This document shows positions 1 to 64,000 of a stretch of 64,000 nt of DNA, piece after piece. The position numbers were made by a program, and so were the translations under genes. The DNA is from Candidatus Obscuribacteraceae bacterium. GTDB lineage: Bacteria; Cyanobacteriota; Vampirovibrionia; Obscuribacterales; Obscuribacteraceae. Where the stretch lies: positions 1,107,435 through 1,171,434 of the forward strand of contig JBGAHS010000002.1 in assembly GCA_044226015.1 (NCBI GenBank). The letters run 5' to 3'. Below the pieces are notes generated by a model that did not search any database, was not told where the DNA came from, and was given only the letters and a program-made list of their open reading frames with translations. Every line of letters begins with the position of its first letter. Position 1 is the first letter of the stretch.

Positions 1-47
1 AAGAGATACTGGATCCGGAACACTCTTAGCTCCGGAGCACCCTCGGA

Positions 48-1070
48 TCAGGAGCCCCAGATCAACAGCTTTTCCTCAAGCAATGCTGCAATAGTGTCTT
101 TTGCTTCTTGCCACTTAAGTGTCAACGCTAGACTATTATTCTTAGAGCAGCGAGCTTCATCCAGCAAGGGGAAGAAGCTTGCGTCTTCACGTATCCATGC
201 TTCTTTTCCATTTTCGTTTCTCTGGTGGTTCAAAGTCTTCGAATTGTGCAGGTTATCGAATTGAACCAGGGCTCTGCCGAAAGGCAGATTCGCAAGAATG
301 CTCAGGGACTCTTCGATTGCAGAAAAGGACAACTTTGATTTCGTCATCAAAGACCACGAAACAAGAAAATTGAGACCACGGAGTAGATCGTAGAAATAAA
401 AACGCGGAAAAGTTAGCTTTAACCAATTGTTATCGATAACATCCGAACTGGATCTGGAGCGGAACAGCTTTCTTTCTATGAGGTAGTTAGCTCCTCGTTC
501 AAGAAAAACAATTTCGTCTTTATTCCATTGCTCGTTGCGAGAATTTAGCACAGCTTCCAGAGCTGGCAAGGTTGAGACCACCGAACTCTTTTGAAAAGAC
601 TTTGTATACGCAGCCTCATCGCAGTTCAAACCGCCGTCTGCTAATTGATACCTCATGTACCAATTCCTGATCCAGGGCAAGCGACCTTCGACATCCACAC
701 CCGCACTATGAAGAACCTGTTCAATAGAACCGAGGGCGCAGTGGCACATGATGTGCCGCGAGCCATCCTTGCCTGGGGGAATTTCGCTCTCCAAAAAAGG
801 AAAAAACTTGAGATAGTGAGAATCAATCACCCTGGTCATCTGGTCTAGAAAAACCGGCGGGATTCTTTTTGCTTCGCCTAGCTCAAAGAGCAAGACTGAA
901 TGCCACCACGGGCTGTTCCACTTCGGCCAGTAGGGATCTAGCTGAATGGACTCGATCGCTTCTGCGCTAGACAAATATGCGATGCTGCCAGCAATATTTT
1001 CCTCACTCAGCTGCGGTATGTTTGCATCATTTTTTTCGTCAAGCAGCTCCCGAAGCTCAGCTTTTTCCAA
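48..1070 (-). CDS. Prenyltransferase/squalene-cyclase-like alpha-barrel protein of unknown function
   Basis: 340-aa ORF with QLADGGLNCD (QW-like repeat) and FPRFYFYDLLRGL motifs; directly downstream of murF on the same strand. Confidence 0.55.
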   Translation of the reverse strand: MEKAELRELLDEKNDANIPQLSEENIAGSIAYLSSAEAIESIQLDPYWPKWNSPWWHSVLLFELGEAKRIPPVFLDQMTRVIDSHYLKFFPFLESEIPPGKDGSRHIMCHCALGSIEQVLHSAGVDVEGRLPWIRNWYMRYQLADGGLNCDEAAYTKSFQKSSVVSTLPALEAVLNSRNEQWNKDEIVFLERGANYLIERKLFRSRSSSDVIDNNWLKLTFPRFYFYDLLRGLNFLVSWSLMTKSKLSFSAIEESLSILANLPFGRALVQFDNLHNSKTLNHQRNENGKEAWIREDASFFPLLDEARCSKNNSLALTLKWQEAKDTIAALLEEKLLIWGS

Positions 1071-1110
1071 GATCTTCTCCTTTCAGGTTGAGACTGATTG
1101 ATTCGGTTTA

Positions 1111-2490
1111 CTATTGGAATTTCACAACAGTCAAAGCGGAGACGAGCTTATCAAGCCTTGCACCACGGGAACCTTTGATCAAAACACAAGTATCTGAATC
1201 AAGCCTACTGCTAAGTTCGTGTTCCGCGACATGCATATCCTGGCAATGGACAACTTCAAATGACGCAGTATGAGCGCCCTCATACACATGCCTTGCCAAA
1301 CTACCAACCGTTAACAGCAAGTTGATCTTACTCGTCTTCAACCATTCACCTAACTCTCTCAAAAGGGCAGGTCCCTGGTCACCGAGTTCAAGCAAATCAC
1401 CAACAACCACAATTTTGCGCGCCTGGGGATAAGCCGAAATTTCGCCCAGGGCCGCAACTGCGGCTCTTACAGATTCTGGATTTGCGTTGTATGTTTCATC
1501 TATGACGAGGGCACCAGATTCGGTGCGCAACTTATTTCCTCTTCCGAGTACCGCCTTGAATTGCTTCAAGCCATCTGCTATCTCTCCGTCACTCAACCCC
1601 AGTTCTCTGGCAGCAATGATTGCGCACCAGGCATCGGAGATCAACGGCAAACCATGAGCCCTGACTTCGAAAACCTGCTCCGCATCATTGAGTTTAAACC
1701 TGGTAAATTCAGTATCAGCACCTAAAATTTCGACATTATGCGCATCAAAAACATGCATTTTTCCAGAAAACACAGATTTAGCTTGCTTAACGAGATGCGC
1801 ATCATTGCTGCCTAGAATTGCCACCCCTCGCTCGGGTTTCAGATGTTGTAACAACTCGCATTTTGCCTTTGCTATGTTTTCTTTGCTTCCGAGAAGTTCT
1901 ATGTGCGCCGTACCAGCATTTGTAATTATGCCTATGTCAGCAAGAGAGCATTTCGCTAACTGCTCAATTTGCCCAAGTCCTCGCATTGCCATCTCAATGA
2001 CGGCTACTTGTGTATCATCAGGCATTGAAAGCAAAGTCTTAGGAACGCCAAACTCGTTGTTTTCGTTTTTTGCCGAAAAATGGCACCTGCGGCTATGTGA
2101 GAATATGGCTGCAGCCATCTCTTTCGTTGTGGTCTTGCCGGAAGAGCCGGTGATACCGAGCACTTTTGGACCTATCCTCTTTCGCCAATTACGCGCCAAT
2201 GCATGATAAGCCTCAAGCGTATCCTCCACTGCAATGAGCGGAAATTGCTGACTACCGATAGGATAGTTTGGACGCTCCACTACTATGGCTCCTGCGGCGC
2301 CAGCAGAAAATGCATCACCCAAAAAGTCGTGCCCATCGAATTTGTCACCAGCAAATGCGATATACCAATCGCCCTCGGCGACAAGCCTGGTGTCACTGAC
2401 CAGAGGTCCAACCAGGTCAGACATAAGTCCAGAAGCAAGCCGCCCTTTGCAAACGTGCATAATTTCTTCGCCACTAAAAACGGCTGTCAT
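1111..2490 (-). CDS. murF: UDP-N-acetylmuramoyl-tripeptide--D-alanyl-D-alanine ligase
   Basis: DTR, FDGHDF, GITGSSGKTTTKEM P-loop, NNEFGVP, EMAM, DETYNANPES and KGSRG motifs. Confidence 0.95.
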   Translation of the reverse strand: MTAVFSGEEIMHVCKGRLASGLMSDLVGPLVSDTRLVAEGDWYIAFAGDKFDGHDFLGDAFSAGAAGAIVVERPNYPIGSQQFPLIAVEDTLEAYHALARNWRKRIGPKVLGITGSSGKTTTKEMAAAIFSHSRRCHFSAKNENNEFGVPKTLLSMPDDTQVAVIEMAMRGLGQIEQLAKCSLADIGIITNAGTAHIELLGSKENIAKAKCELLQHLKPERGVAILGSNDAHLVKQAKSVFSGKMHVFDAHNVEILGADTEFTRFKLNDAEQVFEVRAHGLPLISDAWCAIIAARELGLSDGEIADGLKQFKAVLGRGNKLRTESGALVIDETYNANPESVRAAVAALGEISAYPQARKIVVVGDLLELGDQGPALLRELGEWLKTSKINLLLTVGSLARHVYEGAHTASFEVVHCQDMHVAEHELSSRLDSDTCVLIKGSRGARLDKLVSALTVVKFQ

Positions 2491-2541
2491 TGCGTTTCTC
2501 CAAAATATCAGCCAATATTGTAGCCTCTTGGCCTAGAACAC

Positions 2542-2569
2542 AAAAAGACGGGGTCAAAATAACCCCGTC
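2542..2569 (-). terminator. Intrinsic terminator after the small ORF
   Basis: GACGGGGT/ACCCCGTC hairpin followed by a T run on the minus strand. Confidence 0.7.
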
Positions 2570-2609
2570 GAACTCATTTCTCAATGCGCGCCTCAATGCG
2601 CGCCAATTG

Positions 2610-2768
2610 CTATTTCTTTTCTTCTGGCGGAGCGGGAAACTTCTGCTCTTCTTTCGGTTGAATCTTATTTTCTTGGGTCGTTTTCATACGAACGTTAAGC
2701 TCTTTGGTGAGCATTCTGTTCGCAAAGTTGCTGCGCGTGACTCTCTGTTCGGATGCTGTCTCGGACAT
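2610..2768 (-). CDS. Small 52-aa protein (MSETASEQRVTRSNFANRMLTKELNVRMKTTQENKIQPKEEQKFPAPPEEKK), not in the ORF track
   Basis: Read manually: GGAGGT Shine-Dalgarno just before the ATG, open frame to TAG, terminator downstream. Confidence 0.7.
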   Translation of the reverse strand: MSETASEQRVTRSNFANRMLTKELNVRMKTTQENKIQPKEEQKFPAPPEEKK

Positions 2769-3059
2769 ATTTACCTCCAATAAGCCAGTCGCTAAGCAAC
2801 CGCTCGACCCATTTCGCGTTATAACGCCAGAGTGATCTTAGGCGAAGAGACCCTTATTGGCAACCCTAAACCCGCCTGTTTAAGCGTAATTAACCGGACC
2901 CATGCTCAAGTCGACAGATATGCAAACCATATGCAAATCTCGAAATACTGGCGTCGCAGTTAGTGTCCTCAATTCTTGAAGTAATGAAGAGCTTTACTTA
3001 TTAGAAGGCATTGATGACAAGCATCTATAATTCAAAAAATACAACTGAGGTTTACTCGG

Positions 3060-4079
3060 ATGTCGGAATCTTATATGACTAGCACGCAGCTTTCACAGAA
3101 AGCCCGGGAATTATTGCGCCTGGATCTTCCCGGAAACAAGCTCTGGACAGAGCGCAGGCATCTACTAGACACTAAAGACTTGAAACCCGAAGAACTCGAC
3201 GCAGTGCTTGAGGCGGCATCATTATGCAAAGAAATGACGCTGAACGGGGAGGGTCCACAGCCAATTCTTAGCACTAAAACAGTCGCCAATCTGTTTTATG
3301 AAAACTCAACAAGAACAAGAAGCAGCTTTGAGCTAGCTGCGAAGAGGCTGGGAGCCACTGTAATAAACGTAGATATAGCCTCGTCATCAGTAGCTAAGGG
3401 CGAAACCATTATTGACACCGGCAGAACTTTAACTGCAATGTCTGTTGATTGCCTCGTGCAGCGCCATCAAGCATCAGGTTCAGCGCTACAGATTACTAGA
3501 GAATTTGGCGATCAAGTACATGTAATTAACGCTGGTGATGGATGGAATGCGCACCCAACACAGGCATTGCTCGATTATTTCACCATGTGGGAAATAAAAG
3601 GACATATGAAAGGGCGCAAGATTGCCATCGTCGGTGATATCACTCATAGCCGCGTAGCGCGTTCAAATATTTGGCTATTAAAGACGATGGGAGCCGATGT
3701 TCACATCGCTGGTCCACCGACATTGTTGCCACCGAAACTCGAAAAGCTTGGTGTTTCATTCCATACGGGTCTTGAGCCAGCTATCAAAGACGCTGATTTT
3801 GTCATGGTCTTACGTTTACAACTGGAACGTCAACAGCAAGGTTTGATTCCTAGCATCGGCGAATACAAGCGACTTTACAGACTAGATCATGAGCGTGTCG
3901 CTCTAGCACAGCCGGATGCCAAAGTCTTCCATCCTGGACCAATGAACAGAGACATCGAAATTTCTCATGCTCTTGCTGATGATATGGAGCGTTCACTGGT
4001 GCGCACCCAGGTGGCTAACGGTGTGGCAGTTCGAATGGCAGTTTTGTATCTTCTTCTTGCAAACGGGAATCGGAAATAA
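3060..4079 (+). CDS. pyrB: Aspartate carbamoyltransferase catalytic subunit
   Basis: FYENSTRTRSSF, NAGDG, HPTQALLD, RLQLER and HPGPMNR motifs. Confidence 0.97.
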   Translation: MSESYMTSTQLSQKARELLRLDLPGNKLWTERRHLLDTKDLKPEELDAVLEAASLCKEMTLNGEGPQPILSTKTVANLFYENSTRTRSSFELAAKRLGATVINVDIASSSVAKGETIIDTGRTLTAMSVDCLVQRHQASGSALQITREFGDQVHVINAGDGWNAHPTQALLDYFTMWEIKGHMKGRKIAIVGDITHSRVARSNIWLLKTMGADVHIAGPPTLLPPKLEKLGVSFHTGLEPAIKDADFVMVLRLQLERQQQGLIPSIGEYKRLYRLDHERVALAQPDAKVFHPGPMNRDIEISHALADDMERSLVRTQVANGVAVRMAVLYLLLANGNRK

Positions 4080-4081
4080 CC

Positions 4082-5389
4082 ATGAGCGAAAACATACTAA
4101 TAAAAAACGGTCTTCTGATTGATCCTCTTACACAAACGGAATCGAAGGGAGACCTGAGAATTCGCAATGGAAAGATCGCTGAACGCGGCGACAACTTGAA
4201 AGAACAAGAAGACGAGAGAATTGTTGACGCAGCTCGTTGCTGGGTAGCTCCTGGACTTATAGATATGCACACGCATATGAGGGATCTCGGACAGAAAGAT
4301 AAGGAGGATCTCGGCACTGGAACCAAAGCTGCCGCTGCTGGTGGTTTCACTACAGTGGTTGCGATGGCTAATACCGAGCCGGTGCTCGATAGCGGAACCA
4401 CATTCTCTCTCTACTTACAAAAGATCGCTCGATCTGCTGTCATCGAAGTGCTTCCAGTTGCTGCCGTTACACGCGGTTTGCAGGGACAGGAACTTACCAA
4501 TATGGTCGAGTTGTCGGATCTCGGTGCAGTTGCCTTCTCCGATGACGGCAAACCCATTCAAAATTTGATTGTTCTTCGCCGAGCACTAGAGTATGTCAAA
4601 TTAACTGGCAAAACCATAATCAGCCATGCTGAAGATCTAGACCTGGCAGAAGGCGGAGCGATGCATGAGGGTCACCTATCAACAAGCATGGGTGTTCAGG
4701 GCATCACATATGCTTCAGAAACAGTAGCAGTGGCTAGAGAGTTGGAGATCGTTCGCTTGACGAAGAGCCCTTATCACTTCACTCACATATCGTGCGCCCC
4801 CTCTGTTGAGATGATTAGAAGAGCGCAGTCCGAGGGGCTGCCAGTCACTGCCGATGTGACACCACATCACATCGCCCTGACAGTAGATTTACTTCAGAAC
4901 TACGATACAAACCTGAAAATGAATCCTCCTCTTCGCACATTTGATGATCAGGAGAAGCTGATTGATGGCATAAAGGACGGCACCATAACTGCCATCGCAA
5001 CTGACCACGCACCCCATACGAGCCTTGAAAAATCACGGCCTTTACCAGATGCACCTTTCGGCATTACAGGTCTTGAAACTGCATTCAGCATTATTTGCGC
5101 ATCATTGCTCGAAACCAATCACATCACACGGCTCAAGCTGTACGAACTTCTTACCACTGGCCCAGCAAGAATATTGAATCTGCCAATGCCATCTTTAGCT
5201 GTGGGCGCAAGAGCGAACATCTGCATTGTTGACCCAGATAAGAAGTGGGTCTACAACGCTAAGCGAGGACAATCACGTTCATCGAACTCGCCGTGGCATC
5301 AACAGGAACTCAAAGGCAAAAACATCTGCACCATATTTGATGGCAAGGTTGTTTACCAATTGAGCAATGAGCTGAGCAACGCAAAATAA
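4082..5389 (+). CDS. pyrC: Dihydroorotase
   Basis: DMHTHMRD, AAAGGFTTV, KMNPPLR, ATDHAPH and PFGITGLET motifs; follows pyrB. Confidence 0.95.
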   Translation: MSENILIKNGLLIDPLTQTESKGDLRIRNGKIAERGDNLKEQEDERIVDAARCWVAPGLIDMHTHMRDLGQKDKEDLGTGTKAAAAGGFTTVVAMANTEPVLDSGTTFSLYLQKIARSAVIEVLPVAAVTRGLQGQELTNMVELSDLGAVAFSDDGKPIQNLIVLRRALEYVKLTGKTIISHAEDLDLAEGGAMHEGHLSTSMGVQGITYASETVAVARELEIVRLTKSPYHFTHISCAPSVEMIRRAQSEGLPVTADVTPHHIALTVDLLQNYDTNLKMNPPLRTFDDQEKLIDGIKDGTITAIATDHAPHTSLEKSRPLPDAPFGITGLETAFSIICASLLETNHITRLKLYELLTTGPARILNLPMPSLAVGARANICIVDPDKKWVYNAKRGQSRSSNSPWHQQELKGKNICTIFDGKVVYQLSNELSNAK

Positions 5390-5407
5390 TGACACCGTTC
5401 AGAAAAG

Positions 5408-5434
5408 GCACTCTCCAGAACTGGAGAGTGCTTT
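5408..5434. terminator. Hairpin terminator between convergent genes
   Basis: GCACTCTCCAG-AA-CTGGAGAGTGC followed by TTT. Confidence 0.7.
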
Positions 5435-5483
5435 GGATTCATCTGATTCAGTTCAATGATCTTCTACTTGGGTACTGACTAGT

Positions 5484-6563
5484 TTAGTTGCCGAACTTCT
5501 TCTCAAGAAGACCAGGAGCGATTTTCTCTATTCTTCGAAGATCGTCAGCCACTCTCTCATCAGAACTCATCTTGTTACGATCTTTTCCAGCACTTGCCGA
5601 GCTGTTTTCAGCGTGAGGAATCTTAGGCGCACCTGGTCCTTCGCTATGGGGTCCGTCACCACCTTTGCCGCCACCGCCGCCGCCCTGACCTTCCATGCGG
5701 CCGAATGAAACGCCCTGATTTCCGCGAGTCACAGAGCGGAAGCCTTCTGCATCGAAGGATACTTCAGCTCCGTCCTTGAAGCTTACAGTTGTTACACCAT
5801 CTCTATCGGTCACTACCTTTTTAACGTTGTCACCTTTGATAGTGTTGGATCCGTCCGGGTTGAGAGTTATGCGATCTCCATCGGGAGTGAATAACGATTC
5901 TTTTCCATCTTCACGAACAATGTGGTCGCCGGTGGGCAACTCTTCAACTCCATCCTTGATTTCTTCGGAGCTTTCCGCATGACTTTGCGCGCTCATGTCG
6001 CCAATCTTGTCCGAAATTTCTTGATTCTTCAGCTCATTCCCAATTTTGCCGAGACTATCCGCCTTAGGATTCAGCGCATCCTGAAGTTTGTCGGTTTTTC
6101 CAGCTGCTTCAGAATTTTCCTTATCCAAGCGATTTGTTTTTGCATCGTCTGGCATCTTATTTACTTGACCATGATGAAATTCATGTTGCTGCGTGACTGG
6201 GTCAACTTCTGCACCGTTCTTGTTGCGTTCTTGATCTTTCGAAGAATTGTCCTTATCGGACTTAGCATTATTCTCGCCAGTACCTTTCTTCAGGTCTTCG
6301 TGTTCCTTAGAAGACTTTCCTTCCTCTCCCTGCTTACGCTTCTCGACCTGCTTGTCCTTATCGTCACCAAGCTCGAGCTTAGGTAGACCTGAATCTTTGT
6401 CACTCTTGCTATTGTTGGTCAATGAATCGCTGATAGCTCCTACTTTGGCTCCAGCTGCACCAAAAACTTCTTCTCTGAACTTATCTCCACTCTCTGCAGC
6501 GCCGCCTTTATCGTTCGATTCGACGTTCTCAACCTTCTGTTTGTTCAAGTTATCATCTGCCAT
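5484..6563 (-). CDS. Hypothetical protein, paralog 1 of the local family (charged low-complexity N-terminal region plus shared LPTGD domain)
   Basis: 359 aa; GGAGGG SD; domain DGVEELPTGD...GVSF aligns by eye with three neighbouring ORFs. Confidence 0.8.
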   Translation of the reverse strand: MADDNLNKQKVENVESNDKGGAAESGDKFREEVFGAAGAKVGAISDSLTNNSKSDKDSGLPKLELGDDKDKQVEKRKQGEEGKSSKEHEDLKKGTGENNAKSDKDNSSKDQERNKNGAEVDPVTQQHEFHHGQVNKMPDDAKTNRLDKENSEAAGKTDKLQDALNPKADSLGKIGNELKNQEISDKIGDMSAQSHAESSEEIKDGVEELPTGDHIVREDGKESLFTPDGDRITLNPDGSNTIKGDNVKKVVTDRDGVTTVSFKDGAEVSFDAEGFRSVTRGNQGVSFGRMEGQGGGGGGKGGDGPHSEGPGAPKIPHAENSSASAGKDRNKMSSDERVADDLRRIEKIAPGLLEKKFGN

Positions 6564-6823
6564 CTGAGCAACCCTCCCTGCAACCGTACAGCCTCTCCGG
6601 CGAAAGAGAAGCGTCCCAAAAACCAGTTAGTAAAAGCCTTCCTAAAGCAATCCAATGATAGAAGTATGCAAAACTTAAACGGAATTTATTACGGTTTTTC
6701 CCACCTACCTGATCTGTTCATCTATGCATCAGGGTTTGCATCATTTTGCATAACGGATCACACAATTATGCAGCTTGAACGAAAAAGCACAAAGAGTTAT
6801 AAACTAGACCCCTCTCTGGAGCA

Positions 6824-8263
6824 ATGATGAAAACTAGATTTCAGCTGCTCGTTCTAAGCTTCACACCTATTCTGCTCTTGCAGCAGAACGCATGCTGGGG
6901 ACAAATTTCAAGCAAAGCTCCAAATAAAGTAGTGAAGAAAGCAATGAAAGCAACTCCGCACAATATAGTAGGGACCTGGTCGGGCACTCTGGTTCTCCCA
7001 AACTCGTTAACTATGCCACTCGTTTTTCGATTTGCCGAACTCAAAGGTGTTTACTCAGGTAGTCTCGAAAGCCCTAGCCAGAGTTCGCAACAAATCGATT
7101 TTGATTCAGTGGGGCAGGATGAGAATGGAAACATACACGCGAAAATTGCAAAGTTACTCGCGGAGTTCTCAGGGCACCTGGAAGAAGATGGCAAAGTTCT
7201 AAAAGGCACCTGGACTCAGAATGGACAATCAATGCCAGCTAGTTTCAAATCAGTTGGCGAGTACAGTGCAAAAAAGCATGCGCAGGAACCGATTCCTCCA
7301 TTTCCTTACAGCTCTGAGGATATCAGCTTCAAGAGTGGCGACCATCAAATTTCCGGGACAATCACTTTCCCGCGTGGTGCGAGTAATTCACCTGCCATCG
7401 TACTGATTCACGGCAGTGGACCTCACGACCGCGATGAAAACATATTGGGTCACAAACCATTTCTAGTATTAGCTGATCACCTCACGAAAAATGGCATTGC
7501 TGTTCTTCGATATGACAAACGAGGTTGCAAGAAATCTACTGGGAATTATTCAAGTGCTACCAGCGCAGACTTTGCAGATGATGCTGTCGCCGCAGTGGAA
7601 TTTCTGAAAACACGTTCTGAGATAGACCAAAAACACATTGGACTTCTTGGACACAGTGAGGGTGGAGTCATTGCTCCTATGGTGGCAAACAGGATGCCAA
7701 ACGACATAAGCTTTGTGGTTTTGATGGCGGGGTCGGCGCTAACAGGCGAGAAAATACTACTAGGGCAGGTCCGCGCGTTATCAGCGAACCCAACTGATGC
7801 CACAAAAGAGCTGACACTCGCAAGCAAAACCTATGAAATCCTAAAAGCCGAGCCAAATAACGATAAAGCTATGGACAAGATTCTCTTGATGCGAAAGGAA
7901 ATTGGAAAGGATGATTCAAAGAATTTGGCGGATGTAAAACGCGATCTAGCCGCGCTAACCAGCCCATGGTACCGCTATTTCATCAGCTACGATCCCAGCG
8001 TCGAACTTTCAAAGTTGAAGTCTCCCGTTCTTGCCATAAATGGTGACAAAGACAAGCAGGTGCTGGCTGATGAGAATCTGGCACGAATCAAGGAATGTCT
8101 GCAGTCAGCAGGCAATACCAAAGTGAGAATTGAAAAGATTCCCAATACAAATCATCTGATGCAAACATGCGCCACAGGTATGCCACAGGAATATTCCGCA
8201 ACAGATGAAACGATATCACCTGCGGTGCTGAAGCTGATCAGCGATTGGATAAAAGCGCAGTAA
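6824..8263 (+). CDS. Secreted alpha/beta-fold serine hydrolase
   Basis: Signal-peptide-like N-terminus; HGSGPHDRD, RYDKRG, GHSEGG nucleophile elbow, GDKDKQV and TNHL. Confidence 0.85.
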   Translation: MMKTRFQLLVLSFTPILLLQQNACWGQISSKAPNKVVKKAMKATPHNIVGTWSGTLVLPNSLTMPLVFRFAELKGVYSGSLESPSQSSQQIDFDSVGQDENGNIHAKIAKLLAEFSGHLEEDGKVLKGTWTQNGQSMPASFKSVGEYSAKKHAQEPIPPFPYSSEDISFKSGDHQISGTITFPRGASNSPAIVLIHGSGPHDRDENILGHKPFLVLADHLTKNGIAVLRYDKRGCKKSTGNYSSATSADFADDAVAAVEFLKTRSEIDQKHIGLLGHSEGGVIAPMVANRMPNDISFVVLMAGSALTGEKILLGQVRALSANPTDATKELTLASKTYEILKAEPNNDKAMDKILLMRKEIGKDDSKNLADVKRDLAALTSPWYRYFISYDPSVELSKLKSPVLAINGDKDKQVLADENLARIKECLQSAGNTKVRIEKIPNTNHLMQTCATGMPQEYSATDETISPAVLKLISDWIKAQ

Positions 8264-8311
8264 GAGCAGCACAATTCTCTGGATTGCTCAGGTAATCATG
8301 CTGAATGCCTG

Positions 8312-8343
8312 CTTGCACTGCCACTGGAAAGTGGCAGTGCAAG
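8312..8343. terminator. Hairpin between convergent genes
   Basis: CTTGCACTGCCACT-GGAA-AGTGGCAGTGCAAG, perfect 14-bp stem. Confidence 0.7.
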
Positions 8344-8458
8344 ATCAAAGGAATCGGATGCAGGCGACTGAACTCATCTCCATCGTTTCTGAGTTCAATC
8401 GCTTAGATACGCTTGGGTAATGCTAACGCGAATCTACGAGAGCGCCAACTCTATATCG

Positions 8459-9880
8459 TCAGAGTGGTTTGTGTGGCAAGCGAGGGTCCTTCAAAAGGTA
8501 ACCGTGCATTACTTTGCCATTCAGAAAGAAAACGGCTTCGTTGCCCTTTCTAATTGACTGAAAGCCATTCTTTCCAAAGGTCACTTTTTCTCCATCTCCC
8601 AAAGTTATTGTAGTGACACCATCCTTAGTGGTAGCGACAGACTTCACGTCACCTTTCACAGTATAGGTTCCGTCCTCTTTTAGCGAGATTAGATCGCCAT
8701 TTCCTGTAAGAAGGCGTTGTTCACCATCAAGTCGATCGAGCAAATCACCTGTCGGCAGCTCCTCAGGCTCACCTTCCTCGAATCTGGGTTTCGGTTCAAT
8801 TCCACCTTCACCAATCCTCTCTGTGATTGGTGGGAATGGAAATGGACGCGGCTCGATGCCGCCTTCTCCTACAGCAAGAGTTATTGGAGGTCGAGGTTCG
8901 ATGCCACCTTCACCTACCATTTCGGTGATAGGCGGTCGCGGTTCGATGCCGCCCTCTCCCACAGCGAGAGTTATTGGAGGTCGAGGATCTCTGCCACCTT
9001 CTCCCACCATTTCGGTGATAGGCGGTCGTGGTTCGATGCCGCCCTCTCCCACAGCAAGGGTTATTGGAGGACGAGGATCCCTGCCACCTTCACCTACCAT
9101 TTCGGTGATAGGTGGTCGTGGTTCGCTAAAAGGCGGTTTGAGAATGGGACCGGCTTCCTCAGCAGCATTAGTCGTCGTTGGCGGTTTGAGAATGGGACCG
9201 GCTTCTTCAGCAGCATTGGTCGTCGTTGGCGGTTTGAGAATGGGACCGGCTTCCTCAGCAACATTGGTCGTCGTTGGCGGTTTGAGAATGGGACCGGCTT
9301 CTTCTCTGAAATTTGTTGGGTCCTTGAGAATCCGTCCGGCTTCTTCTACCAGATTCGATGTCTCTGGTGGCTTTGATCCTGTTCCAGCCTCATCTCTTAG
9401 GTTCGATGTCTCTGGTGCCTTCGTTCCTGAGCCAGACTCATCTCTTAGGTTCGATGTCTCCGGTGCCTTTGTTCCTGTTCCAGACTCATCTCTCAAGTTC
9501 GATGTCTCCGGTGCCTTTTCCCCTGTGCCACCTTCTCCTCGCAAATTAGAGGTTGGAGGGGTAAACGGATACCGGCCGGTCGTACCGTCCTCTCCAACCA
9601 TTTTACTAGTTGGACCGTGATGCTGGTCACCACCCGGCTTAGAACCAGTTCCCTCCTCGCCTTTCATTTTCGTTAGTGCACGTTCCCCATCATTATGTTC
9701 ATCGTTTTTTTGCACACTGCTGTAAGTTCGTCGCTCAGCTAAATCTGCGATGAACAAATTCTGCCTGTCTCTTGTGACCTCATCATGAAAGCTGTTGTAC
9801 GCGCGATCTCGATTCGAGGATTCAGCGTTGCCAACGTCTTTTTGTTGGATATCCTCATGCGGTCTTACTTGCTCAACCAT
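8459..9880 (-). CDS. Putative multicore graspetide (plesiocin-type) precursor fused to the shared C-terminal domain; paralog 2
   Basis: Start re-called at ATG 9880 (GAGGAG SD), 473 aa; LFIADL leader motif at 9740-9757; ~18 repeats such as TTTNAAEE and ITLAVGEG; ATP-grasp gene 1.3 kb upstream. Confidence 0.75.
   Translation of the reverse strand: MVEQVRPHEDIQQKDVGNAESSNRDRAYNSFHDEVTRDRQNLFIADLAERRTYSSVQKNDEHNDGERALTKMKGEEGTGSKPGGDQHHGPTSKMVGEDGTTGRYPFTPPTSNLRGEGGTGEKAPETSNLRDESGTGTKAPETSNLRDESGSGTKAPETSNLRDEAGTGSKPPETSNLVEEAGRILKDPTNFREEAGPILKPPTTTNVAEEAGPILKPPTTTNAAEEAGPILKPPTTTNAAEEAGPILKPPFSEPRPPITEMVGEGGRDPRPPITLAVGEGGIEPRPPITEMVGEGGRDPRPPITLAVGEGGIEPRPPITEMVGEGGIEPRPPITLAVGEGGIEPRPFPFPPITERIGEGGIEPKPRFEEGEPEELPTGDLLDRLDGEQRLLTGNGDLISLKEDGTYTVKGDVKSVATTKDGVTTITLGDGEKVTFGKNGFQSIRKGNEAVFFLNGKVMHGYLLKDPRLPHKPL
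8804..9676 (-). repeat. Coding tandem repeats in three sub-families (45-bp and 48-bp units)
   Basis: PRPPIT[EM/LA]VGEGG x6 plus ITERIGEG; PPTTTN[V/A]AEEAGPILK x3; PETSNL[RD/VE]E x4. Confidence 0.9.
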
Positions 9881-10199
9881 GTTATTTCTCCTCATAAACA
9901 GCCAAAAACAGAAGCCGCAAAGCCTCAAATACCCTTACCTACACTTACTAAATTCGGACGCACCTTTCGGTGCATTTACTACCATACTGATCAACAACGA
10001 CTGAGACCACGTAACTTACAGCAAAAGACTTACGCGCTTCCGCAAAGCTGTATGCGTGGTATCACATAAGCACCACTCATTAAACGCGCTTAGCAAACGC
10101 AGTTGCCAAACGCAATTGCCAAATGCAAGCGCTCCTCGCCAGAAATGTGATCCTCACGAGGATACGCTCATATTTTCTGAGATAGATCTGCTTCGATCT

Positions 10200-10937
10200 T
10201 TACTCTACTTTTGGAGCTGATGGCGCAGTATGAGCATCACCCTTTGTCCCACCAGATTTCTTCGAACCTTCTGAGTAAGAGCCTTTGCCACCACCTCCAG
10301 CACTGCCACCGCCATATTCGCCCCAACTTTCAGAATAGGATCCACCAGTGCCGCCACCGCCACCACCGCCAATACGACCGTTCTTTTCATCGAGCTTAAA
10401 CTTGGGCAAAGAGGATTTCTCAAGGCTGATTATATGCGCAGTATGACCATCTCTGCTAACGCTTGAGATGCCATCTTTAGTGAAGGAGACCTTCGCTCCG
10501 TCATTGAAGGTAACCGTGGTCCTTCCGTCTTTGTCTTTGTCTATCGCCTTCACATTTCCTTTTATAGAATAGGTGCCATCTGGTTCCAGCAGAACCCGGT
10601 CACCTTTTTCGGTGTAAAGTGATTGTCTATCACCCTCAGTAATGAGAGTGTCACCGGTAGCGAGCTTTCGCATGCCGTCGCCAGTGACTATCAAAGCAGA
10701 GCTTTCTAGGCGTTTAGTATTCTTCACTTCATTCATCACATCAAACGCAGAGCGCTTCATGTCTTGATTCTCTGGCGATTGATTTTCTTTTTTATTCTCT
10801 ACAGATCTGGGTTGACGTTGATCCAACTCCCTGTAAAGTTCATCTATCAGCCGCGAACTAGCGCTTTGCGAAGAATCATTTGTAGAGTTTGCATTCTTCG
10901 TGTTTTCGATATCATTCTTTTCAATTTGATCTGCCAT
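10200..10937 (-). CDS. Hypothetical protein, paralog 3 (shared domain plus Gly-rich tail)
   Basis: Start re-called at ATG 10937 (AAGGAG SD); domain DGMRKLATGD...VSRDG. Confidence 0.8.
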   Translation of the reverse strand: MADQIEKNDIENTKNANSTNDSSQSASSRLIDELYRELDQRQPRSVENKKENQSPENQDMKRSAFDVMNEVKNTKRLESSALIVTGDGMRKLATGDTLITEGDRQSLYTEKGDRVLLEPDGTYSIKGNVKAIDKDKDGRTTVTFNDGAKVSFTKDGISSVSRDGHTAHIISLEKSSLPKFKLDEKNGRIGGGGGGGTGGSYSESWGEYGGGSAGGGGKGSYSEGSKKSGGTKGDAHTAPSAPKVE

Positions 10938-11215
10938 GGCTTGCCGCTCCTTCCTTGAGGACTCGCAACATCCTAGAGCGGATATGCGAAGTCTTAGACA
11001 GCCAGCCGTTTCAAACACCGATCTCCAAAATTATGAAAGAAAGAAGCTCTACAATCTATACGCGAGTTCGCAAAATTGATTGCGTAAAAGCGCTAAGTAT
11101 ATTCGCCAGGTAAATTTACTCAGGTATTTCGCCAAGAAAATTCGGAAACAAGTTTCTCTGAAGCCGATTTTCTCTTGCGCCCCATTATCTTGTCCAGGAT
11201 TCGTGCAAAGTCAGG

Positions 11216-12154
11216 TTAGCCTTCGATCAAGAATCTTGCCAATTCGCGATCAATCGGAAAACCACTCCGCATCTGGAATCCTATAAACATAGGTGATGGA
11301 TTGCATTCAAGAAGAACATACTCACCATTACTAAATTTGACGTCAACACCGCTGAAGACCATGCCACATATTGATGCAGCCTTGACGCACATTTCTTTTA
11401 CATGCTCAGGAACGTCGACCACTTTGAGTTCGCCTTCGTTTCCACGATAGTCCAGTGCGTCTGATTCTATTTCAATTGCGCAAAGGCATTTACCGTTTAG
11501 AACCCAGACACGAATATCGGCACCCGCATGCAGTTTTTGAAACAGTACAGGAGCACTGCTCAGCATCTTCAATCTTTCTTTCCCCAGGTCTTCATCTCTC
11601 AAGAGCTTGCAAGATGCACCACCTGCAACAGGCTTGTAGATCACATCGCCATGTTCTTTTTTGAATTCCAGCAATTCTTCTGGATTATTGGTCACTAGCG
11701 TAGCGGGAACTTTGATGCCAGCTCTCATAAGCATCACTAATTGATGAGGCTTCAAGAAATGGAGATGAAAACACTCCACTGGATTCACAACACGTTCAGC
11801 TTGAAACGCAACGGCGCGCATCCATGATCCAAGTAAAGATTGTCGCTCACGTTCGGCTACGTATGCGCTATACCAACTTTTCATGCTGGGCAGAAGTCCC
11901 GCATCAATTTGCTCTTGCAAATCATAAGGAGGTTCGCTGTAATAAACCGTTCTGTTATAAAAGGCATTGATACCATCAAGGTTTTTGCCATTGTAAATCG
12001 GAACTTGATCCCGCAAGCTGAACGAAGTCTTGTCTGGAAAATTCAACGTGTCAATTACAACAGCTTCCGCTCCGAGTTCTTCCACTACAGACTTCATGTG
12101 TTCCGTGTGCTGCTCACCGGCTCCGCCTACAATTCCTACTTTTGAAGACCTCAT
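11216..12154 (-). CDS. RimK-like ATP-grasp ligase, probable graspetide synthetase
   Basis: KPHQL, GIKVPATLVTN, VIYKPVAGG, PVLFQ, DIRV, LDYR, GVDVK and LECNPSPMF motifs; ATG at 12154 after a GGAGG SD. Confidence 0.85.
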   Translation of the reverse strand: MRSSKVGIVGGAGEQHTEHMKSVVEELGAEAVVIDTLNFPDKTSFSLRDQVPIYNGKNLDGINAFYNRTVYYSEPPYDLQEQIDAGLLPSMKSWYSAYVAERERQSLLGSWMRAVAFQAERVVNPVECFHLHFLKPHQLVMLMRAGIKVPATLVTNNPEELLEFKKEHGDVIYKPVAGGASCKLLRDEDLGKERLKMLSSAPVLFQKLHAGADIRVWVLNGKCLCAIEIESDALDYRGNEGELKVVDVPEHVKEMCVKAASICGMVFSGVDVKFSNGEYVLLECNPSPMFIGFQMRSGFPIDRELARFLIEG

Positions 12155-12297
12155 CCAGACCACCCTCCGAAACTTGCCCGACTATATTTTTCCCAATCTG
12201 CTCGAGACTGAAGTCACCAGCCCATATCCGCTACTCAATACTTAACTACACCTGTTGCGAATTCCAATCGACTTCAATCCATCCGTTCAGTTTCTTC

Positions 12298-13476
12298 CTA
12301 TTTTGAATCCAAATAGGGTAAGAGGTTCTTCAATCGCTCAGGCAAGTGGTTTCGCTGATCATCTTTAGGGCTTCCGTTGGGAAGGTCCAGGCGATGCTCC
12401 CATTTACTTGGGGGAAGCTCTCGCTTCTCTATCTTGGGTGATTGCGAGCCGTTTTCCATGAGATCGTGAAGTCGTTTGTTGGATCGCAGGAATTCCACGG
12501 TCTTACCGTTTTTCGAGATGCTCTGAATGCCGCTGGAATCGAAATTGATCTGACTGCCATCAGCAAAAGTCACTTTGCTTGAACCGTCCTTGGCTGTTGA
12601 TACTTCTCTAACATCTCCCTTGACACTGTAGGTTCCGTCCTTGTTTATCGTCAGCTGATTTCCGCTCGGAGTGAAAATAGTTTGGGCACCGTCCTTGGTG
12701 ACGAGATAATCACCTGTAGATAGTTTTTCAACACCATCTTTCAGCGGAGGGAAAACATAGTCGATTCTGTGACTTAAGCGGTCACCGATGCTTCCGGCAC
12801 GATCGTCAAAGCGGCCTTGCTGGTCAGACTCGAATCTTTTACTTGGCGAGGACGAATCCTTGCTGTCAGAACTTTGATCAACCGGCGTCGGCCGAAGTAT
12901 TTTGTCAGACACAGTATCTTCAAAGCGAAGCGGCTTGTCGAGCACCGCAGGACGCGGTTCATGGACCTGCTTAGCTGGCGATTCAGAATTGCGGTCCTCT
13001 TGCTCTGGCTTTCCGGGTCCACAAATTATTACTGAATAGCGTTCTCCTCCTAGAATCGCCTGCCTGCCGTCAGATGAGCTAGCAGGCGTATTGGGATTAC
13101 GCTCGTCCCTATCTTTTGGTCCACAAACAATTAATGGGTCCCCTGCTATCGCCGCTTTCGAGGTGTCAAGCAAGCCAGCCGGCACATTGAGATTCCGCCC
13201 GTCTTTTAGTTTTGCTGAAGACGCGGAATCTCCTGCTACAGGAATTAAACCGGCTCCATACACACCGTTTTCCTTATTAGGAGATGATACCAAAGCCTCC
13301 TTTCCGTTTTGAATCAAGGGATTTGCTAAGCCATAAAGGATTTCTGCATGCCCTTCGGACAAGATCTTGCCTCTCGACCTCTCAGCATTCACTTCGTTCA
13401 TTAGTACATCAACAGCGCCCCCAGAGCTTGAACTGTTCTGTTCAGCGTTGTCGTTTTGTTTTGATCTATCTGTCAT
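12298..13476 (-). CDS. Hypothetical protein, paralog 4 (shared domain)
   Basis: Start re-called at ATG 13476 (GGAGGA SD); domain DGVEKLSTGD...GKTVEF. Confidence 0.8.
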   Translation of the reverse strand: MTDRSKQNDNAEQNSSSSGGAVDVLMNEVNAERSRGKILSEGHAEILYGLANPLIQNGKEALVSSPNKENGVYGAGLIPVAGDSASSAKLKDGRNLNVPAGLLDTSKAAIAGDPLIVCGPKDRDERNPNTPASSSDGRQAILGGERYSVIICGPGKPEQEDRNSESPAKQVHEPRPAVLDKPLRFEDTVSDKILRPTPVDQSSDSKDSSSPSKRFESDQQGRFDDRAGSIGDRLSHRIDYVFPPLKDGVEKLSTGDYLVTKDGAQTIFTPSGNQLTINKDGTYSVKGDVREVSTAKDGSSKVTFADGSQINFDSSGIQSISKNGKTVEFLRSNKRLHDLMENGSQSPKIEKRELPPSKWEHRLDLPNGSPKDDQRNHLPERLKNLLPYLDSK

Positions 13477-13754
13477 GTCCTGGTCCTCCAATCAAACGGA
13501 TACTCGATCCATTATTCTTTTCAAACCAGCCTTGAATCACCCGATTCATGCATAACACATACCTAGAATAGTGCTTGAGAATAAATGCGATAAGTATGTG
13601 CAAACGCGCCGACATAGACAGACCGATTCTGCATTCAATTTGCAAGTTTCCGCAACGACTTGAGTGCGCTTGTTGACGTAGCGGATTTGCTTTCACACTG
13701 CAATCAGGTACCACTCTTTCCTATCAGTATTTTCCTTTTTGTTCATCAGGATTG

Positions 13755-14320
13755 TTCTGCTTTTATCGATTCTCTGATGATCAGTACATCTGCTCTTGCT
13801 GTTCTCGCATAGCCTTCTTGTTTCTTTGCTTTGCTTTGTTCTTATCGATTCTCTGATGATCAGTACATCTGCTCTTGCGGTTTTCGCATCGCCTTCTTGT
13901 TTCTTCACTTTGCTTTGTTCAGCTCTTATCGATTCTCTGATGATAGGTACATCTGCTCTTGCGGTTTTCGCATAGCCTTCTTGTTTCTTTGCTTTGCTTT
14001 GTTCTGCTCGTGTCGATTCTCTGATGATCGGTACATCTGCTCTTGCGGTTTCGCATCGCCTTCTTGTTTCTTTGCTTTGCTTTGTTCAGCTCTTATCGAT
14101 TCTCTGATGATCGGTACATCTGCTCTTGCGGTTTTCGCATAGCCTTCTTGTTTCTTTGCTTTGTTCAGCTCTTATCGATTCTCTGATCATCAGTACATCT
14201 GCTCTTGCGGTTTTCGCATCGCCTTCTTGTTTCTTTGCTTTGCTTTGTTCTGCTCGTGTCGATTCTCTGATGATCGGTACATCTGCTCTTGCGGTTTTCG
14301 CATTGCCTTCTTGTTTCTTC
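13755..14320. repeat. Intergenic tandem repeat, ~7 copies of a 79-84-bp pyrimidine-rich unit
   Basis: TCGATTCTCTGAT recurs at about 13766, 13845, 13929, 14013, 14096, 14175 and 14259. Confidence 0.9.
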
Positions 14321-14372
14321 CTTATTGCAACTTTCAGTCACGTGACTTATCGGAATGTGATGGAACCTTGGA

Positions 14373-14897
14373 ATGGTCAAACTGTCTATGATCTATGTCC
14401 AAAATGATAGTAAAATGGTGCTTGTCGAATTCGAACCGAATCCAAGCAAGATGACACTTCTGTCTGTTATAAAAACCCAACTCAGGCATCAGGAAATAAA
14501 TCTAGTGATGTTTTTGGCTGGTTTGGCGTTGTTCAGGATTCCGCTGCAGCATTATTTTACGCTAGCGCGATACCAGCATTATGGAATTTGTCTGGCCGTA
14601 TGGGCGATGGGATTCGTCTTCCAAGTTATTTGGTCATGGAAGAGCCTCACGAAGCTCGGGCGAGCATCCCTTTTGAGCACCGGAATCTATCTTGCTGCAT
14701 TTGCTCTCGTTTTCTACTACAGTCCCTGGCTTGATACCCGAATGGCTGTTCAAACCGAAGAACAGGATATTCAGCGCATCTGCTATGCAACAATTGGGGC
14801 TCTGTTTGGTGGCTTCACAGTTCTTCTATGGCTCTTCTGGCTGTTCGAGCGCAAAGACTCTGAACGAACACAAACACCAAAGGAGAAAGAAAACTGA
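14373..14897 (+). CDS. Membrane protein with about 4 TM segments; true start may be downstream
   Basis: Four hydrophobic stretches; stop overlaps the next gene start. Confidence 0.65.
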   Translation: MVKLSMIYVQNDSKMVLVEFEPNPSKMTLLSVIKTQLRHQEINLVMFLAGLALFRIPLQHYFTLARYQHYGICLAVWAMGFVFQVIWSWKSLTKLGRASLLSTGIYLAAFALVFYYSPWLDTRMAVQTEEQDIQRICYATIGALFGGFTVLLWLFWLFERKDSERTQTPKEKEN

Positions 14898-15385
14898 AGT
14901 CACTAGTTTTACTTGTAGGAATTCCTGGTTCAGGCAAAAGCACACTGGCGAAACGCTTGATTGATAAGGGCTATGCAGTCCTAAACGCGGATTCAATTCG
15001 GCACGAATTGTGGGGCGACGCTGCTGATCAGAAAGATCAAAGTAAGGTTTTTGAAATCTTCTTTGAGCGCATGAACGCACTTATGGATGCCAATTCCGAC
15101 ATCGTTGTAGATAACATAAACACAAACCCCCGACATAGAAGCGAGATTATCGACCGCGCGAAAGCGAAGGGCTATACCGACATCCAACTTTGGGTTCTGG
15201 ATGTGCCGCTGGAAACTTGCCTGCAACGGAACCGCGACCGCGACCGAACTGTTCCAGAAGATATTGTTAGCAAGATGCACAACACTCTGAACACTACCGG
15301 TCGGCCAAAGAGGCATGAAGGACGAGTGATAATTGTGCGCCCAGGAAAGGAACCGTTTGACTTCAGATTCTTTGCAATGAAGTAG
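14894..15385 (+). CDS. P-loop kinase (AAA_33/polynucleotide-kinase-like), probable CTG start
   Basis: Walker A VGIPGSGKST is in frame upstream of the ORF-track start; also ADSIR, VVDNIN and CLQRNRDR lid. Confidence 0.8.
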   Translation: MKSLVLLVGIPGSGKSTLAKRLIDKGYAVLNADSIRHELWGDAADQKDQSKVFEIFFERMNALMDANSDIVVDNINTNPRHRSEIIDRAKAKGYTDIQLWVLDVPLETCLQRNRDRDRTVPEDIVSKMHNTLNTTGRPKRHEGRVIIVRPGKEPFDFRFFAMK

Positions 15386-15511
15386 ATCGGTGCACTCTTT
15401 CGCTATTCTTTGTTCCGAAAATATTTCTTTGTGGCTGCTTCAAACTTTTTGACTGAGTCCTACATTCGGCTGCGAATGCCCGCCGCTGCCTAATTTTGTG
15501 ACATCTATTGA

Positions 15512-15745
15512 TTAAGCAACTCGACCAAAAAGCATTCTTAATTCGGAAACTGGATCGAGGTCTTCTTCAGCTTCAATCCTTTCATCCGATACGTTACCTG
15601 GAACAGAATCAGGGTCGAACAACTCTAGATCAGGCAATGCTGCGACAGTTCCGAACAGATTCTTGAGCTCTTTAACTTCGCTATCAGCACGACCAGTTAC
15701 GAACTCCATCGAAAACTTTTCTCTAACACTTACTTTGGATGACAT
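15512..15745 (-). CDS. Small acidic hypothetical protein
   Basis: 77-aa ORF with an internally repeated EL(K/R)xLFG motif. Confidence 0.55.
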   Translation of the reverse strand: MSSKVSVREKFSMEFVTGRADSEVKELKNLFGTVAALPDLELFDPDSVPGNVSDERIEAEEDLDPVSELRMLFGRVA

Positions 15746-15809
15746 TTTTGTGAACCCCAGAAAAGCCCCTTCTCATGATTAAAGAATATTCAGGCTAGCT
15801 GACATAAAC

Positions 15810-16775
15810 GTGACCAACTTGGAAAAACCCGAGAAATGTCCAAAAATCATGATGGTTGAGGTTAAATTCCCAGAAACGAGAAAGTTGAATACTTCCGATA
15901 AATTGAAAGCCCCGGCTTGGTTCACCCTAGCCATGGTTGCGGGTGCTATTGAACCGATAGTGGCAAAGTTCGCGTTTCGAGATGGGGCGACAGCGCTGCA
16001 GCTCGTCGTGCTCAAAAACTGTCTTGGCGGGCTGTTTGTTCTAGTTTTCTTGCTCGGCAAACATAAAAATCTGCGAGATTTGAAACTTGTTAGGTCACTT
16101 CTTTTACCAGCATTGCTACTATTCGGAACCAACACGTTAACACTGCTTGCGCTTCAGAGTATTTCGGTCGTTTTGCTAATCACTATCGTCAGTTCTGTTC
16201 CGGCTATAGTGGCGCTGATAAACAGCACGCTGGGCAGAGACAGGCTAGGACTCAGGTTTTGGATAGGCTTCGCGCTTTGCTTCGTGGGAATCATTTTCAC
16301 TCTGGACTTTCGAGATGCTGCGCTGAGCTGGATCGGAGTGGTTTTTGTCTTCCTAGCTGCAATGACATCAAGTATTTACCGTGTCCGGATGGAGATTCTG
16401 TGCGAGGAGTTTGAGCCGAAACTTATTGCAGCCGGCACATTTTTCTTGCAGGGGCTTTTAACACTTACGCTTGTTCCCTTCACCCCACCCCTTTCATGGA
16501 CTACTCTGGGCTTCGGGGCGTGGATAGGAATAATTGCGGCAGTAGCCAATATTGCCTTTGTTGCAGCGCTCAATCTGGTGGGTTCGACGCGGATTTCGGT
16601 GCTGACTATGATTCAACGTCCATTGTTAGTCATCTTTGCCGCGGTAACTCTTCATGAGTCAATCAACGCCATTCAAGGTCTTGGAATTGTGATGACTATG
16701 ATCGGAATTCACCTCGCCCAGGTCAGCCGGACTCAAACCGAACAACGGAGGTTGCCAGCAGGAGGCGAGGCTTAA
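15810..16775 (+). CDS. DMT/EamA family transporter
   Basis: About 10 TM segments in two EamA-like halves. Confidence 0.8.
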   Translation: MTNLEKPEKCPKIMMVEVKFPETRKLNTSDKLKAPAWFTLAMVAGAIEPIVAKFAFRDGATALQLVVLKNCLGGLFVLVFLLGKHKNLRDLKLVRSLLLPALLLFGTNTLTLLALQSISVVLLITIVSSVPAIVALINSTLGRDRLGLRFWIGFALCFVGIIFTLDFRDAALSWIGVVFVFLAAMTSSIYRVRMEILCEEFEPKLIAAGTFFLQGLLTLTLVPFTPPLSWTTLGFGAWIGIIAAVANIAFVAALNLVGSTRISVLTMIQRPLLVIFAAVTLHESINAIQGLGIVMTMIGIHLAQVSRTQTEQRRLPAGGEA

Positions 16776-16795
16776 ACGCCCCTAGATTGGCCGAA

Positions 16796-16877
16796 TTTGA
16801 TCGATATCGACCAAATTCCGTGTTTTGTGAGTCCCGAAACCCGGTAAATTAACCTCATTTGATCGATATCGATCAAA
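16796..16877. repeat. Paired palindrome element (TTTGATCGATATCGATCAAA x2, 62 bp apart)
   Basis: GATATC centres at 16803 and 16865. Confidence 0.9.
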
Positions 16878-16976
16878 TTTCGTGTTTGCAGGTTCCTACG
16901 CACAATAAATTTGACAAGCCAGAAAGGCAAGCATTAATGCTTGCCTGCTAATTCTTGCAACTTTGTGCTGACTAAA

Positions 16977-17231
16977 CTAAATCGAACCAGCGAACGGCAG
17001 AATTCCTAGCGCTCTAGCTCTCTTGATAGCAAGAGTAATGGCACGCTGATTTTTGGCGTTACAGCCGGTAATGCGACGTGGCAATACTTTGCCGTTCTCA
17101 GTAATGAACTTGCGCAGGAGATTCACATCCTTGTAATCGATGTAATCAATTTTGTTAGCAACGATCGGGTCCAACTTTCTTTTGCGTGGACCGTTATCTG
17201 CGTAATCTCTCGATCGTTTTTGGGGTTTCAT
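16977..17231 (-). CDS. rpsR: 30S ribosomal protein S18
   Basis: [26 protein letters not shown] and AIKRAR motifs. Confidence 0.97.
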
Positions 17232-17628
17232 CCCTTATCTCCTTGTGTGACTCAAACACGAGCTCCAGCTAGAAAAGCTGGAATCGGAATCGCAGCCGAT
17301 ATATGGCTGACCGCACTCGCGATATAACCAGGTGGACATTGTAGCAGCAAGAGCCTCACTGCCATTCATGAACTTGAAGCAAAGTTGCAGGTGATCCCAA
17401 TCGATTAGCAAGTTTTTATGGTCTTAGTTTCTTACAAAGACTACCGAAATTAGAACCTCAGAAACGACAGAAAATTGTCATGTGTTGGAGACCCATTCGG
17501 AATTAAGGGTCCAACTCGTATTTTCCGCACTGCGGAATTCCGCACACTCTATTACCATCAATTAATACTTCGGACTGTCCACCGAAAGTGTCCCGCGTTG
17601 TTTTTGTTTCAGGGAGAAACAGCCAATA

Positions 17629-20600
17629 ATGGGTGGAGACAAACTTACCAGCAAGCCAACAGACCAAGCGCCTTTGCCAGAGCAGGGCTCAAAACTGAGT
17701 CTTCACTTTGATGCATCTGGTGCTCCCCAAACGCGCTCAGCCGAAACCAGTACTGAAAAGAGTCCTTTCAAAACCATCGATAAACAGGGCGACAACTCGA
17801 ACTCAACAAATCAGATTGAATCGTATTTAGCTCTGCAAGAAAGAGCTCGCGCACCATACGAGGTTCCAAAAAACCTTCAGGAAGGTCAGAAAAACATTGC
17901 TCGGGATAGAGAAGCCACAAACACAGCTGGAATCCCGAAAGAACGCACAATTACTACTCAAACCGGCGAACAGATTAAAGGCATCAAAGTTGTTGATGAC
18001 GTAACGAAGGAACACCGCTTCATAGCGGCCGATAAAGACGGCAAGTTTAACCAGTATCAAATTCAAGAGAATGGCAAAAAACTGCAGCCGCTCGATACAT
18101 CCGGCAAACCAGTAGGCGATGCAATTATGACCAACAAAGCAAAGCCTATGGAAGGTTCACGCAATACAGCAGAAGAAGCGGCTAAAGCCATGGATGGCAA
18201 TGGCAAGCGTCATGAGTTACCCGAGTGGGCAAGCAAACGAGATGGCGAAAAGGGGCGCGGCGAGAACAAGGAATCCGCTGACAAAGGCAATTCAACTGCG
18301 AAATCGCAAGACGGACTAAAGACAGATCCAGCAAAATCTGATGCGCCAAAAATAGATTCACCTAAAGGCGAAAACAAAACAAATCCAGACTCCACCTCAA
18401 CCGAAAATCCGAAGCCTAGACAAGAGTGGAACCGAGACAAAGATGGCGATGGCAAGCCCGATAGCCGCCCTATTCGCGACCGTGATGGCGATGGCAAACC
18501 AGACTTTCGCCCTATCCGCGACCGCGATGGCGATGGAAAACCAGATTTCCGCCCCGGGAAAGACCGCGATGGCGAAAACAAGCTCGACGCAAGCAAGAAA
18601 GATGCAGGTAACAAGGACGCGCCTAAAGATCAAAGCAAAGACAATCCAAAACCTGATTCAACAGATCCGCGCGGAACTCGCGGAGAGATCGACAATACGC
18701 GCTTTGGTAAACCAATTCAGCCAGACGCAGGCGAAAAACCAGGACAGTTCCAACAACCAAAGCAAGCACAGGATTGGCAGAAGCCAGACCTGGGAAATCG
18801 TCCCAACCGAAATGAATTCAACAATCAAACTAATCCGCAAAAACCAGATGGTCCAATTCCAGCTTCAAATAGGAATTTCGAAAATTCAAATTCGCGAGCG
18901 GACGGAAGACCTGAGAATCCTAACCTGAGACCAGACGGAAGACCCGATTTCAACGGACGCCCTGACAGAGGCGACTTGCAGAATAGAGATTTTCCCGGAC
19001 GACGTGATTTTTCTGGACGTGATGACGTGCCAGGGCGCAGAGAACTTGGAGCACGCGAAGACCTAGCAGGAAAGTTTGACCTGAAAGGACGAGTCGATAT
19101 GAACTCCCGCACCGATTTTGCTGCCGCGCGTACTGAATTGGCAAATTTGAATGGCGCCAAAGGAGAGCCCAATCTTCGAGCTGGACGAGATATCCCTGGT
19201 GATCTACGAGCAGATGGCGGAATGCGAGCCCTAGACAGAGCTCTAACAGCGGACATTATGAGCCGAAGCAACGGACATGACCTTTCCGGACGCGACCTTA
19301 TCGGTCGCGAACTGGCAGGTAAAGACTTTGCAGGGCGAGGGCTGGACGGTAGATCTTTGAGTCAGATACTTGATGGTCAGAGACTCAGTTTAAAAGACAA
19401 CACGATGCAGACATTCAGGTCTAATGCCGATCTGCTCACGAATTTGAACCGAAGCCTGGGCGGATCCCAGCTGGACTCCCTTTCAAAACCGGGCGGACGT
19501 TCCGGAATTGATGGAGAGCACGCGGGACTCAGCGCAAGAGGACTTGACGGGAAGCTCGCCGACGGCAGACTTTCAGAAAGCAAACTGGACGCTAAAGAAC
19601 TTGGTAAATCAAGCAGTATGCTTCAAAACGCTATGTCCGAATTGAGCGGAAAAATGCTCGCCACCAAGCTACTCGATATGACGCAAAAACTTGAAATCGG
19701 CAAAATACCGAATCAGGAGCAAACAAACAACGCCATCCGTGAGATGTCCAGGATTCAACGAAACGAAATGGGTACAGCCCAGGACCTTCTCTCTTCTATC
19801 CAGAAAAATCTTTCGCAAAAGAACAACGAGATTGCTTCAAATTCGAATAACAATAACAGCTTTATCGCAAAGAACCTGGAAATTGGTCAGCAACAAGCAT
19901 TGCGCAGCCGCGAACAGGAAAATAATAAGGAACAGAAAACGGAAACCATCACAAAGAACGTTGACAGCATCGCTAATAAATCCCAACAAAACCAACAGAA
20001 TCAAATTCTGACCGCGAAAAATGCTGAGTCTACGAGCCAAAGCCAGACGCAGAAACAAGAACAAACCAGAACTGGTCGCGATGCTGAAGAGCAAACGAAT
20101 CAAAACGCAAAGAACTTCCAAGCAAATCAGAACCTGGTTCAAGCCGAGAAGACTCAAGACAGCAAGCAAGATTCAATTACAAACAAAAACCAAGATAACA
20201 AGCTAGATGACAAAAAACATCTCGAGGACGACAAGAAAACGAAGCAAGACCTTCGAGACGACAGCAAGCAAGACCAGATGGCTGGACTGATTGCAGCAGC
20301 AAAGCTGAAAGAACTAAAAGACAAAGAAAAAGGTAAAGAAAAGGAAGACATAAAAGACAAGAGCAAGCAAGATCCCAAACAAAAAACTCGCTTGAAATAT
20401 CGGGTGAAGAAAAACGATACTCTGGCGCTGATAGCCGAGAAGTTCCTAGGCAATTCGGCACATGCCGCATCCATTTTCCATATCAACAGAACACTCATTC
20501 CAGTCACCACCTATAGTGGCAAGTCCTTCGCTAACCCGCAAGTTGACTCGATGATCTGGATTCCAACAGACGATGATATCGAAATATTCAAGAACTCAGG

Positions 20601-21114
20601 TGTCTTGAAAAACTACGCGGAGATCTCCTTTGCAGGTGTCACTTACGCATCGGCAGAAGATGAATTAGCAGCACGCTTCGGTCAGCGCTGGTTCGGACCG
20701 TCGGATGAGGAGAAGAGAATTAGCCGCGCAAACTTCTCTGATTCTGATAGACAGATTCGCCGAACCAACATAGAAAACCAGCTTGGCGATTTTAACCCGA
20801 GCAATAAAGAATTGGACGGACGCATCCGTTACACCGTACGTCTTGGCGAAACTTTGAAGAGCATCGCTCTAAAGCACCCGCTGTTAAAAGATGTAGAAAT
20901 GTGGAAACTCATTGCTCGAGTAAATAACCTGAGCGAAGAAACAGACGAGAAAGGGTGTCCGCTAGCTTCACTTAAGCGTGGAACAAGCATTGTGCTTCCA
21001 ACACATGAGGAAGCGGAAAATTTCAGAGCCAGCAAGCCTGTGCGCAAACCGAGTTCTGAACAAATGATGCCAGTTCTGCCAATTTCAGAGATCAGCGCGA
21101 TCATGCAAGGCTAG
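17629..21114 (+). CDS. Large low-complexity protein with two C-terminal LysM-like domains
   Basis: 1161 aa; YRVKKNDTLALIAEKFLG and YTVRLGETLKSIA LysM motifs; RDxDGDGKPD repeats; Q/N/K-rich linker. Confidence 0.8.
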   Translation: MGGDKLTSKPTDQAPLPEQGSKLSLHFDASGAPQTRSAETSTEKSPFKTIDKQGDNSNSTNQIESYLALQERARAPYEVPKNLQEGQKNIARDREATNTAGIPKERTITTQTGEQIKGIKVVDDVTKEHRFIAADKDGKFNQYQIQENGKKLQPLDTSGKPVGDAIMTNKAKPMEGSRNTAEEAAKAMDGNGKRHELPEWASKRDGEKGRGENKESADKGNSTAKSQDGLKTDPAKSDAPKIDSPKGENKTNPDSTSTENPKPRQEWNRDKDGDGKPDSRPIRDRDGDGKPDFRPIRDRDGDGKPDFRPGKDRDGENKLDASKKDAGNKDAPKDQSKDNPKPDSTDPRGTRGEIDNTRFGKPIQPDAGEKPGQFQQPKQAQDWQKPDLGNRPNRNEFNNQTNPQKPDGPIPASNRNFENSNSRADGRPENPNLRPDGRPDFNGRPDRGDLQNRDFPGRRDFSGRDDVPGRRELGAREDLAGKFDLKGRVDMNSRTDFAAARTELANLNGAKGEPNLRAGRDIPGDLRADGGMRALDRALTADIMSRSNGHDLSGRDLIGRELAGKDFAGRGLDGRSLSQILDGQRLSLKDNTMQTFRSNADLLTNLNRSLGGSQLDSLSKPGGRSGIDGEHAGLSARGLDGKLADGRLSESKLDAKELGKSSSMLQNAMSELSGKMLATKLLDMTQKLEIGKIPNQEQTNNAIREMSRIQRNEMGTAQDLLSSIQKNLSQKNNEIASNSNNNNSFIAKNLEIGQQQALRSREQENNKEQKTETITKNVDSIANKSQQNQQNQILTAKNAESTSQSQTQKQEQTRTGRDAEEQTNQNAKNFQANQNLVQAEKTQDSKQDSITNKNQDNKLDDKKHLEDDKKTKQDLRDDSKQDQMAGLIAAAKLKELKDKEKGKEKEDIKDKSKQDPKQKTRLKYRVKKNDTLALIAEKFLGNSAHAASIFHINRTLIPVTTYSGKSFANPQVDSMIWIPTDDDIEIFKNSGVLKNYAEISFAGVTYASAEDELAARFGQRWFGPSDEEKRISRANFSDSDRQIRRTNIENQLGDFNPSNKELDGRIRYTVRLGETLKSIALKHPLLKDVEMWKLIARVNNLSEETDEKGCPLASLKRGTSIVLPTHEEAENFRASKPVRKPSSEQMMPVLPISEISAIMQG

Positions 21115-21136
21115 AGCAAGATATTAACAAAGCTGG

Positions 21137-21207
21137 GATGGGCGCCGTGTCCTGCGCGGCTGATGGGCGCCGTGTCCTGCGCGGCTGATGGGCGCCGTGT
21201 CCTGCGC
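21137..21207. repeat. 25-bp tandem repeat, ~3 copies
   Basis: GATGGGCGCCGTGTCCTGCGCGGCT repeated. Confidence 0.9.
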
Positions 21208-21478
21208 TGAGATACGCGCGATGTACTGCGTCATCGACCGCCATTAGCTCAGCCCGAGTAATATTTGCGGTGTCATCCTGAACGGTTAGACATTGACCAC
21301 CACCACTCCTAAGAAATCCGCTTCAGGACTGGCTTTCACGAAACCTTCATATCAAAAAATCCCAATATCATTAGTAGTTTCAACATATTCAAAATGACAA
21401 GGGGCTCATAACATTGATTCATAGGTTGACAAGCAATCCCCATGCTTTTCACTCTATCTGGGTGGTGAGGTTGATAAA

Positions 21479-21676
21479 ATGGCTAACGCTTTGGATATAG
21501 CGCTTTTTGGCGCTTTCATTGTTCTGACGATTGCACTAATCTGCTTCCGTCGTTTTCATCATTACGAAACCTTCGTCAAATCAGACGAACTAGGTCCTTC
21601 AGCATGGGGGCTGTATTCTGCCCCTTCCGAAAAGACGGCAGTGGCGAACACTCCGCATTCACGTAAGCGTCGATAA
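21479..21676 (+). CDS. Small single-pass membrane protein
   Basis: GAGG SD, N-terminal TM segment, 65 aa. Confidence 0.55.
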   Translation: MANALDIALFGAFIVLTIALICFRRFHHYETFVKSDELGPSAWGLYSAPSEKTAVANTPHSRKRR

Positions 21677-21741
21677 AATTGCTGTTAAGCTCATGAGAGC
21701 AGTGTCCCATTTCGAACAAAATTGGGTGTACACTTGAATGC

Positions 21742-22131
21742 ATGGCAATTAATGGCGAATCAAAAGACAAACTGAAGAGCCGACTGGCGCGAGCCATCGG
21801 TCACCTTAACGCTGTGTATCGCATGGTAGATGAGGAAAAATATTGCATTGATGTTTTGCATCAGCTGAAAGCTGTTCAGGCGGCGCTGGATAAAACATCA
21901 GAGGTAATTCTAAAACAACATCTTCAGACCTGTGTAGTGGAAGCTATCCAAGGGCAGGATTCAGCTCGAGTAATTGAAGAGCTGATGCAAGTCTTCAAAC
22001 ATGCCCCTACGCTTTATGCAGAGCAGGATTCTGGAATTGAATTGGTCAATCTCACGACAGCAGCCGCCTCAGTCAAACCAGTAGCTACCAAGACTTCTGA
22101 TGATAAGCAATCAGGTGGTTGCTGCCACTAA
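21742..22131 (+). CDS. CsoR/RcnR family metal-sensing repressor
   Basis: RLARAIGHL, YCIDVLHQLKAV and HLQTC; C-terminal GGCCH. Confidence 0.9.
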   Translation: MAINGESKDKLKSRLARAIGHLNAVYRMVDEEKYCIDVLHQLKAVQAALDKTSEVILKQHLQTCVVEAIQGQDSARVIEELMQVFKHAPTLYAEQDSGIELVNLTTAAASVKPVATKTSDDKQSGGCCH

Positions 22132-22262
22132 AGTACTTATGGCTTGCATTTTCACAACCGTCGCCTGTCTGCTGAAAGGCTGCAGTTGTGACATGACCGG
22201 TAAGTTTTACGCTCTAAAAGCCTTTCAGGCGCCCGAACAATCCTGAATTAAGAATGCACTTA

Positions 22263-23066
22263 CTAGTGGCTCAACCTTTGTAGAGTGGCAGCCAAGCTGC
22301 TAACTGGCTGAAACTGCGATGAAAGAGCTGATTCTGCGCTTGTTCTCATCGAAAACTGACCGGCTGGTGACCACATAAACGCGGGAGGTGAAGGTTGAGT
22401 GCGTACAGCAAAATCACTTATTGAAACGCCACCGAAACCATGCCTTTCAGGAATGACCGACGCTTTTACGGCTGGATCAAGCAACCCCTTTGAATTGATT
22501 CCTTCACGACTTACTGAGGCGCCGGTGTAACGATCGAGCCTCAAGGTCAGGTCACTGCCTACCTGAAGTTCGGCACGGCCTGCGTCAATCTTTACTGCAG
22601 TGCTAAATGGGGCTGGAAGATAATCCCCATTCCTTACTCTAATTCCATTTGCTTCCACTTTTAGCAGGTCATTTTCTATTCGCATTGTTAGGGTGTTACC
22701 CTGTCCAACCTTCATTGTCACTGAGTCCATTTGAGCGGCGACTGATTTGCCGTCGGGAACGGCTAAATTGATTGATTTGCCGGTGGTTCGCATTGCAGCA
22801 CCATCGGAAAAAGCAAATCCCAGTTCAGGAAGTCCTGCGCTGCTCCGTGAAAGCATGGAGATTCCAGAATCTGCATTTCCTGAAAATTTAGCGAACGCAT
22901 CCTTGCCGCCCAGTTCCGCAAGATTTGCAAAACCTCCGCCGACCGCCATGCGTTCTCCTGTTAATCCAACAGCCTCAGACAGTGCCTTAGCTGCACCTGG
23001 CATTAGCGATTCCAACTCATGAGCACCCGCTTGAGCTGCGGCCAGCAAAACTCGTTCTCCACCCAT
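22263..23066 (-). CDS. Hypothetical protein
   Basis: Long ORF; ATG at 23066 with GGAG SD; no family recognised. Confidence 0.6.
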   Translation of the reverse strand: MGGERVLLAAAQAGAHELESLMPGAAKALSEAVGLTGERMAVGGGFANLAELGGKDAFAKFSGNADSGISMLSRSSAGLPELGFAFSDGAAMRTTGKSINLAVPDGKSVAAQMDSVTMKVGQGNTLTMRIENDLLKVEANGIRVRNGDYLPAPFSTAVKIDAGRAELQVGSDLTLRLDRYTGASVSREGINSKGLLDPAVKASVIPERHGFGGVSISDFAVRTQPSPPAFMWSPAGQFSMRTSAESALSSQFQPVSSLAATLQRLSH

Positions 23067-23178
23067 CCTGTACACTCCAACCAAACCACAAGAGAATCGT
23101 AAAATATTAAGAATCTATAACCAATGTTGAATTGAACAGGTTATTTCTGAACTTCAAAGCAACGCGAAATAACCGAAG

Positions 23179-23383
23179 TTTGATCGATATCGATCAAATT
23201 TCGGCTTTTTGGGAGGGTTCGGAGAGAATTTAGCAGCCTTGGACAGCCACCCTTTTCAACGGGCTGCTGTTTGCATGAAAGACGAAACATGAAACTTGGT
23301 TTTTGATCGATATCGATCAAAATTGCAAGATTTAGGGGCTCTCGGGCATCAAGAAACACGAAATTTGATCGATATCGATCAAA
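23179..23383. repeat. Three copies of the 20-bp palindrome
   Basis: Centres at 23186, 23309 and 23371 (gaps 123 and 62 bp). Confidence 0.9.
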
Positions 23384-23446
23384 TTCGAGCAATCCACAGG
23401 CGTCTGCGATTCTCTTTCTTCTGCTTGGTGCAACTCGACTCTAATC

Positions 23447-23632
23447 TCAAAAGCCAGCAACAAGAATCCATATGAATACAACCATTACAACAAAGCCGAA
23501 AAGCAAAACAAGAAATCCGAGCAATGCCCATTTTTTCAAGAAATCGCCAAACTTCTTTTTGAGCGTGTTCCAGATCATCTTAAAAAGAGCTTCTAAAAAG
23601 CGTTTGATAATTGCCAGCATTTGAAGTCCCAT
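23447..23632 (-). CDS. Small membrane protein
   Basis: 61 aa, amphipathic N-terminus and C-terminal TM segment. Confidence 0.55.
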   Translation of the reverse strand: MGLQMLAIIKRFLEALFKMIWNTLKKKFGDFLKKWALLGFLVLLFGFVVMVVFIWILVAGF

Positions 23633-23764
23633 CGAATCCAGTTAGGTTTTGAACCAGGAACAGAGTAAGGCGCTACCAAACAAACTCTCTGCCTAAATCA
23701 ATCATATTTCTACGTCCACAAATTAATCAATAGGCAAAAGCCTGATCTCCAGACAAATAGAGTG

Positions 23765-23982
23765 GAAGGTACATATGTATATTGTGGTGCAGCGTATCCA
23801 AGTTTTGCTGGAACGGCAGGCGAGTTTGACAGAGAGGATCCCGCAAAGAAACGGTTTCATCGTGTGATCAGAGAGAGAGAGTTTGTATGTGGTCAGCAGG
23901 CTTTTGGTTGCCAAAAGCCTGCAAAAATCTCTGCAAATCGATTCCACATGATATTTCAGGTCGCCTATTCGACCGCAGAGCT
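23765..23982 (+). pseudogene. Fragment of the IS1595-derived gene at 29701-30738
   Basis: Closely similar DNA encoding YCGAxYPSF and KISANRFHxIFQVAYSTA, with a short insertion; truncated at the coaE 3' end. Confidence 0.8.
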
Positions 23983-23993
23983 GCGAAGACGCC

Positions 23994-24605
23994 TCATGGA
24001 CCATTCGAAACAGCCAGATTATATGCTTTCAGCAACTCCAATACCTGGGTTCTGGTTGCATCTTCCGAGCCGGAATTATCAATCACGTGAGAAGAGCGCC
24101 TCATCTTTTCCGCTTGAGGATACTGCGCCCTTAGTCGCTTATCCACCTCTTCATCATTGATTCCATCGCGAGCCTTCAAACGACTACGCACAACATCATC
24201 GGAAGCTATCACGGTCCAAATCTCATCGTATCGTTTTTCTACCCCCGCCTCAAATAGAAGGGGGACCAGAACCGCGACAATTGTCTCCCCGGACAACTCC
24301 TCTATCTGTCGATTACACTCTTGAACTATCGCGGGATGAATTATGCCATTTAGGTCAGACAAGGCGTCCTTGTCGTCGAACACGATTTTTGCAAGTGCTT
24401 TGCGATCAATCTGATCTTGATTGTCAAAAACAGCGTTGCCAAATCTTTTTCTGACAGCATCCTTCACTTTTCTGTCGTTCTTTTGAAGAGCATGCGCAAT
24501 ATGATCTGTGTCCAACACCGGCACACCGAGCTCGTGCAAAATTTTGCCTACTAGAGATTTACCTGATGCAATAGTACCAGTGATACCTACAATCTTTGCT
24601 TTCAC
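23994..24605 (-). CDS. coaE: Dephospho-CoA kinase
   Basis: GITGTIASGKS, DTDHIAH, IDRKALAKIVF, HPAI and PLLFE motifs. Confidence 0.95.
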   Translation of the reverse strand: MKAKIVGITGTIASGKSLVGKILHELGVPVLDTDHIAHALQKNDRKVKDAVRKRFGNAVFDNQDQIDRKALAKIVFDDKDALSDLNGIIHPAIVQECNRQIEELSGETIVAVLVPLLFEAGVEKRYDEIWTVIASDDVVRSRLKARDGINDEEVDKRLRAQYPQAEKMRRSSHVIDNSGSEDATRTQVLELLKAYNLAVSNGP

Positions 24606-24610
24606 CGCTA

Positions 24611-26791
24611 TTACGCACCTGCCGCACTAAGTTGGCGAGCTGAGCCCTGAAGTTCTTCATACTCCCCGAAGACCCTGAGAAGCTCTGCCACTGACCACGC
24701 TTGAGCGATGCAACCGTGAGCCTTATGCGGAGGGTCTCCATCAAAAATCTCGGATATAGTACCCAAGCCTGCTTCGAAAAGTAAATGATGATGCAGCAAA
24801 AGCGCTAGCTGCGCGTTTATGTACCTAACGTTGTCCTCGTTTTCACCCTGTACATTCATTCGCGCATCAATCCACTGTCCCAAAAGCCATGTCCAGACAG
24901 TGCCTTGATGATAGGTCATGTCTCGATCATACTGATTGGATGAGCGCTTCCCTGTGCCGTATTTCGATTTGTATTTAGCATCTTTCGGAGAAAGCGAACG
25001 TATTCCCAACGGGGTGAGCAATTCGGCTTCGACTGTCTTCAAAATAGATTCTTTTTGCTCCTCTGAAAGGAGATCCTTTTGCAGGCTGAGTGCCAGTATT
25101 TGATTGGGTCTAACACTGTCATCAAAGCTGCCATCTATATTTATGACATCGTACAAGCACTTGCGTTCAGCATTCCAGAATTGCTGGAAGCCTGATTTAG
25201 TGCGCTCAGCAAGTTCATCGTATTGTGTGGAGTCTTGTCCAAGCGAAGACTTAAACAGCGAGAGTGTTCGCAGAAAAGAATACCAGAGAGCATTGACTTC
25301 GACAGCTTTTCCTTGGCGTGGTGTAACAACAAGCCCATCGACTTTCGCATCCATCCAGGTCAGCTGCGCACCATCTGCGCCACCACTCAACAGCCCATCT
25401 TCTTCGTCAACCTTGATGTTGAATCGAGTCCCTTTCAAGTGATGGTCAACCACAGACTCCATGGCTGGTAAGGCCAACTTGACAAACTCACCGTCTCTGC
25501 TAGCAAGAAGATATTTCTTCAGCGCCCACGACCACCAGAGAGTTGCGTCAAGAGTGTTGTATTGCGGCTCAGCACCCTGATCGGGAAAATTATTTGGTAA
25601 CATCCCCTCACTTAGGTAACTTTGGAATGTGCTTAAAATGGAACGCGCTTCGCTTAGTCTTCCCGTGGTCAGGGTCAGTCCCGGCAAACTAATCATTGCA
25701 TCTCTGCCCCAGTCAGTGAACCAATGATAGCCAGCAATAATGGACTGCGAGTCCGTAGTTTGGCGTTGAACAATAAAATTGTCTGCTGCTAAAACCAATC
25801 GCTTCACTGCAGGGTGTGATGGCGAGCCCGCTTGCGCCAAAAGTCCCTCTCGGTGACGGACCAGCTCACGTAATGCCTCTTCTAATGTAAGCAACTCTTC
25901 CATTGGCTCGAGCGATGCGGTGAGAAGAATAGAATCGCCATCTGTCAAATTTAATTGCAAATAACCAGCGTGAAAAGCATCCTCGCGATCTGGCAAGCCG
26001 CGCTCCAATTCTCTTGGATAAAAGTAACCATCGTACCAGTTTGCGTCCGGAACCCACTTCCCGGCAGCGAAATTGATAAACAACTCTTGTGCACCTTCAT
26101 AAGCTCTTATGCAAACGGAGTTTTGATCGTGCTCTTGTTGAAATCGCCATTCACGACTTCCGTGCGTTTCAGAATGGAAGTCTCGGAAATTCGTAATCAC
26201 GTGCAGGTCAAGCTGCTGTCCGGTGGCGCCTGGCTGAGCTGCGCCTTGTTGAGTTGCGCCTGGCTGAGCTGCTCCCGGTTGAGCTGCTCCCGGTTGAGCG
26301 CCTCCTGGTTGAGATGCTCCTGGTTGAGATGCTCCTTCATTTTGTTTGCTATGCCAGGAATATCCAACATATGAATGTTGCTTGCCAGGTAACATAAAGA
26401 CCAATTTGATCAGGTAGCCAGCCTCTAACTCATAAACCCAGTGAGGACATGGATAAATGGAAAAAGCCACGATCTTCTCGTAACCCCTTGGATTAACCAC
26501 GTCTGGCGTCCATAGATTGGTCGAAATGTTTTCTCCGCCCAAATGTTCATCTATCCGAGAGAGCAATAAAGTGCGCTTTGTTGGCGGTTCAAGTGCGGCA
26601 ACGAATAGACCATGATAGCGCCTAGAGTTAGCACCGGACATAGATCCTGATCCAAAAGAACCCAGCCCGTTTGTAACTAACCACTCTCTTCTGTCATCGG
26701 GATCGATGGATTTCGGGTCATAAAAAGGTCTTTCAAAGGCGAAGTCAGCGCCGAGCTTCTCCGCGAACCATAAATCCAGATCAAAACTCAT
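24611..26791 (-). CDS. Glycogen debranching enzyme (amylo-alpha-1,6-glucosidase family)
   Basis: EWLVTNGLG, IAGYHWFTDWGRD, TWMDAK, RPNQ, YHQGTVW and AQAWSVAE motifs. Confidence 0.92.
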   Translation of the reverse strand: MSFDLDLWFAEKLGADFAFERPFYDPKSIDPDDRREWLVTNGLGSFGSGSMSGANSRRYHGLFVAALEPPTKRTLLLSRIDEHLGGENISTNLWTPDVVNPRGYEKIVAFSIYPCPHWVYELEAGYLIKLVFMLPGKQHSYVGYSWHSKQNEGASQPGASQPGGAQPGAAQPGAAQPGATQQGAAQPGATGQQLDLHVITNFRDFHSETHGSREWRFQQEHDQNSVCIRAYEGAQELFINFAAGKWVPDANWYDGYFYPRELERGLPDREDAFHAGYLQLNLTDGDSILLTASLEPMEELLTLEEALRELVRHREGLLAQAGSPSHPAVKRLVLAADNFIVQRQTTDSQSIIAGYHWFTDWGRDAMISLPGLTLTTGRLSEARSILSTFQSYLSEGMLPNNFPDQGAEPQYNTLDATLWWSWALKKYLLASRDGEFVKLALPAMESVVDHHLKGTRFNIKVDEEDGLLSGGADGAQLTWMDAKVDGLVVTPRQGKAVEVNALWYSFLRTLSLFKSSLGQDSTQYDELAERTKSGFQQFWNAERKCLYDVINIDGSFDDSVRPNQILALSLQKDLLSEEQKESILKTVEAELLTPLGIRSLSPKDAKYKSKYGTGKRSSNQYDRDMTYHQGTVWTWLLGQWIDARMNVQGENEDNVRYINAQLALLLHHHLLFEAGLGTISEIFDGDPPHKAHGCIAQAWSVAELLRVFGEYEELQGSARQLSAAGA

Positions 26792-26917
26792 CGCTCATTT
26801 CTCCAAAACTGAAAGGATCTTTCCCGATCTTGGCGGATTTTTTCGCCAAAACTGGAAAATTCACCAACAAATTATTCTTGAATTAAGACTTGCCGACCAT
26901 CCCTGAAATTACGCACT

Positions 26918-28024
26918 CTAAACGCCATTTTTCCAAAATTTCGGTAGCCGCGCTCGCATCTTTTCGACGTCTAATTGGGGTTCTTGCTCTAGTATCTTTC
27001 CAACAGCGACAACGATTTCAGGTAGTCGAAAACTAATCTGGTCGCCTCCAGTTAAAAGCACCTCTGGCTTGTAGCCCACTAATTCTTGCAGAGCGCTGTA
27101 GAACGAGGCGCGAAGACCGACAGTAAGTACTTGAGGAAAGCAAGCAGGTTCCGGCAGCAATTCTGGCGAAACCCAATTTTCCAATCTTGCGTCCTCCGCC
27201 CATAAATCAACGCTTAAGCCGTTATCGGTCCTTATACCGCCTTTAGACTTCCGTGCGATCTCTATCTCTACTTTGCCTCCACCGGTAATACTGAATTTTA
27301 GCTGTTGACTGTTGTTCCACATATTTGGTGGAACCTCCGAAGAATCTGAAAACCAGACAACTTCACCATTCAATCTGGCTTCTAAGATCCAGTCGGGCTT
27401 CTTCACAAACGTTTGCCCGAGCCCAAACCAACAGTTATATTCGCACCAACCATCCTGTCTCGCGTAAAAAGTTTTCCTTTCTCCGTCAAGCAAATTTACC
27501 TTGCCATGCACTGCTCTGCTGTCTCCGTACCCAGCTGCCGCGACAAGAACATGACCTGGCTTTCCAGTACCTGTCCAGTTGCCAATCTGCATGGATTCCC
27601 AGCCGGTGCCGTCCATTGCATGCCGGTAGCCTCCAAAAGAACAGTTTCCGACAGAAACCATCCCTAACGATTCAGCAAGTTGGGCTGCCCAGGCATAACC
27701 TTCACTCCAACCAGGACGCACTATTCTTCCTTGGTCCCAAAGTGTCTTGCAAACCTCAAAATTCTCAAAGGCCTTGAGTAAAATCACTTTTGCGTTTGGC
27801 TCAAAGCGCAACAAGCGTGTCAAAACTTCTGTCCCATGACCCATTGGATCTCCCGCAAATCGCTCTAGCTGCTTTGCGGAGAGATAATCATTTCTTGACT
27901 CGACTTGAAACTTACAGTTTTTCTCGGTTAGGTCCCAAGCTCCGAGAACCTGTGTGCTGACACGTTTCAAGACTTCGCGTGTAAAGCCGCTATCGATGAT
28001 AATGAAGGCGCAAGTTTTTTTCAC
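26918..28024 (-). CDS. Divergent subtilase (S8)-like protein
   Basis: IIDSG, GHGT, NCSFG, VAAAG, PACFPQVLTVG, KPEV and ISFRLP occur in subtilase order. Confidence 0.6.
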   Translation of the reverse strand: MKKTCAFIIIDSGFTREVLKRVSTQVLGAWDLTEKNCKFQVESRNDYLSAKQLERFAGDPMGHGTEVLTRLLRFEPNAKVILLKAFENFEVCKTLWDQGRIVRPGWSEGYAWAAQLAESLGMVSVGNCSFGGYRHAMDGTGWESMQIGNWTGTGKPGHVLVAAAGYGDSRAVHGKVNLLDGERKTFYARQDGWCEYNCWFGLGQTFVKKPDWILEARLNGEVVWFSDSSEVPPNMWNNSQQLKFSITGGGKVEIEIARKSKGGIRTDNGLSVDLWAEDARLENWVSPELLPEPACFPQVLTVGLRASFYSALQELVGYKPEVLLTGGDQISFRLPEIVVAVGKILEQEPQLDVEKMRARLPKFWKNGV

Positions 28025-28117
28025 CTAGACTCAGACTCCTGGACGCAGCTCTGAGCTTCAATTTTACGTGGTTTCTTTAGTCAAGCGATAACATTATTCG
28101 GGTCAATTTTTGAAACT

Positions 28118-29176
28118 ATGCTCGTGGATATCCGTTGTGTAGCATCTAAAGTGCTATCATCTTGCCATTCTGCACCTCTGGAAAAATCAGTGGAAAACGA
28201 AACACTAAGTCTCTTGACTCCTCCTCCGCAAGATCTGCTCATAAACTGGCTTGCTGAAATGTATGGAAAAAGGGTCGAAATAGAGAAACGGCAGGTTCTA
28301 CGGCACCGCGATCTTTCGTTTGTTGAGCGCTTATGGGTTCACGATGCTTTTCCTAAAACACTGATCTACAAAGTAGTATTACCACCGTGGGATATCGAAC
28401 AAGACCTGCACGAGCACATTCTGATTCCTGGGGTTTCAAACTCCGCGCGCCTTTATTTAGCCGGCAACCACTTGAATCAAACAGCTATGTTGATGGAAGA
28501 CCTGGGAGAGCAAGAACTCGTAGCAAGTTTGGAGACCAACACAGATTTACCTAACCGTGTGGGCACCGAGTTGGCAAAGTTACATCGAGCATTTACTTAT
28601 CGCATACAGGAGGTCCAGGGAACAGGAGTTCTTCGCAACCTGCTGCCGGCGGACTTCAAAAACCTTCTCTTGCAAATGAAGCAGGAACTCTACAATTGGG
28701 CAATCATCGATTCAGCCCAAGAAAAATTATTAGATGAAATCGGCTCGATGCTCAGCGAAAGGCTTGCCGACGAACCAGTTTCTCTCGTGCATGGCGATTT
28801 ATATGCAGAGAATATGTTATTCGACGGACAACACCTCTGGATCATTGACTGGTCCTGGTTCACAAAAATAAGCACACCAATTCTAGATCTTGCAACTTTG
28901 ACTATGGATCACTTTAAGAACGGAGCACTTCGTGAAAAAAGCGCAGAGGTTCTCGAGGCTTATTGTGCAGAATACAGCCGGCCGCTGGAAGAAACAAAAG
29001 AAAAACTGCCCTATGCTGAGCTACTTAGCCGAGTGCTGTTTCTTGAATGGCTAATCGAACGACGCAGACGTGGCATCATGGGTACTACTGTCGGACCTGT
29101 GGAGATAGTAATAGCAAGCGTGCTGGCTGAATTAAATCTGCGATTCCAGACTTGCGCAAAATTGGCTCCTCCGTAA
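28118..29176 (+). CDS. Aminoglycoside phosphotransferase/choline kinase-like protein
   Basis: LMEDLG, LAKLH, HGDLYAEN (Brenner motif) and IIDW; start may be GTG 28190. Confidence 0.8.
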   Translation: MLVDIRCVASKVLSSCHSAPLEKSVENETLSLLTPPPQDLLINWLAEMYGKRVEIEKRQVLRHRDLSFVERLWVHDAFPKTLIYKVVLPPWDIEQDLHEHILIPGVSNSARLYLAGNHLNQTAMLMEDLGEQELVASLETNTDLPNRVGTELAKLHRAFTYRIQEVQGTGVLRNLLPADFKNLLLQMKQELYNWAIIDSAQEKLLDEIGSMLSERLADEPVSLVHGDLYAENMLFDGQHLWIIDWSWFTKISTPILDLATLTMDHFKNGALREKSAEVLEAYCAEYSRPLEETKEKLPYAELLSRVLFLEWLIERRRRGIMGTTVGPVEIVIASVLAELNLRFQTCAKLAPP

Positions 29177-29183
29177 ACACAAT

Positions 29184-29232
29184 TTTGATCGATATCGACC
29201 AAATAACGCGTTTTAAATCGATATCGATCAAA
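29184..29232. repeat. Two palindrome copies, 29 bp apart
   Basis: Centres at 29191 and 29220. Confidence 0.8.
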
Positions 29233-29700
29233 TCGAACATTTGTTTGTGGCGATTCAAATCGACTCAAGACCAATAGTCCCCGACCTCTCGTGAGGAGGA
29301 GGACATCGCAACTACGGACTCATCGGAATAGGACTGCAAAGAACTAGCGCAGAATCTATAAGGCTGCAAAAAATAATCCTTCTGCTCTACTTTCGCAAAA
29401 CAGAAAAAGGTATTCGATGTGGTGACTTACAATGGTGCCACTTTGGAAATAGGGATGTTGTTATATCTGTCCTAACAATACGATCTGTCCTAACAATCGT
29501 TCTGTAGCGGCGATACATTGCTCACAGAGTCCGAGCCTGCGCCCCGAAACCAAGCAATGACAATGATGTACAGAGAAGACAAGATGCTCCTAACAGCCTG
29601 CAAAAAGGTGATGACACCATAAGGTACTGCACTGACTTTTCGAAAAAAACAAGTCAAAATCATCGGTAAGATCGCAAGAGAAAAACAGCTACATATTCAA

Positions 29701-30738
29701 CTAAGCGGCGTCTACCGCCGGAATTCGAACTCTAGCTGGCGAAGAATAGCCCTGTAACACAGCAGGAGTCGGCATCTCAAAACGCGCTACCTTGCTCCAG
29801 AAGCCTATTGTCTCACTCTCTTCTCGCAGTGAGTTCCAATACCAAGCCAAATACAGCTGAAGGTACTTTCTACTGATGCGCTGCCAAGTTTTTTTACATT
29901 CAGCAATGAATCCAGCAATAACTGCCATTGCTGCGACGGAGTTCCAAACTCGTTTCTCTGCCTGATTTATGAGCTTGTATGAATTTCCCTGGTTTGACTC
30001 CACAAGTCCCTTAAATTGGAGGCTCGTGATAGTCATCACTAAGTCGGAAAAATCAAATTTAGTCTTTTCGATGAGTTCGTCAATTGTCTGGAATGCGATC
30101 TCCGAAAGCTGTTCCAACACTGCCTTCTCACCAGGCAACAAATCAGTATTAGCACTTCCATCTAAACTCTGGGAATCCGGATAATTATGATCATGTTGCT
30201 GGTCACAATGCGGCTCGCAAAAATCGAAACAATCAGGGAAAATTCGGTCAAACGGTAACTGTTCTGCGCTCGGATGAGCATTCGCCGGTGTCTCGGAACT
30301 TCTTCTGCAGAACAATTCCAAAAATACTTGTGAAAAAGCTTCCGGCACTCCAACCATTTCGCCATCTAGAAACAAACCTACCGTCTTCTTAATACGATCT
30401 GCAGTCGAATAGGCGACCTGAAATATCAGGTGGAATCGATTTGCAGAGATTTTCACTCGCTTTTGAGCATACCAAAAGCCTGCGAACCACTCTCTCACTC
30501 TGAGCACACGATGAAACACCGTTCCAACAAAACTTGGATACTCTGCACCACAATAGGTACATTCATAGTGCCTGGGATCCGCTGTTTCGACGAAGTCATT
30601 TTGTTCGCAACGACTGCATTCTTGCCAATTTACTTTTGATGCCTCAATCAGCACTTTGAAGCATGAATCTTCATCCGGAAATTGTTCGTTAAAAAGCGGC
30701 AACAGTGCAAGAATTTCGCATTCTTCTTTATCACTCAT
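29701..30738 (-). CDS. IS1595-transposase-derived protein (Zn ribbon, HTH and winged helix; no evident DDE core)
   Basis: FPDEDSC, CSRC...CTYC, GTVFH, VAYSTA and ISRKYLQLYL resemble IS1595 transposase ends; the middle looks like a winged helix. Confidence 0.6.
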   Translation of the reverse strand: MSDKEECEILALLPLFNEQFPDEDSCFKVLIEASKVNWQECSRCEQNDFVETADPRHYECTYCGAEYPSFVGTVFHRVLRVREWFAGFWYAQKRVKISANRFHLIFQVAYSTADRIKKTVGLFLDGEMVGVPEAFSQVFLELFCRRSSETPANAHPSAEQLPFDRIFPDCFDFCEPHCDQQHDHNYPDSQSLDGSANTDLLPGEKAVLEQLSEIAFQTIDELIEKTKFDFSDLVMTITSLQFKGLVESNQGNSYKLINQAEKRVWNSVAAMAVIAGFIAECKKTWQRISRKYLQLYLAWYWNSLREESETIGFWSKVARFEMPTPAVLQGYSSPARVRIPAVDAA

Positions 30739-30990
30739 GGAATTTCACCTCTCACGAAGGGGCTAATCCTATAACGTTGAGAATGCGAAAATAGTTCAAA
30801 AAATGGAGATAAAAAGAGCAATCAAAGCAGTCGATTTAACGTGATTGTCAAGCCCCCGAAGCGGTTTTGAGGTTTTTCTGATAACAGCTTCTTGTATGTT
30901 GAGAAACCAAATTTAGACTTTTTGAAAAGAACTTTTTAGATAGAAGTGAATAGAATTTTGGGCACGGCAAAATCGTGCGCAACGGCAACC

Positions 30991-31448
30991 GCATTCAGTC
31001 AATCGTGCACGCAGCCAGATTGCGCGGCACAATGATTCACACAGGACACAGAGCAATCGGATTTGGATAGCTATTTGCATTCAGTCAATCGCGCACGCAG
31101 CCAGATTGCGCGGCACAATGATTCACACAGGACACAGAGCAATCGGATTTGGATAGCTATTTGCATTCAGTCAATCGCGCACGCAGCCAGATTGCGCGGC
31201 ACAATGATTCACACAGGACACAGAGCAATCGGATTTGGATAGCTATTTGCATTCAGTCAATCGCGCACGCAGCCAGATTGCGCGGCACAATGATTCACAC
31301 AGCACACAGAGCAATCGGATTTGGACAGATCATCTGCACTCAGTCATGCTCGCAATGCAATCGGATTTGGACAGATCATCTGCACTCAGTCATGCTCGCA
31401 ATGCAATCGGATTTGGACAGATCATCTGCACTCAGTCATGCTCGCAAT
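30991..31448. repeat. Compound tandem repeat: 86-bp unit x~4, then a related 46-bp unit x3
   Basis: GCATTCAGTC at 30991, 31077, 31163 and 31249; GCAATCGGATTTGGACAG at 31311, 31357 and 31403. Confidence 0.9.
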
Positions 31449-31721
31449 ATGAATCAACCTAAGTTAAGCTAGATTTGCACGCGGCTACTGAACCCGTCGG
31501 ATTCGCACGGATTCGCGACAGTTACCCGCATGCGAAAATTCCCTTGTGAGCGACAGAAAACGTGATTCAGCAGCTTCTCTTTTCTTCTGCGCAAGCGTTG
31601 CTTCATTCAGATTTTGCGTGGAAGCCGCTGCACCAAGAAAGCATTCACCTGTTCATGCTACAAGCTAGAGAATAGTAGGTCCAATTTAATAAGAAGATTA
31701 GGCGAAATACTTGTTCTTCCG

Positions 31722-32804
31722 CTAAAATTTCCAATAAGGAGCATTTGTAAGTCGTTCAAATCCATCCGCAGTTACCACGAGATCGTCTTCTATACGGACG
31801 CCTCCGAAGCCCTCGATGTAGATCCCTGGCTCATCGGTAACAACCATACCTTCCTGAAATGGATCATTCAAATAATCATAGGGATCATGCGCCACCAACC
31901 CCAGACTGTGCCCCAGCCCATGGGAGAAGTATTTTCCATAGCCACATGATTCTATGTAATCACGCGCAACTCTATCAAATTCTGTGTACATGATTCCCGG
32001 CTTAAGCACTTTTGCAGCCTTTCTGTTCGCATCCAATACTACCTTGTAAATCTCGACCAATCGCGCGTCGGGCTTTTTGCCAGGTACAAATGCAGTACGG
32101 GTAATATCAGAGCAGTAACCCCCTGTATAAATACCACCAAAGTCCATAACAACAGGCTCGCCAGCCTTCAGTTTCCTGCTCCCAGTTGAATGGTGAGGTA
32201 CCGCAGAATTAGGTCCACTGGCAACTATTGTTGTGAAACTATTGGCGGTGGCACCATTCTTGCGAAGGCGCATATCGATTTCGAAGCACAATTCTGACTC
32301 TGTCATCCCGGGACGAATAAGCGGTAGCACCTCGTTGTACACTTTGCTGGTGGAACGACAGGCTTTGCGTAGGCAATCGATCTCGTCTTCATCTTTGAAT
32401 TGCCTCAGTCGCTCAACAAAATGAACTGTTGGCACCAAAGTCGCTTTGATTTCTCTATTCCAGCGACCAAGCAGATCGACCGAAACATGCGTAGCTTCGA
32501 AAGCCACCCTTGGCTTTTTAGCTGCTTTAGCTTTTTTGAGCAAGTCATTGATAATCGCAGAAACGCTTCCTTTGCGCTCCAACTTTACCATCCTGAAGTG
32601 TTTCACTTCAGAGGGCACGCGCAACCAGTAACGCGGGTCCACAATTATGAAAGCCTGCTTTTGTGTTATCAACAAATGAGCTGCACTGCCACCAAATCCA
32701 CTCAAATAGAGTACATTTTGATTGTCCGACTCAAATACACGCACTATCAGAGCGTCGAGTTTCTGCTTAATCAGTTCTTTCTGGATTTTCTGTACTCTAT
32801 TCAT
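31722..32804 (-). CDS. Xaa-Pro peptidase (M24B family)
   Basis: YLSGF, SGPNSAVPHH, DFG, YCSDITRT, HGLGHSLGL, EPGIY and GVRIEDD motifs. Confidence 0.92.
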   Translation of the reverse strand: MNRVQKIQKELIKQKLDALIVRVFESDNQNVLYLSGFGGSAAHLLITQKQAFIIVDPRYWLRVPSEVKHFRMVKLERKGSVSAIINDLLKKAKAAKKPRVAFEATHVSVDLLGRWNREIKATLVPTVHFVERLRQFKDEDEIDCLRKACRSTSKVYNEVLPLIRPGMTESELCFEIDMRLRKNGATANSFTTIVASGPNSAVPHHSTGSRKLKAGEPVVMDFGGIYTGGYCSDITRTAFVPGKKPDARLVEIYKVVLDANRKAAKVLKPGIMYTEFDRVARDYIESCGYGKYFSHGLGHSLGLVAHDPYDYLNDPFQEGMVVTDEPGIYIEGFGGVRIEDDLVVTADGFERLTNAPYWKF

Positions 32805-33124
32805 CAGGGAAGCTCATCACGGGAATCATGGGAACGCGAAATAAATCTACCATGTGCCAGCAAAGGTAGTCTGTGAAAAGTGAAATCCTGCAGGAACTTA
32901 GATTTGCGGAAGAGTTGCGGATGGGCAAATTTCCGCTGCATCCGGGACGAACTTGTACAGTGCAAGCAAATTTCTGTGAAAGCAAGCGAACTCGGTGAGA
33001 ATGCGAAAAGAGGAGCTGACCTTCTCTGAACGAAAAAACTGTACTAACAGAAAACAGACAAGAAGCGATGTGGATATCAAGAACTGGAAAATCTTTGCCG
33101 CGGAAACCAAGCAAATTCCACGAT

Positions 33125-33206
33125 TTTGATCGATATCGACCAAAATCGTGCTTTCTTACGTCCGCAAACCAAGTAGATTGAATCCATCAGATCGATATCG
33201 ATCAAA
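33125..33206. repeat. Paired palindrome element
   Basis: Centres at 33132 and 33194 (62 bp). Confidence 0.85.
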
Positions 33207-33280
33207 ATCAGAATTTTAAGTGCAAAAAGCGGTAGAAAAGGAAAAAGGGCAGGAAAGTAAGAAAAACACCACAGAAGATT

Positions 33281-33718
33281 CAAAACACTAACCAAAATCG
33301 CAATCAAAACTGCGATTAGGGCTTTACTCCACTCAAAAAGTGCAAAAAGCAAGAAAAGCTCCACAAAAAGTGCAAAACACTAACCAAAACCACAATCAAA
33401 AACTGCAATTGGGTCTTTACTCCACTCAAAAAGTGCAAAAAGCAAGAAAAGCTCCACAAAAAGTGCAAAACACTAACCAAAATCGCAATCAAAAACTGCA
33501 ATTGGGTCTTTACTCCACTCAAAAAGTGCAAAAAGCAAGAAAAGCTCCACAAAAAGTGCAAAACACTAACCAAAATCACAATCAAACTGCAATTGGGTCT
33601 TTACTCCACTCAAAAAGCGCAAAAAGCAAGAAAAGCTCCACAAAAAGTGCAAAACACTAACCAAAATCACAATCAAAACTGCAATTGGGGATTTACTCCA
33701 CTCAAAAAGTGCAAAAAG
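33281..33718. repeat. A-rich tandem repeat, ~92-bp unit x~4.7
   Basis: TTTACTCCACTCAAAAAG recurs at roughly 92-bp intervals. Confidence 0.9.
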
Positions 33719-33719
33719 C

Positions 33720-33750
33720 GGCAGGGTTAGATTGTTAGTCTAACCCTGCC
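33720..33750 (-). terminator. Terminator of the mscS-pepA unit
   Basis: GGCAGGGTTAGA/TCTAACCCTGCC stem with a T run on the minus strand. Confidence 0.7.
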
Positions 33751-33806
33751 ACCAAGAGGGAAGCACCGCAACATAGAATGCTGTTACGGTGCTTCCCAAG
33801 CAAAGA

Positions 33807-35318
33807 CTACTTGCCGGATCCGTTGCCGAACTTGCGAACCAGCTCGACAAGGGTGCGAACGCCCCAGCCAGTGCCCTGCTCTTGAGCGAAGGCGACGGCC
33901 GCGATATCCAGGTGCACCCACGGCGTCTTGCCAGCAAAGCGGCTCAGGAATTGAGCCGCCGTGATGGAGCCAGCGCCAGCATCGCCACCCGAGTTCTTCA
34001 GGTCAGCGATTTTCGAATCGTTGGCACGTGCAAGCTCTTCCCAGAGGGGGAGCTCCCACGCGAGTTCGCCGACCGCAGCCCCCGAGTCGATCACCTTGCG
34101 GGTAAACTCAGGCGAGTTGCCGAACGCACCAGCCCCGGCCGAACCAAGAGCCACACGAATGGCTCCAGTGAGCGTCGCGACATCCACGATGTGCGTTGCT
34201 CCCTGACGCTTGGCGAACTCGATCGCGTCAGCAAGGGTCAGGCGCCCCTCGGCATCGGTGTTGTCCACCTCAACCGTCAGTCCCGCCATCGAGTGGAGGA
34301 CGTCACCAGGCTTCATAGCCTTGCCGCTGACCATATTCTCGGTCGCTGCCATCAGCACCTTCACACGCACAGGCAGCTTGAGTGCCGAAATGGCGCTCAT
34401 CGCCGCGAGCGTCGCCGCACCACCACCCATGTCACACTTCATGTGCCGCATGCCGGCGGAGGGCTTCAGGTCGTAACCGCCAGAGTCAAAGGTGACCGAC
34501 TTGCCGATCAGCGTGAGCAGCACGTTCGGGTCGGCGTCAGCCGGCGAATAGTCCATCTCGATGAGAACCGGAGGCTCTGCAGATCCGCGACCGACCGCCA
34601 GGAAGCAGTTGGCGCCCATCTTGCTCAGCTCCTTCGCGTGATAGAGAGTCACCGTGACAGCACCATTGCTGTCTGCGGCGACCTTCTTCGCTTCACGCGC
34701 AAGCCGAGATGGCGTCATCGTTCCCGAGGGCTCTGTGACGAGATCCCGAGCGAGATTGACCGCACGAGCGAGCGCCTGACCCTGACGCAGTCCGTCGGAC
34801 AGGCCGGAATCGCCGGTGGCGCCGACCAGCGAAACTTCAGAAAGGCGAACTTCCGGCCTGTGACCGCCAATGCTCGTCTTCTGATGGTTCATCACATAGT
34901 CGACCGTTCCTGCGGATTCGCCAACAGCACGACCGAATTCCTCAGGGCTGACACCAAGACCTGCGAGGTCAGGAACAGCCAGAGACACATGCGTCACCTT
35001 GAGCAACCTGGCTTGCTGGAAACCAGCCTCGAGCCCCTTGCGCAGACGCCGACCGTCGAGCTTGGAGCGTTCGCCCATGCCAACATAGACGGTGCGAGCG
35101 GCCGCCGAGAACGAACCGGAAAACTGCAGCATGGTCGAGCCATGCTTTGCGGTGAAATTCTCGGCCGCAGCTTGTCCAGCGAAGAGACCCGCGCTCGCGG
35201 AAATCAGCCCCTGGACGTGGGTGGAATCGAGTTCAGACTCGAACACCGGAACGATGAGGAGCTGAGCAGCATGCTGAGTGGCATTAGCACTCAGCGCACG
35301 AAGTTTTATAGAGGGCAT
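33807..35318 (-). CDS. pepA: Leucyl aminopeptidase (M17 family)
   Basis: GKSVTFDSGG, MKCDMGG, NTDAEGRL, ATLTGA and WVHLDIA motifs. Confidence 0.93.
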   Translation of the reverse strand: MPSIKLRALSANATQHAAQLLIVPVFESELDSTHVQGLISASAGLFAGQAAAENFTAKHGSTMLQFSGSFSAAARTVYVGMGERSKLDGRRLRKGLEAGFQQARLLKVTHVSLAVPDLAGLGVSPEEFGRAVGESAGTVDYVMNHQKTSIGGHRPEVRLSEVSLVGATGDSGLSDGLRQGQALARAVNLARDLVTEPSGTMTPSRLAREAKKVAADSNGAVTVTLYHAKELSKMGANCFLAVGRGSAEPPVLIEMDYSPADADPNVLLTLIGKSVTFDSGGYDLKPSAGMRHMKCDMGGGAATLAAMSAISALKLPVRVKVLMAATENMVSGKAMKPGDVLHSMAGLTVEVDNTDAEGRLTLADAIEFAKRQGATHIVDVATLTGAIRVALGSAGAGAFGNSPEFTRKVIDSGAAVGELAWELPLWEELARANDSKIADLKNSGGDAGAGSITAAQFLSRFAGKTPWVHLDIAAVAFAQEQGTGWGVRTLVELVRKFGNGSGK

Positions 35319-35349
35319 TTTCTAATCCTTCTGCTTGTTGAAATTGAAG

Positions 35350-36033
35350 TCAGCTGCGCGGGTCCTGATAATCAGGCGGCAGCAGGAGTGGAGACTTTGC
35401 CGGCTTCTTTGTCTTGAGCGCCCGAGCCCAGATCTCACGATTTGGAACTCGGATGACATCAGCCTTGGACTCGATGGTCGTGGATAGCATCCCGACCTCG
35501 CGCACAGAGCCTTGCACATCAAGACCTTCGACCTTCACCTCGTCTTTTTCTGTGATCTTGCGGGTGAACTGAATCAAGAGCCCACAAATGAAGTCGTTGG
35601 CGGCGCCCTGCAAAGACAGAGTCAGAGCAGCACCGAAAACACCGAAGCCAACGATGAATCGGCTTATGAACTCGGCAGCCGTGAGGCTGAGAACCAGGAC
35701 GGCGACCACAGACCAGTAGAAAAACTTGAAGAGTTTGAGCGAGAGATCCTTGCCCCGGTCGGAAGCGTGGGTCTTGCTCAGGACGGCTTCAAATGCCGTA
35801 CAGAACGGCTTGTAGAACACCCACGCGATGTTGACCATCAGCGCACCGAACATCAGGTCGATGGCGAACGGCAGCATTTTGTGGAAGTAGTCCAGGAATG
35901 CCTGTCGCAGAGTCACATGGATATACGGGCTGAACACGTCGGTAACAGACGCGACGGTAACCAGCACGATCACCAGCAACATGGGCAGGAATTTCTGGAA
36001 GTTGCGGAAGAACGTTGTGACGATTCGGATCAT
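35350..36033 (-). CDS. Mechanosensitive channel (MscS family)
   Basis: TM helices, then GAALTLSLQGAANDFICG, GSVREVGMLST and VPN; start re-called at ATG 36033 (GGAGG SD). Confidence 0.85.
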   Translation of the reverse strand: MIRIVTTFFRNFQKFLPMLLVIVLVTVASVTDVFSPYIHVTLRQAFLDYFHKMLPFAIDLMFGALMVNIAWVFYKPFCTAFEAVLSKTHASDRGKDLSLKLFKFFYWSVVAVLVLSLTAAEFISRFIVGFGVFGAALTLSLQGAANDFICGLLIQFTRKITEKDEVKVEGLDVQGSVREVGMLSTTIESKADVIRVPNREIWARALKTKKPAKSPLLLPPDYQDPRS

Positions 36034-36849
36034 GTTTGTCCTCCGTTTACGGAAGGTTTGGACGAAAGACCGACCGAGAAACAGAACCACAACCATCTGG
36101 GCAGGCTTAGGCGCTGCTTCAGGAATGGAAGATTTACTCGTGGTCTGGCTCTGGCGGCTTTGTCCTGGGTGGAAAGAAGAAACTCGTTACAGACAGAAAC
36201 TACCTGGTTTCCAAGCCCTAAATCAATTCTTGAAAAATTACTTCTTGATTAGTTAGTTTATTAGTGCATTTATTGGCAATTTCTCAGTATCAAAGCGAGG
36301 CTGCGCAAGCATTGAAGCGAGGTTGCGCAAGCATCCAGAACCTGTCTTAAATGGGCACTTTTCAGATGCGCAATCAAAACTTAGACGCACCTCACTTTGA
36401 ACAGTCCATTGGAACAGTCTATACAAGCCGAATTTATCTCAATTTTTCGGTGCTCTCGCGAACGAAAAATGATCTAGCAGAGATCGCGCAAGAGGTAACG
36501 TGATTTAGGATGGGCGGATTTATCCACTTCACAAAACCCTGACAAGAAGACATTTCCACGTCGCCAATCTCGTGAAATTAAGCCGGAATAAGGAGTAATT
36601 ACGAAAAAAAACTTTCAACACTTGGTATCCAGGAGCCACGCGGCTTGCGATTTCAGCTGCAAAAACAGTAGTTTATGAACATATTCCAGCCCCAGCCCAC
36701 AGTCCAGGAAAACCTCAGCCCACAAAGCTTCAAGAACTTTGCTATCGCAAGAATCTGGAATTAACTTCCAGTAGCCGAGACTGCCCAGCGAGGATTCTGA
36801 ACATCTGCCTCAAGCAGATGCGAATTAGTTCCACACCCGAGCACTTAGC

Positions 36850-37010
36850 CACTTACACACTTGGGCACTCGCGTACTTGGGCACTTGGACAGCGCTCTTG
36901 AATACATGGGCACTTGCGCTCTTGAATACATGGGCGCTTGCGCTCTTGAGCTCATGGGCACTTGCGCTCTTGAGCTCTTGGGCACTTGGGCACTTGGGCA
37001 CTTGGGCACT
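36850..37010. repeat. Short tandem repeats (8-bp GGCACTTG and 24-bp units)
   Basis: GCGCTCTTGA..ATGGGCACTT x4 and CACTTGGG runs. Confidence 0.75.
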
Positions 37011-37121
37011 ATTTTCGATTAGAGCCAGACGTCATGGCTCTGCCTGCCTGTATCTCGTTGCGAAACGAGATACAGCACCACATCGTCCACCAGAGCAAAG
37101 TCACTTTGCAAAGGATTATCT

Positions 37122-37697
37122 ATGCAAGTAAAGCCTGCCGGAAAAGGAGACAAGAGCTCAACCAGTCCACCAGAACCTGATGCTCACCAACCGACGCCAA
37201 CTCAGTACATCCCTCCACCCTCGCCGCCGATACCTCCCGGCGGTCCATTCCCCTTACCGCAGATCCCGCTGGAGACAGTGTGGGACGTCGCAAGGATCGT
37301 CATCTTCGTCCTTACCTGGTACGTAACCAATGACGCCAACAAGGCGTTGGTCCACTACGTGGATTATTCGCAAATGGCTGCCGACTCAAACTCGCTCATG
37401 GGAGCTAGCTGGCAAGGCGCTTCAATTGGCTTACTCCAGGGGATGATCATGTCAGTGCAAGCGCTGGCAATCATCTGGGCATCACCGACACTGTTCCTGT
37501 ACTTGGGTCCTGTCCTGAGTGCTGCGCTTAAAACACCAATCCAACTTGTCGCAGAATTCCGACGGGCACTTCACCCGCCTGAGGGAGACAAGCCAGGCAA
37601 GCCCGGTAAGCCGGATGCACCGAACAAACCGGATAAGCCGGATGCACCAAGCGAACCGGACAAGCCAGGCGCACCGAACGGTAAGCCGGACCGGTAA
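37122..37697 (+). CDS. Pro-rich membrane protein
   Basis: AAGGA SD; Pro-rich N-terminus, hydrophobic core, KPD-repeat tail. Confidence 0.6.
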   Translation: MQVKPAGKGDKSSTSPPEPDAHQPTPTQYIPPPSPPIPPGGPFPLPQIPLETVWDVARIVIFVLTWYVTNDANKALVHYVDYSQMAADSNSLMGASWQGASIGLLQGMIMSVQALAIIWASPTLFLYLGPVLSAALKTPIQLVAEFRRALHPPEGDKPGKPGKPDAPNKPDKPDAPSEPDKPGAPNGKPDR

Positions 37698-37900
37698 GCC
37701 GGATGCACCGAACAAGACGGATAAGCCGGATGCACCAAGCGAACCGGACAAGCCAGGCGCACCGAACGGTAAGCCGGACCGGTAAGCCTGACGCCCAGGA
37801 ACCGAACGGTAAGCCGGACCAGTAAGCCTGACGCCCAGGAACCGAACGGTAAGCCGGACCGAACAGACGCACCGGACCCGGACCGGCGAGCCTGACGCCC
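37590..37900. repeat. 88-bp and 40-bp direct repeats at the 3' end of the Pro-rich gene
   Basis: CCGGTAAGCC at 37603, 37691 and 37779. Confidence 0.8.
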
Positions 37901-38196
37901 AGACAGCGTGATAACGGGCAACGGCTGACAGAGACAGCATTGGATGCTCTCAAAAAAAACCACCGAATCCTGAGACAACAGTCATGCGCTCCTTTGGACC
38001 GTGGCTCGCTGTTCGTTGGGATATGTCAGCTGACTTCTCACTCGTTCATCGGACCAAGCTGCTGAGCTGACACCGGTCGGCTTCTCAGGTCCATCCTCTA
38101 ACCGCTGAGCAACTCAGCAACGACACAGCTGTTCGATCAGAGCTCGGGGCATTGCCAAAACTCTGATGTTCTTTTTCCAATCGAAAAGAGTTCAAC

Positions 38197-38598
38197 ATGC
38201 ACAGACCGCAACGCTACCCTGTGCTGCCTTTGGTCGCGCTCGCGACCATGGCTGCATGCATCTTTTGCTTCTCTACAGGAGTATTCTCCGCAAGCAACAC
38301 CGCCCAGTTCTTCGGTGAATACAACTTCTACGCGCGCAAGCTGGCACACATCAGCGAGTACGCACTCTTGTTTCTCATAAGTCGCTATGCACTGAGCAAA
38401 GTGCTTCCCAACAGAAGCACCGCGTTTCATTGCGCAGCGTCCCTTGGTTTTGCCGCGCTATTCGCCGCTACCGATGAATGGCACCAAACCTTCGTTCCAA
38501 GTCGAACCGGCAACGTCTTCGACATGTACATCGACTGGAGCGGCGCAATTCTGGGATTCATCCTCTACACGGGACACAGAGCCCTTCGCAGCAGGTAA
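38197..38598 (+). CDS. VanZ family membrane protein
   Basis: RKLAHISEYALL and DEWHQTFVPSRTG...D motifs. Confidence 0.88.
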   Translation: MHRPQRYPVLPLVALATMAACIFCFSTGVFSASNTAQFFGEYNFYARKLAHISEYALLFLISRYALSKVLPNRSTAFHCAASLGFAALFAATDEWHQTFVPSRTGNVFDMYIDWSGAILGFILYTGHRALRSR

Positions 38599-38701
38599 GG
38601 AATCCGCTTCTTCTGTGCACCACTGGAGGTGCGTGACAAAAACTACTTGAACACAGAACAGCGCGACTGGCCGAGCCAGTAAGCGCTGCAGGAACAACAC
38701 C

Positions 38702-39970
38702 ATGACCGCCCGAAACAACGCAGAGCTCGCTGCCCATCACCGGCAAGCGAAAGGGTTGATGACTTTTTTCGCGCTTGTCTTCATCGCCGAAGGGCTGGGA
38801 CAAGTCTCGGGACTCATCAACCAACCACTCAGTTACTACCTACTCAAAACCAACGGCTGGAACGCGGAGCAAATCAACGCATTCCTGTCGGTGCTCGTGA
38901 TTCCGTGGATTATCAAGCCACTCTACGGCATTGTCTCCGACTTCGTGCCACTGTTCGGATATCGCCGCAAGACCTACCTGTTCCTTGCGAACCTTGCTGC
39001 AACGGTGGGCTATCTGTGGATCTTCAACCTGACTCAAACCTCTAGCATCCTGATTGCACTGATGCTCACATCAGTGGGCATGGCAGCATCAAGCACGCTG
39101 AGCCAGGCTTTGATGGTCGAAAACGGCAAGAAAACAGGAATGAACAGTAAGTTCGTCACACAGCAATGGCTCTGGTTCTTCATTGCTGCCATTGGCACCT
39201 CGTACGCCGGTGGTCAGCTGTGCCAACATCTGAGCCCTGAAGCAGCGATGCACACCGCTGCTTTGATCGTCGCCATCGCCCCTGTTGGTGTGATGATCGG
39301 CTGTTGGATTTACGTTCACGAGGAACCAGCGAAAATCAATGCTGAGGGATTCAAGAAAAGCCTTGTCAGCTTGAAAAATGGCTTGATGTCGAAAACCCTT
39401 TGGGTCGTGGGCGGATTCATATTCGCATACAACTTCAGCCCGGGATTCGGCACTCCCCTGTACATCCACATGTCTGACAATCTGAAGTTTGGTCAGGACT
39501 TTATTGGTACTCTGGGAGCATTAAGTGCAGCAGGAAGCATCGCTGGAGCGTTTGCCTATTCTTGGTTGTCTAAGCGCATGCAACTCAGACACCTGCTCTA
39601 TCTGTGCATCGCAATGGGAGCAGTGTCGCAAGGTTCGTTCGTTTTCCTTCATGGCGAAACGAGCGCAATTCTGCTGAACATCTCACATGGATTTGCTGCG
39701 ATGATTGCTCTGCTTGCTTCACTGACGCTGGCTGCGGACTCGTGCCCAGAGGGGTCAGAGGGATTCACGTATGCGCTGCTGATGTCCGTCAACAATTTGT
39801 CGTCTCCCGCTTCGAGCAGTAGCGGCGCATGGCTCTACGAGCATGTTTTCGAGCACAACCTGACGCCACTGATCATCGTGTCTGCCGTAGTCACATTGTT
39901 CGCTGCCTTTCTAGTCCCCACGCTGAAACTGGGCAATCGTAAGCCTGGACAGCATAATGCGGAAGCATAG
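38702..39970 (+). CDS. MFS transporter, folate-biopterin (BT1)-like
   Basis: PWIIKPLYGIVSD, FGYRRKTY and CPEGSEG...ALLMS motifs; about 12 TM segments. Confidence 0.85.
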   Translation: MTARNNAELAAHHRQAKGLMTFFALVFIAEGLGQVSGLINQPLSYYLLKTNGWNAEQINAFLSVLVIPWIIKPLYGIVSDFVPLFGYRRKTYLFLANLAATVGYLWIFNLTQTSSILIALMLTSVGMAASSTLSQALMVENGKKTGMNSKFVTQQWLWFFIAAIGTSYAGGQLCQHLSPEAAMHTAALIVAIAPVGVMIGCWIYVHEEPAKINAEGFKKSLVSLKNGLMSKTLWVVGGFIFAYNFSPGFGTPLYIHMSDNLKFGQDFIGTLGALSAAGSIAGAFAYSWLSKRMQLRHLLYLCIAMGAVSQGSFVFLHGETSAILLNISHGFAAMIALLASLTLAADSCPEGSEGFTYALLMSVNNLSSPASSSSGAWLYEHVFEHNLTPLIIVSAVVTLFAAFLVPTLKLGNRKPGQHNAEA

Positions 39971-40111
39971 TTGTGGGATCATCTCGTTTTAGCCGAGACA
40001 AGAGGGGTGATCTGCGCAAGCAGATCCGCCCCTCTTGATTTCACCGATTACTACTATACTGCTTCGTACAACGCAGAAAACTACGACTAGTAACGCAGTC
40101 TTTTTTCCAAT

Positions 40112-40193
40112 TTTGATCGATATCGATCAAAATCTCCATTTCTCGATCCCGCAAACCCAGTAAATTGCCTCTCCAAAATCGATATCGATCAAA
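40112..40193. repeat. Paired palindrome element
   Basis: Centres at 40119 and 40181 (62 bp). Confidence 0.85.
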
Positions 40194-40341
40194 AATGGAA
40201 TTTGAAGGTCGAATTCAGCTGACAACACGACGCCTTCTGACAACCAGGACTTATCGTGTATAACTAAAATAATCGCCATCGAAATTAAAACGTTATTTGC
40301 AATCCATCCACTACTGCTGCTGAAATTTTAAGAACTAAAAA

Positions 40342-41388
40342 ATGCGAATAAAATCCTTAGCATTTCTCGTATGCGCTAGCCTTCAGATACAGGCTTGCTT
40401 CCTTTTTCCAGAACGTGTTATCGCCGACCCCACAGCTGAGGCTACTCCACCTACTCAACAACTAGATAAGCTGCAACCAAATTCTGCCAACACGGTTGAT
40501 CCAGAAAAATCAAAAACTGACGCAACAACTCTACCCGGTTCAGAAAAAATAGATCGTCAACAAAAGACTTTACTCCAAAGAAAATCACCTCTAAACAGCT
40601 ACACACAGTCACCGACACAAGATTGCGAGTCTCAATTGCATTCGAAATCAGAGCAAAACTGCGCAAACGCTCCACCCTCTGTTGTCGACTCAATTGAAAG
40701 TGAAAAGACAGATTCTGACGACAACACTCCTAAATGGAAAAACAAACTTGATGACGGTCCCGAGGATTTGTTCTACTTTGTAGAGGCCGTTTCTGGCAAA
40801 AAGCTAAAAGACCAGACCTTCAATCTTCTGAAAGGTGTAACAGACATTGAGATTTCGGAAGATCATATTCAATTCTTCAGATGTGACAAACAATCACTGA
40901 GAGTTGGCGGAGACACCACGGGCGGTGCCAAATTTTACGAAGACTGGGAAAAAGCCAAAACAAATTTGCAAGAGAAATTCGGTGATCAAGGCAAGGAATT
41001 TCTAGATAACATTCAAGGAATTCACTTGGCAGGAAACCGCATCGAAGTAATTCGAAAGGGTCCCGAGGAATTGAACATTGACCTTGGCGACAAGAAATTG
41101 CATCCAGCCTTTGACTTGCGAAGCATTCGATTCAAGAAAATAGCAGTAACAGTAGACAACTCCAGCACATTTCCGAAATTACGTGACATAAATGGAGTTG
41201 TGGCAGTTATAAAAGCCCCTGGCTTCAGTTTCCCCGTCGAAGTCAAAGACTTTTGCAAGGTCCGCTTGGAAGCAGAAAATGATATCACTGTCGGTGTCAC
41301 CGACCCCGTGCCTTCAGCAATTCGAGCATTTTTCTTTCTACCTTCAATTTTTCATTTTCATTTTCGGCTCAAAAGGAAGGTCAATTGA
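40342..41388 (+). CDS. Secreted hypothetical protein
   Basis: Signal-peptide-like N-terminus, disordered linker, globular C-terminal region. Confidence 0.65.
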   Translation: MRIKSLAFLVCASLQIQACFLFPERVIADPTAEATPPTQQLDKLQPNSANTVDPEKSKTDATTLPGSEKIDRQQKTLLQRKSPLNSYTQSPTQDCESQLHSKSEQNCANAPPSVVDSIESEKTDSDDNTPKWKNKLDDGPEDLFYFVEAVSGKKLKDQTFNLLKGVTDIEISEDHIQFFRCDKQSLRVGGDTTGGAKFYEDWEKAKTNLQEKFGDQGKEFLDNIQGIHLAGNRIEVIRKGPEELNIDLGDKKLHPAFDLRSIRFKKIAVTVDNSSTFPKLRDINGVVAVIKAPGFSFPVEVKDFCKVRLEAENDITVGVTDPVPSAIRAFFFLPSIFHFHFRLKRKVN

Positions 41389-41456
41389 AGCCATGTTTGA
41401 ATGCAAAAAGGTGATGTAGAACGCCAAGCCACTTCAAAATCAGTTCTAAATCAATT

Positions 41457-42029
41457 CTAGAAAGCAGTTTCCGCAATCATATCGATGTGTTCTATGAAAT
41501 CTGCTGGCCATTCACGAATACAGAGCTTAAACCTGTTTTTGTCCCCTGCAAATAGCGCTCTGCTTGCCTCTTCAAACCCTGGTAAATCTCCCCCAATAGC
41601 GCCCATGAACTTGTAAGTGATCTCGCGAGATTTCCTGGGAGAAATTTGGTCAGCAAGCCTTGCTTTCTCAACTAACTTTCGTATCGCCACTGAAGCGCCA
41701 CCAGACTGTTCATTCAGCCAATCCCAATGTCTCGGCAGAAGCGTCACTTCACGAGCGATTACCCCAAGCTTCGGTCTTCCACGCCCACGCACCGACTCTG
41801 GAAGCACCTCGGCGAGATTTTTTCCACCTAGAGCAAAACGCTGCTTCACATCAGCAACAGATCCACGAAGGTCCAATTCTACAATCTTACTCTCGTCATC
41901 AAAAACAAGAATTTGGGCCATTGAATTCGAATCCAAGAATTTTCTCGACGAAAGGGCCACTTCCGCCTTGGTTCCTCGAACAATTTTCTTTCCACCACAA
42001 AACGCAGTGCACAGTTGATCACTCTGCAT
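41457..42029 (-). CDS. DUF2239 family protein
   Basis: RGRGRPKLGVIAREVTLLPRHWDWL, GGASVAIRKLV and GDLPGFEEASRALFA motifs. Confidence 0.88.
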   Translation of the reverse strand: MQSDQLCTAFCGGKKIVRGTKAEVALSSRKFLDSNSMAQILVFDDESKIVELDLRGSVADVKQRFALGGKNLAEVLPESVRGRGRPKLGVIAREVTLLPRHWDWLNEQSGGASVAIRKLVEKARLADQISPRKSREITYKFMGAIGGDLPGFEEASRALFAGDKNRFKLCIREWPADFIEHIDMIAETAF

Positions 42030-42073
42030 ATATGTCCACCTATATTCTGCCCAAAGCTTAATCCATCGATGTT

Positions 42074-42106
42074 TCTAATATTACCCGGGTAATATTAGAC
42101 TGTCAA
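42074..42106 (-). promoter_or_regulatory. Sigma70-type promoter overlapped by a perfect 26-bp palindrome
   Basis: Minus strand TTGACA-17 nt-TAATAT; TCTAATATTACCCGGGTAATATTAGA at 42074-42099. Confidence 0.8.
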
Positions 42107-42234
42107 GTCTATACTTCCCGACAAGTAACAATTTCCTGAGGCAACCAGTAGCAACTGTAACCGCGAACTAATGCTATCAACAAACGAAGCAACAGAGTCC
42201 TACCTACCTCTGACAACGAACAACAATCAAATCC

Positions 42235-42450
42235 AACCTGCGGCAATCTCACGACAACGAACAACAAAGCAGTTCCACTGCCAACGGTGACATGCAAACA
42301 ACAAGGCTATTCCACTGCCTGCGGCAATCTCACAACAACGAGCAATAAGACTATTCCACTGCCAACGGTGACACCCCTAAAGCAAACAACAAAGCAATTC
42401 CACTGCCTGCGGTATCACTAAACAATTAAAAGCAAACCATTCCACTGCCA
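42235..42450. repeat. Degenerate tandem repeat, ~40-bp period
   Basis: TTCCACTGCC at about 42273, 42310, 42354, 42398 and 42440. Confidence 0.7.
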
Positions 42451-42979
42451 TTGATGCCGCTGCCATAGATATAGTTATTGCAAACAAGACAGCACAAAGC
42501 GCCAGTTCGACAACATCAACTGGCCGAACTAGTACAAAAATATCACTTACAACCCACACATAATTCCGATATCACACAACAACCAACAACAAGCGATTCC
42601 GCTGACACAATGCGCAATAAAGATAAGCATTCCATCATCACTTCATCATTCCATATTTTTTTATGAGACTTAGCGCAAGCCAAAAATTAAAGCAGAACAT
42701 GGACTTCCGGTGCCTTCTGCTACCAGCATTATCGCCAGCTAAGCTGCAAAAGTATCAATTTCAAAATCTCCATTTAATCAGCTAACGCCAACTTGCTAGA
42801 GATAACTTGCATTTATGTTTTCTGCAAGCGGCGAGACCCCGAACAACCAATTAGCAAGGGCGACACAAGAAATCAGACAGGACATAACATGTGTCAGGTT
42901 TGAATGTTGCTCGGGTTATTTTGCGCCCAACGAAAACATACTTGCATTCGCAACCTATCAAAGTTCAGAAGGAGTAACC

Positions 42980-44392
42980 ATGATCAACGACATCGTGAAG
43001 ACGAACGCCCCCGAAACCGCCAACATCTCGGTCTACCAGGTTGGAGACGCGGTGGTTCACGAACGGCGGCTCGTCAAGCTCGAGGCAGGCAAGACTCAGA
43101 TTCTGGTCAATGGCTTGCCGGTCAACTTCGTCGAAGATTCCTTCCAGGTCTGTAGCGTACATGGCCCGGCCGAGCTGAAACTCGGCTCCGATTCGTTCTC
43201 GCCCGCCGAACTGAGCGTCGAAGCGCTTCTCCAGAAGTCCATCAGCTCGCAGATCACGGTGCAAGAGAACACGAGCGACGGCGTCACCACATACAGTGGC
43301 ACATTACGCTTCGTGTTCGGAAACCAGGTCGCGCTTCAAACGGAAGATGGCGTGCAATTGCTCCAGCTCGGCTCGAGGTTCAAGCTGGCGAGTATGCCAG
43401 CAAATCTCCGCGAGACGCCGACCCTCTGCCTGGAAGCCAACGCCACCACCAACGGTGACTACACTCTTCACTCGCTCTACGAAACGGGTGGGCTCTCCTG
43501 GTCTGCCATGTACTCACTCTTCTACGACGCTGCCGCCGGAAAGCTCAAGACTCTGCAGTGCAGGGTCAAGCTCAGCAATCTGAGCGGCGCCAAGTTCGAG
43601 AATGTGTTGTTCCACCTGATGACAGGAACCAACAGCTCTCGCGCCCGCGTTGCGCCGCAGCAGAGGGGTCTCGAGAGTGCAAAGTATGCGCTGGCTTCCA
43701 GCGTGTCGCCCAGCGCGCTCGCCTCGGTCGAGTCTCTCGGGGACCAGAAGATGTACACGCTGCCCGAGGCTCTCAGCATCGAGCATGGGCAGACGAAGCG
43801 CCCGTACCTCATTGTGAAGCGAGACATTCCGGTCCGCTCGGAATACTTCGTCGATGCGAGCAACTACGGCTCCGTCGAGCCCAGCAAGCACTCGGTGCGT
43901 GTGCGTCTGCGAGTGGACAACACTGCGGAGAACAACCTGGGCGTCGACTTGCCTGCTGGTGAAGCGGCTGTCTTCCAAACCGATACGCTCGGAAACGCCC
44001 AGAAGACGGAGCATTCGCTCAGCATCGAGCAGCTCGCTGCCGGTGAAGAACTGTGCGTTGAATTCAACACGCCCTGTTCTGAAATCAAGGCGAGTCGGCA
44101 GTTGCTCAGCTCTAAGGAGGATCCTGAAACCCAAGAAGAAGCATCGGGCGAGGGCGAGCAGCCCAAAGCACCGCGCTATCGCGTCGAAGAGAGAAAGCTC
44201 GAACTCAGCAACTACAAAGACGAAAACGTCTGTGTGCTCGTGCAGGAGGAACTGCCGGGCTGCGAATTCGAAATTCTCCACAGCGACCAGCGATTCGCCG
44301 AGCAGAACCTGCACAAGGGCGTCTTCGTCGTGGAAGTGCCCGGCAATGGCAGCCGCACTGTGACTTACGCTCTCAAGTGGCGTGTCAACTAA
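42980..44392 (+). CDS. DUF4139-like protein
   Basis: ISVYQ...VHERR, Y.TGGLSW...Y, NLSG, YTLP and LGVDLPAG motifs; ATG at 42980 with AAGGAG SD. Confidence 0.8.
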   Translation: MINDIVKTNAPETANISVYQVGDAVVHERRLVKLEAGKTQILVNGLPVNFVEDSFQVCSVHGPAELKLGSDSFSPAELSVEALLQKSISSQITVQENTSDGVTTYSGTLRFVFGNQVALQTEDGVQLLQLGSRFKLASMPANLRETPTLCLEANATTNGDYTLHSLYETGGLSWSAMYSLFYDAAAGKLKTLQCRVKLSNLSGAKFENVLFHLMTGTNSSRARVAPQQRGLESAKYALASSVSPSALASVESLGDQKMYTLPEALSIEHGQTKRPYLIVKRDIPVRSEYFVDASNYGSVEPSKHSVRVRLRVDNTAENNLGVDLPAGEAAVFQTDTLGNAQKTEHSLSIEQLAAGEELCVEFNTPCSEIKASRQLLSSKEDPETQEEASGEGEQPKAPRYRVEERKLELSNYKDENVCVLVQEELPGCEFEILHSDQRFAEQNLHKGVFVVEVPGNGSRTVTYALKWRVN

Positions 44393-44412
44393 CTTGAGCA
44401 TCTGAATTCCGT

Positions 44413-44443
44413 GAAGGGGGTGGAAGTCCACCCCCTTCTTTCT
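44413..44443 (+). terminator. Intrinsic terminator
   Basis: GAAGGGGGTGGA/TCCACCCCCTTC followed by TTTT. Confidence 0.75.
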
Positions 44444-44480
44444 TACTTCCATAACAAGATCACCAAGACAAGGTGGCAAA

Positions 44481-44897
44481 ATGAAACGTCTTATGTACAT
44501 TCTTCTGATTGCTGTCTGCCCTCTGAGCATCGCCGGTTGCGGCGGCGGCGACATCAGCAATTATGCCTTCGAGCTGTCGAGTTTCGGAGAACGCAACTTC
44601 GACAAACTCGATCGCAACCACGATGGAACCGTCATCGAAAGCGAACTCTGGGAAGCGCAAGCTACCAATGAGTACACGTCAGCCGAAAAACAGCTCATCA
44701 AGATGATTCGAGACAACCTCTCAAGCATCGGACACGTGACCGACAGCGAAAAGTACCAGTCGATCGATCCAATTGCCCTCCCGGACGGCAACGGCGGCAT
44801 CACGTGGATCTACATTCCCTCCACCAAGACTCGGTACTTGTACGGTGTAAATCTTGCCGACTTCAAGAATTTTGGGATGCGACAGACCCGTCGCTGA
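44481..44897 (+). CDS. Lipoprotein with an EF-hand-like loop
   Basis: Lipobox IAGC; FDKLDRNHDGTVIESEL. Confidence 0.75.
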   Translation: MKRLMYILLIAVCPLSIAGCGGGDISNYAFELSSFGERNFDKLDRNHDGTVIESELWEAQATNEYTSAEKQLIKMIRDNLSSIGHVTDSEKYQSIDPIALPDGNGGITWIYIPSTKTRYLYGVNLADFKNFGMRQTRR

Positions 44898-45473
44898 TTC
44901 TGCGCTAAAAGAGCAGGAAGCTTTGGGGTAAGCTTGTTAGATCCGCAGTAACTCTCAATTCCATCGCAAAGCGATGAATAGTGGAACATGCTCTGTGCCT
45001 AGCAAATGCTGGGCAAGGCATTGTGACAAACTGCGATCGATCAAATGGATCCCTAAAGATAGCAAAAGGTCTCAGCGATAGCAAAGAACTCCTCGCCGCA
45101 TAAGAGGCGGTGAGTCAATGCTATCGCTGGGACCCTTCTTTCCCGACTTTGCCGAAGGCAAAGCTATAAAGCAAAGCTGTTATGAGGACCTTCCAAGGAG
45201 CACTGCCATTCTTATAAGCAGGACTTCTACTACGCCACCACGTACGACACACATAAATAGAACAACAGAAAAGAAGAGGAAACGGCAGCGCAGGAGATTC
45301 TGCGCTGCCGTCTCACACTTGCCTTAACGGCTCAACTATATTTCCACATCTCGATTACACCGTGTTTCGGCTAAAATGAACATGGAATGCACGCCGCTAC
45401 TGCAGGAGTAAGCGAGATAAAGACACGGAGTCATCTTTTCCACGGATAACTTCAACATGATGAAGTTGCACCG

Positions 45474-46112
45474 CTAGTGCAAGTAGAATCCGTGTTTCCT
45501 CATTTCGATTACATCCTTCGCACCCGGCTTTTTATAGGTCCCCATCAGCCAATCAGCCAGAGGACAAACGATGCAAAAATTGACCTTCGGATAGGCATGA
45601 TGAAGAAAATGATTTCGCGCCAACCACAAACAAAGCGAAGATCGATTGAACCACTTCGCCCTCTTCTCAGGTTGAGTATGCATTTGGATGTGGATCAAAT
45701 TCCAAGCATTGTGATGAAGAAACAGCGAAAGCATAAAGATCACGGCGCCCAACCCAAAGACCATTCCGATGATACTGCTAAAGCCAAAGAAGAGGGCAAG
45801 TAAAAGCAGCGGTCCCCATATCCAGAAAGAAGCCACTTGCCCTTCAAAAACTGGAAGCTTGATGTTGACCTCCAGACAATCGCCTTCGGACTCATCGAAA
45901 TGAGTGCCAGGAAAACATTCACCATGATGGAAGTGCCGATGGCGATCCAACACACCTTTGAAGAAAGGCATCCGACGGGAGAGAACAGTCGGCTTGTGCA
46001 TCAGAACACCATGTGCAAAAAACTCGATAAAGGAGATGATCACATACGAAACTGCAAACCAGAAAGCGGTGATACCAATCCAGAAAAACATATTTTGAAA
46101 ACCACCAATCAA
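45474..46112 (-). CDS. Fatty acid hydroxylase/sterol desaturase-like membrane protein
   Basis: His boxes HGVLMH, HRHFHH, HIQMH and HFLHH; start uncertain. Confidence 0.75.
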   Translation of the reverse strand: MIGGFQNMFFWIGITAFWFAVSYVIISFIEFFAHGVLMHKPTVLSRRMPFFKGVLDRHRHFHHGECFPGTHFDESEGDCLEVNIKLPVFEGQVASFWIWGPLLLLALFFGFSSIIGMVFGLGAVIFMLSLFLHHNAWNLIHIQMHTQPEKRAKWFNRSSLCLWLARNHFLHHAYPKVNFCIVCPLADWLMGTYKKPGAKDVIEMRKHGFYLH

Positions 46113-46401
46113 ATAATATTTTTTCGCAAACTGCGGTCATCCGAAAAACGCATTCCACGGCTTCTCAGGAGTAGCTGCAAACCGCGGAAATCAGTGAATC
46201 TTTAGCTGAAAGGGGTCAGCCTTCCCCAATCAAAATTCATCGAGACTTTTGAAAGCCTCAATTGAACTAGTAGTCGCAGCACATCATTTCTGCATCATTT
46301 CTGTTGAGACCATTCTTACGCGCAGAGCTTTTAAGAGTCCTGAAGGAACTCCTGCAGGTGCAACCTACTAGCAGCAAGCACAAATGCAACCAAGCAGTAG
46401 T

Positions 46402-47193
46402 CTACGCAGGAGGCGCCAGTGCAACGATTGCAGATCTCAACGCGTCAGAAGCAATCCTTGCATTCTCGTCTCTGTATTGTGATGACGGAATCATTTTTCC
46501 TACAAAAATGCGCACACCACCCCTGTAAAATGGAGCCAAGACGGTCATTAGAATTAGTTGAATCAGAATTGGATATTTGCATATCCAGGATCCAGGATAC
46601 CTTCCATATCGCATAAAAATCGGCACGAAATAAGCATTCCTGCCACAAGAAGCAGCCAGGTCCTTCGAGATGAGCACAGCACCAGGTTTGAACGGACCCA
46701 TCCTTCCGTCAAGATAGACCCAACCTTCCGGAAAAATTAGCAAGCTCTGTGCGCTTTGTAGAACTTTCAAGCCGGTGAGGCGGCTAGCCGTGAAGGCTCC
46801 GAATAATCCGAAGATCAGCCCGAATAGCCCCCCAAAGCTGTTCATCAAGGTTGGAGCTGCCATAGACCTTGGGTTCCACTTCTCCAGAAGCTGCAATGTC
46901 ACAAACGCATCGGCAATGTGCGTGTGATTGGGCGTGAAGATAAACGGCGTTTCTTGTGGCAGCTCTTCAAGATTTTCCACTCCTTCCACTTTGATTTTGC
47001 CGACCATGCTCCAACACAAGAAACGCAAGATATAGCGGCGAATCCACAAGAGAATCCCATTAGGAGCCGGTGGCAAAGAGCCCTTTATGCGATTGATAAG
47101 TATTCGCTTTCGAAGCGTAAGTACCGCCTCAAACGAGACTGCGATAAACAAACCACCGAGCAGAAGAAAAGCCAATTCTGTTAAAGACCGCAT
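46402..47193 (-). CDS. Lysophospholipid acyltransferase (PlsC-like)
   Basis: NHTHIAD (HX4D), IFPEG and FKPG motifs. Confidence 0.88.
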   Translation of the reverse strand: MRSLTELAFLLLGGLFIAVSFEAVLTLRKRILINRIKGSLPPAPNGILLWIRRYILRFLCWSMVGKIKVEGVENLEELPQETPFIFTPNHTHIADAFVTLQLLEKWNPRSMAAPTLMNSFGGLFGLIFGLFGAFTASRLTGLKVLQSAQSLLIFPEGWVYLDGRMGPFKPGAVLISKDLAASCGRNAYFVPIFMRYGRYPGSWICKYPILIQLILMTVLAPFYRGGVRIFVGKMIPSSQYRDENARIASDALRSAIVALAPPA

Positions 47194-47254
47194 TTCTGCA
47201 GTCCTCCCTTCCTTTTTGCAAAATGAAATTTGTTATCTCGGCAAGATCCGAGAC

Positions 47255-48328
47255 CTAGAACAGACCATGAGCACAAAACACCGTTTCCGCCCGCTTAGCA
47301 AGCAGTTGCGGACGTTTTTGCAGTGCGGGTTTAGCATGCCGCCAATTGCCGAGTTCATACAAAACCTGCTTTACGAACTCAAGACGCTCTCCATGGAGAA
47401 CGCCTTCCAAAGCCAACCTCGCACAACAAGACTCAAACGCAATCAAAACTGCTAACCATTTCGCATCCTGCGAAAACGCGAATTGCAGTGCTGGCACATG
47501 ATAAATCTGCGGACGAAACTCAATCACGCCAACGGTGTCATCATCCCATTCCCATTTTTGATCGATACCCCAGGTGCGCCGGCATAGGGAATGGAAGGAT
47601 CCTGAAATAGGGTCTAAGCGGTCCACCGATAGGTTGCAGGCAATTATGGTTCGCGGATCCACACCAAAGTGCTGAATCTGCAACCCTACCGGACAAAACC
47701 CATAGCGACTCAAGGCACCATCGAACATCAACTTTCCCTGGTACTTCATAGCAGCGAAAACGCCAGGAATGCTACAGCTCATCCGAACCGCGTCCGACAA
47801 TTTAGGAGGCTCCAGCGAGAGCTGCTTCACGGAGTTATCTCTCTCAATCAGAAATACACCATCAGACTTGAACACGACCGGCATGCCAGATTTAGTTGTT
47901 GCCATCGTCCAGAACTTTGCCGGCCAATGCCCGCCGCATCCCCGAAACTCGGCAATTTTGTCCAGGTAATTACCAATCGATGAAGTTTGCAGCAAACCAG
48001 TGTGTCGACAATCTGTCGATGTAGCCTTGGATCCCAGAGCCGAAAGAAAATTCCTCAGCTGGCCCTTTGTCCCGATTTCGGCTTTGAAATCCAGTTCCAG
48101 CCCCAGATGCAAAAGTTGCACAGCATCCAGACCCAGACTGAGAAGAGCAGCGCAGATAGAGCCTGCACTTACACCACCGAGTGTGCGGAACTGCCTCAAC
48201 CCTGCAGCATGACAGGCTATCACAGCACCTAGACTTGCTAGAAACGACTGCGATCCTCCGCTGCTCAATGTCAGATGGTAGGCATTGCTGCTAATTGCTT
48301 TGTTTGAACCACTTTCAAAAACAGACAA
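47255..48328 (-). CDS. Patatin-like phospholipase
   Basis: SSGG, GVSAG, SCSIPGVF and DGA motifs. Confidence 0.85.
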   Translation of the reverse strand: MSVFESGSNKAISSNAYHLTLSSGGSQSFLASLGAVIACHAAGLRQFRTLGGVSAGSICAALLSLGLDAVQLLHLGLELDFKAEIGTKGQLRNFLSALGSKATSTDCRHTGLLQTSSIGNYLDKIAEFRGCGGHWPAKFWTMATTKSGMPVVFKSDGVFLIERDNSVKQLSLEPPKLSDAVRMSCSIPGVFAAMKYQGKLMFDGALSRYGFCPVGLQIQHFGVDPRTIIACNLSVDRLDPISGSFHSLCRRTWGIDQKWEWDDDTVGVIEFRPQIYHVPALQFAFSQDAKWLAVLIAFESCCARLALEGVLHGERLEFVKQVLYELGNWRHAKPALQKRPQLLAKRAETVFCAHGLF

Positions 48329-48801
48329 GGATTCATACCAACCTCTCTAATATTTTTGAGCGATGTCGCACAGCTTGTAGCGTTGCATTCGCTCGTCATT
48401 TAGTGTTTTGGACCTCATTCAATACGGTCTGCCCAAGATGGTTTTCACAATCCATCCGACACAAAGCATCGAAATACTGCTCAGCAGGGGTAAAACTGCG
48501 ATGAGCAGAATGTAAGAGTGCAAGGGACTCATTCCTGTTGCTCCTTTCCAAAGTTCTATAATCCTGGCGGGCTAGCACCAGAATTTTCGTTTTGTTTGTG
48601 TTCTTTCCGTGGGGGGCTGGAAGAATTCCGAAAAAGAGAAATGAATTTCTGGCTTTTAGATTACCTTCGATCTCAATATCACTATCAAGTGACAAATCCT
48701 CTCAACCGGCTTTTTTCCCGTAGCCCTCACAGGAGAGCAGCTAGGTAAACTAGCACTAACCACTTGACTTGCACAGCTGCAAACCCAGCCAATTCCCTCT
48801 G

Positions 48802-48883
48802 CTTGATCGATATCGATCAAAATCCTGGTTTTTTGCACCCGCAAACCCAGTAAATTGTCCCCGCAAGATCGATATCGATCAAA
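48802..48883. repeat. Paired palindrome element
   Basis: Centres at 48809 and 48871 (62 bp). Confidence 0.85.
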
Positions 48884-49263
48884 ATTCGGCTTTTCACCCC
48901 AAAATCCGCCCAGAAAAAATCCAGCGAAAAACAGTCCAAGCACTTGATTTCTTAAGACATCATGGCTACTCGTACAGCCTCGCTAACCTAATTTTTCAAC
49001 GTGTCGTCAAGTGCCACAGGAACTGTGAATTGATTTCAATCATTCCAGCCTTTCAACTGCACCTTCAAATCGGCTAAATAAATGGCGTCCTTGTCAAATC
49101 CCATATGAGCCACTAACCACCAAAAAGACTTCACTTTTGTGCCGAATGTAACCGCACTAACAGCAGAAATTCTGCTGAGGTGAATTATGGCAAGCAGTGA
49201 CAGGGATTTTCATCACTCATACTCACGCGTTGAACGTGTGAGCCAGCCAACGGAGAAATCGCC

Positions 49264-50409
49264 ATGGTAAGGCGCTTCGTTACTCGTTTTCTTCTGAACA
49301 ATGTGGAACCCACTCTGGAAACTCCGGAAAGGGACCTCCATCTTGTTTGTGGTGCTGGTGGGACTCGCGCTATCATCGGCTGCGCCGGTGCGGTGTTCGG
49401 CATGCATGCTATGGGAATGAACTCCTGGGCAAGCATAGGCGGTATCAGCGGTGGCTCATTGCCCACCCTGCTCTACGCTGCGGGCATCCACCCTCGTGCG
49501 CTGATGCGTCGAGCTCTCACCACTGATTTTTCGACCCTTGTCGTGAAGCGGCGGCATCTGCTGCAGGTTTTGCGCAAGTTCATGGGACAGGCGAAGCATG
49601 AGCGCCTGCCCCGCACTGCAGTTCACTGCTCCAAGGGGATGGTCAAGTTCATCGACGACCTCGTGCCCACGTGGCCCGACAAGTTCTGGACCATGGCCAC
49701 AACCGACCTGCCGAAGAAAGGGCGCTGCCAAGTTCTCTTCACCAAGAGAGGCGTCTTCCTCTACGACAAGCACGGCAACTGCGAGCAGCTCTCCTACCAC
49801 CCTGCGCCCGTCGGTCTTGCGATCGCCGCAAGTTGCGCAATCCCGGGTGTCATTGACCACGTCGAGTATCTGGGGATGCAACTGTATGACGGCATGATGA
49901 GCTGGGATGGGCGCACGCCCGCCCGGCTGGTCAAGCTGCATTACGGCGCTGCCTACGAAGACATCGTTGCAGTCGATGTGGGTGGCATCAAGCCACCGTT
50001 CCCGTCGCTGACCAAGCGCATCGCTGCCTACCTCTGTGACGATGACTGTCATCCCGACACCCACATGACGCCTGATCAGTGGGACGCGCTCGGTGTGCGG
50101 GTTGTGCGAGCCAACATTCACAATTTCGGCTCTCTGAACCTGAACCCGACACTGAAACAGCGTTCTCATGCCATGCGCCTGGGCTACACTGCGGCAGTGA
50201 GGACACTCTGTCCGAAACGCGGCAAATTCAAGTTCGATGCCAAAAAGCTGCTGGCTTCATCGCTGGAACAATTTGGCATCGAGCGTGGTGGCAAAACCAA
50301 GTCCTTCGCGGCTACCCAAGCGGAGCATGAGCCCAAGAAAACATCGAAGGCCAAAGCACCGCGTCGCAAGGCAAAACAAAAGGCTAGCAAGAAAATCAAA
50401 ATCAGCTAG
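49264..50409 (+). CDS. Patatin-like phospholipase with a basic tail
   Basis: GAGGTR, GISGG, SCAIPG and DGM motifs; shares WPxKFWTMATT with 47255-48328. Confidence 0.85.
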   Translation: MVRRFVTRFLLNNVEPTLETPERDLHLVCGAGGTRAIIGCAGAVFGMHAMGMNSWASIGGISGGSLPTLLYAAGIHPRALMRRALTTDFSTLVVKRRHLLQVLRKFMGQAKHERLPRTAVHCSKGMVKFIDDLVPTWPDKFWTMATTDLPKKGRCQVLFTKRGVFLYDKHGNCEQLSYHPAPVGLAIAASCAIPGVIDHVEYLGMQLYDGMMSWDGRTPARLVKLHYGAAYEDIVAVDVGGIKPPFPSLTKRIAAYLCDDDCHPDTHMTPDQWDALGVRVVRANIHNFGSLNLNPTLKQRSHAMRLGYTAAVRTLCPKRGKFKFDAKKLLASSLEQFGIERGGKTKSFAATQAEHEPKKTSKAKAPRRKAKQKASKKIKIS

Positions 50410-50498
50410 TCTGCAACAGTTTCTTCCATAGCAACGCCACGAATCGCATCTAGTGGCGTTGCTCTCAACCTGATGCGCAAGATTCGGAGAACCTTCTC

Positions 50499-50969
50499 AT
50501 GAAAAAGGTCATCGCAGTAGCTCTTGCTGTGCTCGTCGGGCTCGGCGGCTTCTTCCTCTACCAGGACCACGAGTACCGTCGTGTTCACGGCGTTGTCACC
50601 GAGGTCGGGTTGTTCAACTACGACCAGGAGGTCGAGCAAGCTCTCGACAGCGGATCGACCGTTCTGCTCTACTTCTACAAGCAGGAGGATGGGACCGCCG
50701 CCGATCAGGAGCAGCTCGCCGTGGTGAAGTCGTTCGCCTGGCGCAGTGCTGGCAAGGTCAAGGTCGTGGAGATCAACGTCGCTCGACTGGAGAACCTTCC
50801 GCTCGCCATCGCATACGGTGCGGTTCGCCAACCGGCATTCGTGTTCGTGAACGGCAAGAAGAAGGTCAACGGCGCCCACGGCAAGTTCACCTCTATCGAG
50901 GAGCTGAACAGGCTCAACGACTTGCTCAAACAGACGCCGGCACCCGCGCCTGCATCCGACAAGAACTGA
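50499..50969 (+). CDS. Membrane-anchored thioredoxin-fold protein lacking CxxC
   Basis: N-terminal TM; VLLYFY, VVEINV and YGAVRQPAFVFVNG; no cysteine. Confidence 0.65.
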   Translation: MKKVIAVALAVLVGLGGFFLYQDHEYRRVHGVVTEVGLFNYDQEVEQALDSGSTVLLYFYKQEDGTAADQEQLAVVKSFAWRSAGKVKVVEINVARLENLPLAIAYGAVRQPAFVFVNGKKKVNGAHGKFTSIEELNRLNDLLKQTPAPAPASDKN

Positions 50970-51470
50970 GAATCCACGGACAGATATGGTGTGGTCGAAA
51001 TGTTTCGTCCACATCTATCTGTCTTCTCGGGCAGAATCCTCACAAGGGATTCTGCCCTTTTCTTTTCTCTGGGCACTTTTTGACCTTTAAAATGCAAGAA
51101 TCAGAAGAAAGCGTGCTGCGGCCAATGCTCTTTCAGCATTTTAAATGGCTTTTTGTGATCGCAAAATGCGATCAAGATCTAAAAAATGGCTTGGGAAAGG
51201 GTTTCTCTTCCCTCGTTTCGTTGATTTAAAATACAGAAAGACGATGAAAAATTGGGTATTGACAGGATCGGCGCCTCATTGAAGGTGAAAAAGATGAGGA
51301 AACTGTTGAGATGATTGCGGCTGTAATTTCGTCATATCCTTCCGCAGAGAGGGAGACAAAATTGTCTCCCTCTCTTACGTTTCCACACTCGCTTCCTAAA
51401 CTGTTACTTCAGCCAGCTTTCCACAGCTTTTGCAGTAGCTTTTGAAGTAGCTTTTGCAGTAACCGTTGCC

Positions 51471-52016
51471 TCAGCTATTGCCCTGGATCTTGCAGAGGAA
51501 GCGGAACAAAGCCGCTTGAGCCATCATGTCCGACGACTCACGAGCAAACTGAGCGAAGGTCATCCACTGACCATTTGGTGGCAGCAAATAATCAGTGCGT
51601 CCCGTCTCAGTAACATCAACAACGCCGCAGCGAATCGTTCCAATGATTCGAGCGGAGTTCGAGCGACCAATGCCGAGTTCGGTCACGGGATAGTGCACTA
51701 ATTTGGCGTTATCGACCGAATTTCGTGCAGCTTCCAGCAGCATCTCGCAACCATTTGCCCCAACGCGTTTGACTTCGCAAACGGCAACCTCCCATTCATT
51801 GTCCGCAAGACGAACGAGTGGCAGGACAGACCCGCAAATACCTTCAGCATCGCAGTTTTCCCGAACCACTGGTTGGATGTAGCCGAGGGAATCGTCGAAT
51901 TCAACGCTGAAGAAGCGACCATCAGCGCGTTCAAAGCGGGGAATTCCTGAAATCGTGGCTACGCGCCATTGACCATCAACCTGAACTAGAACTTCTGTTT
52001 CCTGATTTTTGGACAT
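51471..52016 (-). CDS. Hypothetical protein
   Basis: 181-aa ORF with a hairpin downstream at about 51347-51374. Confidence 0.55.
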   Translation of the reverse strand: MSKNQETEVLVQVDGQWRVATISGIPRFERADGRFFSVEFDDSLGYIQPVVRENCDAEGICGSVLPLVRLADNEWEVAVCEVKRVGANGCEMLLEAARNSVDNAKLVHYPVTELGIGRSNSARIIGTIRCGVVDVTETGRTDYLLPPNGQWMTFAQFARESSDMMAQAALFRFLCKIQGNS

Positions 52017-52459
52017 ATCGAACTAACTTTCATTTCTTGGAAGGGACAAAAAAACACCTGACTCTCTCCAAGCAAAAGAGTCGATGACAAACTAGCTCAT
52101 AACAATAAGCGGATTCTTCAAAAATTTCTGATTTAGCTAAATTCAGTAGATTGTTGTTGAATCCTACATTTCGAGAGAGCATTAACGAGATACTAGATTG
52201 GTAGCAAGAATGCCCCTGACGCTACAAGCAAATATCGGGTAGAAATACGGTCATAATTCAAAGCTGTCAGTTGAAACAATGATAATAAATCACGTATGCC
52301 CCAATGAAACCAGTCTTTCCAGCCTTCTCGATCCATGGTTTCGCTCGCACAGAGATTGCGCTATCCTCTAATCCAACCTCGAATTGCTCCGAAAATCGCT
52401 TTAGCGCAACTCCTCTGATGGTTCGCAGTGGCACCTCAAAAGTGCAACGAAGGCATCCC

Positions 52460-52720
52460 TCGCAACTCCGCAACGCACCCGGCACCCCCATGAAGCACTG
52501 CGGATCCGATTTAGCATCTCTTTCGGATCCCGCTCCGCAACGCACCGCGGCAACCTTCTCCCCATAAAGCACTGTGGATCCGATTTAGCATCTCTTACGG
52601 ATCCCGCTTCGCATCAATCATTCTCTCGCAACTCCCCAACGCACCGCGGCAACCTTCTCCATAAAGCACTGTGGATCCGATTTGGCATCTCTTACGGTTC
52701 CCGCTCCGCATCAATCATTC
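52460..52720. repeat. Imperfect direct repeats, 3 copies
   Basis: AAGCACTG(C/T)GGATCCGATTT(A/G)GCATCTCTT at about 52493, 52567 and 52664. Confidence 0.8.
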
Positions 52721-53170
52721 ACATCTTCCTATGAAACCTGCGGAAGATATGAGTGAAAGCTTAGGCGCACTCACCATCGTGCCTGTAGCCAATTTTACAT
52801 CGCCAGTGCTGGATGAAATGGACGCCTTTTCAAAAGCAGTCAGATTCCCCGCCAAACTAACGTCACCAACAGAGGAGACTGAAACCCTTTCTCCGATTAT
52901 TTGCCCGCCGACGCTAAGTTGGGTACCTGCGGTCAAAGTGAGATCCAGTCGAAATCACACCACCACTTTTCCCGGATCCATCTGCGCCCAAGAGAGGAGT
53001 GCCACCACCACCAGTGCCACTTACGCCAATTTGTGAGGCACTACCAGCGTTTTTTGCAGAACCGCCAGAGCTGATACCGCCACCTCCTGTACCGCCAGCG
53101 GGTCCATTGATGCCGGAACCGGGTGACCCGCCACCACCGCCTACTCCATAGCTGCCGCCTCCGCCGCACC
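52715..53170 (-). pseudogene. Frameshifted remnant of a Gly-rich adhesin/haemagglutinin-like gene
   Basis: GGGGSYGVGGGGGSPG... frame without a start shifts into LTAGTQLSVGG...VSLAGNLTA. Confidence 0.55.
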
Positions 53171-53191
53171 GTATTTATTTAAAAATGCCCG

Positions 53192-54097
53192 TTAGGAAAC
53201 TGTTTGCAATAATGCTCTGTAAACTTCAAGGAGCCTCTTGCGGACTGCCTGCCCTTGCAAGAACAGATCTTTCTGCAATTCTACGTATTCGGCGCGACCC
53301 TCAATCGTTTCGATTTTGATTGGTGTCACGCCGAAGGCTGTAAGGTCGTAGGGACTGGCCCGCATGTCTATTTCTCGAGCGGCCACTGCCAAAACAAATG
53401 CGTCGCCAACCAAGTCGCTCGGACAAAATGGCGCTATCTTGTAGGCGAATTTGTAGCTATCCATATTTACATGCAGGCAGGCTGGTTGATCATTGCTCAT
53501 TACCTGCTCTCGCTCGAGGTTGGTGCGATTGAGGGGCATTGCATCCTTTGTGAAGAAGCGGTAGGCATCGTAATGCGTACATCGAATTGGAAGTTCTTCC
53601 ACCAACTGATCAGTGCACACCGAGCCAAGACGGCAGGGAATATTGCTGTATCTGAGTTCATCGGACTTGTATACCATTGCCCATTCGTGGAGACCGTAGC
53701 ATGAGTATAACGGTACACGTTCTGATACGGTTTCCAGATATTCGATGCACCAGTGCAAATACTCTATGCGATGAGCTGGAAACGCCTGTGCTTGCAATTC
53801 GAGCCCTAATTCTGTTAGTGAGAACTGCGCCCACTCTACGTCGAGCTTAGTGGCGCCTTCCAGAGTTACGCCAAAGCCGGGCGTCCAACGCAGCAGATGT
53901 GCCGGACGAAAGGAATAATAGTCGAACATGAAATCATAGACAGGATGGCGTTTGTGGTTCCTCGAACGCATAACCCGGTCCTCTGCCCAAGGACGGACAA
54001 GTTGGAGATAGGCTTCACGTCGTACCTTCCAAATCTCCGCTGTGAGTGTTGCACCGACCGGATGTGGCATCGAATGGGAGCCGGTAACTTTATCCAC
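53192..54097 (-). CDS. Conserved protein of the family usually labelled '3-methyladenine DNA glycosylase' (function not established)
   Basis: HPVYDFMFDYY, CYGLHEWAMVY, CTHYDAYRFFT, QPACLHVNMD and DMRASPYDL motifs. Confidence 0.75.
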   Translation of the reverse strand: MDKVTGSHSMPHPVGATLTAEIWKVRREAYLQLVRPWAEDRVMRSRNHKRHPVYDFMFDYYSFRPAHLLRWTPGFGVTLEGATKLDVEWAQFSLTELGLELQAQAFPAHRIEYLHWCIEYLETVSERVPLYSCYGLHEWAMVYKSDELRYSNIPCRLGSVCTDQLVEELPIRCTHYDAYRFFTKDAMPLNRTNLEREQVMSNDQPACLHVNMDSYKFAYKIAPFCPSDLVGDAFVLAVAAREIDMRASPYDLTAFGVTPIKIETIEGRAEYVELQKDLFLQGQAVRKRLLEVYRALLQTVS

Positions 54098-54631
54098 TTA
54101 AATTAGGACCTCACCTCAATTATGCGATTCTGTCGGTCAAACAATTACACAACGTGGAATTTGCTCTTCTCATATTAACCGGAAATTGAATTCGCCGGGC
54201 TTCCGTCGAATGTGGTTTGACTGCACGGCGCCGCTACATGTTTTTATGCAGTTATTATCCTCGATATTTAGTCCGTTTTTTATCACCCGAATTATTCATG
54301 GGATACCAAAGCAATTTTCAAAAAGGACTGGGCAATTCCTTAACAACACAACGGGATCGAAATCGCCTACCTACAAATAAGCTGCAGATCTTGCGGCTGC
54401 TTTAAAATGCAAAAGCACCGAAAGAAAGGTGCTGTTTATCAATGTTTGATGCAAATACTCAGCAAGAGAACTCGTCAAAATTACATGAAAACCCGCCTCA
54501 CATCCTCGAAAGCTAAAAATCTAAAAAAAATCCCACTATATGCATGAATAGACCAGGGCAAAAGACAGAAAGCGGATGATGAGATGTGAATCTCTCATCC
54601 GCTTTTCTGTGGTAAACACAACCGTTATTGC

Positions 54632-55777
54632 TTAGACCTGACCCAGCGCAATCTTCAGCACGTCGATGCCGTTGTTGAGCGCGTGAAGGAAAATTCCCGA
54701 GTACAGAGAACCTGTACGCCGGTAAATTTCCGCTTGCACACAGCCAAGAACGAAGAGCAAGACCAACGTGGTCGGATGGAATTGCATGTGCATCAACGAA
54801 AACAACAGTGCACTTAAAATCACCGCACTGAATTCCGCACGCTTGCCTCCAAGCAGCAAGTGCACTCGCCGTGCGAATCGGCTGAAGATTCCAGCATCCG
54901 GCTTCAACTGAGCAGCTTCCCGCTTCAGCGAACACCGAATAATCTGAAACAGGAAACCGCGAAACACGATTTCCTCAAACAGCGGCGCACCAACAACTGC
55001 CATCAGCGCAAACAGAAAGAAGTTCCCTCCTGTAGCCGATTTGGCCAGGTCGACCGTAGACTGCTGCGGAGGACCCATAACATACACCACTGCCTCGCTG
55101 AGACCTTGCGCAATGCCATATGCCAGGAGCACAGGCAGCACGGTTTTCAGCAACGTCGCGCCCCACCAAGAACCTTTGAGGGGTTCAAAGGTCAGAGCCA
55201 TTGCTTCTTTCAGAGACACGCCTTCCTTTCGCAGGCTGCGTGCGATGTAGCGTACCTGCATACCGAAACCCATGACGAATCCGACCAGACTGAGTCCGAT
55301 CATGAACGTCACGTTAGCGGTTCCGTCAGAGTTTGAAATGACGCGGGAAACCCAATCAATCACCCGAGGAAACGGATGATCCATCATCGCAAGGAGGTAG
55401 GGGAACACAGTTGCAAAAACCGCTCCGAAGAGCAAGTAGCTTCGTAGATTTCGCACAATTCGCGCGCGCTTGTCGGAACATTCCGCCAGCCATAGCCACA
55501 GGTAGTGAGCCACACCGGCAGTCAGCATCGCAGAAACCGCAGTAATCGAAAGAACTCGGATGGTACCACCAATGGTGAGAAACTCACTACAAATCGCCGG
55601 ATAATAGGCGAGTCCAAAGATGGAAGCGATCACCAGAAATGGCACCAGGAAAGTACCTACAGCAAAATGCAGCAAAGCTACGCCGTATTTTTTTCCAGCT
55701 GTTTGTACGCTCCACGGAAAGCTCACAGGAAGCTTACTTTCCGCGAAAAGGACCTCAAGAAATCTGTTCATGAGCAT
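54632..55777 (-). CDS. CPBP (CAAX-type) intramembrane metalloprotease
   Basis: EEIVFRG, FSLMH and HALNN motifs; start re-called at ATG 55777. Confidence 0.88.
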   Translation of the reverse strand: MLMNRFLEVLFAESKLPVSFPWSVQTAGKKYGVALLHFAVGTFLVPFLVIASIFGLAYYPAICSEFLTIGGTIRVLSITAVSAMLTAGVAHYLWLWLAECSDKRARIVRNLRSYLLFGAVFATVFPYLLAMMDHPFPRVIDWVSRVISNSDGTANVTFMIGLSLVGFVMGFGMQVRYIARSLRKEGVSLKEAMALTFEPLKGSWWGATLLKTVLPVLLAYGIAQGLSEAVVYVMGPPQQSTVDLAKSATGGNFFLFALMAVVGAPLFEEIVFRGFLFQIIRCSLKREAAQLKPDAGIFSRFARRVHLLLGGKRAEFSAVILSALLFSLMHMQFHPTTLVLLFVLGCVQAEIYRRTGSLYSGIFLHALNNGIDVLKIALGQV

Positions 55778-55893
55778 TTCCTCGCCAGTCGGACTGGCAT
55801 GTGAATAAATCGAACAAAAAAGAGATAGGAGGTGCACCTGCACAAGACAGATGCACCTCCTTCTCGAGCAGGGCTACGCACCCTACCTGCTTG

Positions 55894-57342
55894 TTACTCC
55901 TTCGGAGCAGGAAGCGCCTTGGTCGCCGTCGGATTCACCGCCAAGTCATCAGCCTCGTGAATGCGGCAGAGCAGATTCATCTGCTCGCGAGTGCCCTTCA
56001 CGATGAGCTGGAAGACGAACGGTGCGACCCGCTGATACGACACGTGAGTGACTTCAACCTCGATGACGTTCTCCAGCGTGTGGATGACATCGAAGGCCAA
56101 CTTCATCATCTTCTCACTGTTGTCGCCGCGAGAGATGACGCTGAACTCCTGGATGCCTCCTCCGTTCTTCGCTGCAAGCGCTGCCTTCCGCAGGTCACGC
56201 TGCAAGCTCAGGTTGACGACGCCGCCACCCTTGCCACGCTTGACGATGATGCGCTCATTCTCACCGACGCCCAGCGCATTCTTCGCCACCGAGAACTCGA
56301 GCGCAGTCCCTTCGGCGTTCACCGAAATGCGAACAATGTCACCACCGTTCACCTTGCCGGTGACAAGCAAACGACCCAGAGGCATGAGCACGTCGCGGTT
56401 GATAACCCGCTTCAGCTCAGCCACGTTGTTGTTCACTTCACGCAGCATGAACTGCTTCGCGTCGTCCGTGACTTCGATCGTGAAGTCCTTGCCGGCCTCC
56501 ATCTCCTCGCTGATGCGCTTGCGCACAGCAGAGAATTCGGAATCGACAATCTTCACAAGCGTGTCGCTGGTGAAGGGCTGGAACACCACGATTGCGTCCA
56601 GGCGGTTACGGAACTCCGGCTTGTAGGCACGCTTGATCTCTTCCATGACCACATCATCGACCTTGGACTCGCGAGTGCTCTGCACGAAGCCCATCGACGG
56701 ACGCTGTTCGCGTTCGAAGCGATCCATGCCGATGTTCGAAGTCAGGATGAAGATGGTGTTGCGGAAATCAGCGACCATGCCGTTGCCCAAACGAGCCACG
56801 CCCTTGTCGAAGACGCCCATCCAGAACTTGTAGAAGTCGGGACTGGACTTTTCGAACTCCTCGATCACGACGACGTCCACAGTCTCTCCCGAGTTCAGAC
56901 GAACGCGACGGAGATTGTGGGGCGACACGACCGAGTAGGGATCGGTCTCGTGGTCTTCGAGCTTGTTCTTGGGGTCCTTGGGGTCACGGAAGCCAACATA
57001 GCTGGGAGGGGCGCCCTTCAGTTCGAGCAACTGGTGGTCTTCCGTGTAGTCAGACGCCTGGATGCGAGTCAACGCTTCCGGGTCGCCATGGAGGATCTCG
57101 GCAATGGTGGCGCCTGTGTGTGACTTACCGGTTCGCGAGGGACCGGCAAGGAAGAAGATCCCGATTGGACGAGTACGGTCGCGCAGCGGGTTCTTCGCCA
57201 TGTTGTAAGCCAACTGGGCGACACGCAGTGCGCCAGGCTGACCAATGACCTTGCTGCCGAAACGTTCCGCGAAGGCGATTTCCTCGTGGCTCAGTTCGGT
57301 GTGGTCAACAACAGTGTAGATGGCGGTGTTAGTGGTAGTCAT
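55894..57342 (-). CDS. Single-module Clp/Hsp100-type AAA+ ATPase (NBD2-like) with an extra C-terminal domain
   Basis: VIGQ, RPIGIFFLAGPSRTGKS, GAPPSYVG, IEEFEK, TSNIG and PEFRNRLD; ATG at 57342 with AGGAG SD. Confidence 0.85.
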   Translation of the reverse strand: MTTTNTAIYTVVDHTELSHEEIAFAERFGSKVIGQPGALRVAQLAYNMAKNPLRDRTRPIGIFFLAGPSRTGKSHTGATIAEILHGDPEALTRIQASDYTEDHQLLELKGAPPSYVGFRDPKDPKNKLEDHETDPYSVVSPHNLRRVRLNSGETVDVVVIEEFEKSSPDFYKFWMGVFDKGVARLGNGMVADFRNTIFILTSNIGMDRFEREQRPSMGFVQSTRESKVDDVVMEEIKRAYKPEFRNRLDAIVVFQPFTSDTLVKIVDSEFSAVRKRISEEMEAGKDFTIEVTDDAKQFMLREVNNNVAELKRVINRDVLMPLGRLLVTGKVNGGDIVRISVNAEGTALEFSVAKNALGVGENERIIVKRGKGGGVVNLSLQRDLRKAALAAKNGGGIQEFSVISRGDNSEKMMKLAFDVIHTLENVIEVEVTHVSYQRVAPFVFQLIVKGTREQMNLLCRIHEADDLAVNPTATKALPAPKE

Positions 57343-57589
57343 GATGATTCTCCTTTTGGCTTTGCAGCCGAGTTTTGGCGTTTCCGCCGGGTTCATGTGA
57401 AACAAATCTCCGGCAGTCATAGGAGCTGCCGGGAGGGTGCTCTCACACAGGAGAGCGAGTTAGACAACCACTCCAAGCACGAGGCTGAAGCGCTGTCGAC
57501 TTTCTGTTCTAGTCCTGCAATGCAGGCGAAAACGCCGTGACTCAAGAGCCACGGCGTTTACGTCTGAACTGCAAAACTACTTGTAAGAA

Positions 57590-58258
57590 TCAGACCAGTT
57601 GCTTGGAAATCTTAAGCATGTCCAGATAAGAACGCTTCTCGTCCTGCTTGGCGCATCCAAAGATTTTTTCTACCAGGTCATATATGCAAGATTGCGCACT
57701 AGATGATTCCTCACCAAGCGGAACAATGCATTCGATTTCGAAAAAATTTCCCGAGAATTCACCCAGACCGCTTACTCTGTCCACACTCACGACAACATCT
57801 TTCTCGTTGTGTCTTCCAGAGAAGAGGGCTCTTTCTTTACTAAAGCTCAGTAGTTCGCTTGGGCTTGCAGAGCGGGCTAGCATCACTACGATAGTGCGCA
57901 ACAGAGGACCGACCTCAGTCTCGCTTTCCTTTCGTTCTCTGCCACCACTTGCTGTTTCTACCCAACTCTTCAGGGTGAACACACACTTAACTCCAGCCGA
58001 GCCTCGTTCATCACGAACACGCATCATTTCCCCAGCTTCACGCGAAGGAATGAACGTGTCAGTCATGTGTACGCTGCCATCAGGTTTTAGTCCGAGTTCA
58101 CGCAGTTTCATGGGCAGAGATTCTGATTCCTGAGCGCTAATCGGAAATTTCCGTTCAACCTCAAGATGACCCTTTTTCGCCTTCGACTGAACAAACCACG
58201 CGAACGCTGTTTGCAAAGCCTTCAGGACTATGGAACCGAATATGCATTTGCTTTTCAT
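57590..58258 (-). CDS. CYTH domain protein
   Basis: EVERKF, D.F, RVR, K.R, DRVSGLG.F.EIE and SYLDM motifs; start uncertain. Confidence 0.85.
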   Translation of the reverse strand: MKSKCIFGSIVLKALQTAFAWFVQSKAKKGHLEVERKFPISAQESESLPMKLRELGLKPDGSVHMTDTFIPSREAGEMMRVRDERGSAGVKCVFTLKSWVETASGGRERKESETEVGPLLRTIVVMLARSASPSELLSFSKERALFSGRHNEKDVVVSVDRVSGLGEFSGNFFEIECIVPLGEESSSAQSCIYDLVEKIFGCAKQDEKRSYLDMLKISKQLV

Positions 58259-58726
58259 TTCTCGACCTGTAGCTGGGGCTATCAGGCTTATTCCCGAAGG
58301 GATACAGATTCAACGAGGTTAATCGCTGAGAAATGGAATCGAAATAGAACAGAAACGAGGGGTTTGGGGCTATCTGCTAGGGTCGGGGGATGAATATAAA
58401 GACAACCTTAACGTACCAAGAATCCCCTCTTCCTCAAAAGGCTGCCCCGAAGCCCTGGCAGAGCTGAAGTCCCTCACAAGCACAACGTTTGCGGAGATCC
58501 ACATTCCTAATATGTGGAAATTCACATCTACTGGCAGCAAAGTTAACAGTCTCGCAAGGTTGTGATACCAGGCTTTACAGTGATTTTAGTGACAGGGAGA
58601 AGCTGGGATAAGCGTTCACGGAAGTTAGCGTGCCGCTTAATAATCCTGAGAACGCGAGCTTGTGTAGACTATAATCTGTACAAGTCATTGAACAATTCAT
58701 TGGGTTTCGGGCTCCTCAAACTCTGA

Positions 58727-58748
58727 TTTGGATCGATATCGATCCAAA
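58727..58748. repeat. Single palindrome variant
   Basis: TTTGGATCGATATCGATCCAAA. Confidence 0.85.
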
Positions 58749-58821
58749 TCGGAGAATTCACTGGCTTTCCAGTCACATTGCTAAGAGCAAGAATCTCCCG
58801 GGAGCGTTCCTGTAAAAGGTC

Positions 58822-59079
58822 ATGAGTTCATGCATCAAATGCATCGACGCGCTAAACTTTCTTCGCTCCAAATCAAGGAATTTTGAAATGCTTAGATCAG
58901 AAGCCGAGGTGGTTTTCCGTCGTTGCATGGAAGATACAAAAGCTGAGTTCACCGAACAGCAAATTAAATGCATAGTCGAGGCAGTAATTAAAATAAGCGG
59001 ACGAATGGTCGAAGAAGCGTCGGCATCCTCGAACCGCGGGGCGGGACCAGGACGAAAGCAAGGCTATTTCGCCGACTAA
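58822..59079 (+). CDS. Small hypothetical protein; start may be 58888
   Basis: ORF abuts the amidohydrolase gene on the same strand. Confidence 0.55.
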   Translation: MSSCIKCIDALNFLRSKSRNFEMLRSEAEVVFRRCMEDTKAEFTEQQIKCIVEAVIKISGRMVEEASASSNRGAGPGRKQGYFAD

Positions 59080-59114
59080 TAAATTTGCACGCGTCAACTC
59101 TTAAAGGATCCATC

Positions 59115-60287
59115 ATGGCTGGAAGTCGACTCCTGGAAAAATCTCGCGAACTCGAAAAAGAAATCATAGAGTTGCGCCGTTATTTGCATAGTCATCCAGA
59201 ACTCAGTTTTCTCGAGTCAGAGACAGCTAAACTAGCTTCGAGCAAACTGAAAGAGCTGGGTTTCTCCGTACAAGAAAAAGTTGCAAAAACTGGCGTTGTT
59301 GGCGACATTGGTGTCGGACCAAAAACAGTGGCAATTCGAGCGGATATGGACGGACTCCCCATCCTCGAATGCAACAAGACCCCCTATAGGTCGAACAATC
59401 CTGGTGTCATGCACGCGTGTGGACATGACGCCCACGTTTCGTGTGGATTGGCCGCAGCGAAACTTTTATCATCGATGGAAACTCTTCCAGGGAAGCTGCG
59501 AATGATTATGCAACCATCGGAAGAAGACACTGATTCGGAAGGAAAATCCGGCGCCTTTAGAATGGTCGAAGAAGGTGTCATGGACGGAGTGTCGGCCGTG
59601 ATAGGACTTCACATGGACGCCTCGCTTGAGGCCGGAAAAGTAGCAATTATGTCCGGTCCTGTGATGGCTGCTTGTGATGGCTTTAAACTAACAGTTCAAG
59701 GAAAAGGTGGCCACGGTGCTTACCCTGAAAGTACCGTGGATTCTGTTGTGGTAGCAGCTCAAATCATCTCCGCGATTCAGCAAATTGTGTCACGTCGAAT
59801 CTCTCCCCTCGAACCGGCGGTTATAACCATCGGCTCCGTTCAGAGTTCGAGCACTCGCGGTAATGTGATTGCAGACAGCGTAGTTATGCTTGGCACCATA
59901 AGAAGCTTCACCGAAGCTGTGCGAACGAAACTGAGAGACGAATTGGAAAAGGCGTGTGCTCTCGCTCATGCTTTTGGAGCAGAATTCAAAATTGAATACG
60001 AGTTGGGATACCCTCCAACTGTGAATGATCCAAGAATTGCTGAAGTAATGAAACAGGCAGCAATTGATTTAATTGGTGCGGACAATGTAGTCACGCTTCC
60101 TTTGAAGACCTGGTCCGAGGATTTTTCGATGCTCGCACAAGCATCCCCAGGAGCTTTCATGTTCCTGGGAGGAAAAATGACCGATTACGAAAGAAGCCAT
60201 CATTCTCCCGATTTCGATATCAACGAAAGTGGTCTTTACTTAGGTCCGGCAATTTTGGCTGAAACGGCGCTTCGCCTTATGAAGTAA
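59115..60287 (+). CDS. M20D amidohydrolase (hippuricase/IAA-amino acid hydrolase-like)
   Basis: HSHPELS, RADMDGLP, MHACGHD, QPSEE, GKGGHGA, SEDFS and HHSPDF motifs. Confidence 0.92.
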   Translation: MAGSRLLEKSRELEKEIIELRRYLHSHPELSFLESETAKLASSKLKELGFSVQEKVAKTGVVGDIGVGPKTVAIRADMDGLPILECNKTPYRSNNPGVMHACGHDAHVSCGLAAAKLLSSMETLPGKLRMIMQPSEEDTDSEGKSGAFRMVEEGVMDGVSAVIGLHMDASLEAGKVAIMSGPVMAACDGFKLTVQGKGGHGAYPESTVDSVVVAAQIISAIQQIVSRRISPLEPAVITIGSVQSSSTRGNVIADSVVMLGTIRSFTEAVRTKLRDELEKACALAHAFGAEFKIEYELGYPPTVNDPRIAEVMKQAAIDLIGADNVVTLPLKTWSEDFSMLAQASPGAFMFLGGKMTDYERSHHSPDFDINESGLYLGPAILAETALRLMK

Positions 60288-60645
60288 GGGTTGGCGTCCT
60301 AGCGAACCCGCGCTTAGTTAGCGAACATGAACACATGTGTTCATAGTTGCCAAGCATCGCATAACCTTTGCACTAGGAGTTGGAGGGGCAATCTTAGTCA
60401 ACCGATGAAGCTACCTGCCGATTTTTGATTTTTGGCCGCAACCGAATCAGTCATCTAACCCATCCGTCACTTCCTTGCTGCACGGACCACCTAGACCCTT
60501 TGATTCCTTTAGCCCCTGCATCTCGGATCACATGAACTGAAGATCGGCCTGCATCTCGGATCATGAACCTGGTGGATCGCTTCCGAGAATCCCTACGGTG
60601 GATTTCGAGAAGAAATTATTAGACTCACAAGTCCAAACCAATTAT

Positions 60646-61035
60646 TTTGATCGATCAAAAACAGGACCAGAAATTTGCTGGGTCCTCAAAGATGGAAGTT
60701 TCCGGCTCTTCAAAAATCCCAGCGGACCGGTTGTAAAAGGTAATCCAACCAGAGAAATTTGACCGCCTTCACTCAAAACAGGACCAGAAATTTACCGGGT
60801 TTCCATCATTTCAAAACACGATTTTCGTCGATATCGATCAAAAATGGAAAATTGGCTGGGTTTCCGGCTCTTCAAAAGTAACAGCGGACCGGTTGCAAAG
60901 GGTCATCCAACCAGAGAAATTCGATCGCTATCACTCAAAAAACAGGACAAGAAATTTCCGGGTTTCCAGCATTTCAAAACACGATTTTCGTCGATATCGA
61001 TCAAAGATCGAAAATTGGCTGGGTTTCCGTCCTTT
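60646..61035. repeat. ~163-bp imperfect direct repeat containing palindrome copies
   Basis: Centres at 60830 and 60993; CAGCGGACCGGTTG...CCAACCAGAGAAATT duplicated. Confidence 0.8.
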
Positions 61036-61179
61036 CAAAACTCTGAGTTAGCGGGTTGCGAAAGCACAGCGACTTCCAAATGGAGGCTTGCAAATTGGTG
61101 GCACAGCGACTTGCATATGGGTGGCTTGCAACTGGGGCAAGGTGACTTGAAAATGAGAGGTCCCATTGAAAACCATTAG

Positions 61180-61314
61180 AGACCCCAGACCTCAGACCCC
61201 AGACCTCAGACCCCAGACCTCAGACCCCAGACCTCAGACCTCAGACCTCAGACCCCAGACCCCAGACCCCAGACCCCAGACCCCAGACCCCAGACCCCAG
61301 ACCCCAGACCCCAG
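61180..61314. repeat. 7-bp microsatellite CAGACC(C/T), ~19 units
   Basis: Directly visible in the sequence. Confidence 0.95.
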
Positions 61315-61583
61315 ATTTATACGATAAGACATAGTATATCAAAACGGAAAAACAAAAACACAGAAAAGTATTCAGTGATTGCAACACTTCACCACCGGTC
61401 AAGGCGATGAATGTTCACAGTTCAAGCAAAGGAGCCTCTGCTCTAAACTACGCATGAAGCTCAGCTTTCACACGCCGCAGCCAAGGAGGAGCCGAATCCT
61501 TTCAGCTCCCCTCCCATTTACGCTCCTCTGTTGACGCTGCCTCCGCAGGCGACCCGCATCGTGCTGAAGCCTAACGCTACTTC

Positions 61584-63362
61584 TTACTTGTAGCGGTGCA
61601 GAATCGGCGCTTCAGCGGTGCCATCCAGCTGTTTGAACTGACCCGCGATGACCATTTCGGCCAGTCGGTTACAGTCCTTGTAGTAGGACGCACCAGGTCG
61701 AGCACCGGTGAGCTTGTGATTGAGACTCTGGCAGAGCAGGTCAGCCGCCGCGATGCTTGCCACATCGCCACAGTTATGACCGTGCATCGCCGTCGTCAAA
61801 ATCATAATCACATCCTGCGCGCGCATGCTCAGCTGAAGCGCGAGAGACTGCATGTCTTCGCCCAGCCGATTGCCGTACTTACGCACGGTGCTCGACAGTT
61901 CCAGCGAGAGCTTAGCGCCCTGACGCAGCGCGAAGTTGACATGCTTCTGCAAGCGTGCATCCATGCCTTCCACCGTCTGCGAAGCGAACCGAGCCTTCCA
62001 CTGCTGCTTGACGGTCCAGGCAGCCAGAGCAGCTCCAGAACTCAGAGCGCCACCCAGAGCAGCGACCTTGCCCTTGCTGACGGCCTTGATGGAGCTACCC
62101 AAAGGCTTCAGCAGGGTTTCGGCGTGTTCTGCCGTCAGCAGCGCGAAGAACTTACCCGAGAGCACATCGTTTTCGCCCTCGTAGATGGTAGGTGCCATGA
62201 AGTCAGCGAAGTTCGTACCGATGTCGTGACCGACGATGAAGCTTCGACCTCCATGGGTGCGCAAGCCGATCTCGATGGCTGCTTCACGAAGCGCATCGGC
62301 GGCGAACACCTTGGCGATGGTGCACTCCAACTCGGCACGGTCACCACGTCGCAGCAAAGTCGAACACCAGTCGCGCTGTGCATCCGCTCCGATGATGAGC
62401 GAAGCCAGGCGAGCGATGCGCTTCTTCACATTGGCGTGGTCCTGAATCGGCTTCTTGAACGTCTCACGATACTCGCCCCAGCTACGCGCTCCGCAGATGC
62501 CGCGCAGAAGGAAGCGCATCACGCCAGCAGCGTTCGCGTCCACGAGCAATCGTCCGTAATTGAGCCCGTGGTAGTGGATGTTATTGCCTTCCAGTCGGTT
62601 TGCAGCAGGGATGCGGAAGTTGTTGAAACGCGCACCCTTGTTGTGGAACTGGCGCACCGCGTAGATGTCGTAGGGAATCTCCTGGAAGGTTTCGTCGTAG
62701 CTGGCCGGGAACTCTGCGATGAACACAGCCGGCTTCGCTTCGCCTTCGACCTTGCAGACGAACGCCAGGAGTTGACCCGGGCGCAAGTTGCCAACGAACA
62801 TCTTCTGACCGGTGACAAGGTACTCGTCACCGACGCGACGCGCAGTCGTGCTGATCGCGCTCACGTCCGTGCCAGCGCCAGGCTCCGTCAGCGCAAAGCC
62901 GGACATCTTCTCGCCAGTGGCAAGCTTGCGCAGGTACTTGTCCTTTTGCTGCTTGCTGCCGAACTGGTTCAGCGAGTGACCCAGCCCGATGCAGGAGTGC
63001 AGACCCAGCACACCAGCTTCGGTGGCAAAGCCTGCGGCTGCCACATCGGAGATCACCTTGGCGTACTGCGAGAAGTCAGCGCCGAAACCACCGTACTCCT
63101 TGTCGATGCGCGTACCCCAGAACCCGATGGCGGCGAGGTCCGCGATGGATTTCGGGCTGATCTTGCCGCGTTCGTCGTATCCGCTGCCATCAGCCTTGTT
63201 GGCACGGAGAATCGCCACGGCCTTTTCGACCATGGCATTGACAGCAGGGTCGTTGCCGACAGCACCAGCAGGACCGAACTCGCTGATGTTCTCGTTACCG
63301 AAGATGATCCGGTTGACGGGGCTGCCAGCGACGGTGCTGCGATCGATGTTTTTCGTAGTCAT
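61584..63362 (-). CDS. Acyl-CoA dehydrogenase (long, VLCAD/ACAD9-like)
   Basis: EYGG, FALTEPGAGTD, GQKMF, GR, HGGRSF and IYEGENDV motifs; start re-called at ATG 63362. Confidence 0.88.
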   Translation of the reverse strand: MTTKNIDRSTVAGSPVNRIIFGNENISEFGPAGAVGNDPAVNAMVEKAVAILRANKADGSGYDERGKISPKSIADLAAIGFWGTRIDKEYGGFGADFSQYAKVISDVAAAGFATEAGVLGLHSCIGLGHSLNQFGSKQQKDKYLRKLATGEKMSGFALTEPGAGTDVSAISTTARRVGDEYLVTGQKMFVGNLRPGQLLAFVCKVEGEAKPAVFIAEFPASYDETFQEIPYDIYAVRQFHNKGARFNNFRIPAANRLEGNNIHYHGLNYGRLLVDANAAGVMRFLLRGICGARSWGEYRETFKKPIQDHANVKKRIARLASLIIGADAQRDWCSTLLRRGDRAELECTIAKVFAADALREAAIEIGLRTHGGRSFIVGHDIGTNFADFMAPTIYEGENDVLSGKFFALLTAEHAETLLKPLGSSIKAVSKGKVAALGGALSSGAALAAWTVKQQWKARFASQTVEGMDARLQKHVNFALRQGAKLSLELSSTVRKYGNRLGEDMQSLALQLSMRAQDVIMILTTAMHGHNCGDVASIAAADLLCQSLNHKLTGARPGASYYKDCNRLAEMVIAGQFKQLDGTAEAPILHRYK

Positions 63363-63411
63363 GGAACTTTTCCTTTGTGAAAAGAAGGGTAAGAGCCAGC
63401 GTCGACTGGCT

Positions 63412-63512
63412 CGAGAGTGCGTTGAAAACCAGACACTCAACCGGTCGAAACCGGCACGAGTGTTCGTTGAAAACCAGACACTCAACCGGTCGAAACCGGC
63501 ACGAGTGTTCGT
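63412..63512. repeat. 45-bp direct repeat upstream of the acyl-CoA dehydrogenase gene
   Basis: GTTGAAAACCAGACACTCAACCGGTCGAAACCGGCACGAGTGTTC x2. Confidence 0.85.
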
Positions 63513-63568
63513 CCTGACACAGGACTACTGAGCTTTGTCCTGAGACAGGACTGATTTTTGCTGCGGCT

Positions 63569-64000
63569 CTAGCGAGCTGTCAGCGCGAATTTGCTTGCTT
63601 CGTGCACGAGACTCTGTGGAATCAAGACTCCAGCAGAGACTCCGAAGTTGAGTGCGTCTTCGACACTCATAGTGCTTTCAATCACGTCCTTGCACGCAAC
63701 CACCAGAAGAAAGCCTGCAGTTGGGTTCGGCATTTGCGGAACGAAGACAACGTAGAATTTCTCTCCGCTGGCTTCATCAACAAATTGGTTGCTGACGAAG
63801 GCCATCGTTTTGAAGATGGGACCTGGCCAGGCAACGAACACGACCTTCTGAAAACTTTTTCCGGATGCTCCGATGGTCTCAATCAACTTTCGACTTGGCG
63901 CATAGATACAGCGCAGCAATGGAACTCTGCTGAGCACTGCATCAATGCCTGCAAGCAATTGGCGTCCCCGAGCAAATGAACTCAAGCAGCCAAATCCGAA
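63569..64000 (-). CDS. DUF502 family membrane protein (5' end outside the window)
   Basis: RVPLLRCIY, VFVPQMPNPTAGFL and MSVEDAL...SAG motifs. Confidence 0.85.
   Translation of the reverse strand, partial: FGFGCLSSFARGRQLLAGIDAVLSRVPLLRCIYAPSRKLIETIGASGKSFQKVVFVAWPGPIFKTMAFVSNQFVDEASGEKFYVVFVPQMPNPTAGFLLVVACKDVIESTMSVEDALNFGVSAGVLIPQSLVHEASKFALTAR

Follow-up and report, generated by a model that had tools for sequence, protein, structure and literature searches.

A PsnB-like ligase and an 18-unit plesiocin-type precursor carrying a lineage-specific beta domain in an uncultured Obscuribacterales bacterium

Plesiocin of Plesiocystis pacifica, formed by the ligase PsnB on the precursor PsnA2, is a group 2/2a graspetide with structures deposited as PDB 7DRM-7DRP (bioRxiv 10.1101/2021.03.09.434688). 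It is a serine-protease inhibitor whose potency climbs with ring number (PMC13097080, PMC10125368). Characterised plesiocin-type products hold three to four cores. We analysed a window of 64,000 nucleotides from an uncultured sludge bacterium of Ca. Obscuribacterales, in which the original prediction had placed a plesiocin-group locus. This assignment is supported by PsnB-specific residues in the ligase, by the leader motif, by the co-occurrence of the two genes and by the precursors found beside related ligases; on such sequence evidence a group-2 (plesiocin-type) graspetide system is very likely. It is a variant of the known plesiocin peptides and not a new class.

The PsnB-like ATP-grasp macrocyclase (312 aa, 11216-12154, minus strand) lies two genes upstream of the precursor in the same orientation and carries the expected DYR motif, at residues 235-237. 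Its best PDB match is PsnB 7DRM (176 bits, E 7.8e-51); the next entry scores 55 bits, RimK about 34, LysX-type entries 30 and MdnB/MdnC/CdnC-type entries 28-32, and a cyanobacterial ligase linked to TTLALGEE cores reaches only 102 bits against 7DRM. Counted along the alignment with a 20-residue offset, the ligase positions being checked, R68, R102, Y173, K174, R194, L198, V203, F205, R215 and the DYR motif are the equivalents of PsnB R72, R101, Y171, K172, R192, L196, V201, F203, R213 and the DFR loop. Among these, the core-binding Arg72, Arg101 and Arg213 and the D(F/W)R loop correspond to R68, R102, R215 and DYR235-237 (Tyr for Phe), and PsnB R101 is said to be specific to group 2a. The leader pocket is also retained (Y173, L195, L198, V203, F205 and R194), with K183 replacing R181. 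In a quick 80-row tree, which had RimK on a long branch and no PsnB row, the ligase fell among ligases with adjacent precursors and apart from the MvdC/D-TgmB clade. Neither this tree, the family scores nor the PDB ranking grouped it with RimK, LysX or GshB, the placement named at the outset as speaking against the plesiocin reading. A microviridin MvdC/MvdD ligase was considered and rejected (56 vs 425 and 41 vs 475 bits; a single ligase in the genome; PFFARFL leader absent).

The precursor gene (473 aa, 8459-9880, minus strand), with GAGGAG 7 nt 5' of its ATG, encodes an N-terminal signature, a leader, 18 core units and a C-terminal domain, here called domain X. The leader motif LFIADL lies at residues 42-47 of the translated frame (9740-9757, minus strand), where it had been predicted; it retains the Phe and Asp of the PsnA2 motif LFIEDL and fits LFIx[DE]L..RxSxS, the motif seen in precursors linked to ligases. 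Residues 1-40 (9761-9880, minus strand), an acidic stretch with a short amphipathic segment, resemble the N-termini of domain-X and other proteins of the genome. Against a profile built from 96 domain-X N-termini they score 14.8 bits, a value reached by none of 500 shuffles, and the signature rises above shuffles in only four of eight precursors. The segment is a possible export signal; no export machine was identified, and the locus contains no transporter gene.

The core array (residues 69-359; 8804-9676, minus strand) contains all ten unit types in the numbers originally proposed: LTKMKGEE, TSKMVGED, TSNLRGEG, three ETSNLRDE, ETSNLVEE, TNFREE, three TTTN[V/A]AEE, three ITEMVGEG, three ITLAVGEG and ITERIGEG. 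Behind them, at residue 366, stands RFEEGE, a remnant that has no Thr. The units are separated by Pro/Gly spacers, rich also in Lys and Arg, and are encoded by DNA repeats of 45, 48 and 90 bp. The pattern [TS]x4E[EGDSA] gives 22 overlapping matches in residues 67-365, compared with 2.3 +/- 1.4 in 10,000 shuffles (maximum 9), a shuffle that disregards tandem duplication; the i to i+5 spacing kept by all ten distinct unit types is the stronger point. When a similar pattern was run over all 39,167 ORFs of the genome, the precursor scored 12 and every other frame at most 2. The canonical TTxxxxEE form is restricted to three units (residues 203, 219 and 235), with one TSxxxxED in addition; the remaining 14 keep only the inner Thr/Ser-Glu pair, so that one ring is possible in each, and six units have a Ser donor or lack Gly. 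The exact count of 18 depends on the assembly, because the 48-bp repeat midway along the array (about 9135-9275) is split into short contigs in the public assemblies compared, with a summed depth of 2-3x. In runs X1 and X2 (8300-8931) and X3 (8669-9200) a single contig crosses the junction between cores and domain X, and we regard the fusion as almost certainly real.

Domain X (about residues 373-457, 85 residues; 8510-8764, minus strand) bears out the C-terminal folded domain that had been proposed, as it is modelled with a pLDDT of 92 as a 10-strand beta domain. It matches no Pfam family over cut-off and has no significant fold match. PF07202 (Tcp10_C / CPAP G-box beta-sheet) matches 18 of 35 domain-X members at E<=0.05 (best 1.4e-7), the domain-X profile finds Sas-4 at E 7.9e-6 through pieces that each score no more than 15 bits, and Foldseek against the Tcp10_C / CPAP G-box gives E 0.08 and TM 0.34, all of which is consistent with only a shared hairpin-repeat pattern. 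The family has 325 library matches, and the domain of the precursor derives from a local array of paralogs on the minus strand. Stand-alone members lie between ligase and precursor (10200-10937, about 245 aa, with neither leader nor cores), upstream of the ligase (12298-13476) and at the downstream end of the array (5484-6563).

Across 107 genomes of the order Obscuribacterales, the ligase search and the precursor search match the same six. In the other five genomes with the ligase, the precursors are without domain X, unfused precursors being 250-370 aa long, and the domain is therefore not required for the chemistry; it is absent from most relatives' precursors. Beside related ligases, cores of the TxAxGEE type are present at 19 of 25 loci from metagenomes and at 20 of 29 from the phylum. 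In a second species (P0123), whose ligase is 88% identical, the leader, 12 units and domain X are all kept. Five relatives have the same flanking genes enclosing only domain-X genes, without a ligase, and the fusion thus likely arose by insertion of a cassette. A mobile ligase-precursor cassette would have entered the conserved tandem array, and leader and cores would have taken the place of the variable low-complexity linker in one family member. The much longer precursor, the several core types and the C-terminal domain foreseen in the original prediction are all present, but the length and the added domain are not exceptional, and most units are single-ring or degenerate. At least 14 units are present in 17 of 118 database precursor matches, and long additional segments (Calx-beta, I9 and others) in 69. 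Neither length nor fusion is unique to this precursor, and such long, domain-bearing proteins are common in the group.

By analogy with PsnB, the ligase likely docks on the LFIADL leader and would close Thr/Ser-Glu ester rings along the array, each Glu being phosphorylated with ATP and then attacked by the Thr or Ser five residues upstream. An inner ring in every unit and an outer ring in four would give at most 22 water losses, probably fewer. PsnB processes substrate variants with a single Thr or a single Glu over 4-fold more slowly, and a group-2 enzyme is reported to cyclise VTxxxxED (Thr10-Glu15) and TTxxxED variants (PMC11626197); these spacings equal those of the ITxxxGEG and TNFREE units here. 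We are confident that at least some units would be cyclised in the group-2 manner; the six units with a Ser donor or no Gly may remain uncyclised. A ring-studded, protease-inhibiting protein is the likely product by comparison with plesiocin, and the variation that follows the donor pair (K, N, T, E, L) would let it block a wider range of proteases. Whether domain X is retained and functional in this product is an even call. Taken as a whole, we lean slightly toward a likely exported, multivalent protease-inhibitor protein in which the lineage-specific beta domain is probably kept.

The chief competitor, which we consider unlikely, has the same chemistry with domain X and the N-terminal signature only routing or stabilising the precursor; after export the spacers would be cut, releasing mixed mono- and bicyclic peptides in the manner of ordinary RiPPs. 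The unfused precursors of relatives show that the cores work without the domain, and general proteases could cut the spacers, which hold many basic residues. The secreted-type alpha/beta hydrolase convergent with the precursor (6824-8263, plus strand) has peptidase-family Pfam matches but does not accompany the ligase across genomes; it is probably a bystander, because in G059, G062 and G065 its best match and the ligase are on different contigs. The genome has three Peptidase_C39 matches, but these are remote from the locus, in open frames 243, 2322 and 2886 aa long. Residues 48-68, between leader and first core, contain no GG, GA or GS, the kind of double-Gly site at which a peptidase-ABC transporter removes the leader in some members; such processing applies to about half of precursors and does not define the class (PMC8939145).

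Less probable still is a tolerated insertion accident, with domain X a passenger and the degenerate units mostly uncyclised linker, only three or four canonical units being modified. It would fit the finding of the fusion in only two proteins among 121 precursors and the best 150 domain-X matches, the absence of strict TTxxxxEE units from the second species, and the unrelated repeat linkers that occupy the position of the array in other domain-X proteins. However, domain X is read in frame and shares 74% identity (63/85) between the species, above the 63% of the N-terminal 76 residues; Thr/Ser-x4-Glu is kept by every unit type in both; and a strain in run X3 differs by 10 synonymous and only 3 non-synonymous changes, with the stop kept and one change turning TS into TT. 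That the ligase is a RimK/LysX/GshB-type enzyme unrelated to the repeats is very improbable: Pfam reports RimK (E 1e-12) and GSH-S_ATP matches and no NCBIfam graspetide model reaches its cut-off, but the RimK-family models fall short too (TIGR00768 66.7 vs 143.4, LysX 45.7 vs 275.6, GshB 30 vs 272 bits), PsnB outscores RimK in the PDB search, and ligase and precursor co-occur in six of six genomes.

The multivalent inhibitor can be taken further, in a form that we hold only tentatively. The ligase would be a protein-modifying enzyme installing up to 22 ester rings, in at least five loop types, on a never-cleaved 473-residue protein, secreted by an undescribed Obscuribacterales route keyed to the N-terminal signature, with the new beta domain displaying a multi-specific protease shield. 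Plesiocin arrays would then be a general, overlooked way of decorating secreted proteins after translation, reached in many independent fusions (Calx-beta, I9-like, Okeania-type tails) of which this would be one. One major survey set an upper limit of 150 aa on its candidates, and precursors like this one thus lie outside its candidate set (PMC8939145). If cyclised, the array would reveal in a natural setting the number of rings that a single PsnB-type enzyme installs at a distance from the leader, would show whether single-ring, Ser-donor and short cores serve as substrates, and would show whether nature decorates folded proteins by graspetide chemistry, as engineering has achieved (PMC12291112). 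The locus also offers a first handle on the uncharacterised domain-X family and, for an uncultured lineage, on what may be an export signal.

In comparison with known systems, PsnA2/PsnB and this locus share a single ATP-grasp ligase, the same pocket and active-site residues, an LFIx[DE]L leader and tandem Thr-x4-Glu cores. Whereas PsnA2 has four units, the present precursor has 18, only three of them canonical, and adds Ser donors, D/E-[S/A/G] ends and single-ring types. It further differs in the 41 residues before the leader, in the folded domain after the cores, and in a ligase gene placed upstream with an unrelated domain-X paralog in between. Rheinheimera RcpA/RcpB (group 2) likewise mixes core types in one precursor, its single-ring VTxxxxED and short TTxxxED cores being cyclised, but it has three cores, a leader-cutting C39-ABC transporter and no fused domain (PMC11626197). 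Corallotide CorA (about 22 kDa, group 15) and groups 34, 35 and 41 resemble the locus in their long precursors with repeated motifs, but belong to other ligase groups with other motifs (KxxxD in CorA), and the accessible portion of the source mentions no fused folded domain (PMC13097080). In uncharacterised database group-2 precursors, too, plesiocin-type arrays are joined to larger non-core segments: a Calx-beta domain (L091/P0274, with L091 directly upstream of a PsnB-like ligase), an Okeania-type 180-aa tail and a Planctomycete I9-like domain. They differ from the precursor described here in their domains, in leaders that are mostly of the HPF and not the LFI type, and in having more canonical TTLAxGEE cores.

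Translation of 8459-9880 (minus strand) confirms the precursor of the original prediction: 473 aa, with LFIADL at residues 42-47 and all 18 listed core units. These occupy residues 69-359, before a Thr-less remnant, and comprise 3 strict TTxxxxEE units, 1 TSxxxxED unit and 14 with a single Thr or Ser five residues before Glu. Thr or Ser stands at this distance before Glu 22 times, compared with 2.3 ± 1.4 in shuffled sequences (a null that disregards tandem duplication), and a scan of 39,167 ORFs of the genome with a similar pattern found no other near this score. The array consists of 45-, 48- and 90-bp DNA repeats. Since public assemblies are interrupted within the 48-bp repeat, 18 is the unit count of the present assembly. 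Assemblies matching the locus come from sludge and bioreactor metagenomes; the core/domain junction is spanned in those of sequencing runs X1, X2 and X3, and the leader-to-ligase stretch in those of X1 and X2. Runs X1 and X2 belong to two studies, and the present DNA may stem from either one; close homologues bear names that place the organism in Ca. Obscuribacterales. The X3 strain differs in the precursor by 10 synonymous and 3 non-synonymous changes, some of which may be misplaced repeat copies.

The 312-aa ATP-grasp ligase (11216-12154, minus strand), encoded two genes upstream, finds only itself in the genome. Among solved structures it scores 176 bits with the plesiocin ligase PsnB (7DRM), versus 55 for the next entry, about 34 for RimK and 28-32 for MdnB/C and CdnC entries; no NCBIfam model, graspetide or RimK/LysX/GshB, matched at cut-off. 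PsnB residues were transferred by eye on the structure-search alignment with a 20-residue offset, and positions were then verified in the sequence. The ligase shares R72, R101, R213, Y171, K172, R192, L196, V201 and F203 with PsnB; it has L for I193, K for R181, C for T180, M for R195, and DYR for DFR. R101 and much of the PsnB leader pocket are termed group 2a-specific in the accessible text of 10.1101/2021.03.09.434688. In a quick tree of 80 rows, PsnB not among them, the ligase falls within a 19-row clade (SH-aLRT 98) shared with other Obscuribacterales ligases and apart from MvdC/D-TgmB rows, RimK being an unplaced long branch. The ligase is present in 6 of 107 genomes of the order, and a search with a relative's precursor returned the identical six (one being the query's own). 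The predicted plesiocin-group assignment is backed by the best solved match, the kept PsnB residues and ligase-precursor co-occurrence; the locus is real and very likely a group-2 graspetide system.

Precursors of the ligase-bearing genomes measure 250-430 aa where complete and have LFI[ES/KD][ED]L leaders; two are unlinked from the ligase. That of genome G069 (L049:823-2121, minus strand) combines an LFIDEL leader with divergent TTRAYPES cores, and its tail, of roughly 100 residues, is another one; the ligase of this genome, on a separate contig, carries DDR in place of the DYR loop. TxAxGEE-type cores accompany more distant ligases at 19 of 25 metagenome and 20 of 29 phylum loci (within the available DNA, several misses being short contigs), and their leaders, LFIx[DE]LxxRxSxS, match the present one. 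A second, ligase-unlinked precursor type (L052:1414-2529, minus strand, in genome G062; library protein P0124) combines an LFIKEL leader with as many as about 21 units of mixed type (TNRFEEGG, TDMVGEGG). In non-photosynthetic Cyanobacteriota, PsnB-like ligases face ORFs with TxxxPEGG repeats, not TTxxxxEE (loci L056, L057, L093, L094), possibly a further core type. Small-genome relatives of the same class pair PsnB-like ligases with TTMA[VL]GEEGG precursors (L069, L075, L084), one of which has non-repeat segments between cores.

The precursor ends in domain X (residues 373-457), which matches three neighbouring genes (5484-6563, 10200-10937, 12298-13476), two more elsewhere in the genome, 14 of 107 genomes of the order and 325 library entries at E ≤ 0.001. 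Its structure model of ten beta strands (pLDDT 92) supports the C-terminal folded domain proposed earlier. No Pfam family scored above cut-off, and likeness to Tcp10_C/CPAP is limited to a weak hairpin pattern. In five relatives (G059, G060, G062, G064, G065), domain-X genes fill the interval from genes that we label pyrB/pyrC-like by their motifs to the orthologue of 14373-14897. This interval holds neither ligase nor precursor; the cassette of both genes lies elsewhere in three of the five. Other domain-X proteins have a variable linker where the precursor has leader and cores. Among the domain-X sequences compared (36 ORFs in loci and the top 150 library matches), only the precursor and P0123 have leader and cores. 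The simplest history of the fusion would be insertion of the cassette into a tandem domain-X array, leader and cores replacing the linker of one member. P0123 contains 12 units, and its domain is identical to domain X at 63 of 85 positions; judging by the equal size of the two records' contigs, it probably shares one 15,115-bp contig with an 88%-identical ligase. Just upstream of the array lies an 84-bp tandem repeat (13752-14319; 6.9 copies, 89% match) without a clear long ORF, and 17629-21114 (plus strand) encodes a 1161-aa low-complexity protein with repeats and a C-terminal LysM match.

In PsnB, the leader Phe docks in a pocket and Arg213 presents the Glu that is to be phosphorylated; of the two rings, the inner closes first (10.1101/2021.03.09.434688). 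Each precursor unit would thus carry one inner Thr/Ser-Glu ester ring and four units also an outer ring, to a maximum of 22. Single-ring units as substrates are supported by RcpB, which cyclises VTxxxxED and TTxxxED variants (PMC11626197). Slower PsnB turnover of single-Thr or single-Glu variants (10.1101/2021.03.09.434688) argues for incomplete modification, of Ser-donor units above all. As plesiocin inhibits chymotrypsin and elastase, an Arg variant adding trypsin (PMC10125368), and potency increases with ring number (PMC13097080), we somewhat favour a multivalent, mixed-specificity protease inhibitor with its domain retained. Export followed by peptide release is a less probable outcome. 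With a profile of 96 domain-X N-termini, the scores of the precursor, of P0123 and of two precursors lacking the fusion exceeded those of all 500 shuffles, but the scores of four other precursors did not; genome-wide, several giant proteins score high. Many proteins of the genome share this start (an acidic stretch and a short helix-like segment), including giants of 2,500-5,000 aa (C11:406378-421575, C11:21541-29250). The signature may be a lineage-wide export signal, for which we identified no export machine. No double-Gly follows the precursor leader and the locus has no transporter gene; in G062 an ABC transporter without a C39 match adjoins the precursor. We consider it improbable that the fusion is a passenger on which few rings form. 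A ligase unrelated to the repeats is scarcely credible beside the co-occurrence across the order.

In the graspetide papers listed and the accessible passages of PMC8939145, PMC12291112, PMC13097080, PMC9576775, PMC11626197 and PMC10125368, we found no naturally occurring group-2 precursor that carries a fused domain; Lee 2020, Ramesh 2021 and supplements may list some. The PMC8939145 survey limited candidates to 150 aa and left out some large proteins, PMC13097080 describes long precursors in other groups, and among the RiPP papers listed we found no mention of Obscuribacterales. A profile of 14 core arrays matched 675 proteins among 8,000 scored candidates; the 120 listed among these, minus P0123 and P0124, form our comparison set of 118. 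Their median unit number is 10 (one pattern); none has 18, and P0124, of the precursor's own lineage, has 21 pattern matches. In Okeania, Trichodesmium, Hydrocoleum and Dapis, P0277 and some 27 proteins like it carry 8-14 plesiocin-type cores and then a conserved 180-aa tail, which has no Pfam match and by eye recalls calcium-roll export tails; this Okeania-type tail is common to 28 of the 118. Pfam named few domains in 22 precursors tested (I9 and Nif11 above cut-off, HEAT and PrcB_C weakly). P0346 and relatives join plesiocin-type cores to an N-terminal region matching Peptidase inhibitor I9, which suggests chains combining two inhibitor types; other Planctomycete-type precursors have HEAT-like tails. 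A 600-aa cyanobacterial protein (L091:5821-7623, minus strand; equivalent to L082; G288:C2), directly upstream of a PsnB-like ligase, has Calx-beta domains and then eight TTLALGEEGG-type cores. Because 17 of the 118 listed matches have at least 14 units and 69 have a tail of at least 100 aa or a head of at least 150 aa outside the cores, the precursor stands towards the top of a wide and little-described range of precursors, in which long segments are putative domains; what is new here is the particular fused domain and its origin.
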